Below are positions 1 to 64,000 of a stretch of DNA of 64,000 nt, piece after piece. Within the stretch, counting starts at the first letter, position 1, and every line of letters begins with the position of its first letter. Under the pieces are notes generated by a model that was given only the letters and a program-made list of their open reading frames with translations, searched no databases and was not told where the DNA came from. The DNA is from Chiloscyllium plagiosum (Eukaryota), in the NCBI RefSeq assembly GCF_004010195.1, contig NC_057718.1, forward strand, positions 61,094,233 through 61,158,232, written 5' to 3'. A program made the translations under genes and the position numbers.

Positions 1-847
1 CTTGTAATGATTCCTGTGGATTAGAAGGTAACAAATATCATCACTCCCCATATATAAGAAACAAACCAGAGACAGAACAGGGAACAACAGGCCTGGCAGT
101 CTTATGTCAATACCTAGAACTATAATAAAGGGAATGATAGATAGAAACTTGAATACTAATGATTTGATTGAACATAGCAAAAATTTGAGAGTATATTTGA
201 TAAAACTGGAGATTTTGAAGACATTGCTAACAAAATTGACAAAAGAGAGCAGATGGGAATAGTACAGCTAGAGATTCATAAGGGTTTTGATAAAGTCCTT
301 CACAAGAGGCTTATTAGAAAAATGTAAACATATAGCTCAGGAGGTAAGTTACTTGCATGACTAACAAATGGAAAGCGGAGAGTGAGAATAAATGGGTATT
401 TCTTGCATTGGGAGGCAGTGGCTGGTGGGATACTGCAAGGATCAGTACTTGGGTCCAGCTGTTCACAATATAAACAATGATTTGGAGGTGGGGATCAAAG
501 ATAATATTTCCAGATTTATACATTATACGAAGCTAAGTGGGAGTGGAGGTCATGAGGAAAATTCAGGAGGATTTGGACAGGCTGAATGATCAGGCAAGAA
601 TAGGCAGATGGACTATAATGTGGAAAAATATGAGTTTAGCCATTTTGGTGGGTAGAACAAGGTGCAGTACATTTCTTAACCTGTAAGAGGTTGGAAAGTG
701 TTGATATACAAAGGTACTTAGAGGTCCTTGCTAATATGTCAATGAAGGCAAGTGCAACAAGCTGTTAGGAAGGCCAATTGAAAGTTACCCTTTTTTGCAA
801 TAGGATTTGAGCAGAGGAGTACTGAAGTCTTGCCCCAATTGCAAGAT

Positions 848-1315
848 TTTCTTCACTGGAGCTTAGGAGGTTGAGGGGTAACCTTATTGAAGTTTACAAA
901 ATCATGTGGGTTATAGATAAGGCAAATGACAAGAGTCTTTTCCCTAGAGTGGGCGAGTTCAAAAGGAGGTGGGGCAACTTTTATTTTTTCCTGAAGAAGG
1001 GCTCATGCCCGAAGCATCGATTCTCCTGCTCCTTGGATGCTGCCTGACCTGCTGCGCTTTTGCAGCAACACATTTTCAGCAACTTTTATTTTTACTCAGT
1101 GTGGTTCATGTGTGAATGAATTGCCAGAAAAAGTGGTGGATGCAGGGACAGTACAATGTTTAGAAGACATTTAGATAAGTCCGTGAGTAGGAAAAGTTTG
1201 AAGGGATATGGATCAAGTGAAGGCAGGTGAGAATACTTTAATTTGGGAACATGGTCAACAAGGACGGGTTGGATAGAAGAGTGTGTTTCCATGCTGTATG
1301 ACTCTATGACGCTAT
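848..1315 (+). mobile_element. CR1 (HER1-type) 3' fragment nested in the older CR1
   Basis: RLRGNLIEVYKIM-type ORF2 end and 'gtttccatgctgtatgactctatgac' tail. Confidence 0.85.
989..1078 (+). mobile_element. Penelope-like element (PLE family 1) terminal fragment with decayed hammerhead
   Basis: CTGAAGA-A-GGGC-tcat-GCCC-GAAgC; 15-bp TSD gcaacttttattttt at 974-988 and 1079-1093. Confidence 0.85.
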
Positions 1316-2739
1316 GCACAAACATTTGATTAGACAGCACCTGGAGTCCAGAGTGCACTTTTGGTCTCATTATCTCAGGAAAGATACAGTGAGAGTGCAA
1401 AAAAGTTCACCAGTTTCCAGGTTGTCAGACTGTCCTGTGAAGAGAGATTGGACAAATGGTGCCAGTATTTTCTAGATTGATGAAAATAATCTAATTGAAA
1501 TTTAGAAATACTTAAAAGGTTAGACAGGATAGATGCAGGTTAATTATTTCCCCCCTCCTCCCAGCTGGGTGTCAAGAACCAGGGGCATAATTTAATGACA
1601 TTGTGGAAGCCATATAGATCTAACATTACGAGAGCTTTCTTTACTCAGAGATTATAATCTTTACCACAGAGGGGTGGGTTACATTTGAGTACATTTAAGG
1701 TATGGGTGGCACATTTTTCACTATTAGTTTTGATATACAGAGTTGTGGGGATGGGCTGGGTAAAAGTTGTTCAAGTTTTCAATCCGCCATGATTAAATGA
1801 TGGGATAGCCTCAAATGGGCTGAATGATCTACTCCTGTTCCCTCATTCCTTGGATTGGGTTGGTTACCCTCCTAGAGGGAAAAATCAATAATACTTGGAA
1901 ATGAATGTATTAGTTGTCCTGGTTGGAGCCCCCGTCTTGTGGCCTCAGTTAAAGTTAGAAATAGATAGGTTGGAAGCAAATTTGAGTCAGAAATAGCTTT
2001 CTCAGCTTTTAACCTCATGTTTGACCCTAACCTACTTGAATCATTTGAAATTTCGACTTGGAGTTTGAGCTTTATCTGGGTAAACTGTCCAATGTTCACT
2101 GTGTTGTTAAGACACTTCATAAAGTTAAGTACTTGCAATGTACTTGGTGTAGCAGGGACACATTCTTATGTATTAAAGAAATATAATGAATGAGTGAGTA
2201 ACACTGTTCCCCACTAAGATTTGAGATTTCTTAAAGCTTCCTTTATTCAAATGAAAATACTGGTGGCCTTATCCTTTTTGAAGAAGTTGGATAAGGGAGG
2301 CATATTAAACAATGCTACCTTACTTGCGTCTGCTCAGTTATAATGACTCAGGCTCATGCAAGTCAAATCACATCGTACACCTTAAGCTTCTCATGCACAT
2401 TGATACTCTATGCTACGGATGAAGCTGGAATGGTCAGACTGTACAGTCAGCTTCAATAGATTATATACACTTAAGAATACTTGACAGTATAATTCTTAAA
2501 GCTTATTAGGTCATATTTGGACCAAGTAAGTACATTCATGAGTTAATCTTAATATGACTGTAACACTGAGCGACATGAAGCAGGTTTCAGTATACTGCAA
2601 ACTAGTTTTGACACTTATTGGAAATAAGGTAAAATGAACACTATAAAATTCACCATTTGATGTAAATCTGTTCTTTAAGTTTCCTTCCCATAAAAAAAGA
2701 CATGTTTGCCAAGTGACCAATTCAATACCACCATTTTGG

Positions 2740-3478
2740 TAGAGGTCAGTTAGCTGGGTGGTTGGGTTTCAATGGAGCATTGGTTCAGTTCCTGCACTAG
2801 CTCAGGTTACCATGAAGGCCTAAAGAACAAAGAAGAACAGGAAACAACACAGTATGGCACCAGCCCATAGGCACTCCAAGCCTGAGCCAACACATTTTGC
2901 CCTTCTATTCTAAAACTGTCTTCACTTATGGTACGGATTGGCACATTTTTGATTATTAGTATCATATGCAGGGATATGGAGATTGGCTGGGTAAACATTG
3001 TTCAATCCACGTTTTCAATCCACCATGATTGACTGATGGGATAGCCTGAAAAGGGTTGAATGGCTTACTCCCGTTCCTATGTTCCTTGGATTTGGGTTGG
3101 TTACCCTCCTAGAGGGAAATACCAATAATACTTGGGAAATGAATATATCCCTCTGTTCCCTTTCTACTCATATATTCGTCCATATGTTTCTTAAATGCTG
3201 TTATCGTGTCTGCTTCCACCACCTCTGGCAGCACGTTCCAGGTACTCTCCACCCTTTGTGTGAAAACCCCCCCGGCTCATCTCTTTTAAACTAGCCCTTT
3301 CCCCCAGCTCCCACACCTTGAACCTGTGCCCCCTAGTAATTGACCCCTCCACCCCAAGTATGAAAATTATCCTTCTCATCCTCACTCCTCATCTGAGGTA
3401 AGGTGACCCTCAAGTTAAAACACCATCAGTCATCTCTCGCTAGTAACAGAGTGGGACTATGCTGACTTTATCTTTACC
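2740..3478 (+). mobile_element. tRNA-derived SINE split by nested insertions (pieces ~2740-2821 and ~3386-3478)
   Basis: A-box-like 'ggtcagttagct', B-box-like 'ggttcagttcc'; body resumes 'ctgaggtaaggtgaccctcaagttaaa' after the insert. Confidence 0.6.
2822..3385 (-). mobile_element. CR1 3' fragment, itself interrupted at ~2930-3148
   Basis: Minus-strand 'EGSITRGHRFKV' ORF2 C-terminus; tail near 2822-2840. Confidence 0.75.
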
Positions 3479-4959
3479 ACCATTTTATACTTTGCTCAAG
3501 TCAAAATGACACCCTACCTGCACTTACTGTTCTATCATTAATTCATCATAAATTACAGTTTTAGTGAGATAATGTATTAATGCTAGATTTATATTGCTAA
3601 TGGTATTGACTAAACACAACAATTCTAGCATGAGAACATTCTGCTAGTATTTTTATTAGGTAATTTTTTATCATTAATGTCAGCGCAGAATTCATGCAGA
3701 AGGCCAACCAACCAGTAATTGGGGTACACACAATGGCAATGAAATTGGTCTGTGCCTGTCGCATGAAATGCAGTCAATGGGGAATTGGTTTACAAATGCC
3801 CTATTGTCCTTTTCAGGTAAAAGATGGCTTCACTTTTGCTTTTGTACACCTACCATTGCTGTCCAAGTTGAACTTCACTTTGCAATTTCCTAATTTAAAA
3901 TCGGTGTTGGTGATTCACCCTTACACAATAACTAAATTTTGAAACTACTAACGTTGAAAGTATAGTCCCTCTGTGCCATTTATGAATTTAAATCATAAGC
4001 CTATTCTTTACAAACAGCTTCACAAATTTACTACAAATCACAGAGAGAAGTAATCATCCCTCTTAGATACTAAAAACAATGAAATGTTAAGTACCTCACA
4101 GAAATCGATTTTTCATGTGTGGTGCATTGTCACTTGGTTGGAATTCTCTAATTATTTCATTTCAGCAACTTTTCTTATTATGGGATAATTCACATTCTCT
4201 TGCATTAATCTATTTAATGAAGGTCTGAGTACATAGAGACCACCTGGCTGATTGATTCTGTATATAGAAAGTTGACCTCAAATTGAGATGCAGATCACTA
4301 GATATGGGACACAGAAGCTTTAATGGTTGGAAATTAATGCAAGCGTAGGAGCTGGAAAAGTATTTTGTGCTGCTTCAGTGTGACAATAGCAACAGAAATG
4401 CATGACCCTAGTTGGCAGTACCTCTGGAAAGCAAACAATTAGAGGTATGAAAGATTTAATAGATGTAATAATCTATATAATAGTCATTTAGCACATTTAA
4501 TTATTTGTATGGTTTTGTAAGATACATTTAGCTCTGCATTTTCAGTAATGTTGAGGTTGTAAAGTAAGGGTCATGGACTCATAATTGGTTAGAATTGCTA
4601 GACATCTGCTGCTGTACAGTTGAAAGATTAATAGGTTTATGCAGTGATAATATTAAACCAAAGAGCTATTGATTGTTGATGTCCAGTTATTGTAGGTTTG
4701 CTTATTAAAGCCAAGGATAATTGTTTTTGAATGATCACATGATTCATGGTTAAGTGCTGTACCATATACATGTTACTCTAATTTCTGACTTGAATCCAAG
4801 TGATGAAAAGTAATGCTCAATGAGTTGAAATGGAAGCAACCAATTTACGACCTCAGTTATAAGTAACATAACTGAGACAAATTTTTGAGGTAATGTTGCA
4901 GAAATGTAAACACAAAAATTAAAATGTAAAAAAAGGAGTAGGCCATTCAACCTTTTCAG

Positions 4960-5063
4960 TTGAAACTTTATTGCTGGAACAGCACAGCAGGTCAGGCAGC
5001 ATCCAGGGAACAGGAGATTCGACGTTTCGGGCACAGGCCCTTCTTCAGGAATGGGCCTGAAGA
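4960..5063 (-). mobile_element. PLE family 1 terminal fragment
   Basis: 15-bp TSD attcaaccttttcag at 4945-4959 and 5064-5078; contains an intact hammerhead core. Confidence 0.9.
5017..5052 (-). ncRNA. Minimal type I hammerhead ribozyme (PLE family 1), core intact
   Basis: Sense AUUC-CUGAAGA-A-GGGC-cugu-GCCC-GAAAC-GUC-GAAU: 4-bp stem I, 4-bp stem II, palindromic ACGU stem III, GUC site. Confidence 0.85.
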
Positions 5064-5329
5064 ATTCAACCTTTTCAGCCCACTCAACCATTCAATGAGA
5101 TAATGGTCGATGTTTTACTTCAATACCATTTTCCTGAAGTATTCCTATGTCTTTTGATGTTTTAAAATGTAGAAATCTATCAATCTTCAACATGCTCAAC
5201 AACTGAGTCTTCACATCCCTGTAGAGCAAGGAATTCCAAAGATTTATTTGTATTTGATTGAAAAACTTTTTCTGAATCTCAGTTATATATGGCCTGCTCC
5301 TTATTCTGAGGCTGAGAGCTGTGAGGAAG

Positions 5330-5790
5330 ATAATGTAGAAATCAGGAGGGGAGATACAGGCTGATGGAATGGATGAACAAGGGGCAGATAAAATTTAATG
5401 CACATAAATGTGTAGTGATTCATTTTGGTGGAAACATTGAAAAGATACAACATAAAAAGAGGCTATAGTTCTGAAGGGCAAGCTGAGAAAGTGGTAAATA
5501 AAGCATACGGGTCTCAGAAATTTATAAGTGGCAATATTAGATGTCAAAATCAATGAAATTATGATGAACATTTGTATAATGCGATTCAACCTCAGCATGA
5601 CTACTCTGGACAGTACACATTAGGGAAGATGTGAATTAATTTAGCATTAGTACAGAGAAAAATTAGGAGACTGTTTCCAGAGATATGGAATACTTGTTAT
5701 ATAGATAGATTGGAAAAGTTGGGGCTCTTCTCCTTATAGAAGATGATTAAGGGAAGATGTGGCAGGGCTGTTCAAAATTATAAGAGGTCT
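5330..5790 (+). mobile_element. Decayed CR1 ORF2 fragment
   Basis: W..K.Q.KFNA.KC.V.HFG and RLEKLGLFSL.RR motifs. Confidence 0.7.
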
Positions 5791-5794
5791 GGAT

Positions 5795-6395
5795 CTGGTC
5801 ATTCCTTGTGGCTGCTTCAGGTGTGGCTGATGATGAGGTTGAATTCCAATGGCCCATGTTTCCTTGGGGCCTCTTCAGCACCTTTGCGGCAGCATGGTGG
5901 GTCTGACCTGGCTTGGGACTTTCTTCGGCAGCTTTAGTGGCATCCGAGGACACCTTTTGGTGGCTTTGGCACAGCCTTGAACTCCTCCTGGCAGTTATAG
6001 TGGCTGTTTTCGTCAGCATTGGCCTGGGTCTCCCTGGAGTGGTTTCAGCCATCTGTGACTCCATGTGACATTTTCTTTGGTATCGTGATGGGTCCGGCCT
6101 GGGATTCCAATAGGGAGTCAGGTTCTTGAGCCCAGAGCTGTGAAATGGACTTGGTGTACTTAGTCTTAGATTATTTTCTTTTGTTGCCCTTCTTTGTTAT
6201 GTTATCGTGGAAGGATGGTTATTTGAACTTTTTATTTCATTATTTTTCTATTTATTTTTATCCTAAGAATTTGTAATCAAGAGTCCATATCTAGCTACTT
6301 TTGGTCCTAAGATGATGCCAAAAGTGACAACCTGTTAACTTTTCACTGTACTCATTTGAGTACATGACAATAAATCTAATTCAATTCAATTCAAC
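5795..6395 (+). mobile_element. Non-coding retroelement with Rex1/Babar-like 3' tail (5'-truncated)
   Basis: Ends 'ttttcactgtactcatttgagtacatgacaataaa' + (aattc)n, like the tail of the Rex1 copy at ~55955. Confidence 0.55.
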
Positions 6396-7304
6396 TCCTG
6401 TTCAGACATGTTACAAGATTTAATTTGCAAACTGTAACTATCATTGCCCTAATCCATATTACAATCTGCATTTTCAATGTCAATTTTCCCACTGTAATTT
6501 CATAAGTTCAGATTTATGTTTGAAATTGCCTATGTAAACTAGTCATGCTGTAATAACACCCTTGTTTCAGTGGTGGCACCATAGTCCTTTCATTGTGCAT
6601 CAAAATATTACATGAAATTGAGAACAAAACATATGATTTTAAATTAAGATCAAATCAGTTTTTGCACAAAATACCCTAATTGACTCCTTTCCTCTAATTC
6701 CCATCACCTCAAGATTATGCATGACCTTCACTCCTCACACACGATGGTGCAGGAGATTGACAAACATGAACTGCATGGAGAGAATAGCAAAAGGTGCTCA
6801 GATTAATAATAAAGGTGGCAGACATTTTCATTTTTGAGAAATGAAACATTGACATCGCCATTGTGATCAGTTGATGCTGAGCTCCCTGGGCATGTTGAAT
6901 TTCCTATACATTAAGGCAAGTCAATCAGGAGACAATTATTTGGCAAATCAAAAAAAGGCAACTTCTGCAGCATTGAGCTCCTTCTGTCCATGGATAGCAG
7001 CTTAGCAAATTGCTCAGGAGAGTGATTGTTGGTGAGTTCTGAGAAGCTGTTCAGCCAAATTCTTTGCAATGAGGCCATCTACACAGAAAGTGCACTGAGT
7101 AAAGTTGAACAAGCCTCTGCAGGCCAGGCATGACAAATCAGCGAGAAGAACGAACTCTTATTTAATGCACACTAAAACATGCTAATAGAAAATTAGCTGC
7201 CCCAGGCTTTGAAATTATGCAACATGAATATTAGCATTTGAATTTAATACATCTGAATATAATTCAAATTACCAGTTATCTTAATGGAATTGCTAATGCA
7301 TTTA

Positions 7305-8015
7305 TAAGATTATAAGAAATAGGAGCAGGAGTAGGCCATTTAGGCCATCAAGCCTGCACTATCACAGTAGATCTGATTGTGGCTTTAATCCCACTTCCGT
7401 ATGCGACATAACCATCAATTTGCCTGTCAATCAAAAACATGTCCACTTCACCCTCGATTAAATTCACTGAGTCAGCCTCCATTGCTTAATATCAGTGCTT
7501 CCTGAAACATTTCCCATTTTGAGGCTTGAAAGTTGTTGTGACCCCTCAGTGAGAACTGTTGGTGCAGGATGACAGCTATCCAAATACTATAATAAGGTCA
7601 GAGCTCTGCAGTGACTGCTGATGGTGCCTCAGGGGTCACAACATCAAACTATGAGCTTACAACACCACTTGGAGTCTTGATCTCCATTTTGGGGAGCTTG
7701 ACATGGAAGAAAACTGAAAAGGCTAACACAAGCTTCTGAGAGAAGAAATCCTTCCTCATCTCCATCTTAAATATAAATTCCCATAATGTTAAGGTTCATT
7801 TTCTAGTCTTCGATTCCTCAATAAGTGGAACTATGCTGTCAACATTTACCTTGTCAGACCCTGTCAGAATCTATGTTTCAGTAAGATTACATATTATCCT
7901 TCTAAACTCTAATAACTAAAAGCTCAGCCTGTTCATACTCATAAGATAACCTCTTCAATTCAGAAATCACTCCAGTAAACTTTACCTGAACTGCTTTTTT
8001 AAACCATAATTTTGA
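7305..8015 (-). mobile_element. CR1 3' fragment (interrupted ~7490-7730)
   Basis: 'ataagaaataggagcaggagtaggccatt' tail; resumes 'ttctgagagaagaaatccttcctcatctcc'. Confidence 0.7.
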
Positions 8016-8524
8016 TAGGGGAAAGGAAACAATGGTCTGCAAAATTGGGGTAAGGCAGATTGTATTAAAACAAGGCAGGATCTGGCAAAAGTAGACTGGG
8101 TACAGCTATTTGAGGGTGAATCGATAGGAGAACCGTAGGAAGTGCTCAAAAGGAAATTGGTTAGAGAACAGGCGCAGCATGTTCCCTTTAGGGTGAAACA
8201 CGGGAGCAACAAGCCCAGAGAACCCTGGACATCTAGGAACATTCAGAACTGGATAAAAAGGAAAAGAAAGGCGTATAAAGGTACAAAGGGGGCAAATCAA
8301 TGGAAACCCCAGTAAAGTACAGAAAGTGCAAGAGGAATATTAAGAAAGGTATCAGAAATGCAAAGAAGGGGCATGAAGAAACAGTGGTGGGCTAGATTAA
8401 AGAAAATCCCAAGGAATTTGCCAAGTACTTCTAGGAGAAGAAAACAACCAGGCAAAGAGTCGGGGCTATTAGGGACCAAGGGGGATATCTCTGTGTGTGG
8501 AGCCAGAGGGCATTGATAGAGTGT

Positions 8525-8692
8525 TAGCTGAAACTGACAACCGGAAGCGGCAGGGACAGACCACTATAAACACCGGAGGAAACATCAAAGAAGCGCTTCG
8601 CAGGAGGCTCCCAAGCACTGATGATGTCGCCTAGCCAGGGGACGAAACGTTTGCAACAAAAACTTCCAGCTCGGCGAACAGAACCACAACAG
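8525..8692 (+). mobile_element. PLE family 2 terminal fragment
   Basis: Same family as 43964-44296; contains a hammerhead. Confidence 0.85.
8615..8654 (+). ncRNA. Minimal hammerhead ribozyme (PLE family 2)
   Basis: GCA-CUGAUGA-U-GUCGCCU-agcc-AGGGGAC-GAAAC-GUU-UGC: 3-bp stem I, GUU site. Confidence 0.8.
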
Positions 8693-9449
8693 GTAACACC
8701 TAACAAATCTGGTTGAATATTTGAGAAGACAGCCAGGAGTGTAGTGGAGGGAAGTGCAGTTGATGTAGTTTGTACAAATTTCAGTAAGGTATTTGACAAG
8801 GTCCTATTTCACATGGGAGATTGATAAAGAAGGTAAAAGCACATGGAATCAAGGGTAACTTGGCAAGTTGGATCCTAAACTGACTTAATGACAGGAAACA
8901 GAGTGTAGAAGGCTGTTTGTGTGACTGGCGGCCGGTGTGCAGTGGTACACCACAGGGATTAGTGTTGGTTGTATATTGTTCATAATACATATAAACAATA
9001 TAGATGAGAATATGGATGATAAGTAAGTTTGCAGATGACTTAAAGATGAGCCAGGTGGTTCACAATGAGGAAGAAGGCCTTAGTTTCAGGAAGATATAAA
9101 TGGATTGGTCAGATGGTAGATAGAACTTAACTCTGATAAGTATGTGGTGATGCACTTTGGAAGTGAAAGTAAAGGGAGTACTCAATCAATGGTAAGATAC
9201 ATGGAAGTTCAGAAAAACAGAGGGATCTTAGGGTGCTTGTCCACTAATCCCTGAAGGTCAAAAGGCAAGTTAATAGGGTAGTTAAGAATGCATATGAGGC
9301 ACTTGCCTTTATAAGCTGAGTCAAAGATTCTAAGAACAGGAAGGTAATACTGGAACTGTACAGAACTATGGTTAGGCCACAGCTAGAGTACTGTGTACAG
9401 TTCTGGTCACCACACTACAGGAAGTATGTCATGCAGTCGTTGAGCCAAA

Positions 9450-10105
9450 GAGACAGCACAGGAAAAGGTCCATCAAATTTGCCTTGGTCTAAACAAGCCA
9501 CCTAACTATTCAATTCTTATTTTCCAGCACTTGGCCTGTAGTTTTGTCTTGGCGTTGCAAGTGCAAATTTATATACTTCTTACATGTTATGAGGATTTCT
9601 ACCTGTACCATTCTAACAGGCAGTGAGTTCCAGATTCCCACCACATTCAAGGTGAAAACAGTTTTCCTCACATCCTCTCTAAATCTCTTGTCTCTTACTT
9701 TAAATCTATGCCTTCTACTCATTGATCCCTCCACCAAAGTGAAATGTTTCTTCCTGTCTAATCTATCTATGCCCCTCATAATTTGGTACATCATAATCAT
9801 GTCCCCCTTTGGTCTTGAATGTTGCAAGGAAAACAATTCCAGTCCATTCAACCCCTCTTCTTAGTCAAAACTCTCCAGCCCAGGCAATATGTTGGTAAAT
9901 ATCCAATGCACCCTCTCCAGTACAATCACATCACTCCTATAATCTGTATTTTAGAACTGCATACAACACTGTAGTTGTGACCTGACCAAGTTTTTATACA
10001 TTTCCAGCATAACCTCATGCTCTTAAACTCTTTGCCTTGGCTAATAAAGGTGAGTACCCCATCTGACTTCTTAACCATGTTATCTACCTGTCCTGCAACT
10101 TTAAG
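9450..10105 (-). mobile_element. CR1 3' fragment
   Basis: ORF 9510..9851 'LELFSLQHSRPKGDMIMMYQIMRGIDR...VVGIWNSLP'. Confidence 0.85.
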
Positions 10106-10297
10106 GAGTGGATGTGATTGCACTGGAGGGAATTCACCACGATATTGTCTGGGATGGAATGGTTTAACTATGAAGAGATGCTGGATATGCTTGAATTGTT
10201 TTCTCTAGAACACAGAAGGTTGAGGGGGATCTGATAGAGGTGTATAAGGTAATGAGGGAATGGACATGGTGGATAGAAAGATGATGGATTCTGGGTA

Positions 10298-13200
10298 GTC
10301 CAAGATGGAGGATGGGAAAAAATTGTAGCTATAAGAGCTGACCCTTTTTTGAGGTATTTTCAGTGTTGTAGCTGATTGCCTTAAGTTCTAAGAACAGAAA
10401 TTACTGTTTTATAAGCTGTTGTATTGTTTTGGAATTTTGGAGAAAAAACATCAAAACAACGGCACTTTAAAGAGGAGGAAGAGAGACAAAGACTGAGATC
10501 ACATGATCTATGAGAGCGCGAGAGAGAGAGAAACTTATGCTGCTGTCTGACACAGCAGTGAATCTGCTATCAGAGTTCAAGCATCCATCGACATCGGAAG
10601 TGCATCTAAGAAAAATTAACAAAAAGTGAAATTCACAGCTGACCTTGGAAATAGCTTTTTGGGAGAGTTCACAGCAGAGGAGCAGATAAGTGTATGGTTT
10701 TTAAGTGTAGCCTTGCTGTCTTTTTTTAATAGTAAGTAGAGTGAGTTATTTTTAGTTATATGTTTTTTGAGATCTGTCTCTTGATTTAAATTTAAAAATA
10801 CAAAACATAGGTATTAAGTTAACCTGGAGCAGTGTTTTTTAGAGCAGTAAGACTACATTATTTTCTCAGTATGTTGATTGTTAAAGTGCAAAGTTGGCCT
10901 TCAGTAGAGTGATGTGCTCTTCCTGTCATATGCGAGAGATTAAGGACAGTTTCTACATTACTGATGATTATGTCTGCAGTAAATGTCTTTGGTTGTGAAT
11001 CCTATCAAATTACATGGATGGGTTTGAGCTGCAGTTAGAGGCAATGAGGAATTTGCAGGAGCCAGGGGGTGTGATGGATGGCAGTTATAGGAAGAGATAA
11101 AAAATGCAGATATGGTCAGGTAGATGGATTCCCTCCAGGGAAGGTAGGAGAGGGAGGCAGGTAGTGCAGGAGTGCTGCAAGTGCTACAAGTATGCTGTTT
11201 TGGAAAATTTAAGGGGTGATGGACTCTCAGGGGAGTGTAGCATGAACAGCCAAGTTTATGGTACCAAGACTAGCTCAAATATAATGAGAGGTATGTCAGG
11301 TTCCAAACTGGATATGCTCAAATTGTCTCTTGTCAGAGTCTCAGATGGACACTGAAGAAATCAGAATGGTGTGTTGGTTCCCTGATGCCAGGATCAAGGA
11401 TATCTCAGAGAGAGTGCAGAATATTCTCAAAGGGGAGTGGGACCAGCAGGGGGTCATTGAACACATTGCAACTAATGACATATGAAGGGAAAAGGATGAG
11501 ATTCTGAAGGGAGAATGCAAGAAGTTAGGCAGAAATTTAGAAAGGTGGCCCTCGAGGGTAGTAATATCTGGATTACTCCTGGTGCTACGAACTGCTGAGG
11601 GTAGTAATAGAAGGATAGAGCAAATGAATGAGTGACTGAGGAGCTGGTGCAGGAGAGAAGGGTTCACATTTTCGGCTCTTTGGAATTTCTTCTGGGTAGA
11701 AATGACCTGTATAAGAAGGATGGATTGCACCTGAATTGGAAGGGAACTAATATACTGGCAACAACTGCTTGGGAGGATTTAAACTAGAAAGGTGGGGATA
11801 TGGGACCCAGGGAGATTGTAAAGAAAGAGATCAATCTGAGACTGGTACAGTTGGGAAAAGGAGCGAGTCAAACAGTCAGGACAGACAGGAACAAAGCAAA
11901 GAACAAGATTGGACTAATAAATTAAACTGCATGTATTTCAATGCAAGAGGCCTAACAGGGAAGGCAGATGAGCTCAGGGCATGGTTAGGAACGTGGGACT
12001 GGGATATCATAGCAATTACAGAAACATGGCTCAGGGATGGACAGGACTGGCAGTTTAATGTTCCAGTGTATAGATGCTACATCAAGAATAGAAAGGGGGA
12101 AGGGGAGGGGGAGGGGCAGGCAAGAGAGGAGGAGGAATGACATTTTTAAAAAGGGATAACGTTACGGCTAAACTAAGGCGGGATATTCCTGGGAATTTGT
12201 CCAGGCAAGTTAGTTGGGTGGAACCGAGAAATAAGAAAGGGATTATCGCCATATTGGGATTGTACTATAGACCCCAAAATAGTCAGCAGGAAATTGAGAA
12301 ACAAATTTGAAGGAGATCTCAGTTACCTGTAAGAATAATAGGGTGATTATGGTCGTAGACTTTTAAGTTCCAGGCATAGACTGGGACTGCCATAATGTTA
12401 AGAGTTTATTCAGAGAGGAATTTGTTTCGTGTGTACAAGAAAAATTTTCTGATTCAGTATGTGGATGTACCTACTAGAGAACATGCAAAGCTTGACCTAC
12501 GAAGAACAAAGAAAATAACATCACGGGAACAGGCCCTTCGGCCCTCCAGGTCTGTGCTGATCCAGATCCTCCATCTAAGGATCTGGATCCAGCTGCTCCC
12601 TCCCCATTCATGTATCTGTCTAGATACATCTTAACTGATAACATCATGCCCACCTCTACCACCTCCACTTGCAACATGTTCCAGGCACCCACCACCCTCT
12701 GCATAGCGAAATTTCCACACATATCTCCCTTAAGTTTTTCCCCTCTCACCTTGAACTCATGACGTCTAGTAATTGAGTCCACAACTCTATGAAAAAGTTT
12801 CTTGTTATCCACCCTTGTGGATCCAAACTAACATCTATCCCTACTCTTGGGAAATAAGGCAGGGCAGGTGACTGAGCTGTCAGTGGGGGAGCACTTTGGG
12901 GCCAGCGACCATAATTCTATTAATTTAGAATAGTGATGGAAAAGATAGACAGGTTCTAAAAGTTAAAATTCTAAATTGAAGGAAGGCCAATTTTGATGGC
13001 ATTAGGCAAGAACTTTCAAATGTTGATTGGGGGCAAATATTCACAGGTAAAGGATTGGCTGGAAAATGGGAAGCCTTCTGAAATGAGATAAGTCCAGACA
13101 GTCCAGAGACAACATATTCCCTTTAGGATGACAGGAAAGGCAGATAGGTGGTGAGAATGCTGGATGGCTAAAGAAGTTGAGGGCTTGGTTAAGAAAAAAA

Positions 13201-14410
13201 AGGTAGCAAAAGTCAAGTATAGACAGCAGAGAGCGTGCAAATCCTTAGAAGAGTATAAAGGTAGTAGGAACATACTTAAGAGGGAGATCAGGAGGGCAAA
13301 AAGGGAACATGAGATAGCTTTGGCAAATAGGGTTCAGGAGAATCCAAAGGGATTTTATAAATACATTAAGGACAAAAGGGTAACTAGGGAGAGAATATGA
13401 CCCCTCAAACATCAACATAACAGCCTATGTGTGGAATCACAGGAGATGGGGATGATATTAACAAGCATTATGCATTAGTGTTTACTGTGGAGAATCTCAT
13501 GGAAGATACTCAATGTGGGGAAAATGATGGTGACATTTTGAAAAATGTCCAGATTAGAAAAGAGGTGGTGCTGGATGTCTAAAAATGTATGAAAGTGGAT
13601 AAATCCTCAGGAAGTAGAAGACAGAGGGTGGTGGTGGAGGGTTGTTCTTCAGACTGGAGGCCTGTGACCAGTGGAATGCCACAAGGATCAGTGCTGGGTC
13701 CACTACTTTTTGTCATTTATATAAATGATTTGGATGCGAGCATAAGAGATATAGTTGGTAAGTTTGCAGATGACACCAAAATTGGAGTTGTAATGGATAG
13801 CAAAGGAGGTTACCTCAGATTACAACAAGATCTGGACCAGATGGGCCAATGGGCTGAGAAGTGGCAGATGGAGTTTAATTTAGATAAATGTGAGGTACTG
13901 CATTTTAGGAAAGCAAATCTTAGCAAGATTTATCCACTTAATGGTAAAGTTCAGGCAGTGTTGCTGAACAAAGAGACCTTGGAGTGCAGGTTCCTATAGG
14001 GAGCTATAGGGAGAGGCTGAATAGGCTGGGGCTGTTTTCCCTGGAGCATCGGAGGCTGAGGGGTGACCTTGCAGAGGTTTATAAAATCAAGAGGGGCATG
14101 GATAGGATAAATAAAGTGATTTCCCTGGGGTAGGGGAGTGTAGAACTTGAGGGCATAGGTTTAGGGTGAGAGGGGAAAGATATAAAAGTGACCTAAGGTG
14201 CAACGTTTTCACACGGAGGGTGGTAAAGGCTGGTACAATTGCAACATTTAAAATGCTTCTGGATGGGTATATGAATAGGAAGGGTTTGGAGGAATATGGG
14301 CTGGATGCTGGCAGATGGGACTAGATTGGGTTGGGATATCTGATTGGCATGGACAAGTTGGACTGAAGGGTCTGTTTCCATGCTGTACATTTCTTTGACT
14401 CTATGACTCA
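10298..14410 (+). mobile_element. Near-full-length decayed CR1 LINE (5'UTR, ORF1 zinc finger + SGNH esterase, ORF2 APE-RT, tail) with internal deletions
   Basis: ORF1 CSSC...CSKC at ~10915-10990; esterase-like CWFPDARIKDI; APE 'CMYFNARGL...DIIAITETWL'; RT 'PQGSVLGPLLFVIYINDLD...KFADD'; tail 'tgactctatgactc'. Confidence 0.92.
12498..12815 (-). mobile_element. CR1 3' fragment nested antisense in CR1
   Basis: ORF 12474..12812 'TRRHEFKVRGEKLKGD...VVGAWN'. Confidence 0.85.
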
Positions 14411-14419
14411 AATATTGAA

Positions 14420-15150
14420 ATGCAATAAGGCAGAGTGGGCAAAGTTTTGGGAAATAGCAGTAATGTTTGTTTAACTAAATAGAGTTATTTGAAGATATCA
14501 CAAGCAGGATGGATAAAGGAACAAGTACACATAGTATATATGGGTTTCTAAAAGGCATTATCTAAGGTGCTACAAAAAGTTGTTGCATCTAATAAGGGCG
14601 CATTGTGTTGGGACTGATATATGATTGTCTATCTAATAGAAAACAGAATATATATAAGTGGGGCATTTTTAGGTTCACAAGCTCTAACCAGTGGAGTGCC
14701 ACAGCTTTGGATTGGAGGTTTTATCTGTGATCGATATTAGTATCTTGGATGAGGGAACTGACTGTGTTTTAGTAAAATTTGCAACTGATATAAAGGTAGA
14801 TAAAAAGGCAAGTTGTAAGGATGATGCAAAGAATTTGCAAATAGATATAGAGGCTAGGTTAAATTAATGGGAAAAGGTTTGGAAGATGGAGTATGATTTG
14901 GAAAAAATATGTGCTTATACACTTTGGAAGGAAGAATTAAAATTTTTAAATGAAGGGAGTCTGCAAAGTGCTGGAGTAGTGGGGATCGGAATGTCCCCTC
15001 ATGCATGAATTACAAACAAAAACTAACAGGCAGCTTCAGCAAGTAATTAGGTCTTTAGCGCAAGGGAACAAAGTATAAAATTAGGGAAATCTTGCTACAA
15101 CTGTACAGGACATTACACAACCTCACCTAGATTACTATGTAACATTTAGA
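14420..15150 (+). mobile_element. Old CR1 RT fragment
   Basis: SGVPQ, VKFATD, WKMEY motifs, heavily decayed. Confidence 0.7.
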
Positions 15151-15154
15151 TTCC

Positions 15155-17600
15155 TATAGTACAGAAAGAGGCCCTTTGGTCCATCATATCAGTACTGCCA
15201 AAACTATACTAAATCTAAGTTGTCCAGCTCTAAGTTCTTGGCCTTCAAAGTCATGACATTTCAATTGCTCATCCAACTACTTATTTGAAAGTTAAGAGGT
15301 TTTCTGCCTCAACATATTCCCAGGCAGTGCATTCCAGACCACATTACCTTCTGGGTGAAGAGGGTTTTGCTAAAAATCCCTCTAAATGTCCCACCTTCCT
15401 TGTTAAAAATGTGCCCCTTTGTTAATGAGACTTCAACAAAGGGGAAGTTAGAGTCATAGAGATGTACAGCACAGAAACAGACCCTTCGGTCCAAATTGTC
15501 CATTCTGACCAGATATTCTAAATTGATCTAGTCCCATTTGCCAGCATTTTGCAATATCCTTCTAAATCCTTCGTATTCATGTACCCATCCAGATGCCTTT
15601 TTATTGTAATTGCACCAGCCTCCACCACTTCCTCTGGCAGCTCATTCCATACATGCACCACCCTCTGTGAGAAAAACTTCCCCCTTAGGTCCTTTTAAAT
15701 CTTTCCCCTTTCACCTTAAAACTATGCCCTTCAACTCTGAGCTCCCCCACCCCAGGGAAAAGAACTTGTCTTTTTACCCTATCCATGCCCCTCATGAATT
15801 TATAAACCTCTATAAGATCACCGTTCAGTGTCCAACACTACAGGGAAAACAACCCCAGCCTATTCAGCCTCTCCCTATAGCTCAAATCCTCCAACTATGG
15901 CAACATCCTTGTAAATCTTTTCTGAATCCTTTCATGTTTCACAACATCCTTCTGATAAGATGGAGACCAGAATTACAAACAATATTCCAAAAGTGGCCTA
16001 ACCAATGCCCTGTACAGCTGCAACATGACCTCCCAACTCCTGTACTCAATACTCTGGCCTATAAAGGGAAGCATACCAATGCTGCCTTCACTATCCTATC
16101 CAACTGCAACCCCACTGTCAAGGAACTATGAACCTGCACTCCAACATCTCTTTGTTCAGCAACACTCCCCAGGACCTTACCATTAAGTGGATAAGTCCTA
16201 CTCTGATTTGCTTTTCCAAAATGTAGCACCTCCCATTTATCTAAATTAAGCTCCATCTTCCATTCTTCGGTCCATTGGACCATCCAATCAAGATCTTGCT
16301 CTACTCTGAGGTAATCATCTTCACTGTCTAATTTTGGTGTCATCTGCAAACTTATTAACTATACCCCCTCAGTTCACACCCAAATTATTTATCTAAATAA
16401 CGAAAAGCAGTGGACCCAGAACTGGTCCTTGTGGCACATCACTGGTCATAGGCCTCCAGCCTGAAAAGGAACCCTCCACCACCACCACCTCTGTCTTCTA
16501 CCTTTGAAGGCAGTTCTGTATCCAAATGGCTAGTTATGTACTCCAAGTGATCTAACCTTGCTAACCAGTCTACCATGAGGAAGCTTGTTAAACGGCTTAC
16601 TGAAGTCCATATAGATCACATCCACCACTCTGCCCTCATCAATCCTCTTTGTTACTACTTCAAAAAAACTCAATCAAGTTCATGACTCATGATTTCCCAC
16701 ACACAAAGCCACGTTGATGATCTCTAATCAGTCCTTACCTTTCTAAATACATGTAAATCCTGTCCTTCGGGATTCCCTCCAATAACTTGCCCACCACCGA
16801 CGTCAGGTTCACTGGTCTATAGTTTCCTGGCTTGTCCTTACCACCTTTCTAAAATAATGGCACCATATTAGCCAACTTCCAGTCTTCCATCACCCCACCC
16901 TTGATTATCGATGATATAAATGTCTCAGCAAGGGGCCCAGCAATCAATTATTTAGCTTCCCACAGATTTCTATGATACACCTGATCAGGTCATAGCATCA
17001 TAGACATGTGCAGCACAATGTTGCAATTGTACTCAGCTCCACCACTTCCTCTGGCAGCTCATTCCACACACGTACCACCTTCTGCGTGCAAAAAATTGTC
17101 CCTTAGGTCTCTTTTATATCTATCCCCTCTCACACTAAACCTATGCCCTCTGGTTCTGGACTCCCTCACCTCAGGAAAGAGACTTTGTCTATTTATCCTA
17201 TTCATGCCTCTCATGATTTTATAAACTTCCATAAAGCCACCCCTCAGCCTCCGATGCTCCAGGGAGAACAGCCCCAGCCTATTCAATCTCTCCCTGTAGC
17301 TCAAATCCTCCAACCCTGGCAACATCCTTGTAAATCTTTTCTGAACCCTTTCAGGTTTCACAACATTGCACGCAGTATTCCAAAATTTGCCTAACCAATG
17401 TCCTGTATAGCCGCAAAATGACCTCCCAACTCCTGTACACAGTACTCTGACCAATAAAGCATACCAAATGCCTTCTTCACTAGCCTATCTACCTGTGTCT
17501 CTACTTTCATGTCCTGCAACCACCTCCCAATAATGGCTTCTAACATTTTCCCTTATGCCAGATGTTATGCTAATTGGCCTGTAGTTGTGTGTTGCCTATC
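15155..17600 (-). mobile_element. Three stacked antisense CR1 3' fragments (~15155-15445, ~15449-16990, ~16990-17510)
   Basis: Three separate 3' ends; RT motifs KFADD and 'RLNRLGLFSLEHRRLRG'. Confidence 0.85.
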
Positions 17601-18185
17601 TCCCTCATGGCTAATGTTTCATTAGAGTACAGACTGACGAATTTTATCACTGGAATAGAACTTTCAGCTAGCAGAATTTGTGTCAGCATTATTTGTCGTC
17701 TTTATCCCATTTTTCTATTTTATTATTTTAAGTCATCGTATTCTGTATGTTTATGGTAAAATTTTAAGTTACCTGTCTTTATGAAGAATATGAAGGCAAT
17801 AATATGGAATGTTCAATATTTGCATTGTAACACATTATTTTTATTTTGAGGAACATGTACATTTTCAAGAAATGATTTTGTTTTGATCTTGTACAAATTT
17901 GTTATTGTAGATCCTTATGCCAGTTGTTTGTAAGAAACCCACACTGCTATTTAAAGCAGACCAAATGGCATTGCAAATCAAAGCAGCTTTTGAGAAAATG
18001 TTTTGACACTCTGCTGCTTTTTGACACTATGCATATCAGAATTCCAGTGCTTCCTTTGGCATGACTCTTCCAAATGATGGGTAAAGGTGCCCAAAATCAG
18101 TAAGATGGCATCCCCTTTTGCCATATCAGAACCAGAGCCAACTCAGTGGGTTTGTGCTGAATACTTTGACATCTATCTTTTCAGG

Positions 18186-18722
18186 GAGGAAAACGTGAGG
18201 ACTGCAGATGCTGGAGATCAGAGCTTCAAAATGTGTTGCTGGAAAAGCGCAGCAGGTCAGGCAGCATCAAAGGAACAGGAGAATCAACGGTTTGGACATA
18301 AGCCCTTCTTCAGGAATGAGGAGGGTGTGCCAAGCAGGCTAAGATAAAAGGTAGGGAGGATGGACTTGGGGGAAGGGTGTTGGGAATACGATAGGTGGAA
18401 GAAGGTTAAGGTGAGGGTGATAGACCAGAGAGGGGGTGGGGTCGTAGAGGTCGGGAAGAAGATAGCAGGTCAAGAAGGCGGTGCTGAGTCTGAGGGTTGG
18501 GACTGGGAAAAGGTGGGGGTAGGGGAAATGAGAAAGCTGGAGAAATCTGCATTCATCCCTTGTGGTTGGAGGGTTCCTAGGCGGAAGATGAGGTGCTCTT
18601 CCTTCAGGCATCGTGTTGCCATGGTCTGGCAATGGAGGAAGCCAAGGACCTGCGGAGTGGGAGGGGGGAGTTAAAGTGTTCAGCCACAGGGCGGTTGGGT
18701 CGGTTGGTGCGGGTGTCCCAGA
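18186..18722 (-). mobile_element. PLE family 1 3' fragment (GIY-YIG C-terminus + 3' repeat, decayed hammerhead)
   Basis: Minus frames give PVAEHFNSPSHS and HLIFRLGTLQPQGMNADFSSF; matches the end of the 50494-52683 element. Confidence 0.9.
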
Positions 18723-18849
18723 GGAAGCTGGAATGAAGAACATTCTAAACATCCTAATCATGCTGTGGGAGTCCTTACTGATGGTCCCCCCAGGACTTGT
18801 AAACAGGTAAACGCAGGCTATTTGTCTAATATGTACCCTGAGCATTACA

Positions 18850-19215
18850 CAGATGGTGATGTAACAGTAACATCACTGAACCAGTCATCCAGAAACCCTG
18901 GTTAATACCCTGGGGTCAAGGTCCAAATCCTGTCTTGGTAGCAGTTATTGAATTTTAATTCAATAAAATCTGGAATTGAACGGAAGCCTCAGTAATGATG
19001 ACCATTAAACTACCATTTATTATGTAGCCCAACTGGCTAATCAGTGGCCAAGATATCCACTGACATTAGCTACTAGCCTCCATGTGACTCAATGTAGTTA
19101 ATAATTAACTGTCCGCTAAAATGACCAAGCAAAAAATTCAGTTCAAGGGCAATTAGGGCAAAAAATGCTGGTCTTGCAAATGAAGCCCATATCCCATGAA
19201 GGAATTAAATATAAA
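18850..19215 (+). mobile_element. tRNA-headed SINE (LINE-B derivative), old copy
   Basis: B-box-like 'ggtccaaatcc'; junction 'cagtt|caagggcaattaggg' to the LINE-B tail. Confidence 0.7.
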
Positions 19216-19589
19216 TTATTTAAAGCTGATTCTATCAGGCACTAAACCTGCTCAGGAGCACAACTGTAAGGAAATAAAATGGAGCATTGAAACACCCCAC
19301 AAATACAGCAGCCCCAACATTGTTCACCACCATGCCATCCAACGTAGGGCAACTCCCAAAGGAATTGCCACGTACCCTCCTCACTATTTCATCAGAGTTG
19401 TGGGAAAACGGCATTCCCACTTTTTTGCGCGTTCCCCCCGTAACTGCAATATGGCATGGGCAACATAATCTTCAGGTCAAGTGGCTTGTTAACAAGCACA
19501 AGTCAATAAGTTTTTTTAAATGGCAGATCGGCCACCAATTTCAACGACTGCATGAAAACGACATTATGGGAAACTATGCTATTGATGTT

Positions 19590-21090
19590 GGGTCTGTGAC
19601 ATGGAAATCATGTTTAACTAACTTACGGCAGTCCTTTGAGGAGATGACAGAAAGACTAAATGGAGTTTACAAGGACTTTCAGAAGGCTCTTGATAGAATT
19701 CCACACAATAGACTTATGAAGAAAGTTTAGGCCATGGTAATAAAAGGGATAGTATCAGCTGTGGCTTTAAGAGGTGTATTTTGTCCTGGTTTCTTTTAAG
19801 AGAGAGATTGAACAAGAAATGACAATCAGTCTGTAGTAATATAAACAACTTGAGAGGCCATGGGTTTTTTTAAATGTTGGAACAATAGAAGCAACCCACA
19901 TGGCTGTCACCAGCTCTCAGAGACCAAGATTTCTAGTTTTCTTCTGTAGATTTTAGGTTTAGGTTTAAGCAGTTACTGTTGGAGTCTCAAGGGGGTTGGA
20001 AGCTGCAGTAAACATCCTCCTGGCTGCTACAGAGTTTTCACTTGAAATATTTTGTCTCTCTCTGCTGCTGAATTGCATCAGACACAATCTATTTCTGACT
20101 TTGTCTTTTTGCCCTTAGGTGTGTTTATGAGATATTACCATACTGGAATACTTAATTAGAAATAGTTACTGTATCTATTATTCTGTTAAGTTTTCTAATG
20201 GAGTTAAGTTATTCTAAGTTCTTCTTTCTTTTGTTGTATTTTCACAAAAGTATTTGAATAAATTGTATTTTGCTTAATTTCGAGCAGTTTGACCAGTCGA
20301 ATTACACCTGGAATACAGCCCTTTACATTTGCCTTTGAAATAAGAAAACATTGGCATCTCTGCTACCTTCTTAAAATATTTTGAGGGAGTCTGGTTTGGT
20401 CCGCAACAGTGTATATGCGTACAAATCATTGGAAGTGGCAGGTAAGGAAGAGAGAATAGTGAGTAAAGCACACAGAATCTTCAGCTTCATTTACAGAGGC
20501 AGAAAGTACAAAAGCAAGGAGGTGATGGTAAAATTGTGTCAGGATCTTGTTCGACCTCAACTGGAGTATTGTGTACAGTTGTGGAAAGCATATTATAGGA
20601 AGGATGTGAGGGAGTAAAGAACTGATTTATAAGAATGATTCCAGGGATGAGGAGCTTTAATGAGAAGGATAAACTGAAGCAGCTGGCACTGTTCCCCTTG
20701 GAAAGAGAAGGCAGAAGAAGAGACTTGACAGAAGTTTTCAAAATTGTGAGCAGGCTACCTAGAGTAGATAAGGACAAACTATTCCTACTCATAAAAGGAA
20801 CAACAAGAAGAGGGATTCAATTTAAAGTGATGTGTAAAAGAAACAAGGGCGTGAGGAAAATCTTTTTTGCCTAATAAGTAGTTAGGGTATGAAATGCACT
20901 GCTCGGAAGTATGGTGGAAGCAGGTTTAATTGAGGCATTCAAAAGGACAATGGATGACTATCTGGATAAAAATAATATGCAAGTTTTGAGGGAAAAAGCA
21001 GGAGAATGACACGAGGTAATGATGGCTCGTTTAATGAGTCAGTGCAAGCATGATGGGCCGAATGATCTCCTTCTGCACATTTATGATTCT
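19590..21090 (+). mobile_element. CR1 RT-to-3' fragment interrupted by a solo LTR
   Basis: 'KSCLTNL...DFQKALDRIPHNRL' and 'LVRPQLEYCVQLW'; CR1 tail at ~21050-21090. Confidence 0.85.
19760..20408 (+). mobile_element. Probable solo LTR of an LTR retrotransposon
   Basis: TG...CA termini, AATAAA at 20257-20262, non-coding, interrupts CR1; no TSD seen (host CR1 is deleted at the site). Confidence 0.55.
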
Positions 21091-22961
21091 GGGTTAGCAG
21101 CCCAGTATCATCACAATGGATTTACTCTAATGCAGGAAAACAGTCCTGACTTCCATATGTTAAGTCTTGGGATTTGTCTTGTTACATTGAGAGTTGAATT
21201 GCAGCAATTTATCCTCGCCAATGGTCTTAGATAAATTGTGAAGACATTAGCCAGTCACTAAACAACATGGGCAATGGTGATGCCTAAAAATGAGGCTCCC
21301 TACATAAAGAAAAGCATGTAGAATTCTGCAATGAAGATAGAACTTCGATGTGATAATTCCCAACATGAAAGTCTAAGTGATTATCTGGTGACTCCAGCTC
21401 GCTGCTTGCACCTCCAGTGCTCTGTCTGGGACCGAAGTGCCCAACATCTCAGAGCATGTTCCATGCACAACGACTGCCTGCACAGACACTGGCATTGAAC
21501 ATGCATTACATCCTCATGGCACATTTCTGATCCCTAACAATAAAGTCATCCACATCAAGGCTGCATTTTGGAGCATAGCAGCACCTCTGATTGTGATGCT
21601 ACTGCCAGGACACTTCATATGTAGGGACAAGCCCCCATCACATGAATTGGAGTAGGGTGCTCTTCAGAGCTTCTTACTTGTTCTCATTGTACGCATTCAC
21701 TTCATGCCCATTTGCATGGTCACAGAATTTCTGCCTTGCCCTTTTCCACTCTGCCAACTCATTCAGAACTTAAAGGCTCACCTATGCCTACATTGTCTTG
21801 TCATTTAGCACAGACACAAAGCCTGGTAGCTTGGCATGATTATCAGCAGTGACCAGTCAAGGAAGCGGTCATGTTGCTGTACAGTATGGTGCTATGTCAT
21901 TATCACAGTACTGCTGTTACTCAGAGTCTCACCACAGTCAGGCTAGGGCAGTATCCTAGCTCAGTTCAGGAGCTTGGACACAGTCAGTGAGCTGCTTGGG
22001 ACTGTCAAGATCCCTATTATTACAGTCCAGGGAGTAGGCCATGATCATTCCTGGAGATCTGCTCAATGTAAGTCAAGGTGGGTTAGCAGGCACCACTGCA
22101 GTGGTCGGAAGCTGGCCAGTCAATTTTAGGGATTGGAGGCAGGATGCTGGTATGCCAAAGGGACAATAATTGTGACAAGAGAAACTCTACCTGTATGTAT
22201 GGAAATGGCAATGCATTGCAGGTCATGGGATACTGTGGGCAAGTGGGGGGTAAGGGAAGATTCATCAATGCTCCCAACCACCTGTCTTCAACATGGGGAC
22301 AGAGTTGCACTGATGGCAGGGAGTGCCAACAAGAATGTTCAGTTGCTGATCCCTTGATGATCAGGCTGAGCCAACAAGTCACTGGTCCAAAAACAGCCTG
22401 TGTTGTCTCCCATCCTTCAGTGAATTATATATGTGTACTGGAAATGGAATTAAGTGCAATCACACCCAGAATGGGTCAAGTAAACCTCTCTCTTTCTGTC
22501 TGAGCAGACTGGTTCTACTTGTGAGCAATGTCACCTGTCAAGTGGCAATGGCATTAGTCAGGCACTTTCACAATGCAGTATGAAGTCATCTGTAATCATA
22601 GCACCCTCTGTGTGAAACATATGCAATGTCCAGCTGCTTGGGATACTAATCCTGGTTACAAGCAACTTTGACCACTTTGTTGATCATCACTGATTGTCCA
22701 TAGCCATCTCTGAGAAACAGAAATAATCACAAGTGACTCTAAACGTGGTGTCAGTAGGCTACAATTCACAAAGACAATCTAGGGTCTCGTAGGCAGCACA
22801 ACAGCACAGATTTGACTTCCTCTTGAATTGCAAGCATTTGCCAATGCACTCTTAAATGCTATGCTGCCTTTCTTGGTTCATGAGTGGGTGGACAAAATAT
22901 CACTAATTTTACCACACTGTCAATTTCACTTTGAATTTGTGTGGTATAGATATTTGGTTTG

Positions 22962-23450
22962 AATTCATTCACAGGATGTGGGTGCTACTGGCCAAGCCGG
23001 CATTTATTATCCATCCCTAACTGCCCAGAGGGCAGTTAACAGTCAACTACATTGCTATGGGACTGGAGTCACGTGTAGGCCTGAACAAGTGAGGGAGACA
23101 GTTTCCTTCCTAAAGATCATTAGTGAACCAGATGGGCTTTTCCAACAATTGACAATGGTTTCATGGTCATCATTAGATTACAAATTCCAGATATATATTG
23201 ATTTCAAATTCCACCATCTGCCATGGTAGGCTTTGAACCCAGTTCGCTAGAACATTGCCAGTGTCTCTGGGTTAATAGTCCAGCTCCATTCCTGATAAAG
23301 GGCTTTTGCCCAAAACGTCGATTTTCCTGCTCCTCAGATGCTGCCTGACCTGCTGTGCTTTTCCAGCACCACTCTAATCTAAACTCTGGTTTCCAGCATC
23401 TGCAGTCCTCACTTTTGTCCAGTGATAATACCACTAGGCTATCACTTCTT
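22962..23450 (-). mobile_element. tRNA-headed SINE (LINE-B derivative) with a PLE insert
   Basis: A box TAGCCTAGTGG (23431-23441), B box GGTTCAAAGCC (23229-23239), LINE-B tail at the left end. Confidence 0.85.
23284..23416 (+). mobile_element. PLE family 1 terminal fragment, mutated hammerhead
   Basis: ctgataa-agggc-tttt-gccc-aaaacgtc; gtccag duplicated at 23278-23283 and 23417-23422. Confidence 0.85.
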
Positions 23451-24829
23451 GCGTATACATATGCATACATTGGAATAAAATCTCCAATGTCAAAGGTCTA
23501 TTTGGACTGTCACAGACCATCATGTTCCATCCTATGGGGGACTATGCTAAACTGTACTTCATGTGTTATGTGAGTGCTGACTGCTCATATTCTTAAGGAT
23601 CTACTCTTTTTTCTACCTAGACTGATTGGAACAGTGGCCAATTGATCTAGCCACAGCAGGGGTTATCGTTTGGTCAACAGCAAATTGTTTCTGTATGCTC
23701 CCAGAAGCAAATCCAATTTTCTTTTTTGCATTTTTTTTCCTTTTGCTTTTGCTATTGTTGAATAGAAAGGAATGCTTTTAACCACTTGCTGGCTTTGCCT
23801 CACATGAGGCTCCCACACTGAACCTAAGCAGATGCTATCCTATTCTGGACATTAGGGAAACAGTAACACTCCTTTTGAACAATTTCCACAATGGCATGAC
23901 ATCAAGGACAGCTAACCTGTGTGGTTTTATTCTTGTCACTGCAGTTACAGTAACAGTCAGACAGGTGATGATGTAAAATAATAATACATTTACAAATATG
24001 AACTTGTAATTGGAATGGAGTGCCACCTGTGCCACCTATGTACCCTCAGAAGCATTTTTTTCTGTTCCTTTCCCAGCACGTGCACTGTGAGGGGCATTTC
24101 CTGGCAGATAGAGCTTGACTTGGCACATAGCCGAGCTTTAAAAGTAGCTCAGGGAAGCCTTTGAGGTGCTGGCAGTGGTGAGTACCTTCACTCGTGCCAA
24201 ACAGGGTTCCATTGAGGCATGGGGCATATGTAATGAGGTAGGTTGAAGAGAATTGTGTGAGAAAACTCACAGAGTTCACAGAGAGAAATCCAGTATAAAA
24301 CTCCCTGAAATTGACCCTTGACGATTTGGTAAAAGTAAGCCCATTGTTTCAACAACTATACAATTTATTTGGATTAGGTTAAAGGTGGTCTTCATGAAGC
24401 AATGGCAGCATGATGTACAACGCTCAGAGGCTATTTGGCTCTTTCATCAACTCTTCTTCCCCCCACCCTCCTCAGTCAAAACCAATTTACTATCTTGGTT
24501 TACAAAGAAACATAATAATTTGATAGCTGGAATAGACCATTCAGCCCTTTAAGGTTTCTCTGCCATTCCATAAAATCATGACAGATCTCATTGTAGTATC
24601 AACTCAATGTTTCGTCTGCTCCCTGTTAGCCTTAACTCCCTTGTCTTGTCAAAAATTTATCCAGCTTAGTTTTGATTAAATTCAATGATCTAGCCTTCAT
24701 TGTTTTCTGGAGAACAGAATTCTACACACTATCAAACTTTTGAGAGAGAAAGAAAATGTTCCTTATGTCCCTCTTAAAAGGAAACCTCTTAACCTTACAC
24801 AACATCCCCTGGTTCTAAAATCACTAAAT

Positions 24830-25480
24830 AAGAACCACAGACTGCCTATCGTGCAAAAGTAGGTCATTCAGCCATTTGAGTCCGCACTGACCCTCCAAAG
24901 AGTATCTCACTCAGACAGACTCCCCCACCCTATATCCACAACTCTGCACTTCCCATGGCTAAATCAAGATTAGAGTGGTGCTGGAAAAGCACAGCAGGTC
25001 AGGCAGCATCCAAGGAGCATGAAAATCAACATTTCAGGCAAAAGCCCTTCATCAGGAATGAGACAGGGAGCCTCCGGGGTGAAGAGATAAATAGGAGGGG
25101 GCTCTCTCTCCACACTGGAGGCTCCCTGCCTCATTTTTGATGAAGGGCTTTTGCCCAAAACATTGATTTTCCTGCTCCTTGGATGCTGCCTGACCTGCTG
25201 TGCTTTTCCAGCACCACTCTAATCTTGACTCTGATCTCCAGCATCTGCAGTCCTCACTTTCACCCAGTTGACTTCCCTTGATTAATCCACCTCACCTACA
25301 GGAAATTTAGCATGGCCGATCCACCTGCACTTCTTTGGACTGCAGGAGGAAACCAGAGCACCCTAAGGAAACCCATGAAGATACAGAGAGAATGTGCAAA
25401 CCCCACACAGGCAGCTACCCAAGGTTGGAATTGAACCTGGGTCCCTGACGCTATGCTAACCACTGAGACACTGTACCAAT
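24830..25480 (-). mobile_element. HE1-type V-SINE interrupted by a fold-back PLE
   Basis: 'ttggactgcaggaggaaaccagagcacc...ggaattgaacctgggtccctg' matches the HE1 copies at 49536 and 60640. Confidence 0.8.
24966..25268. mobile_element. Fold-back PLE family 1 insert (two inverted terminal repeats)
   Basis: ~24966-25088 is the reverse complement of ~25105-25227; both arms carry decayed hammerheads. Confidence 0.85.
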
Positions 25481-27686
25481 CTGAGGGAACATCCTCCTGG
25501 TATCCACCCTATCAAGTCCCTTCTGGATCATCTATGTTTCAATAAGACCATCTTTAATTCTTTTAAACTCCAATGGGTATAGGTCAAAGAAAGGCCTTTT
25601 ATTACAGGAAAGAGCCAAGTGAACATTCTCTGAACTGCTTCTAACACCAAAGCCCTGTTCAACTGCAATAAACCTCCTTATTTTTTATATTACAATGAAC
25701 ACAAACATTCCACTTGTCTTCCAAATCACTTGTTGTACCTCTGTGCTATTTTTTATTTAACTCAGGTACCATGATACCTAAATCCCTTGCACCAAATTCT
25801 ACAATCTGATTCTGTTTCCCTAATGTACTGATTCAGGATTCTTCCAGCCAATTTGGACAAGTCCACATTTCCCATATTCATGTAGCAAATTTCTGACTAC
25901 TCAAACTATCTCTATCCCACGTAGATCCTTTATCTTATCTTGACAACTTACTTTGCTGCCTATGTTGGCGTCATCAGAAAAGTTACCCACCATTTTTTCT
26001 CTCCCTTCATTCAAGTCATTAATATAGCTTGCAAATAGTAGAGATCCCACAAATCACTCCTGGAGCACTCCCTAAGTTATAGTTTTCCAAGCTTAAAGGA
26101 TCCCTTTAATCCCTGCTTCCTGGAAACTCAAATCTATTGTTCATGCTAATATGTTATTCTCTACATCATGTGTCCATATCTTGTGTACTAACTTTTGTTA
26201 TGGCACCTTAACAAGTGAGTTTTGGAAATCCAAGGATACCATATACACAAGTTACCCTTTATCTGTGTTCTTTGTTACTCCCTCAACATCTTGAATAAAT
26301 TGGTTAATCACAATTTCCCCTGCACAATGTCATGTTGACTCTGCCTAAATCCATTGAGATTTTCTAAATGTCCTGCTCTATCCTCCTTAATAAAAGGATT
26401 GCAGCAATTTCCCTACAACAAACATTAAATTAGCTGGTCTGTAGTTCCTTGTTTTCTGTCTCCATTCTTGAATAAATATTTTACAATACGCATTTTCCAA
26501 TCTGCTAGAACCTTTCCAGGATCTTGGGAAAATTGGAAGATTGCAGCTATGTTTAAGACCCTATGATAACGGCCATTAACCCCTAAGGACTTGTCAACCT
26601 GTCTAAGAACTTCCTTGGAGATGAAATGCTTTAAGTTACTTTGTCTCTTTCTGAAGTATCTTTGGGAAGTTTTCTAAATCTTCTATGGTGCAGATAAAAG
26701 GTAAATACCTATCCAAAGCCTCCATCATTTTCATGATTTCAGACATTCTCTTTACTGGCCCAACACCAGAGTTAGTTACTCTTGCCTTTTTGAATAATTG
26801 TATTACTCATTACTATCTATTTCTATACTAGCACCTAGCTTTCTTTCATATTCAACTTTCCCTTTCTATTAATTTTTAATCACTCCATGCTAATCCTTAA
26901 AATCTGATCAATCATCTGATCTACCACTAATCTTGTTAATTTTATGGTGTTTTCTCAAATTTGATACTGTCCTTAATCTTCTTATTTAACTGGGGATGAT
27001 ACATCATACTTGAAGAGTCTTTCTTTCTCACTGGAAAAAATCTTTGCAGAGGTATTAATTCTCTCCTCAACATCTCCTATTATGCATCTACTCTTTTACC
27101 GGTTAACTAGTTTCTCAAATCAATTTATCTAATTCTACCTTCATATTCTTATAGTTGCCTTTGTTTAGTTTTAAAACACTAGTCTGAGACCCACACTTAC
27201 TCCCTCTTTAAATTTGACATAAATTGTAATCATGTTTTGATCGCTGTCATCTAGAAGCTTCTATTCCATGAGTTTATTGATTATCCTGTCTCATTGATCA
27301 TTACCAAGCCTTGAATAGTTTGGTTCCTAGTTGGCTGCAAAATATACAGCTCAAAGAAACTATCCTGAATGTACCATGAACACTTTTCCAGACCTTTCAC
27401 CTAATCCATATACAATGTACAGAAAGGGTGTTATTAACCCTGGAAGCATTTCCTGGTAAGTTCTACCTCTTCAGGGAGAACAGAAAAAAAGGAGAGGAAA
27501 AAAAACAGAAATTAAGTTTTAGCAGAGACTTTCACATGCACGGACATAATAATTAAGTTGACAATCACTGCACAAACTTGTGTGTCAAAACATTATAATG
27601 TATTTTGTAGGGCTCATTTTACTGTGACATCGCCTTTTAAAAGGAAAAATGTATATTTTCCTGGACAGTGAATATGCTGCACTTAC

Positions 27687-27701
27687 CACAAAGCATCCTG
27701 T
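27687..27701 (-). other. Candidate 15-nt exon (microexon, or 3' end of a longer exon) of an unidentified minus-strand gene
   Basis: ttttcag|ACAGGATGCTTTGTG|gtaagt in a repeat-free island; downstream TGCATG at 27535-27540. Confidence 0.35.
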
Positions 27702-28452
27702 CTGAAAACCAATTTCATGAACCTAACATGGCACGTTTGCATTTCAGAGACTAGCAGAGTGATTTCTTTTTTTCTTCCCTCAATGAAGAGGCAAGTACCT
27801 CATTCCTGCTTAGCTTTTCCTCATAACAACACAATTGAAGAACTTACTGCATAGCGAATTATAAATGCAATTCATGTCCTCGCAATTTGTGACACAGTGA
27901 TATTTTCGGACACTCCAAGAAGTATTTATGAAATATTATTTAAGTAGTCAGAATATACCTTCCTTATTATGCAAATAATTTTAAAATATTTTAAAGTCCA
28001 ATTTCATAGGATAAGTCGAGAGATTCCATATGGTGTTTCATAGAAAATGCTTTATAAGGCTATGTTCAAGACTACATTAACACTGAAGAATCATCCAGTT
28101 CAGTTACATATAATGTGTTACAGAGTAATTCACAATCAAAATTAAAGGTGACAAAACAAAATTATGCCCCCATCAAGGTTTGGTCTGAACATTAAATTAA
28201 AATTGGCTTTCACATTTGACCTCTAACCTAACATTGTCACACCATTGAAACATTTTTCAGGTTTTGCAATAAAAAAAATTGCATCATTTAATTCAACTTA
28301 AAGCACAAAATATTATTGCTACAGGCATGCCATGGATTCCACTTTGAATAGCTGTTATATCAGAGAATTTGCTATTGTTGAGAAAGTAATAACTAAAACA
28401 GTTTAAACTGTTACCAATGGCAATGCATTCATGAAATACAATCCGAGGCTCT

Positions 28453-28474
28453 GATAGATAGATAGATAGATAGA
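28453..28474 (+). repeat. (GATA)n microsatellite
   Basis: gatagatagatagatagataga. Confidence 0.9.
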
Positions 28475-28765
28475 ATGGTGTTTTTCAAGTGTTTAAGTTA
28501 TGAAGACTTCATGTAGGAGTTTCTGTGACCTATACCCTGCCTAACCACTTCTAAAATATAAATGTTGCAAAGGCCATAGCAAATCAATCAACAACCATCT
28601 TGGGTCTTTGCTATCAAACCAGCAATCGTAATGATATAGCGGCTAATGAAATAATGTTATTGTGACAATGGAATGAATAATCAAATGTCACCATCATCTT
28701 TACCTTTGAACTCTCTGGAAGTACAGTGGAATCCAGGTTGAACAAAAGTACTATTCAAATCTATA

Positions 28766-28983
28766 TAGCAGTCTCCCGTACCCGGGAGGACATGTTCCAA
28801 GACCTACTGCAGACGCCTGAAACCGCAGATAGGTGCAAAACTACTCATTTAAATGGGAAATTTACCTTCCCAGCAGCCCCAGTCCCTGGTTCTGGAACAT
28901 TCCCTGTAATATGTCTGGACCACGGTAAACCGCGAGTAACTGAAACCACGGAAACCGACTCTGCGAATACGGCGGTCATCCTG
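28766..28983. mobile_element. Tigger/pogo-type MITE (MER44/Tigger7-like)
   Basis: TA on both flanks; ends resemble recalled MER44 termini ('gttccaagacc...gcctgaaaccgc' and 'taactgaaaccacggaaacc...ctg'). Confidence 0.7.
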
Positions 28984-31900
28984 TATTGTTCGTGTATAAT
29001 AGGAATAACTGGACAAGTGACTACTCAGTCAAGAATAAATTGTAATTTGGCAGAAATGTTCTTTTATCAAGATTGAGACTGGAACATACTGACATTCAGT
29101 TGCCCACTTATAGAAAAGGCAAAAGTCTGGATGATTTTGACATCACCACAATTGTCAACCAGAATTCAATTATCAATAAATATGAGCTGTTTAATTGTCT
29201 ACTCTATTTACACATGTCTACGTCAATGTTGATTTTTTTTAACCATTTTGTGTCATAAGTGTTAACTAGTCCCAAAGTATCTCATCGTCCAAGAATTACA
29301 ATGTGATTCAGTGTATTTTTTTCCAATGCATTTTTAAAAACGTCTCAGCACCAGGTCCAGATCCAAAACAAGCAGCAATTATACAATCGACCCTGAGGGC
29401 ACAAATGACATGAGCAGATGATTCCATGTGTACCCAGCCTTTACAAATATCCAATTCAGAGATCTTTGCTCTCTAACAACCATGAAGTCCAGGCCGATTA
29501 TTCAGGGTCATTCCTCACAGATATTAAGGACTTCAAACACCATGACGAACGACAAAGGAAAATGCTAATGCCTGAAGTGAAATACACAACAACTGACTCC
29601 AATTCGCAATTATAGTTCAGTAATTATGAAACCCTGTTTATATAAAGATATGTTTTCTGATGCTGCTTGTTGCCCAACTGAGGCATGAAGTTACCTTATG
29701 TTTCCTGATTTTAGCAAAGTATGAAGTAAGAATCATGGTTTTGCAATCATAACACAATATGTCTTGAATTAGAATTTAGCACAGGAAAGAGATAAACTAA
29801 ACACATTAAGGTCGGCACTGCCATCCAAAAACATGTTATACAGATTTTAACACTTACTTTGGCACATTCTGATAAAACTCCAAAGCAATGTACTGTGTCT
29901 TTAAGAACAGTAAATCACAAAGATCAAAGGGATGCTGCACACAGACACTACACTGTATTATGCACAATCACATACTTATCTTCAAAATACACGTACTCTC
30001 CTTAATAAAATATGCATTCAGCCCTTTTTGCTGTAAGCACTCAATAAGCACCACAAAAATACCACTTATAAATTACTATTCTGACATTCTTTTCAATCAC
30101 AAAGATTTTTTTTGTATCAACACCATGAACAAAACCTCCATCCTTTTCTAAACATGGCCGGTACTTGCTTGTGTCTGGTATCTGCATAAGTCTTTTGTGT
30201 ATTGGTAATGGACTGCAGGAACTCTGGCAGCTCTGAACTCAGAGCAGGGAATACATCTGAGGAACAATATGCTGACAGACCCCTCAGTGGAAATCTAATC
30301 AGTTCCAGCCCACATCCCTTCGCATGCACTGCACAGAAACTATTTAACTTTCATTAAACAGTGTTTGATATCAGCTAAATAGAATGCATACGGCTCCAAT
30401 ATCGCTCATATGGTCTCGTTTGTCATTGGCCAGCAGTGCTAGTTCGCATTTTTTTTCTTCCGTTGCCTGTGTCATTACCATATAGCTGTCTTTTAAAAAG
30501 AAAGACCTTTGAAGGTGTACTTAATGCATATATTCCTCTCCCTTTTGTTGTACGGCCACAGTGTTAAAGTAGTGATTCATGTATGTCATGAATGTCATGT
30601 ATGTCCCATGCAGCTTCCATTAATTACTTGTAATGTAGCTTTATCTCAGTAGCTGGGACGACTATCTCCATTTCTGTCTCTCAGAGGCATCTGACTCACA
30701 ACCTTTTTGCATTTTTTTCATTTCTCTTAGCCGCTCATTTGCAGTCACTCAGTTTTACTGATGCTTGCATTACAAGCATCAGGACATGCATTAACAGATT
30801 TTCAACAAAAAAAAATCATATCTCTCAAACTAAATTGGATTTTGCCACCGTATATGCATAAAGTGGCTACCAATTGAGGGTTTGAAATGTAATTTTTCCC
30901 CTCATCTGAATGCAGCTGATTGGTGATGTTCACTGGCACACACTGAAACGCTTCTTCAGTAACTGCCTCTACTATTCTCAATTTTTGTCTAGAATTATGC
31001 TCCAGAGGAATTCTCCAGGGTAATTGAATGCATTGCACAGTAAAGCTGTTTTCACAGCAGCAACACATGTAAAGGGTCCTGAGCTGCAGAAAGTTGTGGC
31101 ATGCAAGGGCTCACAATCAGACCTTTTTACTCCCTTGCCATCAAGGGTTAATTCCATAATGGATGTGTCACCTGATTGCCTGGCTGGTAAGCCGGCCAAG
31201 TCTTGTAGCGCCTGCAGAGAACCTCAAGCTGTGATATGGAGCCAGCAAATACCATTAATCCTCTCAATAAGAAGGATCACATATGTAAAATGTCTGGAAC
31301 TATAACTAGTTGGGCAGGTAGCGGAGAAAGGCAGATCAGGGCAAAATAAGCATCTGCAAAAAATAGCTGGAGTTTCTTTTTCTTCTTTGTATTTGTCTCT
31401 ACTTAATATTAACAGGATAGAATTTCTGTGTGAACACTAAAATGTCGGGAAGATGATTTACTGAACTTTTATTGAATACCACATTTATTTTTAAGGAGGA
31501 AGTATTTTAGATTAAAGCATGTAACCAATACAGACCTTGTACAGTTAAGGCAATAGCCAGATAGAAGTTATTGTGAAAGGTAGAAAAATAGGAAATTATT
31601 GTCATCAAACTTTGCTGATAATTGACATATTCTAACATGATAAATTATCCCCAGCAATTTGAAAATAAAGATGACTTTTTTCTGAGAAATATAAAAAAGG
31701 TGTAATGTTTATTCACCTTGAAACAAAATCTCATTAAAGTAATTCAACTAACAAATAGCTTAGAGAGAAATTAGAACATATGTATTGTGTGCCAAGAGAT
31801 AAAGCCAAATTTGGGTTCATAAGGCGTGTCAAGAAAATTTAATGTGTGTTAAAGCTTCAGATTTTAAAGGTGCAGATTTCTTAAACTCAATTTCTACTTG

Positions 31901-32317
31901 ACAATAAAGAAACATTACTGAGCAGGATTTAAATCTCAATCTATCTCCTAAAGCTTTGATTTGGTAATAAAAATCATTATATGCATAAGGGTTTGATGCT
32001 TAGCAATCAAAGAACAAATCTCCTGTTCTTCCTTCCAATGAAGAGTTACATTATTGTTGCAATTTGCACTGGTGGCAATTCACAAGAGACCATAGCTACA
32101 CCGTTGACAACATGCTGTGGATATTTCTCTGATGTTTGCAAGGCCGGTTAACTATAAAAGTAAAAAATGGAGAATACTGATGAAAAAGTTCAAGGGATCA
32201 GTCTTTGTAGCATTAACTCTCCAAACAGCCAGTGCATATGAGCAGCTGGTGCTGATGAGGAGACACTGTGCTTTCTTAGTGAAAGACAAAAGATAATTCT
32301 GATTAAATGATCCTGGT

Positions 32318-32741
32318 TAAAAAAAACTGTATTGCTATAGCGCCTTTAATGTTCTCAGGATGTTCCAAAATGTTTCACAACCAACAACGTCCTTTTGAAT
32401 TGCACTCCCTATCGTAAAATAAGAATCATTGGCAGTTAATTTGCAGAGAGCAGGCTCCTATAAATAGCAATGTAATAATGACCAGGCAGCCTTTATTCGT
32501 TAGTGAAGTTGACTGAGGGATAAATAATGTCTGGGGGGCCAGGAATGACTTCTTCTTTGGAATAGTGCTGTAGAGTCCTGCTCATATTAACACCTCATCC
32601 AAACAATTGTATCTCTAATAGTGCAGCACTCCTCAGATCTGCATTGAAGTTTCAAATGAGATTTCTGTGTTCAAGCCATTGGACTGGAACTCAAGCCCAC
32701 AACTCTCTGACTCAGGGACACGAGTTCTATGAACTGAGTCA
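32318..32741 (-). mobile_element. SacSINE1-like DeuSINE
   Basis: tRNA-like head at the right end; Deu-domain-like 'tttatccctcagtcaacttcactaa...ctggtcattattacattgct'; tail 'aaaggcgctatagcaatacag'. Confidence 0.75.
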
Positions 32742-32879
32742 TTTGTAAGACACTTCTAATTATGGCCAAAGGCTATATCTTGAAGGCCTACAGTCCTCTG
32801 ACAGAATAAATTCCTCAAGAATTTCCCGTCATTCTGCTCCTCATTGTGCAACTGTGCCATATGATGGGAAATTGTGGGA

Positions 32880-33175
32880 AACGTAGAAAATAGCAAAAGT
32901 AAGCTTTTTGGCTCTTCGAGCCTGCTGCACCATTCAATCTGATTGTGACTAATCAACCAACTCAGTACCTGTTCTGACATTTTCTGATACTCTTTGATCC
33001 TTTCAGCCCTAACAATGATATCTATCTCTTTCTTGTATTGGCCTCAGCAGCTTTCTATGGCAGACAATTCCACAGGCTGATCACTCTCTGAGTAAAGAAA
33101 TTTCTCCTAATCTCAGTCCTAAGAGGCCTACCCCATATCCTTAAACTGTTACGTCTGGCTCTGGACTCCCTGGGC
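32880..33175 (-). mobile_element. CR1 3' fragment
   Basis: 'cttcgagcctgctgcaccattcaat...aagaaatttctcctaatctcagtcct'. Confidence 0.8.
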
Positions 33176-34576
33176 AGCAAATATCAGAGGGCTCTAAAAT
33201 TAGAGAATTCATCCAAATGCAATGAGGAATGTGTGCTATTTTTCAAAACTGATACAAATTATTTGTAAATGTTTGTTCAACTATTTATTAAAGAGGCTTG
33301 GTTGTACATCCCCACTCTGTGAAATTGCATTCCTCTAACTAGTAGAAATTTTCACAGGCCCCTCGTAACTCTGCAGAACTGTAAACAAATTCCCACAAAA
33401 TATTGTGGATCCAATTTGCAAACCAATTATGATGTACTGCCAAAGTGTAACCACTTCTGCCAGCCAACATCAGCAAACTTACACCAAGTCAGCTTGTTCT
33501 AAATTGACTACAGGTGCTGAGAATTGAATTACAGCTAAATGTCTCAATCACAGAATGATTTGATTAAAACAGAAATGCTTAGATTTGAAGGTGATATATC
33601 AGTTTTCAACTTCCATCACCTGATTTTAAAACCTGAGGCCTTCATGGACTAAAATGGTCTTTTAAAAAATGGATCAAACAGAGCTGCAGCAATCACCTGA
33701 CTACAGATTGTGGTAAAGTTAGGAAATTGAAATGGAATAAGTAAAATCATCTCGACCGAAATTACACTTTATCGAAAGATGTTGAAATAAGTTGACCAAG
33801 TCAGGTGACGAGATGCTAACTTCTTTTGAAATTTACACTTATATGATAAATTGTAACTATTGGATATGGAAGGTAGCCTGCAAGTTTCCAGTTTGAAATG
33901 ACAATGAAGCCAGATTTCGGAGTACAAAAATGAAGCATTTTTCAGTAGCTACTTGGCAGAGCAGGAAACAAAGAAAATGGATTGGTTATAAAGAGGAATG
34001 GAATACTCTCTCTTTATCTTGTCCAATTTCCTTTACTTCTTTTCAAAAGACAACACCAGTGACAAAACAAATCACAGAAACATTCAATCACAGAGGTCAA
34101 AGACTCTATAAATTTCACTTCTGTTGAGGATATATGCCATTAGCTAAACAGACATTAAACAGCCATAATTTCAGATTCAACTTATAGACTCTAAGGACCT
34201 TTTTAAACTTCTTATTCATTATCTTCCTACACAACCATATGTTCTCCTCTTTTAAACTTTATGGGCTGAATCATACTTATTTTGGTTGAGTGTCTGTTCA
34301 TTAAGTTTCATGGTCCCTCTCTGCAAAGCCTAGTGAGTGGCTCCCCACTAATCTGATTCTACTTCTTGCTGTCCAGGAACAACTCACCACTATTGGGACA
34401 TCATGGAATGGACTAAAAGGTCTTTATACTTGAGCAAGCACTTTAGGCTGCAGCTGCACTGCATGGTTCCTGACATTTGCCCTGAATTTTGCAGACAGGG
34501 AAAATTGGAGATCCGCTTTGCAGGCAGGGACCTGGAAGGTCCTCTTGGATGTGACAGTACACAGGTAGGAGGTCCT

Positions 34577-34712
34577 AGAGTCATAGAGCACAGAAAGCAG
34601 CCCTACAGCTCAACTAATCCATGCTGATGAGGTTTCCTAAACTGAATTAGTCCCATTTGCCTGCATTTGGCCCACAATTGTCAAAATTGGTCTTATTCAT
34701 GTACCTGTACAA
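34577..34712 (-). mobile_element. Short CR1 3' end
   Basis: 'tagagtcatagag...tagtcccatttgcctgcatttggccca'. Confidence 0.75.
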
Positions 34713-35399
34713 ATATCCTGAGATCTTGGTGCCCAGTGTCGAATATATGCATCCGAAGAGAAAGCCACTGTTACTGTTGTCACTTCTGCTGTTTGCAGTG
34801 GTGTAGCTTCTTCTCTTCCTCTTCAGAGTGGCATGGTGGAGCTTTAAAAGCTGCTCCCATACCGAGTTGAAGGCTGGCAGCTGGGAAGTGCAGCAAAAGG
34901 TAAGCAAAGTGCTAGCCTTTGAGTGCAGGGTTGATGAAGTGGCTCCCAAAACATTCTGAGAGAAGGAGTGTGCTTTGAGCATCCATCTTCTACCTAGCCA
35001 TGGCTGGAGATCTCCAGTTTCACTGGTCATATGCCTTCCCACAAGTCAGTTCAATTGAAAAAGCTCTTCACGTTGTACAACTGCTTCTGTGACTCTAGAA
35101 TGTTGATGACGGGACAGTTGATGAACCAAGTACCTTTGCTGGGAAAGTCAAAATCTACAGTTGAAGACTTTTTTAATTGCTGAATTGATTTCCCATTGGA
35201 TGCAGGCGGGTTTTCTGCTGACCTACAAAAACCAGAGAAGTAACTTGGATGGGGGTAAATGATGACAGTATCCTGGCCCAGCATTCATTTCTGGGAATTT
35301 GACTCCCTGCACACATAAAAACTTGCATCCTCTTGACTGAGAAAGACCACCAATCCATCCATGTCACCCAGTACAGAGCAACAATTATCAAATACATTG

Positions 35400-35920
35400 G
35401 GATATTGAACTGCAGAACAAAAACAGCAGAACCTAAGCTAAAGGACATATGATCAAAACTTTATTGTGCTCAAGTAAGACAGATCCTTGAATATTGTATT
35501 TACTTCCACTCACCAAGAAAAACTTTCAAATGCTGGAAACAGCACAGAGAGCATCAGGAAGGTGATTTCCAATCTTAGAGGTTTGAATTATGAGAATAAT
35601 TAGAAAATCTGGAATTTTCATCCAAGAAAGGGAATGTCAGACCTACAGAGGCATTAAGAATATTAAGGTAAAAGAACATGTTAAACTACAATATTAAATT
35701 GAACTGAACATAAAGTGTGAAATGAGAGGACATGGGATCAACTGAAGAAGGGGACTCTAGGACAGACATCAAACATGCTTGGTCACAAAAAGGGGAACCT
35801 TTTTTTAAGAGTGAAGAAAGCAAAAGGTCTATTTAAGAAACAGTTGAAAGTTACAATAAAGGAGTGGTGTGGGCGAAGATTGGGATTATATCTTTCCAGC
35901 TGTAGTATTATGTTGTATTC
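35400..35920 (+). mobile_element. Very old CR1 ORF2 fragment
   Basis: V.RQILEYCI and IS.LRGLNYE motifs. Confidence 0.5.
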
Positions 35921-36539
35921 TCATGAATACATACACAATAGAGGATCACTGCATTTACATTGGGCAAAAGAACAATAAGTGAAAGTCACAACTACAGAAA
36001 ACAGGATGCCTTCCAAAACTCAAGCACTGCTTATACCTGTTTGTGTAATTGTGAATTTCAAACAGGATAGTGAAAGAAATTATGATTGATACAAGTATCA
36101 AGTCAGTTCATCCCACCCTTCTCTACTAAGTATTTGAAAGTATTTGAAAGTATTCTCTACTAAGTATTTGACCCTGGAGTATGAAGAAAGTGAATTTACA
36201 AACACAAAGCACAGTGAATCATCCCTGTGTTCTAATTGTTTCTCTGCCAAAGATGACTCTAGAAATTGAGATGATTCAGTATCAACCGTATGTACAAACT
36301 CAGCTCTTAGATTGCTGGGCTCAGTAATCCCTCCAACACATAGCTCCAGTGACAGCATCTGCTATAATCCTTCAATAATAAAACTTCAAAAGGGAAAAAA
36401 AATCTGAGATGCACACAAAATAAAAATGCAATATTAATTTTTTTTGTAACTTTAACTTTCAAATGGGCGTCCTTATCATGGCAGTGACTTTAAGGCAGGA
36501 TTTCATCTTACAAAATGTGTACGTTAACGAGTAAAAATT

Positions 36540-36880
36540 GAAGCAAGGATGTTGTTTTTGAAATGATGTAATCTGGATTTCACTAACTTCAGTAGGAGAC
36601 TAGGACCGAAGGGCACAGCCACATAATGAAGGCATGATCATTTTGAGGAGAAATTTCTTCAGTCATCGGCTGGTGAATCTGTTGAACACATTGTCACGGA
36701 AGGCCATGGTGGCCAAGTTATTGAGTGTATTTAAGACAGAGGTGGATAGGTTATTGACTAATAAAGGGATCTAAGATTAAAGGGAGAAGACAAGAGAATG
36801 GGGTTGAGAAACATATCCACCATGATTGAATTACAGAGTGGACACAATGGGCCAAATTCTGATTCTATATCTCATAACCT
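36540..36880 (+). mobile_element. CR1 3' fragment
   Basis: 'gaggagaaatttcttcagtc...gtgaatctgttgaac...catgattgaatt'. Confidence 0.7.
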
Positions 36881-36944
36881 TCCAAAGATTTTACGACAAC
36901 AGAATAACCTTATAGTAGCATGCAGATTCGCAACAGCAAATAGC

Positions 36945-39900
36945 TTTTTTAAAATTCATTTGTGAGATGTTGGCATCACTGGCTGGGCAGCATTTATCGC
37001 CCATCTCTAGTTACCCTTGAGAAGGTGGTGGTGAGCTGCCTTCTTGAACCGCTGCAATCCACCTGTTGTAGGTTGATCCACAATGCCATTAGGGAGGGAA
37101 TTTCAGGATTTTGACCCAGTGACAGTGAAGGAACGGCAATACATTTCCAAGTGAGGATATGAGTAACTTTATGGGGAAATTGAAGGTGGTTGTGTTCCCA
37201 TATATCTGCTACTCTTGTCCTTCCAGACAGAAACGATTGTGTTTGGAAGGTGCTGTCTGAGGATCTTTGGCAAATTTCTGCAGTTCATCTTGTAAATACT
37301 GCACACTGTTGTTACTGAGCGTCAGAGTAGGTGTTTATGGATGCCAGTCAAGTGGGCTGCTTTGTCCTTGATGGTGTCAAACTTCTTGAGTGTTGTTGGG
37401 GTTGCACTTATCCAGGTAAGTGGAGAGTACTCCATCACACTCCTGACTTGTGATTGTAGGTGGTGGATAGGCTGTGTGAAGTCAGGAGGTTTGTTAGTCA
37501 TCGCCGTATTCCCAGCCTCTGACCTGCTGTCTTGGCTGCTGTTTTTATATGGTGAGTCCAGTTGAGTTTCTGGTCAATGATAGCCCCAGTGACGTTCTTA
37601 GCGGGGAATTCAGTGATGTTAACACCATTGAGTGCCAAGGCGTGGTGGTTAGATGGTCTCTTATCGGTGATGGTTTTCGCCTGGCATTTGTGTGGTGCAA
37701 ATATTACTAGCCATTTGTCACCCAAAACCTGGATATTGTCCAGATCTTGTTGCATTTGAATGGGCCTAGTTCAGTATCTGAGGATTCGCGAATGGTGTTG
37801 AATATTGCGCAGTCATTGACAAACATCTCCATTCCTGACTATGACAGAAAGAATGCCATTGATGAAGCAGCTGAAGATGGTTCGGGGAAAGACATTACCC
37901 TGAGGAACTCCTGTAGAGATAGAACATAGAACAACATAGCACAGTACAGGCCCTTCTGCCCTTGATGCTGTACTGAACTTTTATGCTACTCTAAGATCAA
38001 ACTAACTACATAACTTTTATTTTACTATAACCCATGTGCCTATCCAAGAGTCACTCAAACGTCCCTAATGTATCTGACTCTACTACCACTGCTGGCAGTG
38101 CATTCCAAGCATCCACCACTCTCTGTGTAAAGAACCTATCTCTGACATCTCCCCTAAACCGTCCTCCAATTACTTTAAAATTATGCCCCCTTGCGATAGC
38201 CATTTCTGCTCTGGGAAAAGGTCTCTGCCTGTTCACTCTATCTAAACCTGTCATCATTTTGTACACCTCTATCAAGTCGTCTCTCACCCTTCTTCACTCC
38301 AATGAGAAAAGCCTTAGCTCCCACAAACTTTCTTCAAAGGATATGCCCTCAAATCCAGGCAGCATCCTGATAAATCTCCTCTGCACCCTCTCTAAAAGTT
38401 TCACTTACTCCCAATAATGAGACAACCAAAACTGAATGCAATATTCCAAGTGTGGTCTAAGCAGGGCTCTATAGAACTGCAGCATAATCTCACAGTTCTT
38501 AAACTCAATCTCCCTGCAAATGGAAGCCAACACACCATAATGCCACCTTAATAACCCTATCAACTTGGGTGGCAACTTTGAGGATCAATGACATGGACCT
38601 CAAAATCCCTCTGTTCCTCCACACTGCCAAGAGTCCTGCCTTTAACTCTGTATTCTGCATTCAAATTCAACCTTCCAAAATGAATCACTTCATTTGGACT
38701 CCATCTGCCACTTATCAGCCCAGTTCTGCATCCTGTCAATGACCTGTTGCAACCTACAACAGATACCCTGGAGCTGAGATAACCCGACCTCCAACAACCA
38801 CAACCATTCTGCTAATTGTGAGGTATGATTCTAATCATTGGAGAGTGCCCCCGATACCTACTGATTCCAGTCTTGCTAGGAATCCCTGATGCCACGTTCA
38901 GTCGAATGCAGCCTTGATGTCAAGGGCTGTCGCTGTCACCTCACATCTGGAATTCAGCTCTATTATCCATGTTTGACCCAAGGCTAAAATGAGATCAGGA
39001 GCTGAGTGACCCTGGCAGAACCTAACCTGAGTATCACTGAGCAGGTTATTTCTGAGCGGGTGCTGCTTGATGGTACTGTTGATGTCACCTTCCATCACTT
39101 TGCTGATGATCAAGAGTAGACTGATGGGGTGATAATTGGCTGGGTTGGATTTGTCCTGTTTTTTTTTATGTACAAGATATACTTGGGCAATTTTCCAGTG
39201 TTTACTGTACTGGAATAGGTTCTGGAGCAGTACTTCAGTACTTTTGCTGGAATGTTGTCAGGGCCTTTGTATCCAGTGTCTCCAACCATTTCTTGATATC
39301 ATATGGAGTGAATGAAATTGGCTGAAGTCTGGTATCTGCAATGCTGGGGAGCACTGGAGGTGGCAGAACTTGGCAATTCTGGCTGAAGATTGCTGCAAAA
39401 GCTACAGCCTTATCTTTTGCACTGATGTGCCGGGTTCTTCCATCATTGAGGATAAGGGTATTTATGGAGCCTCTTTCTCCACAGAGTTGTTTAATCATCT
39501 ACCACCATGCACAATTGGATGTAGCATGACTGCAGAGCTTACATCTGATCCGTTGGTTGAGGGATCTCTATCACTTGCTGCTCGTGCCATTTGGCATGCA
39601 AGTAATCTGATTTAGTGGCTTCACCAGGTTGACACCTCATCTTCAGGTGGTGCTCCAGGCATATCCTACTGCACTCTCCACTGAACCAGTGTTGATCTTC
39701 TGGCTTAATTGTAATAGTTGAGTGGGGGATATGCTGAACCATGAGGATACAGATTGTCCTGGAGTACAGTTCTGCTGCTATATATGTCCCACAACACCTC
39801 ATGCATGCCCAGTCTTGAGTTGATAGGTCTGTTTGATTTCTGTCCCATTTAGGACAGTGATAGTGCCACACAATATGATGGAGATTATTTCCAATGTGAA

Positions 39901-40787
39901 TGCAGGATTTTGTCTCCACAAGGACCGTGCGGCAGTCACTCTTAATGATACTGTCATGGACAGCTGCATCTGCTGCTGGCAGATTGCGAAGAGTGAGGTA
40001 AAGTATGTCTTTCCCGCTTGTGGATCCCGCACCACCTGCCACTGATCCAGTCAAGCAGCTAGGTCCTTTAGGACCTGACCAGCTCATTCAGTAGTACTGC
40101 TGCTGAGCCACATTTGGTGGTGGGCATTGAAATCCCTCACCCAAAGTACTTTCTGTGCCCTTGTCATCCTCAGTGCTTCCTACAAGTGTTGTTCAATATG
40201 GAGGAACATCGATTCATCAGCTGAGGGAGGATGGAACATGATAATTAGCAAGCGGTTTCCTTGCCTATGTTTAACCTGAAGCCATGAGACTTCGTGGGGT
40301 CCAGACTCAATGTTGAGGACTCGCATGGAAACTTCCTCCTGACTGTAAACCACTGTGCTGGCACTTCTGCCGGGTCTGTCTTGCCGGTGGGATGGGATAT
40401 ATCCTTGGATGGTGATGGTGGTGCCTGGGACATTGGCTGCAAGGTATGATTGCATGAGTGTGATAATGTCAGGCTGTTGCTTGCTTGACTAGTCAGTGAG
40501 ACAGCTCTCTAAAGTTTGGCACAAGTCACCAGATGTTAGTAAGAAGGACTTTGCAGGGTCGACAGAGCTTTTTCTGTCATTGTCTTTTCCAGTGCCTCGG
40601 TAGATGCCAGGTGATCTCTCCGGTTTCATTTCTTTGAGACTTTGTCATGATTGGTGCAACTGAATGTCTTGCAAGGTCATTTCAGGGGCAACTGAGAGCC
40701 AACCACATTGCTGTGGGTCAGGAGTCACATGTAGGCCAGATCAAGTGAGGATGGCAGATCTCCTTCCCTGGAAGGACATTAATGAAC
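36945..40787 (-). mobile_element. CR1-group 'LINE-B': APE-RT ORF, no ORF1 visible, 5' end shared with the SINE body
   Basis: APE start LLTNIW..V...KQQPDIITLMQSYL at ~40550-40440; ALDIKAAFD; MQQDLDNIQVLGDKWLVIFAPHKCQ; tail 'caagggtaactagagatggg...aatgaat'. Confidence 0.85.
37918..38760 (-). mobile_element. CR1 3' fragment nested in LINE-B
   Basis: ORF 38051..38287 'MRDDLIEVYKMMTGLDRVNRQ...VVDAWNALP'. Confidence 0.9.
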
Positions 40788-40809
40788 CTTGTAATAATCT
40801 CTCTCATAT

Positions 40810-41986
40810 AAATAAAAATTTACTCACTGATGCTCAGTTTGGTAATTGTGCTCTGTCTTTATTATATACTTGTCTCAAGTATGGACAAAAGAGCTGAATT
40901 GCAGAAGAGAGGAGAGGATGACTGCCCTTGTCAATAAGGTAGCTTTTACAGACTGTGATATGAAGGAGTCCTAGCAAACAATGATCTACAGAAATCAGAT
41001 GGAAAACTCTCTGCTGGTTGGAGTCATACCTGGCACATAGGAAGCTGGCTGTGGCTGTTGGCAGTCAGTCATCTCCACTCTGAAACATCCCTCCAGGAAT
41101 TGCTCATCACAGTGTCTTTGGCCTGGCCCTTTTCAGCTGGTTCATAAATGATCGTCTACCATCAGAAGGTCAGTAGTGGCGATGTTCGCTGACATTTGCA
41201 CAATGTTCAGCACTGTTCATGACTCGTCCGAGTCTGAAACAGTCCATGATCAAATGCCGCAAGACCCCGACAATATGGGCTGAGAAGTGGCAAGTAACAG
41301 TTGTGCCACCCAAATGCCGGATAATGACCATCACCAACAAAAAGAAAATCTTGTCAGCGCCCCTTGAAAGTCAATGGTATTGCCACTGCTAACTCCCCAC
41401 CATCAACATCTTAGACATTACCATTGACCAGAAAGTGAATCAGACCAGCCATATAAACACTGTCGCTTTCAGACTCTAGGAATATTGTGGCAGCAACTCA
41501 CTTCCTAATTCCCCAAAGCCTGTGCACATCAACAGAGCACAAGTGAGGAGTATAGTGGGGTATTTCCCATTTGCCTGGGTGGGTGCAGCACCCACAACAC
41601 TAAATCAACCTGACACGATCCAGGAAAAAGCAGACTATTTGATTGGGACTACATCCACAAACATCCACTGCCTCCACCTGGTAGCAGCCATGTATATGAT
41701 CTACAGATGGACTGCAAGAATATACCAAAGCTCCTTAATTGGTATATTCTATACCTGTGACCACCACCAGCTGGAAAGACAAGAGCAGCAGTTACATGGG
41801 AACATCGCCTCCTGAAAGTTCCTATCCAAGCCACTTACTGTCCTGACTTGGAAATATATCGCCGTTCCTTCAGTATCCCTGGGTCAATATCCTAGAACTC
41901 CCTAACAGCATTGTGGGTCTCACTACACCACATGGACTTTCAAGAAGGCTGCTCCCAAACACCTTTTCAAGGGCAACTAGGAATGG
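40810..41986 (+). mobile_element. LINE-B RT-to-3' fragment
   Basis: WLESYLAHRK, MFADICTMF, QVRSIVGYFPFAWVGAAPTTL; tail 'caagggcaactaggaatggg'. Confidence 0.85.
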
Positions 41987-42640
41987 GCGGCATTTGGTAT
42001 GTTTTCCTTTATTGGTCAGAGTATTGAGTATAGGAGTTGGGAGGTCATGTTGTGGCTGTACAGGACATTGGTTAGGCCACTTTTGGAATATTGTATGCAA
42101 TTCTGGTCTCCTTCCTATCGGAAAGATGTTGTGAAACTTGAAAGGGTTCAGAAAAGATTTGCAAGGATGTTGCCACGGTTGGAGGATTTGAGTATAGGGA
42201 GAGGCTGAACAGGGTGTGGCTGTTTTCCCTGGAGCGTCGGAGGCTGAGGGGTGACCTTATAGAGGTTTACAAAATTATGAGGGGCATGGATAGGGTAAAT
42301 AGGCAAAGTCTTTTCCCTGGGATCGGGGACTCCAGAACTAGAGGGCATAGGTTTAGGGTGAGAGGGCAAAGATATAAAAAAGACGTAAGGGGCAACCTTT
42401 TCACACAGAAGGTGGTACATGTATGGAATGAGCTGCCAGAGGAAGTGGTGGAAACTGGTACAATTGCAACATTTGAGAGGCATTTGGATGGGTATATGAA
42501 TACGAAGGATTTGGAGGGATATGGGCTGGGTGCTAGCAGGTGGGAATAGATTGGGTTGGGATATCTGGTCGGCATGGACAGGTTGGACCAAAGGGTCTGT
42601 TTCCATGCTGTACATCTCTATGACTCTATGACTCTATGAC
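41987..42640 (+). mobile_element. CR1 3' fragment (relatively young)
   Basis: 'LYRTLVRPLLEYCMQFWSP'; (ctatga)n tail. Confidence 0.92.
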
Positions 42641-43963
42641 TTGACCAGGCATTAAAGCCTATAAAACCTGAATGATTTTTTTTAAAAATTGGGTGGATTC
42701 AGACAGGGAACAAAGATATTTTGAGAGAAGAGCCCAAAGCTATAATTGTAGAGACAGAATCTTAGGACACTTGTGAAGATGATAAACTGAGGTGATTAGG
42801 GAATAGAGTTCCAGGAATCAGGGCATAATTTCTTTGTGTATGACCAGAATCTCAATGTTGAAGCTGGATTGGATGAAGGCTATGGCAGATAACTTGGAAA
42901 GGATTTACCAAATATACTGGAATACAATGAAGGAAGATATTGAAAAAGAGGAGAGTTATGAAGTTAATTTAGTGCAGAATAAGCAGCTAGTGAAGCTCCA
43001 AGATTTTAGACATAATGAATAAACAGGACATTTTCGGGATAAAGCACAGTCTGGATTCTGGATTAGTTTATGTGTGTAAAGGAAGGAGTCATGGGGGTCA
43101 GTGAGAAGAGCATTGAAAAGGTGCTGAAGTTAGGGTAAAAGATCGAGTAGCCTTAAGCAGGGTAATGTGGAACCAAGTGTTATTAATGAAAGATTGATCA
43201 ATTAGTAAAAAATTCAACTCAACCTGAAGGGGAATATTGAGGAAATGCAGCCCTGGTTGCAGTCAAGGAGAGAAACCAGTGTCTTAGTACAATTAGCTCG
43301 AAGGCATTAATCCATATTTCAGTCTATTTTGATTCTGTAGACTGTACATTATGTTATAGCCTCCTTCCACAGCATGATATTTACTGGGAAATAATAACAA
43401 TTTAATGCTGTTTTCTTTATCACAATTAGACAAAAGAGAGAAAATTATTTTGCAAAATAGTGAAACAAACAATTAATTATAATTTACCTTATGTATATCC
43501 AGGGTCCAAATGACATATCTTATCCAGGATCCATTTTGGTTAAAGTCAACAATATAATGGTATACTATGAAAATACTTTCATACTCTCAGACTCGTATTG
43601 CAATATGCACTTTGATTAGAGCTATACCAGTAACTTGTTTAAATTTTTTTATTTCAAGTACAGTATCTAATTTCAGCAATAAAAGCTCAAACATCATGAT
43701 TAATTAGAATCGTTCATGTCAGGGAGTGGAATTCAGTTTTGTTTCATTTGTTTGAGAGTCCTAGATATGGCCTTAAGCAAGGCTCATACCAATGTCACTC
43801 TAAATTATACAATCGTTTTCATCATTAAAGTAAAAGGCACATTCCAGTCTTTAATTTGACATAATATTTGCTTACGCATCATACTTTGTAATATATTGAA
43901 ACATTGTAGCATCTAGTAGTTTACATTAACACACTAGAATATTTTTCAGCTTTGCAAAACAGT

Positions 43964-44296
43964 TGTTGTGGTTCTGTTCGCCGAGCTGGGAATTTGTGTT
44001 GCAGACGTTTCGTCCCCTGTCTAGGTGACATCCTCAGTGCTTGGGAGCCTCTGTGAAGTGCTTCTGTGATGTTTCCTCTGGCATTTATAGTGGTTTGTCT
44101 CTGCCACTTCCGGTTGTCAGTTCCAGCTGTCCGCTGCAGTGGCCGGTATATTGGGTCCAGCTCGATGTGTTTGTTGATAGAATCTGTGGATGAGTGCCAT
44201 GCCTCTAGGAATTCCCTGGCTGTCTGCAACACAAATTCCCAGCTCGGCAAACAGAACCACAACAACGAACACCCGAGCTACAAATCTTCTCGCAAA
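43964..44296 (-). mobile_element. PLE family 2 insert with inverted terminal segment
   Basis: GIY-YIG C-terminus 'AREFLEAWHSSTDSINKHIELDPIYRPL'; inversion at ~44222; 14-bp TSD ctttgcaaaacagt (43950-43963, 44297-44310). Confidence 0.92.
44001..44040 (-). ncRNA. Minimal hammerhead ribozyme (PLE family 2), core intact
   Basis: GCA-CUGAGGA-U-GUCACCU-agac-AGGGGAC-GAAAC-GUC-UGC. Confidence 0.85.
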
Positions 44297-44407
44297 CTTT
44301 GCAAAACAGTGTAACACAGACCACCATGACTTCAGAGGAAGTGACATTAGGTCACATGACACCCAGTGCAATAAAGTCATGCAAGAATTTCTCCTTGATC
44401 TAAGTAA

Positions 44408-44770
44408 TTTCTATCAACCTGTTGTGAAGCATTTCCCAGAATAACCGGCCCCAGAGGCGGGGACACTACCACTATACCACAAGAGATCTACCTTGATCAG
44501 TACAGACTCTTGTGGTACAACGTTAGCATCCCAAATTCTGAACGAGGACGCCCAGGTTCAAGTCCCAATTACTCCAGAAGTCTAGAATAACATGTCCGAT
44601 AAGGTTGATTAAAAATGTGTACAGTACCGTGATGTTTTTAAAAAGTATAATTGAAATAGTGGAGTCTTGTGGTGCAGTGGTAGTGTCCCTACCTCTGAGC
44701 CAGAAGGTCTGTGTTCAAGTGACACCTGCTCGAAATCTGTGCCATAACATATTCGACAGGTTGATTATCG
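44408..44770. repeat. Three short tRNA-derived units (one minus ~44408-44490; two plus ~44505-44615 and ~44660-44770)
   Basis: Shared 'tcttgtggt...' start and 'aggttgat' end; B-box-like gttcaagt in the plus copies. Confidence 0.65.
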
Positions 44771-45168
44771 TAATTGTAATTGGGACAGTTTGATAAACAG
44801 ATCCGCACCCACATCCATGTCTGAGCAGGGTGGCAGCAGTAAAAACAAAACAAGCTTTCCTTGAAGCAATGGGAACAGTACTTGGCAAAGTCTAACACTG
44901 GTATGTAAATGTAAAAGAAAGGTCATGTTCTGACACTAAATCAGATAAGAGAACTAAAGAGCATTAGCACGGCAAAAGGGGGAGAAACAGGAGCAGACAC
45001 GAAAGAAATGAGTGAAGGAGACTACGACAGATAGTTTCAGGTGAAGATCAATGAACCATAAGGGGAAAACCAGCAGAAACAGAACAGAGAGGCTTCAGCA
45101 GTGAGTGAGATATCAAAGCAACCACACCCCAGCAGTAAGCGAGACTGGCAAGCACAGAGAGGACAGAG

Positions 45169-45384
45169 GAGAAAGTGAGATCTGCAGATGCTGGAGATCA
45201 GAGATGGAAATGTGTTGCTGGAAAAGCGCAGCAGGTCAGGCAGCATCTAGGGAACAGGAGAATCGATGTTTCGGGCATGAGCCCTTCTTCAGGAATGAGA
45301 AGGGCTCACGCCCGAAACATCGATTCTCCTGCTCCTTGGATGCTGCCTGACCTGCTGCGCTTTTCCAGAAACACATTTTCAGCT
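45169..45384. mobile_element. Fold-back PLE family 1 insert
   Basis: ~45207-45288 inverted against ~45298-45380; near-intact minus hammerhead at ~45261-45297 (AUC site). Confidence 0.88.
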
Positions 45385-46541
45385 GGGAACTGGTGGAGCC
45401 TCGTCAGACCATGTGAAAGGCTTTATAGGAAGACTGTAATGTCTATCTTTTTAGCTTTATTTCTTATTTTCCTAATTTGTACAGTATATATCTGTGATGT
45501 TGTGTAACAGATTTCCTTTATTTTCTCTATTTTCTGTATCTGAGATCTGTACCTCGGTACTTTGTACCTAAGATGGCACCATGTGTGGCTGACAGTGTAC
45601 AGGCATGAGTCACTGCTATTGCTGGAATGAAAGTCTCCAATCTTCAACACCATCTCACCTCCACATGCCCTCGCCACTATGAGTCTTCACTGACCTCGCC
45701 AATGCAGGTGCCACTGATGCTGCCGGGTACCGCACCAGCCCAAACTCAACACCTTCCTGTACTCAGACATTCCTAGACAGTGTTATCCAGTCTTACCTGG
45801 GCAGAGTTCATGTGCTGCAGTCTCCTCCATGAATTCACAACAGTCTCAGGGAACTCCGAAAGCTGGTCATATATCCACCACTTCTCCAAGAACCCATCCA
45901 AACTGTCGCTCCTGAGGCCCTTCTTCACTGTCCTGTGACTGCCTTCTCTCTTCTGAGGATGAGTGTCTGCCTCAGACACCCACTCCTGCTCATTGCTGCT
46001 GTACACCTCACCAAGTCTTAATTATTCTCATCCTGCAGTTTAGGTGCTAGCGTCTGCACTGGGGCATTATCAGAGGTGACACTTCATCCTTGGCAACACA
46101 TCTTCCTATTCTTGGCTGAGGGTTCTCGAGATGGCCAGTATGGCCGAGGACAACTCACTCCTGTGTGAGACACAAGAGGAAATGATCAGTGTCCTCCATG
46201 GAGATACTGAAGGCTCTGCAATTCTAAAGCTTCCACATTACTCAGGGCTCAGCACACTTTCTGACCATGGGTCATGCAGTTCCAGCAGCCTCCTCTGAAC
46301 TACACATGAATAGGTCTCCTCAAGGCCACTGCACCTTTATCATTCCCTACTTGTTCCTCCTGGGGGATCCTAGCTAGCTCCACAGTCATGTCTTCCACTG
46401 GTCTGACTGTCATTAGAAGCAATGGAATGGACAGTCTGAGCCCACTTCTCTTGCAAAGGCAAGAACACAAAGCTTTGCTGTCCTTTGGCAGCACCTCCGC
46501 AATGTCACTACCAGCAGGTTGTCATGCTTACCTATCCCAGT

Positions 46542-46690
46542 CGAAAATGTAGCGCTGAAAAAGCACGGCAGGTCAAGCAACATCCGAGGAGCAGAGGAGC
46601 CTTCCCAAAATGTCGACTGCCTGACCTGCTGTGCTTTTCCAGCACCACACTTTTCAACTCTGATCTCCAGCATCTGCGGTCCTCACTTGC
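46542..46690. mobile_element. Fold-back PLE family 1 insert, internally deleted
   Basis: 13-bp TSD tacctatcccagt (46529-46541, 46691-46703); inverted arms. Confidence 0.85.
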
Positions 46691-46977
46691 TACCTATCCC
46701 AGTGAATACTATACCTCACAGATTCTCCAAGGGCTAATGGTGAGTGTACTGCACGCACATCCCAAGTTGAGGACTCTCTGTCCCTCCACCTCCTCAGTAG
46801 CTGATATACCTAAACACCTGACCTATCAACTTTCTAGACTGCAAACATTTATCCAACCTCTTACAGGAACATTCCTGTAATATGAGAAGCTCTGGGCTAC
46901 ATATTTGTAGTGGGAACCTCATGTGAAAGCCTGCAACCCCCATTTGTGCTTGGAGCCAGGCAATCACGTAATGGCTT

Positions 46978-47130
46978 CTGGAGGTGCCGGTATTGGATGG
47001 GGTGGACAAGGTCAGAAGTTACACAACAACAGGCTATAGTCCAACAGGTTTATTTGATATCACAAGTTTTCAGAGTACTGCTCCTTCGTCAGATCGAGTG
47101 ATGAAGGAGCAGCTTGTGACTTCTGACCTT
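46978..47130 (-). mobile_element. PLE family 3 terminal fragment with decayed hammerhead and short inverted end
   Basis: Minus CUGACGA-A-GGAG-cagua-CUCU-GAAA at ~47062-47092; 'aaggtcagaagt' inverted at both sides. Confidence 0.65.
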
Positions 47131-47722
47131 GGCTTCCTGTTGTGTGTGAAGGTAATCAAGATGCAGACATGATTGGATGTCTCATGTCTAGTGGAGGATG
47201 AGAGGTCGGAGTTCACCAAGGTATTGTACATTTGGTAGCCTCACATCCTTAGCTTGGTGATGTAGGATTATTGAGAGAAGCTTTTTTATTCAGGTGGCAA
47301 CATGGCCACAAGCTGACCAGCACGCACAGCTTTATTGATAACTGCAAATACCAGTCTGCGTAGAAATAGTTAATGCTCACCAGTTCATTTGTGAAGGAGC
47401 TCAAGTCAGCAAAAGTGAAGATGCAGAGGTCTAAAAGCTGCACATTTTAAACAATTATGCAAGGCTAGTTTACAGAAGATGTTCAAAGGGGGAACAACAC
47501 AAACTGGTTCCTCAGCAATGATTTAAACTTTTGTGAAACGTTGCTGGCCAGCATGACAACAGAGATGCAAAATGGAGAACCACAATGGGGACAGAGTTGG
47601 ATCTTAATCAGCATATTATACACTCCAGGAGAAAGTGAGGACTACAGATGCTGGAGTACCAGAGTTGAAAAATGTGGTGCTGGAAAAACATAGCAGGACA
47701 GGCAGGATCCGAGGAGCAGGAG

Positions 47723-47758
47723 AATCGACGTTTCGGGCATTAGCCCTTCTTCAGGAAT
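47723..47758 (-). ncRNA. Minimal hammerhead ribozyme (PLE family 1), core intact
   Basis: AUUC-CUGAAGA-A-GGGC-uaau-GCCC-GAAAC-GUC-GAUU. Confidence 0.85.
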
Positions 47759-47908
47759 GAGGCTGGTGTGCCAAGCGGGCTGAGATAAAAGGTAGTGAGG
47801 AGGGACTTGGGAGAGGGGCGCTGGGAATACGATAGGTGGAAGGAGGTGAGGGTGAAGGTGATAGGCTGGAGAGGGGGTTGGGGCGGAGAGGTTGGGAAGA
47901 AGATTGCA

Positions 47909-48241
47909 NNNNNNNNNNNNNNNNNNNNNNNNNNNNNNNNNNNNNNNNNNNNNNNNNNNNNNNNNNNNNNNNNNNNNNNNNNNNNNNNNNNNNNNNNNNN
48001 NNNNNNNNNNNNNNNNNNNNNNNNNNNNNNNNNNNNNNNNNNNNNNNNNNNNNNNNNNNNNNNNNNNNNNNNNNNNNNNNNNNNNNNNNNNNNNNNNNNN
48101 NNNNNNNNNNNNNNNNNNNNNNNNNNNNNNNNNNNNNNNNNNNNNNNNNNNNNNNNNNNNNNNNNNNNNNNNNNNNNNNNNNNNNNNNNNNNNNNNNNNN
48201 NNNNNNNNNNNNNNNNNNNNNNNNNNNNNNNNNNNNNNNNN
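47909..48241. other. Assembly gap (N run)
   Basis: 333 consecutive N. Confidence 1.
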
Positions 48242-49535
48242 AGGGAGTCGCGGAGGGAGTGGTCTCTCCTGAATGCTGATAGGGGAGGGGAGGGAAATAT
48301 ATCCCTGGTGGTGGGGTCTGTCTGGAGGTGGCGGAAATGACGGAGGATGATACGATGTATCCGGAGGTTGGTGGGGTGGTAGGTGAGGACCAGTGGGGTT
48401 CTGTCCTGGTTGCGATTGGAGGGGCGTGGCTCAAGGGCGGAGGTGCAGGAAGTGGAGGAGATGCGGTGGAGAGCGTCGTCGACCACGTTGGAGGAGAAAT
48501 TGCGGACTTTGAAGAAGGAGGCCATTTGAGTTGTTCATTAGTGGAATTGGTCCTCCTGAGAGCAGATGCAGCGGAGGCGGAGGAATTGGGAATATGGGAT
48601 GGCGTTTTTACAGGGGGCAGGGTGGGAGGAGGTCTAATCTAGGTAGCTGTGGGAGTCGGTCGGTTTGTAGTAAATGTCTGTGTTGAGTTGGTCGCCCGAG
48701 ATAGAAATGGAGAGGTCAAGGAAGGGGAGGGAGGAGTCTGAGACGGTCCAGGTAAATTTGAGGTCGGGGTGGAAGGTTTTAGTAAAGTAGATGAACTGTT
48801 CAACCTCCTCATGGCAGCACAGGGTAGCGCCAATACAATCATCGATGTAGCGGAGGAAAAGGTGGGGGGTGGTGCCAGTGTAGCTGCAGAAGATGGACTG
48901 TTCCACACATCCGACGAAGAGGCAGGCATAACTGGGGTCCATGCGGGTGCCCATGGTTACTCCTTTGGTTTGGAGGAAGTGGGAGGATTGGAAGGAGAAG
49001 TTGTTAAGAGTGAGGACCAGTTCAGTCAGTCGAAGGAGGGTGTCAGTGGAAGGGTACTGTTTGGGTCGGCGGGAGAGGAAGAAGCGATGGGCTTGGAGGC
49101 CTTCGTGATGGGGGATGGAAGTGTATAGGGACTGGATGTCCATTGTGAAGATAAGGCATTGGGGGGCGGGGAAGCCAAAAAATGGTGGAGGTGTAGGGTG
49201 TGGGTGGTGTCCCGAATGTAGGTGGGGGGTTCTTCGACTAAGGGGGACAGGGCAGTGTCGAGATATGCAGAGATGAGTTCGGTGGGGCAGGAGCAGGCTG
49301 AGACAATAGATCTGCCGGGGCAGTCGGGTTTGTGGATTTTGGGTAGGAGGTAGAAACAGGCAGTGCGGGGTTGTGGGACTATGAGGTCAGAGGCAGTGGA
49401 TGGGAGATCCCCTGAGGTGATGAGGTTATGGATGGTCTTGGAGATGATGGTTTGGTGGTGTGTGGTGGGGTCATGGTCAAGGGGGCAGTAGGAGGAGGTG
49501 TCCACGAGTTGGCGTCTAGCTTCAGCGGTGTAAAA

Positions 49536-49857
49536 ATTAGATTAGATTAGATTACTTACAGTGTGGAAACAGGCCCTTCGGCCCAACAAGTCCACATCGC
49601 CCCGCCGAAGCGCAACCCACCCATTCCCCTACATTTACCCCTTACCTAACACTACGGGAAATTTAGCATGGCTAATTCACCTGACCTGCACATCTTTGGA
49701 CTGTGGGAGGAAACCAGAGCACCTGGAGGAAACCCACGCAGACACGGGGAGAACATGCAAACTCCACACAGTCAGTCGCCTGAGGCGGGAATTGAACCCG
49801 GGCCTCTAATGCTGTGAGGCAGTAGTGCTAACCACTGTGCCACCGTGCCGCCCACTA
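49536..49857 (-). mobile_element. HE1-type V-SINE, full length, apparently young
   Basis: Head GGGCGGCACGGTGGCACAGTGGTTAGCACT, B box GGTTCAATTCC, CR1-type 3' end, (TCTAA)n tail; absent from the homologous site in the right arm. Confidence 0.92.
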
Positions 49858-50493
49858 ATCGGTGCGCCAAACTATCACAGCGCCTGCCTTGTCTGCTGGT
49901 TTGATGGTGAGGTTGGGGTTGGAGCGGAGGGAGTGGAGGGCTGTGTGTTGTGAGGGTGAGAGGTTGGAGTGGGTGAGAGGGATGGACAGGTTGAGGCGGT
50001 CAATGTCGCGGCAGCAATTGGCTATGAAGAGATCGAGGGCGGGTAAGAGGCCAGCACGGGGTGTCCAGGTGGTTGGGGTGTGTTGGAGGTGGGAGAAGGG
50101 ATCATCAGAGGGTGGGTGAGAGTCCTTGTTGAAGAAGCAGGTACGGAGGCGAAGGCGGCAGAAGAAATGCTCGATATCTAGCTGCGTGTCAAACGCATGG
50201 ATCCGGGAGCATAGGGGGATGAAGGTGACGCCTCTGCTGAGGACTGATCGTTCAACCTCAGAGAAGGGGAGGTCTGGAGGGATAGTGAAAATACGGCAGG
50301 GCTGAGGCTAGGACCTGGAGTGGGGCTGGAGCTGGGAGTGGGGGCGGAGTCGGTCATGGGGGCGAAGATTGACGTGGGGGCAGAGATCGACGTGAGGGAG
50401 GAGATCAATGTGGGGGTGGAGATTGACGAGGGGGCGGCGTGGTCCTTGAGCAGGTGAGTGGCGTCACTGAGGGTGGAAGTGGCTGCGGCGATG

Positions 50494-52683
50494 GCCACTC
50501 ACCTGCTCAAGGACCACGCCATCCCCACGTCAATCTCTGCCCCCAAGTCGATCTCCGCCCCCACGCTGATATCGAGCATTTCTTCCGCCGCCTTCGCCTC
50601 CGTACCTACTTCTTCAACAAGGACTCTCGCCCACCCTCTAACGACCCCTTCTCCCACCTCCAACACACCCCATCCACCTGGACACCCCGTGTTGGCTTCT
50701 TACCCGCCTTCGATCTCTTCATATCAAACTGCCGCCGCGACATTGACTACCTCAACCTGTCCATCCCTCTCACCCACTCCAACCTCTCACCCTCACAACA
50801 CACAGCCCTCCACTCCCTCCGCTCCAACCCCAACCTCACCATCAAACCAGCAGACAAGGGAGGCGCAGTAGTAGTTTGGCGCACCGATCTTTACACCGCT
50901 GAAGTTAGATGCCAACTTGCGGACACCTCCCCCTAACCGCCCCCTTGACCATGACCCCACCTCACACCATCAAACCATCATCTCCCAGACCATCCATAAA
51001 CTCATCACCTGAGGGAATCTCCCATTCACTGCCTCCAACCTCATAGTCCCACAACCCCGCACCGCCCGTTTCTACCTCCTACCCAAAATCCACAAACCCG
51101 ACTGCCTTGGCCGACCCATTGTCTCAGCCTGCTCCTGCCCCACCAAACTCATCTCCACATACCTTGACACGGTCCTGTCCCCCTTAGTCCAACAACTCCC
51201 CACCTACGGTTCGGGACACCACTCACGCCCTCCACCTCCTCCATGATTTTCGCTTCCCCGGCCCCCAACGCCTTATCTTCACGATGGACATCCAGTCCCT
51301 ATACACTTCCATCCCCCATCACAAAGGCCTCCAAGCTCTTCGCTTCTTCCTCTTCCGCCAACCCAACCAGTACCCTTCCACTGACACCCTCCTTTGACTG
51401 ACTGAACTGGTCCTCACTCTTAACAACTTCTCCTTCCAATCCTCCCACATCCCCCAAATCAAAGGAGTAGCCATGGGCACCTGCATGGGCCCCAGTTATG
51501 CCTGCCTCTTCATAGGATATGTGGAACAGTCCGTCTTCCGCAGCTACACTGGCACCATCTTCCGCAGCTACACTGGCACCACCCCCCACCTTTTCCTCCG
51601 CTACATCGATGATTGTGTCGGCGCTACCTCGTGAACAGTTCATCCACTTTATTAACACCTTCCACCCTAACCTCAAATTTACCTGGAACGTCTCAGACTC
51701 CTTCCTCCACTTCCTTGATTCTCCATTTCTATCTCGGGTGACTGACTCAGCACAGACACTTACTACAAACCGACCAACTCCCACAGCTACCTAGATTACA
51801 CATTCTCCCACCCTGCCCCCTGTAAAAATGCCATCCCATATTCCCAATTCCTCTGCCTCCGCCGCATCTGCTCCCAGGAGGACCAATTCCAATACCAAAC
51901 AACTCAAATCGCCTCCTTCTTCAAAGACCGCAATTTCCCCTCCGATGTGGTCGACGACGCTCTCCACCGCATCTCCTCCACTTCCCCCACCTCCGCCCTT
52001 GAACCCTGCCCCTCCAATCGCCACCTTCCACCCCACCAACCTCCGGATACATCATATCATCCTCTATCATTTCCACCACCTCCAGACAGACCCCACCACC
52101 AGGGATATATTTCCCTCTCAGGAGAGACCACTCCCTCCGCGACTCCCTCATCAGGTCCACACCCATCACCAACCCAACCTCCACTCCCGGTACCTTTCCC
52201 TGCAACCACAAGATGTGCAAAACTTGCACCCACACCTCCCCCCCTCACCTCCCTCTAAGGTCCCAATGGATCCTTCTATATCCATCGCAAATTCACTTGC
52301 ACCTCCACACACATCATATACTGCATCCACTGCACCTGATGTGGTCTTCTCTACATTGGGGAGACAGGCTGCCTACTTGCGGAACATTTCAGGGAACACC
52401 TCTGGGACACCCGCACCAACCAACCCAACTGCGCCGTGGCTGAACACTTTAGCTCCCCTCCCACTCCGCCAATGACATGCAGGTCCTTGGCCTCCTCCAT
52501 CGCCAGACCCTGGCCACAGGACACCTGGAGGAAGAGCGCCTCATCTTCCGCCTAGGAACACTCCAAGCGCCCCTCCCCCAAATTCCCTCTCCCCTACCTG
52601 TTATCTCAGCCCGTTTGGCACACCAGCCTCATTCCTGAAGAAGGGCTTATGCCAGAAACGTCGATTCTCCTGCTCCTTGGATG
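50494..52683 (+). mobile_element. PLE family 1, right arm of palindrome (RT + GIY-YIG pseudogene)
   Basis: TIKPADKGGAVVVW, LPKIHKP, FLRYIDD; FTCTSTHIIYCIHCT*CGLLYIGETG at ~52290-52370. Confidence 0.95.
52631..52666 (+). ncRNA. Minimal hammerhead ribozyme (PLE family 1), stem II closing pair mismatched
   Basis: AUUC-CUGAAGA-A-GGGC-uuau-GCCA-GAAAC-GUC-GAUU. Confidence 0.7.
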
Positions 52684-52841
52684 TTCTACATTCTGCCAAA
52701 CTCCACTTTCAGCCCTAGCCTGCTGAATCTATTGACTGACCCATCTCTGTAACAGTTAAGGACCAGACAGTCTGAAAATCCTGCACCGGTTGTGATCTCC
52801 AACCCACAAACGTTTGCCCTCAGTGGAGAGTTTAGAGCCAA

Positions 52842-53202
52842 GGGGAAGCTATGGCCTAGTTGTATTATTCCAGGGTGATTAATCCAGAGACCCAGGTTAT
52901 GTTTGAGGGAACTGAGTTAGAATCTTGCCATGCCAAATGGTGGAATTTGAATTGAGTCTTTAAAACGAAAATCTGGAATTGAGGGTCTAATGAAAGCCAT
53001 CATTAATTGTTGGGAAAAATACCTAATCTGGTTTACGAATGTTCTTTAAGGACGGAAACTGTTGACCTTACCTGATCCGGAAAGCATGTGACTCCAGACT
53101 CACAGCAATGTAATTAACTCTTAACTGCCCTCTGGCCAATTAAGTACGGGCAATGAATGCTGGCCTGGCTAGAGACACCTACATTGGAAATAAATAAAAA
53201 AA
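52842..53202 (+). mobile_element. tRNA-headed SINE (LINE-B derivative)
   Basis: A box TGGCCTAGTTG, B-box-like GAGTTAGAATC, body 'catgtgactccagactcacagcaatg', LINE-B tail. Confidence 0.85.
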
Positions 53203-53204
53203 TA

Positions 53205-53470
53205 GAGGGACCAAATTTAAAAATAAGATAGATGCCACTTAGTTCCAAAATGGGGAGAAAATGTTGCTCAGAGGCTTATTGACACACTTTGCAACACTTC
53301 CCCCAGAAGACTCTGGAAGCTCAGAAAGTACAGATTGATAGGTTTCTGTTTACCATTGGTGCATACAGTTGTGGAAATGATATTGAAATGTTTGATCAGC
53401 CATGATCATATTGAATGGCTGGGCAGGCATAACAGACTGAATGATCTACTCCTGTTCCTGTGTTTCTATA
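53205..53470 (+). mobile_element. Old CR1 3' fragment
   Basis: 'gatcagccatgatcatattgaatgg...ctgaatgatctactcctgttcct'. Confidence 0.7.
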
Positions 53471-53973
53471 TTCTATGATAGATTCACCATTCAGAATGGG
53501 GTTCTCCGCATGAAATCCAGCCCGAAGTGTATCACAACATATAAAACATATACAACATATACATATATATATAAACATTCACTCTGAAATCAAACAAATC
53601 TGTCCATTATTAATGATAATGAATGCACAAATCAATAGGATGTAAAAATGCAAAAATCATGATCTCTTTGATCACTCATTGTAAATTTATTACTGTCATA
53701 ATTCTGTCAATTAACAATCATCTAGCTAATAAAAAAAGCAGGGTATAATTTAAATTATGCAAACATGCACCATGCATAACATCTTTCCCCACTTCCACTG
53801 CTTTCAATTAATATTTCCATAGTAGTTGGTCAAACCTAAAAATATGTCATTAAACTTAACACTCCCAAGGACATTACAGAGTTTCAGGAGAATTGAAAGA
53901 TATTTTATGCAATAGATTCAGCTAGATTGTACAATGTCCAATATCAAGATTAAAACTTCTACTGCCATAAATT

Positions 53974-54605
53974 TCCAAGATGGCGGCGGAGTAGCACTAC
54001 GGTATTACACCTTCTGGTCCAAGGCTCATTCGTTTCCATTTGCTTTCTTTATTTCTTTTCTTTTTCTTGCTACTTTTGCTCTTTTCCTTTTGCTCTCTTT
54101 CTTTTACCACTCTATAAAAAACAGTTTCAGCGTCTTCAGCAAGGCGAGTACAGGCCTGGCCTCTCGAGCATGAGTGTCCGTGTTGGTGCTCAGCACAGAG
54201 GGGAGAACAAGCCCAGTGCAGGGGACAGTGAGCCCTGAGATGACGTCAGCAAGGTAAGGCAGCGGCAAAAGATTGTTCCTGAGGATTAGCGTCTCCTTTG
54301 TTGGCTGGATCCGCCGAAGCAGTGGCAGGAAGGTACTACGTGATCATCAACCATAGTGATAGTCTCCGATGTTGGTGTGTCCAGCCAGGGTGGTGGCAAA
54401 GGAGTATCGGCTCTATGGCAAAAGATGGTGCCTGAAGGTCGGCGATTTCGTTATTAGTTGAACCTGCCGAGGTTACATCTTTTCATTTACTCTTTGTCTT
54501 AAACTATCAAAATGGCACCAGATTATGAAAACAAATGAAAGCTTTTCACTGTATTTTATTGTATTTTTCTGGGAAAGCATGAGACAATAAATCATTCATT
54601 CATTC
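53974..54605 (+). mobile_element. Non-autonomous element: CAAGATGGCG start, non-coding body, Rex1-like tail
   Basis: Starts tccaagatggcggcgg; ends 'ttttcactgta...gacaataaa(tcat)n'. Confidence 0.6.
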
Positions 54606-55734
54606 AAATCTGACAAATTCCAGTTGCCTTAATATAGTAATTGTATTTTACAAAGTGTTCATTGAACACACTGCGACATTAAAGATTCATTTTCAACAGT
54701 GCAAAAATGTGGTAGTGATCATATAACTCCAGAGTCAGATCTTAATTTGGTTCCACTATGGGTGCATTGAGTATGCCCATTTCATAATGCTTGGGTTTGA
54801 TGTTACATTGAGGTTAACAGCAATGCAATAAGCAGCCATGCTGGCAAATGCATATTTTCTTTTAGAAACCTTGAAAATCTTATGATGGTAAAACAGTTGT
54901 TTTCATATTTGAAGGAAGTGGGGACTGCGCTTTTTCATTGTCTTGGGGACAGTGTATACATTTCTGAAAGATGTGATAAGGCACTGTATAAATGCTAGTC
55001 CTACTTTTAAAGCATTCTAACTATCCTGGCTGAGAAGGAAGGACTGTGCCTGTGTGTAAGGACACAAGCACCGGATTTTCTCACAACAGTGAAAATACAG
55101 ACTGGCAGCCAACATACATAAGTAATGCTCTATCAATCGCTCTCCACAGTTAATGGTTTCCAATCATCTGTGTTATGACAATTACAACAGTATTGATTCA
55201 AGTTTAATTGAACATGATTTTCAATGAAATACAACAACAAAGTAAGTTTCCAGAATATTGTACATCATCAGCAGCTTTTTCCAGAACAGATTTATTGTAT
55301 TGTATGTCATGCCATCATAAACTACATCAAATTAAACTTGCTTGAAATAAAAATGAGCCTTGACCTCAGCAATGGTTTCTCCTGCATGATGTCACATTGC
55401 CTCTTTATAGGCTAGTTCATTTAATCCCTCAACAAGCCAACATGTACTGGAACTAAGTCCTCAATTTATTTCCTTTATATTCCCAACTCGATGCATTTGA
55501 GTACAATGTGCCACTGAGCACTTCCTCTGCAGGTTCTGAACCACTTCTCACACTACAACGGGTCTCAACCTTTGTCTCTTGTCTCACTATAATTCTTGTT
55601 GGTTTTTTGCCCTATGAAATCTTTTGTTAAATAATTCCTATGTCCTTCAATTTATCAAACATCTTCTCCCATATTATTACTGCCCATTCTCCTTCCAACA
55701 ACTTAAAAACTTATATATTCCTGTTTCCTTTCTG

Positions 55735-55815
55735 TTCTGGTGAGAGGTCATTGACATAAAATGTCAGTTTTGTTTCTCTCCACAGATGCTGACTGACCTG
55801 TTGTGTATTTCTACA
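55735..55815 (+). mobile_element. Old PLE terminal remnant (family 4), degenerate hammerhead
   Basis: ctggtga-gaggtca-t-tgac-ataaaatgtc followed by 'tctctccacagatgctgactgacctg'. Confidence 0.5.
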
Positions 55816-55954
55816 GTATTGTGACAGGAGAGGTCTCGCACTAATCCTCAAGCTTCAGTTATACAGAGGCGTATAGTTGATTTATCCTCCTTGCTGCCTT
55901 TCCTTCAGGAAATAAAGACAGTGTTGTGTTACTTGTATAGAAATGGGAATTAAT

Positions 55955-56450
55955 TGATTTGATTTGATTTATTATTGTCACTTGCACCTAGGTAAAGTGA
56001 AAACTTTTGGTTTGTGTGCACTACAGTCAGATCGTACATGAAAAGTGCATTAGGTTATTAGAACGGAGCAAAGAATACAACTTTAAGACTGCAGAGAAGG
56101 TCCTCAAAGAATAAGATCAACATTAAATTTAAAATTTGAGAGATGCATTCAGAAGTCTAATACCAGTGAAGCTATTCTTGAACCTGTTGGTATGTATGTT
56201 TAAGCTTTTGTATCTTCTGCCCAACAGAAGAGGTTGGAAGAGATTATAACCGGGTTGGGAGGGGTCTTTGATTATGTTGGCTGCCTTTCCAAGGCAATGG
56301 GAGGGGTAGATGGAGTCAACGGATAGAAGGTTGGCTTGTGTGATGGATTGGGCTATCTGCACAACTCCATAGATTCTTCCAATCCTGGGCAAAGCAGTTG
56401 CCATAACCATGATGCATCCTGATAGAATGCTTTCTCTGGTTGCTATGCAG
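55955..56450 (-). mobile_element. Rex1/Babar LINE 3' fragment
   Basis: ORF 56129..56524 'ESILSGCI...KAANIIKDPSQPGYNLFQPLLLGRRYKSL...RFKNSF..IRLLN'; (aaatc)n tail. Confidence 0.8.
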
Positions 56451-56589
56451 ATATATATTGGGGGTGCCATATTCACAGTTGCATTAGAATGAGAAGCTGA
56501 GCAACAATGCACGACTGACCACAAGTCACATGGAGCGGTGTAAGAAACTCACTCAATGAAGGCACAATATTTTGGATCTAAACGTGTGA

Positions 56590-57260
56590 TTGTTTCAAAC
56601 TTCTTGGAACCAAATGAGGAAACGTGGTGGTGCAAGGTGTTTGGAAAACTCAAACATTTTAAATATATTTAATGTTGAATCAGATTGAGAACAATCAACC
56701 TGAACTGATCAGGGAAAGGGAGAAATGCTGAGTGAAATTTTGTGAAAATGAAATAATGACCAGGAGTACAATCAGAGTCCAGCTATGGCCCTAATGAATT
56801 GGGATGCCGATAATGTCATAGAGGCATTTGTGAAGATCAAGCAAAAAGCTATTCTCCATAAAAACACGAATGAAAACAGAATCCAGCAGAGATGAACAAA
56901 ATGCTGACATTTCATTACTAAGTGGGAGATGACAGTAAAAACCCCAGACAGAACTGCTAAAGATTCAGCACCCACCTGTAGCCAGATTGAAATGATCAGA
57001 TTCCCTGATAGTAATTTTAAAGCCTGGAGCAGGAATCAGGTGAACCTGTTGATAATTTCATAACAAAATAGAAAAGTTGTGACAGAAAACAAAGATTTAA
57101 AAAAGCAGGTCTATTAGATCAGCTCATTTGGAGCTCTGCACACACAGAAATATTAAAATGATTGATTCAAAAGGACTAGTTCACAATAACATAGGTAATA
57201 GATGCTGTCAGACCAAATGAAATGTAGGCAGATAAAGATGCTGACAATTCAAACATTTAG
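56590..57260 (+). mobile_element. Possible very decayed Gypsy-type gag remnant
   Basis: EQESGEPVDNFIT at ~57027-57065 resembles the Q..GE.V..F...L gag motif; little else is readable. Confidence 0.3.
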
Positions 57261-57269
57261 CTTTAAGGT

Positions 57270-59400
57270 TTTTTTTCAAATATCATTTACGTTGGGCCTC
57301 CTATGCGCCTTTCAAATCGTTCTTGGGCAGATGGTCTACGCTATATTCTTGAACTGCTACAGTTTACTTATTGTAGTTACAGCTATAGTGCCATGAGAAG
57401 AGGAGTTCCAGGATTTTGAACCAAAGACACTGAAACAGTGGCCAAATATTGCCATGTCAAGATGGTGAATGGCTTGGAGGGCAACTTGTAGATGGTTTTA
57501 TAATGAGGTCAGGAACTGTGTGGTCCTGGCAGAACCTAAACCTAAAATAGCGAATAGATTATTGCTGAGCAAGACCTGACTAATAGTATTGTTCATGACT
57601 CCACTGATCACTTTACTGACAATTGAGAGTAGAATAATGGGGCGGTAATTGATCAGGTTGGATTTTTCCTGCCTGTGTGTACAGGATATATTTGGGAAAA
57701 ATTCCACATGGCCAATAAATGCCAATATTGTAACTATCTAACCAGGTACAGCTGCACCTGATTGTGGTTAGTTCTGGAGTGTACAACTTTAATTCTTTTC
57801 CCAGAATATTGAGGTTGTCTAGTATCTTGATATCACATGGGGTGAACAAAATTGGCTGAAGACTGGCATCTGCAATGTTGAGGATCACTGGTGGAAGCCA
57901 AGATGGATCATCCGTTCAACACATCTGCCTGAAATATACTGTGTCATCTTTTACACTAATGTGCTGAGCTCACCCATCATTGAGAATGGGGCTAGTTGCG
58001 GATCCTCTTCTTCCAATGAATTGTTTAATTGCAAACCATCATGCACAGCTGAATATGGCAGAACTGCAGAACTTAGACCTGACCTGTTGATTGTAGGCTT
58101 GTTTAACCCTGTCCAAAATGCTGCTTTGTCACTTCACCAAGTTGACACTTCATTGTTCGCTATATCTGGTGCTGCTCCTGGCATGTCCTCCTAAACTCTT
58201 CATTGAACCAGGGTTTAGTCCCCTGCTTGGATGGTAATGATGGAACAAGGGATATGCTGGGCCATGAGGTTGCAGATTGTGCTGGAGTATATTGATTTGT
58301 TATTGGCAGCCCACAGCACCTCATGGATAACTAGTCTTGAGCCACTAGATCTATTCAAGATCTGCCCCATTTAGCACAATCATAGTGCCACAGAATACGA
58401 TATAAGATATCCTCAATGTGAAGGCACGACTCTGCCTCCACAAAGACTGTCCGGTGGTCTCTCATCCCAATCCTTTCATGGCCAGATGCATCTGCAGTCA
58501 GCAGTTTTGTAAGGATGAAGTAAAGTATGTTTTTCCCTCTTGGTGGTTCCCTCACCATCTGCCAGAGACCCAGTCTATCAGTTATGCCCTTTCAGGTACA
58601 AACATCTTGATTAGTCACAAAGCTGCTGTGCTATTGTTAGTGACTGACATTGTAATCCTCTACATTCCGTGCCTTTGCCAACCTCAGTGCTTCCTCCAAA
58701 TGGTGTTTAAAAGGAGTATTAATACATTGGCTGAAAGGAGGGCAGGTCATGATAGTTAGAAGGAGATTTCCTAGCCCATGTTTGACTTGGTGCCATGAGA
58801 TGTTATAGACTGTGGATTCAATGTTGTGGCTTTCTAAGTCACTTCTCTCTTGGCTTTATACCATTGTGCTGCCAGCTCTGCTGCGCCTGTCCTGGCAGTG
58901 GGACCAGACATCTCCTGGGATTGTGCTGGAGTTGTCTGAGACACTACCTATAAGACATGATTGCAAGAATATGCTATATCAAGCTGTTGCTTGACTGACC
59001 TGTGAGATGCTTTCCCTCCTTTTGCAATAGCCTCCAGATATTAGCAAGGAGGATTTTGAATGGGCATCAGTGCTGTTTCTCATGCCTAAGTCAATCCGGG
59101 TGGTAGGTCTTGCTTTATTCCTTTAACTTTGTATTGCTTTGAGACAGCTAAGTAGCTTGCTAAACTATATCAGAGCACTGTTAAGAATCAACCACACTGT
59201 TGGACTCTAGAGTCATGCATAGTCTAAGTCAGGTCAGATTTTCTTCTCAAGAAGACAGCAGATGGAACTTTTTAGGACAATTGACAATGATTTGATGAGG
59301 CTTTTAATTCAACAAATTTTGATTTCAATTTCCATGATCTGCCATCTTGGGATTTGAACCTGGGTCTCCAGTTTATTAGAGTCATGGTTTAATGCAGTGA
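57270..59400 (-). mobile_element. Second LINE-B copy (older, RT centre deleted) retaining the tRNA-like head
   Basis: NYRPIILLSIVSKV; VREPPRGKNILYFILT; APE start KILLANIW at ~59060; B box GGTTCAAATCC at 59350-59360. Confidence 0.8.
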
Positions 59401-60639
59401 AATATCAGCAAATGAATGTGCACCAGACAGGGGGGAAAATGTGCAAAAGCTGTGAATGATCATGTGGGTCCACAGACAGAAAACAATGTCCTAGAAATCA
59501 ATCAAACTGCAGAGCTTGTGGATAGCACCATCACTCGGAAAAGATGTGCAGAACAAATAAAAGATGGTAGACAACTTACCCAAGTGAAAACACCAGGGGG
59601 GAATGAGAAACAAAATAAACCAAATACCCAGGTTCTGAAAGACAACAATAAGTGTGAGAACACGGCATAAGTAGGAACCATACAATTGTGTGAAACAGCT
59701 GGATGGCACTGTTCCTGGCGGAATAAAATCCACACAACCCATGAGATCAGGAATGGGATGAGAACTAAGATTACTACCATAAATCTGAAGCCAAAGGTTG
59801 ATTTTGAAGAACATTGTAACATAATACGTTCAGACTATTCTAGAAGGTCTTTTCTGAAAATCTGGAAGAAAATTGTTATCCAAGGAAAGATGCTCTGAAA
59901 TCAACCAACTCATGCTAATAGAATAACAAGGAAATAAGATTTAGCAGCTAGGAATAACACAAATCAAAGGGACACATAAAGTAAAAGACATTAGCCGCAT
60001 CTCCCATATCATAGAAATAGATGCTCTTGCTTGTCTAGAGTTGAGCAGTTGTCAAGAGCTGTACTTGATTTCAGTCAAACATGAGATGAAGGAGATGTCA
60101 TTGAGGCTCCATCCATTAAAAAGCACCCTCTGTGCAGAAGCAATGAAGATGAGGTACAAACGTACCCAGAGTGTTTTCCTGAGATAGTTGATGCTGAGAG
60201 GATTTCAAACAACACATCAGTATCGACCCAATGTAAAAGTCATTGATCCATTCCCCCATGTAAAATGCCAATTGAGTTAGAAGGGAAGTTTGAAAGAGAG
60301 CTCTAAGAGATTGAAGAAAATAAAACATTACCAGTGTTTTAAATTTATCCATTTGATAATTCCACGGGGGTAAGCAAAAATCCAATGTGATGGCCAAGAA
60401 TCTAGCTTAATGCAAAAGATGTAAATTAAACAAAGAAGAGGAATTATTACCCTAATCCAGCACTGATTATTTTGACCTACGTAGAGCTGGAAGACAGAAC
60501 ATATAGCAATGTCTCTCATAGGATACTTAGATTCACTATCAATAATCATGGCTGCTTGCATCAGATTGCAAAGAGCTTACAATGCCTAACACAACTCAGT
60601 ACATATCTTCAGGAGAGAATATGGAATGTCAATGTTAAT

Positions 60640-60995
60640 TGAGCAGCATGGTGGCTCAGTGGTTAGCACTGCTGCCTCACAGTGCCAGGGATCCGCATTC
60701 GATTCCAGTCTTGGGTAATTGTTTGTGTGGTGTTTGCACATTCTCCCTGTGTCTGCGTGGATTTCCTCCAGGTGCTCTGGTTTCCTCCCACAGTCCAAAG
60801 ATGTGCAGGTTAGGTGAATTGGCCATGCTAAATTGCCCGTAGTGTTCAGGGATGTGTAGGTTAAGTGCATTAGTCAGGGGTAAATAAAGGATTATAGGGT
60901 AAGGGAATGGGTCTGGGTGGATTAGTCTTCAGAGGGTCGGTGTGGACTTGTTGGGCCAAATGGCCTGTTTCCCCACTGCAGGGATTCTGTGATGA
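60640..60995 (+). mobile_element. HE1-type V-SINE, full length
   Basis: TGGCTCAGTGG A box, TTCGATTCC B box, V-domain 'gtttgcacattctccctgtgtctgcgtgg', CR1-type 3' end. Confidence 0.92.
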
Positions 60996-61399
60996 ATACT
61001 TTCCCCTAAATAGAAGCCTATCTTTTCTTGTATTACCTTCTCTGCATCCCAGGAAACAACAATCTATGTTACAGTTTAAACAGGTGACAGCCTCCCTGGC
61101 ACTCAGTCTATAAAAGATGTAAATAGAAACAAAAAATGCTCAATGTGCACAGCAAATTAGTCAGCATCTGTAAAGAGAAGTGCAGCCTTTTCAAAAATAT
61201 GGTATGTTCAGGAGATCTTCACCTCGGGATGTTAGAGTCACCGTTATATTGTGCCAAAGCAAATAAATCCCATTGAGGGTGATATTGTGACTGGCTGATA
61301 TCTGCTCATCATGGGTGGAACATTCTTGAACTCTAAGCTTAAGTACTTCTTGTTTCAGCAGCGGGAAGAGCAGGAACATTGACCGAGGGCTGATGGGAA

Positions 61400-64000
61400 G
61401 GTGAATCACTGATTTAAAAACATTCCTTGTAAATAGCAGAGCGCAGGCTGAGCAGGAATGGACACGGGACTGCTGAATGAGTGAAGTAATATATTTAGGT
61501 GGTTGTGTTACCCAAAACACTGCTTAGGTAGTGCCTCCCACCCATCCTCCTCATTTCACCAAAAAAACAGGTTCTGAGCACCAGACTGGTAATGTATCTA
61601 GTTGTTTTTTCTTTATTTTTCATTAGTCTCTTTGGGAATTTAGAATAGTGGGAATGGAGGTTAGGGCAAATGCATGTTCCTCCTGCAGAATGTGGGAGAT
61701 AAGGGTCACCACTAGTGTCCCTGCTGACTGCATCTGCAGGACGTGCACCCAAATCCAGCTCCTCGAAAACCGCATTAGGGAGCTGGAGCTGGAGCTGGAG
61801 CTGGAGCTGGATGAACTTTGGATCATTCAGGAGGCGGAGGAGGTTATTGAGAGGAGTCTCAAGAAGGTAGTCACACCTCAGGTACAAGAAAAAGGCAGAT
61901 GGGTTACAGTCAGGGGATGAAAAGGGAACTGGCAGGCAGTGCAGGGAATCCCTCTGGCTGTTCCCATCAATAATAAGTATCCCGTTTTGGATACAGTGGG
62001 GGGAGGGGGATGATTTATCAGGCACAGAAATTTAGAATAGTGGGAATGGAGGTTAGGGCAAATGCATGTTCCTCCTGCAGAATGTGGGAGATAAGGGTCA
62101 CCACTCGTGTCCCTGCTGACTGCATCTGCAGGAAGTGCACCCAAATCCAGCTCCTCGAAAGAGAGACTCATGGATGGTGTGTTGCCTCCCAGGTGCCAGG
62201 GTCCGTGATGTCTCAGATCATGTTTTCGGGATCCTTGGGAGGGGGGGGAAGCAGCCCCCTGTTGTGGTTCACATAGACACCAACGACATAGATAGGAAAA
62301 GAGAAGGGGATTTAAGGCAGAAATTCAGGGAGCTAAGGTGAAAACTTAGTGCTAGAATAAACAGAGTTGTTATCTCTGGTTTGTTACCCATGCCGTGTGC
62401 TAGCAAGGTGAAGAGTAGGAGAGAGAACAGTTGAACACGTGGCTACAGGGATGGTGCAGGAGAGGGGGTTTCAGATACCTGGATAATTGGTTCTTATTCT
62501 GGAGGAGTTGGGACCTCTACAAATAGAATGTTCAATACCTGAAGCGAAGGGGTACCAATATCCTAGGGGGATATTTGCCAATGCTGTTCGGAAGGGTTTA
62601 AACTAATTTAGCAGGGAGATGGGAACCTAAATTGTAGTTCCAATGTCCAGGAGGTTGAGATTAGTGAGGTCAGAAATGAGGTTTCAAGGTCGCAAGAGTT
62701 CACCAGCAAGCAGAAAGTTGGTTTGAAATGTGTCTGCTTTAACGCCAGAAGTATCTGGAATAAGGTGGGTGAACTTGCAGCATGGGTTGGTACCTGGGAT
62801 TTTGATATTGTGGCCATTTCAGAAACATGGCTAGAGCAGGAGACCAGGGACAGGAATGGTTGGTGCAGGTTCCAGGATTTAGATGTTTCAGTAAGAACAG
62901 GGCAGATGGTAAGGGAGGGGGGTGTGACATTGTTAGTCAAGGACAGTATTACGGTGGCTGAAAGGACGTTTGAGGACTCGTCTACTGAGGTAGTATAGAC
63001 TGAGGTTAGAAACAGGAAAGGAGAGGTCACCCTGTTGGGAGTTTACAATCAGCCTCCGAATAGATCCAGAGATGTAGAGGAAAGGATAGCAAAGATAATT
63101 CTGGATAGGAGCGAGAGTAACAGGGTAATGTTATGGGGGCATTTAACTTTCCAAATATTGACTGGAAATACTGTTGTTTGAATACTTTAGATGGGCCAGT
63201 TTTTGGCCAATTTGTGCAAGAGGGTTTCCTGACACAGTATGTAGACAAGCCAACAAGAGGTGAGGCCACATTGGATTTGGAACTGGGTAATAAACTGGGC
63301 CAGGTGTTAGATTTGGAGTTAGGTGGGCACTTTGGTGATAGTGATCAAAATTCGGTTACGCTTACTTTAGCGATGAAAAGGGATAGATATATACCGCAGG
63401 GCAAGAGTTATAGCTGGGGGAAAGGCAGTTATAATACGATTGGGCAAGATTTAGGATGCATAGGATGGGGAAGGAAATTGCAGGGGATGGGCATAATTGA
63501 AATGTGGACCTTATTCAAGGAACAGCTACTGCATGTCCTTAATAAGTATGCACCTGTCAGGCAGGGAGGAAGTGATCGAGTGAGGGAGCCATGGTTTACT
63601 AAAGAAGTTGAATCTCTTGTCAAGAGGAGGAATAAGGGTTACGTTAGGATAAGATATGAAGCTTCAGTTAAGGCACTTGAGATTTACAAGTTAGCCAGGA
63701 AAGACCTAAAGCGAGAGCTAGGAAGAGCCAAGAGGGGACATGAGAAGTCATTGGCAGAAAGGATCAAGGAAAAGCCTAAAGCTTTCTATAGGTATATCAG
63801 GAATAAAAGAATGACTGGAGAAAGATTAGGGCCAATCAAGTATAGTAGTGGGAAGTTGTGCATGGAGTAAGAGGAGATAGGGGAAGCGCTAAATGATTAT
63901 TTTTCATCAGTATTCACACTAGCAAAAGACAATTTTGTCAAGGAGAGTATTGAAATACAGGCTACTTGACTGGACAGGATTGAGGTTCACAAGGAGGAGG
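61400..64000 (+). mobile_element. CR1 LINE 5' portion (5'UTR, ORF1 zinc finger/coiled coil/esterase, ORF2 APE); runs off the window
   Basis: ACSSCRMWE...CICRTC; VCCLPGARVRDV...HIDTNDI; CVCFNARSIWNKVGEL...DIVAISETWL; MGAFNFPNIDW. Confidence 0.93.
61458..61545 (+). ncRNA. Candidate variant type I hammerhead-like fold in the CR1 5'UTR (decayed in this copy)
   Basis: GGGA-CUGCUGA...stem GUAAUAUA/UGUGUUAC-cc-aAAA-CACUGC-uuag-GUAGUG-cC-UCCC. Confidence 0.4.

Follow-up and report, generated by a model that had tools for sequence, protein, structure and literature searches.

In textbook accounts, copying with RNA polymerase III (Pol III) is reserved for short, non-coding repeats. Canonical vertebrate CR1 elements carry an esterase ORF1 and a non-poly-A tail, neither of which occurs in the shark family described here. 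Non-LTR elements are described as using Pol II and SINEs as using Pol III (Kojima 2024, PMC10886601). That account also covers Cassandra, Helenus, and Ajax (TRIMp3), retrotransposons that likewise carry a Pol III promoter derived from a small RNA; unlike the coding LINE considered here, these are short (311–1263 bp), non-coding LTR elements, and their autonomous partners are argued there to require Pol II. RTE-1_DAn and related elements (Drosophila ananassae, RTE clade) are LINEs reported also to hold tRNA-like sequence (Kojima 2018, PMC5786205). The same source describes the bipartite SINEs Bov-tA, AfroSINE, and CoeSINE4, which combine a head, a LINE 5' part, and a LINE 3' tail, as do the SINE-sized forms reported below. 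In those RTE and Vingi systems, which in its account are the only LINEs found to supply SINE 5' parts, the head is on the SINE only, whereas here a CR1-group LINE is itself headed. DeuSINEs (SacSINE1, LmeSINE1, and AmnSINE1; PMC5499810, PMC4824008, PMC3747384) include a tRNA-headed shark SINE, SacSINE1, and are described as combining a Deu body with a tail of the L2 type; in the present family, the body is unlike the printed Deu domain, a comparison that sets SacSINE1 apart by its class rather than by its own sequence.

The closest described elements are the Zenon LINEs of elasmobranchs (Stuart et al. 2026, PMC13343379), for which a missing ORF1 is already a published clade trait. RhiTyp_, CarCar_, ScyCan_, SquAca_, and HypSab_Zenon also lack ORF1 and have a poly-A tail, and five of the seven elasmobranch consensuses are 3244–3314 nt in length, compared with 3282 nt here. 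The first 400 nt of the whale shark consensus are nearly identical, by eye, to our family majority. On these sequence comparisons, the family is Zenon, in the CR1 group. The nearest proteins are those of unnamed single-frame elements (41–42% identity), followed by woodlouse proteins (33%) and the genome's own CR1 (28%). The RT tree called for in the first-pass annotation, built from 38 RT regions with no named Zenon among them, places the family with the unnamed single-frame elements, near the woodlouse proteins and far from CR1.

The window, a stretch of 64,000 nucleotides of Chiloscyllium plagiosum DNA, contains several copies of the family. A genome search with the element noted in the window gave 41 matches. 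Searching with a better-preserved copy yielded 10,586 first-look candidates, and 40 of these were scored. A family majority sequence was built from 40 copies (36 of the 40 scored and four from the first search), with 8 kb taken around each. The family features of the window are as follows.

59335..59407, minus strand: head region of copy A (alignment to family majority)
59350..59360, minus strand: B box GGTTCAAATCC (pattern search of the window)
59147..59334, minus strand: body, common to the LINE and the SINE-sized forms (alignment to family majority)
59058..59146, minus strand: A-rich leader of copy A (alignment to family majority)
57501..59057, minus strand: endonuclease-RT frame of copy A, broken, with KILLANIW at its start; family positions ~420–2068
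57269..57496, minus strand: 3' end of copy A, with C-terminal coding remnant, tail, and A run, past a ~975-nt deletion
38761..40788, minus strand: 5' part of copy B, with body end, leader, endonuclease, and RT start; family positions 188–2296, 84% identity (alignment to family majority)
37921..38760, minus strand: canonical CR1 3' fragment, a later insertion in copy B and not family sequence
36945..37920, minus strand: 3' part of copy B up to the A tail; family positions 2293–3282
40853..41988, plus strand: separate, older copy of the same family, 5'-truncated; family positions 2057–3236, 75% identity (alignment to family majority)
22963..23443, minus strand: SINE-sized form, head and body directly on the Zenon tail
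52843..53202, plus strand: SINE-sized form, full length, with head, body, Zenon tail, and A run

Copy A (57269–59407) is a dead, worn copy of the elasmobranch Zenon LINE. It is old and internally deleted, with ~975 nt of the RT region gone by alignment to the family majority, to which it is only 71% identical. The first-pass annotation had read in it a B box on the minus strand, a SINE-like body, and then the endonuclease N-terminus, with no space for an ORF1. The B box is present at 59360–59350 (the B-box pattern has two matches in the window against 0.08 expected), the body motif lies at 59217–59180 on the minus strand, and the lack of space for ORF1 was confirmed. KILLANIW is encoded at 59057–59034 as described, except that it follows the body motif after 122 nt and not ~100 nt. 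A second copy claimed to have the same body-to-endonuclease join does so (copy B, 40788–36945). The A box is not recognizable in copy A, whose likeness to the family fades at ~59407, and copy B begins within the body, without a head. The window therefore shows the B box, body, and join with an incomplete head, and the complete head is known from copies other than these two. The SINE-sized form at 22963..23443 is interrupted near its 5' end by another short repeat (~23284–23416).

The family majority is 3282 nt in length, and copies are 86–91% identical to it. Its 5' end is fixed, 10 nt ahead of the A box TGGCCTAGTGG, and is followed by the B box, a body of ~220 nt, the A-rich leader, and the endonuclease, which begins at position 421; the majority also has a tRNA-like arm. 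The variable columns of the B box (C15/T17 and G23/A12) represent CpG decay from a perfect box. ORF1 is absent: the 420 nt 5' of the endonuclease are followed by one long endonuclease and RT frame, which runs for ~935 codons from the endonuclease start and is interrupted by just two stops, both at columns with a TGA/CAA/CGA mix, i.e., CpG decay. Pfam RVT_1 and Exo_endo_phos_2 were recognized on one natural copy, with stops read as X. The frame is followed by ~55 nt and then the A tail; most of the 21 copies listed have a fixed 3' end and then an A-rich run, that is, a poly-A tail. No convincing target-site duplications were found in these 21 copies with both ends. The family makes up ~3.4% of 592.5 kb of sampled DNA not chosen for it, consisting of the window, an adjoining 200 kb, 20 pieces of 10 kb from scattered places, and 30 CR1 loci. 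Some copies lie in or beside others: a SINE-sized form sits in the endonuclease region of locus L100, L062 and L093 adjoin other copies, and L078 is a further case of nesting or adjacency; this hints at a preference for their own kind or at local accumulation.

To judge the 5' end independently of the head, we used matches to an RT stretch (36 of 40, omitting the query, one duplicate copy, and two on short contigs). Twenty-eight of these 36 copies are 5'-truncated inside the frame, and their flanks have only short bits of other repeats in common. The other eight pass the endonuclease start and end at family positions 1, 1, 1, 6, 7, 37, 185, and 340; all eight carry the same leader, body, or head, and six extend up to the A box. 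None of the 36 has an alternative 5' end or an ORF1. The 40 head-selected copies, for which the head was in the query, include 32 that begin at the A box or ahead of it. The join between body and endonuclease is identical in all 40 and in the RT-selected copies that reach it. That the head is part of the LINE master, as opposed to chance SINE insertions, is supported by the single fixed join, the fixed 5' end, the lack of any other 5' end or of an ORF1, and published consensuses that carry this head. This agrees with the first-pass annotation, which had proposed a LINE with a captured tRNA-derived head and suggested counting collinear copies and looking for a differing 5' end, an ORF1, or a varying junction. 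None of those contrary features was observed in the 36 RT-selected and 40 head-selected copies, consensuses from four sharks and a ray have the same head, and the join is visible in the ray consensus.

The consensuses were compared by eye over the first 400 nt of each entry (Supplementary Table 2 of PMC13343379). All seven elasmobranch entries (white shark, whale shark, catshark, three dogfish, and ray) open with the same head and body, and the head is absent from the start of the two hagfish Zenon entries; the coelacanth entry starts with low-confidence flank and is uninformative here. The words "tRNA," "Pol III," and "promoter" occur nowhere in the main text of PMC13343379, and "tRNA" nowhere in its supplement; its passages on elasmobranch Zenon mention neither the head nor T-run loss, an out-of-frame AUG, or SINE-sized forms. 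The first-pass annotation had left open whether the element was already described: the family and its lack of ORF1 are known, and the tRNA-like head is present but unremarked in the published data. The accessible text of a whale shark preprint (10.1101/443036) has a single mention of CR1-Zenon. Within titles and abstract openings, a scope that places subscription journals, Repbase, and Dfam outside, neither a Pol III-driven autonomous LINE nor a tRNA head on shark Zenon is described. The hagfish CR1-7_EBu (PMC7245038 supplement) looks Zenon-like, with a poly-A tail and an RT motif; in contrast to the shark case, its partner SINEs are ordinary, with a tRNA head and a Meta body.

The head was not called a tRNA by ARAGORN (window and 32 loci) or Rfam (five loci). 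It was compared with 28 distinct tRNA sequences of the genome, which cover just 12 anticodon classes and include serine genes fetched on purpose. The three best matches are tRNA-Ser(AGA) (z 5.6–6.4), followed by Thr(AGT) (4.9), and the match to tRNA-Ser(AGA) spans the A box, anticodon arm, and B box. The head also retains hairpins resembling an anticodon arm and a variable arm. A tRNA origin of the head is well supported, and a serine isotype for its source is tentatively suggested. An ancestral elasmobranch Zenon probably acquired the head, either through template switching to a tRNA or by recombining, via the shared body, with a tRNA-headed SINE of its own.

Vertebrate Pol III terminates at runs of four or more Ts. 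The first-pass annotation had proposed testing the sense strand of the consensus for depletion of such runs (T4+), and the outcome was favorable: the majority has none, against 4.9 expected from base composition (P 0.007). Runs of three or more (T3+) number seven against 23.6 expected (ratio 0.30, P 6e-5). The same strand has 13 A4+, 12 C4+, and seven G4+ runs, near expectation; the loss is strand-specific. T3VT2 and T2VT3 are likewise absent from the 3282-nt majority. A profile of the 36 RT-selected copies has no T4+ and four T3+ runs, and, by eye, none of the seven elasmobranch consensuses has a T4 run within its first 400 nt. With the protein and the element's own codon pool held fixed, T3+ remains depleted (5 vs. 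12.5, P 0.0005). The absence of T4+ does not reach significance under that model (0 vs. 1.9, P 0.11) or under a first-order Markov model (P 0.13), because TT itself is depleted (0.71 of expectation). Under the CR1 codon pool, the expected number of T4+ runs is 8.1. These statistics describe one family's majority sequence, and so one evolutionary lineage.

Control sequences retain T runs. A shark CR1 profile from 30 copies has 11 T4+ in 3281 nt, and a profile of the elements that we take to be Penelope-like has four in 2271 nt; this profile and two CR1 3' profiles lie at 0.9–1.8 of expectation. Thirty-six headless metagenomic relatives (those of 73 with long matches), which have no B box upstream, contain 2–40 T4+ runs, with a T3 observed/expected ratio of at least 0.81. 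Dead copies of the family have T4 runs again, with one to four in 17 of 19 near-full copies, and the T4-free state of the master therefore had to be maintained. The 3' end has no clear terminator, which counts against a Pol III unit: T runs ahead of the A tail, present in many copies, were considered as the element's own terminator and not accepted, as they may be A-run decay; an internal A run also has T4 in eight of 40 copies. In the dead copies at loci L061–L100, A runs often read as a T run plus an A run, which is able to mimic a terminator.

We favor the reading, with a probability of about 0.65, that Zenon is an autonomous LINE transcribed from its head by Pol III. According to this reading, Pol III would transcribe the full 3.28-kb single-frame endonuclease-RT unit from the A-box/B-box head, every full-length insertion would bring its own internal promoter, and selection would then have cleared Pol III terminators along the whole unit. 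The features of a type 2 Pol III unit, an A box and a B box near the 5' end, occur in the family majority, and the B box alone in copy A. We infer promoter function for the head from sequence, and the T-run loss is the strongest, if indirect, sign that the head drove the whole unit as a Pol III promoter; that loss may instead reflect a general avoidance of TT on other grounds. Pol III is described as poorly processive, which counts against a 3.3-kb Pol III unit (PMC10886601). At 80% likeness, the family is covered by one poly-A single-cell run and by three contig sets; these show no 5'-end pile-up, a result uninformative on the polymerase and on start sites. Coverage is far deeper at the head than in the next bins, the head being shared with the SINE forms. 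Extended to sharks and rays as a group, the account would make Zenon a Pol III unit from a time before sharks and rays parted, with a 3.3-kb terminator-free, uncapped mRNA, a programmed -1 frameshift, and SINEs arising by internal deletion; this whole we put forward tentatively, as a possibility with the odds somewhat against it.

Translation is the least certain part of the explanation. Pol III RNAs are uncapped, and uncapped RNA is translated poorly. The long frame of the family majority has no in-frame AUG before codon 170. The nearest upstream AUG, at position 347, begins a frame of 35 codons, which overlaps the start of the endonuclease in a different reading frame; this short frame is intact in 30 of 40 copies. 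The AUG lies exactly 92 nt ahead of a conserved Asn codon in 25 of 40 copies and, among 33 further copies that could be scored, in 12, where this spacing is again the mode; at the corresponding site, copy A has ATA (59118–59116). By eye, the AUG is visible in six of the seven elasmobranch consensuses, the ray consensus having the same 92 nt, and it is in frame in one dogfish consensus with apparent deletions. Headless metagenomic relatives inspected by eye have an in-frame AUG. In the favored reading, translation of the uncapped RNA would begin at the AUG behind the A-rich leader; as this AUG and the endonuclease are in different frames, a -1 frameshift or re-initiation would likely be needed. 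Inspection of the leader by eye revealed no canonical slippery heptamer. An apparent third-position bias between species in the upstream short frame was attributed to CpG decay and rejected as evidence. In one headless metagenomic relative (L159:430–600), the N-terminal leader is in frame and carries short D-G-S and basic motifs; in the shark leader these fall in two different frames, and a profile search was not significant.

Chance SINE insertions ahead of 5'-truncated LINE copies would have abundant material, as SINE-sized forms with the same head outnumber LINE-type joins nine to three in the 592.5 kb. The junction, however, is invariant in all 40 head-selected copies and in the RT-selected copies reaching it, which already refutes this reading; moreover, no SINE tail lies between body and endonuclease, and the same join is seen in the ray consensus, leaving it practically no probability. 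It is unlikely, though to be taken seriously, that Pol II transcribes the unit, from the head region or by read-through, with the head serving another role, either as an element bound by TFIIIC or as a site for RNase P-type cleavage. Such a cut would set the 5' end as a ribozyme does in R2, and the T-run loss would stem from other selection, such as avoidance of U-rich decay or splice signals. LINEs are, after all, held in the available accounts to use Pol II without exception (PMC10886601, PMC5786205), the head keeps its anticodon-arm-like and variable-arm-like hairpins, and the absence of T4 is not significant against own-codon shuffles. Neither RNase P cleavage nor a Pol II promoter, however, predicts strand-specific T-run loss over 3.3 kb, and such loss is lacking in the presumed Pol II units, namely CR1, the Penelope-like family, and the 36 headless relatives. 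The cloverleaf is also too decayed for ARAGORN and Rfam, whereas the A and B boxes are kept.

The long form could instead be a giant SINE, an untranslated passenger made by Pol III and mobilized in trans by another, rarer Zenon whose 5' end is ordinary and whose AUG is in frame. The lack of an in-frame AUG ahead of the endonuclease and the poor translation of uncapped RNA would fit such a passenger. We nonetheless consider it improbable: the master holds an open frame of ~935 codons broken by two CpG-type stops only, another 5' end occurs in none of the 36 RT-selected copies, and the published elasmobranch Zenon consensuses are all headed.

Fourteen places with head or body were found in the 592.5 kb, of which nine are SINE-type, three continue into the endonuclease, and two are fragments; SINE-sized forms are thus commoner than headed LINEs in this sample. 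In the SINE-sized forms, the body is joined directly to the last 60–70 nt of the LINE, at position ~293 in seven and ~318 in two. Their majority equals the LINE front at 279 of 324 columns and, by eye, is similar to the other sharks' consensuses at several sites. These 350-bp forms are short and non-coding, as in the definition of SINE2, which the long form, coding for ~935 amino acids, is not. They may have arisen from the headed LINE by deletion, or a classical headed bipartite SINE may have given its head to the LINE via the shared body. Profiles of head, body, and leader had no significant match in the 73 metagenomic loci (best E 0.79), and the body is possibly the original Zenon 5' UTR. 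A labeling of the body as the Deu domain of SacSINE1 failed against the printed Deu, Meta, and UCON3 alignments (PMC7245038 supplement, by eye).

If the favored reading is true, a coding LINE on a tRNA promoter would break the working rule that assigns Pol II to LINEs and Pol III to SINEs. It would also provide a natural example of a long Pol III mRNA whose translation starts in an unusual way, and a one-step route from LINE to SINE in the CR1 group, where shared 5' parts were unknown. The claim is testable by standard promoter and retrotransposition assays.

The window has further repeats. At 62600–64000, and in loci L174–L203, there is canonical CR1 with an upstream frame; the CR1 majority shifts frame within the endonuclease region, perhaps an alignment artifact. 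The presumed Penelope-like elements are two copies in opposite orientation at 47640–52700, with long inverted matches at 48290–50178 and 50568–52117; one of the copies spans an N gap. Near-perfect short inverted repeats occur at 24964–25228 and 45195–45391 (arms of 124 and 94 nt; gaps of 17 and 9 nt). In each, a very common short repeat, probably the end of the Penelope-like element, is present as two copies arranged head to head or tail to tail.
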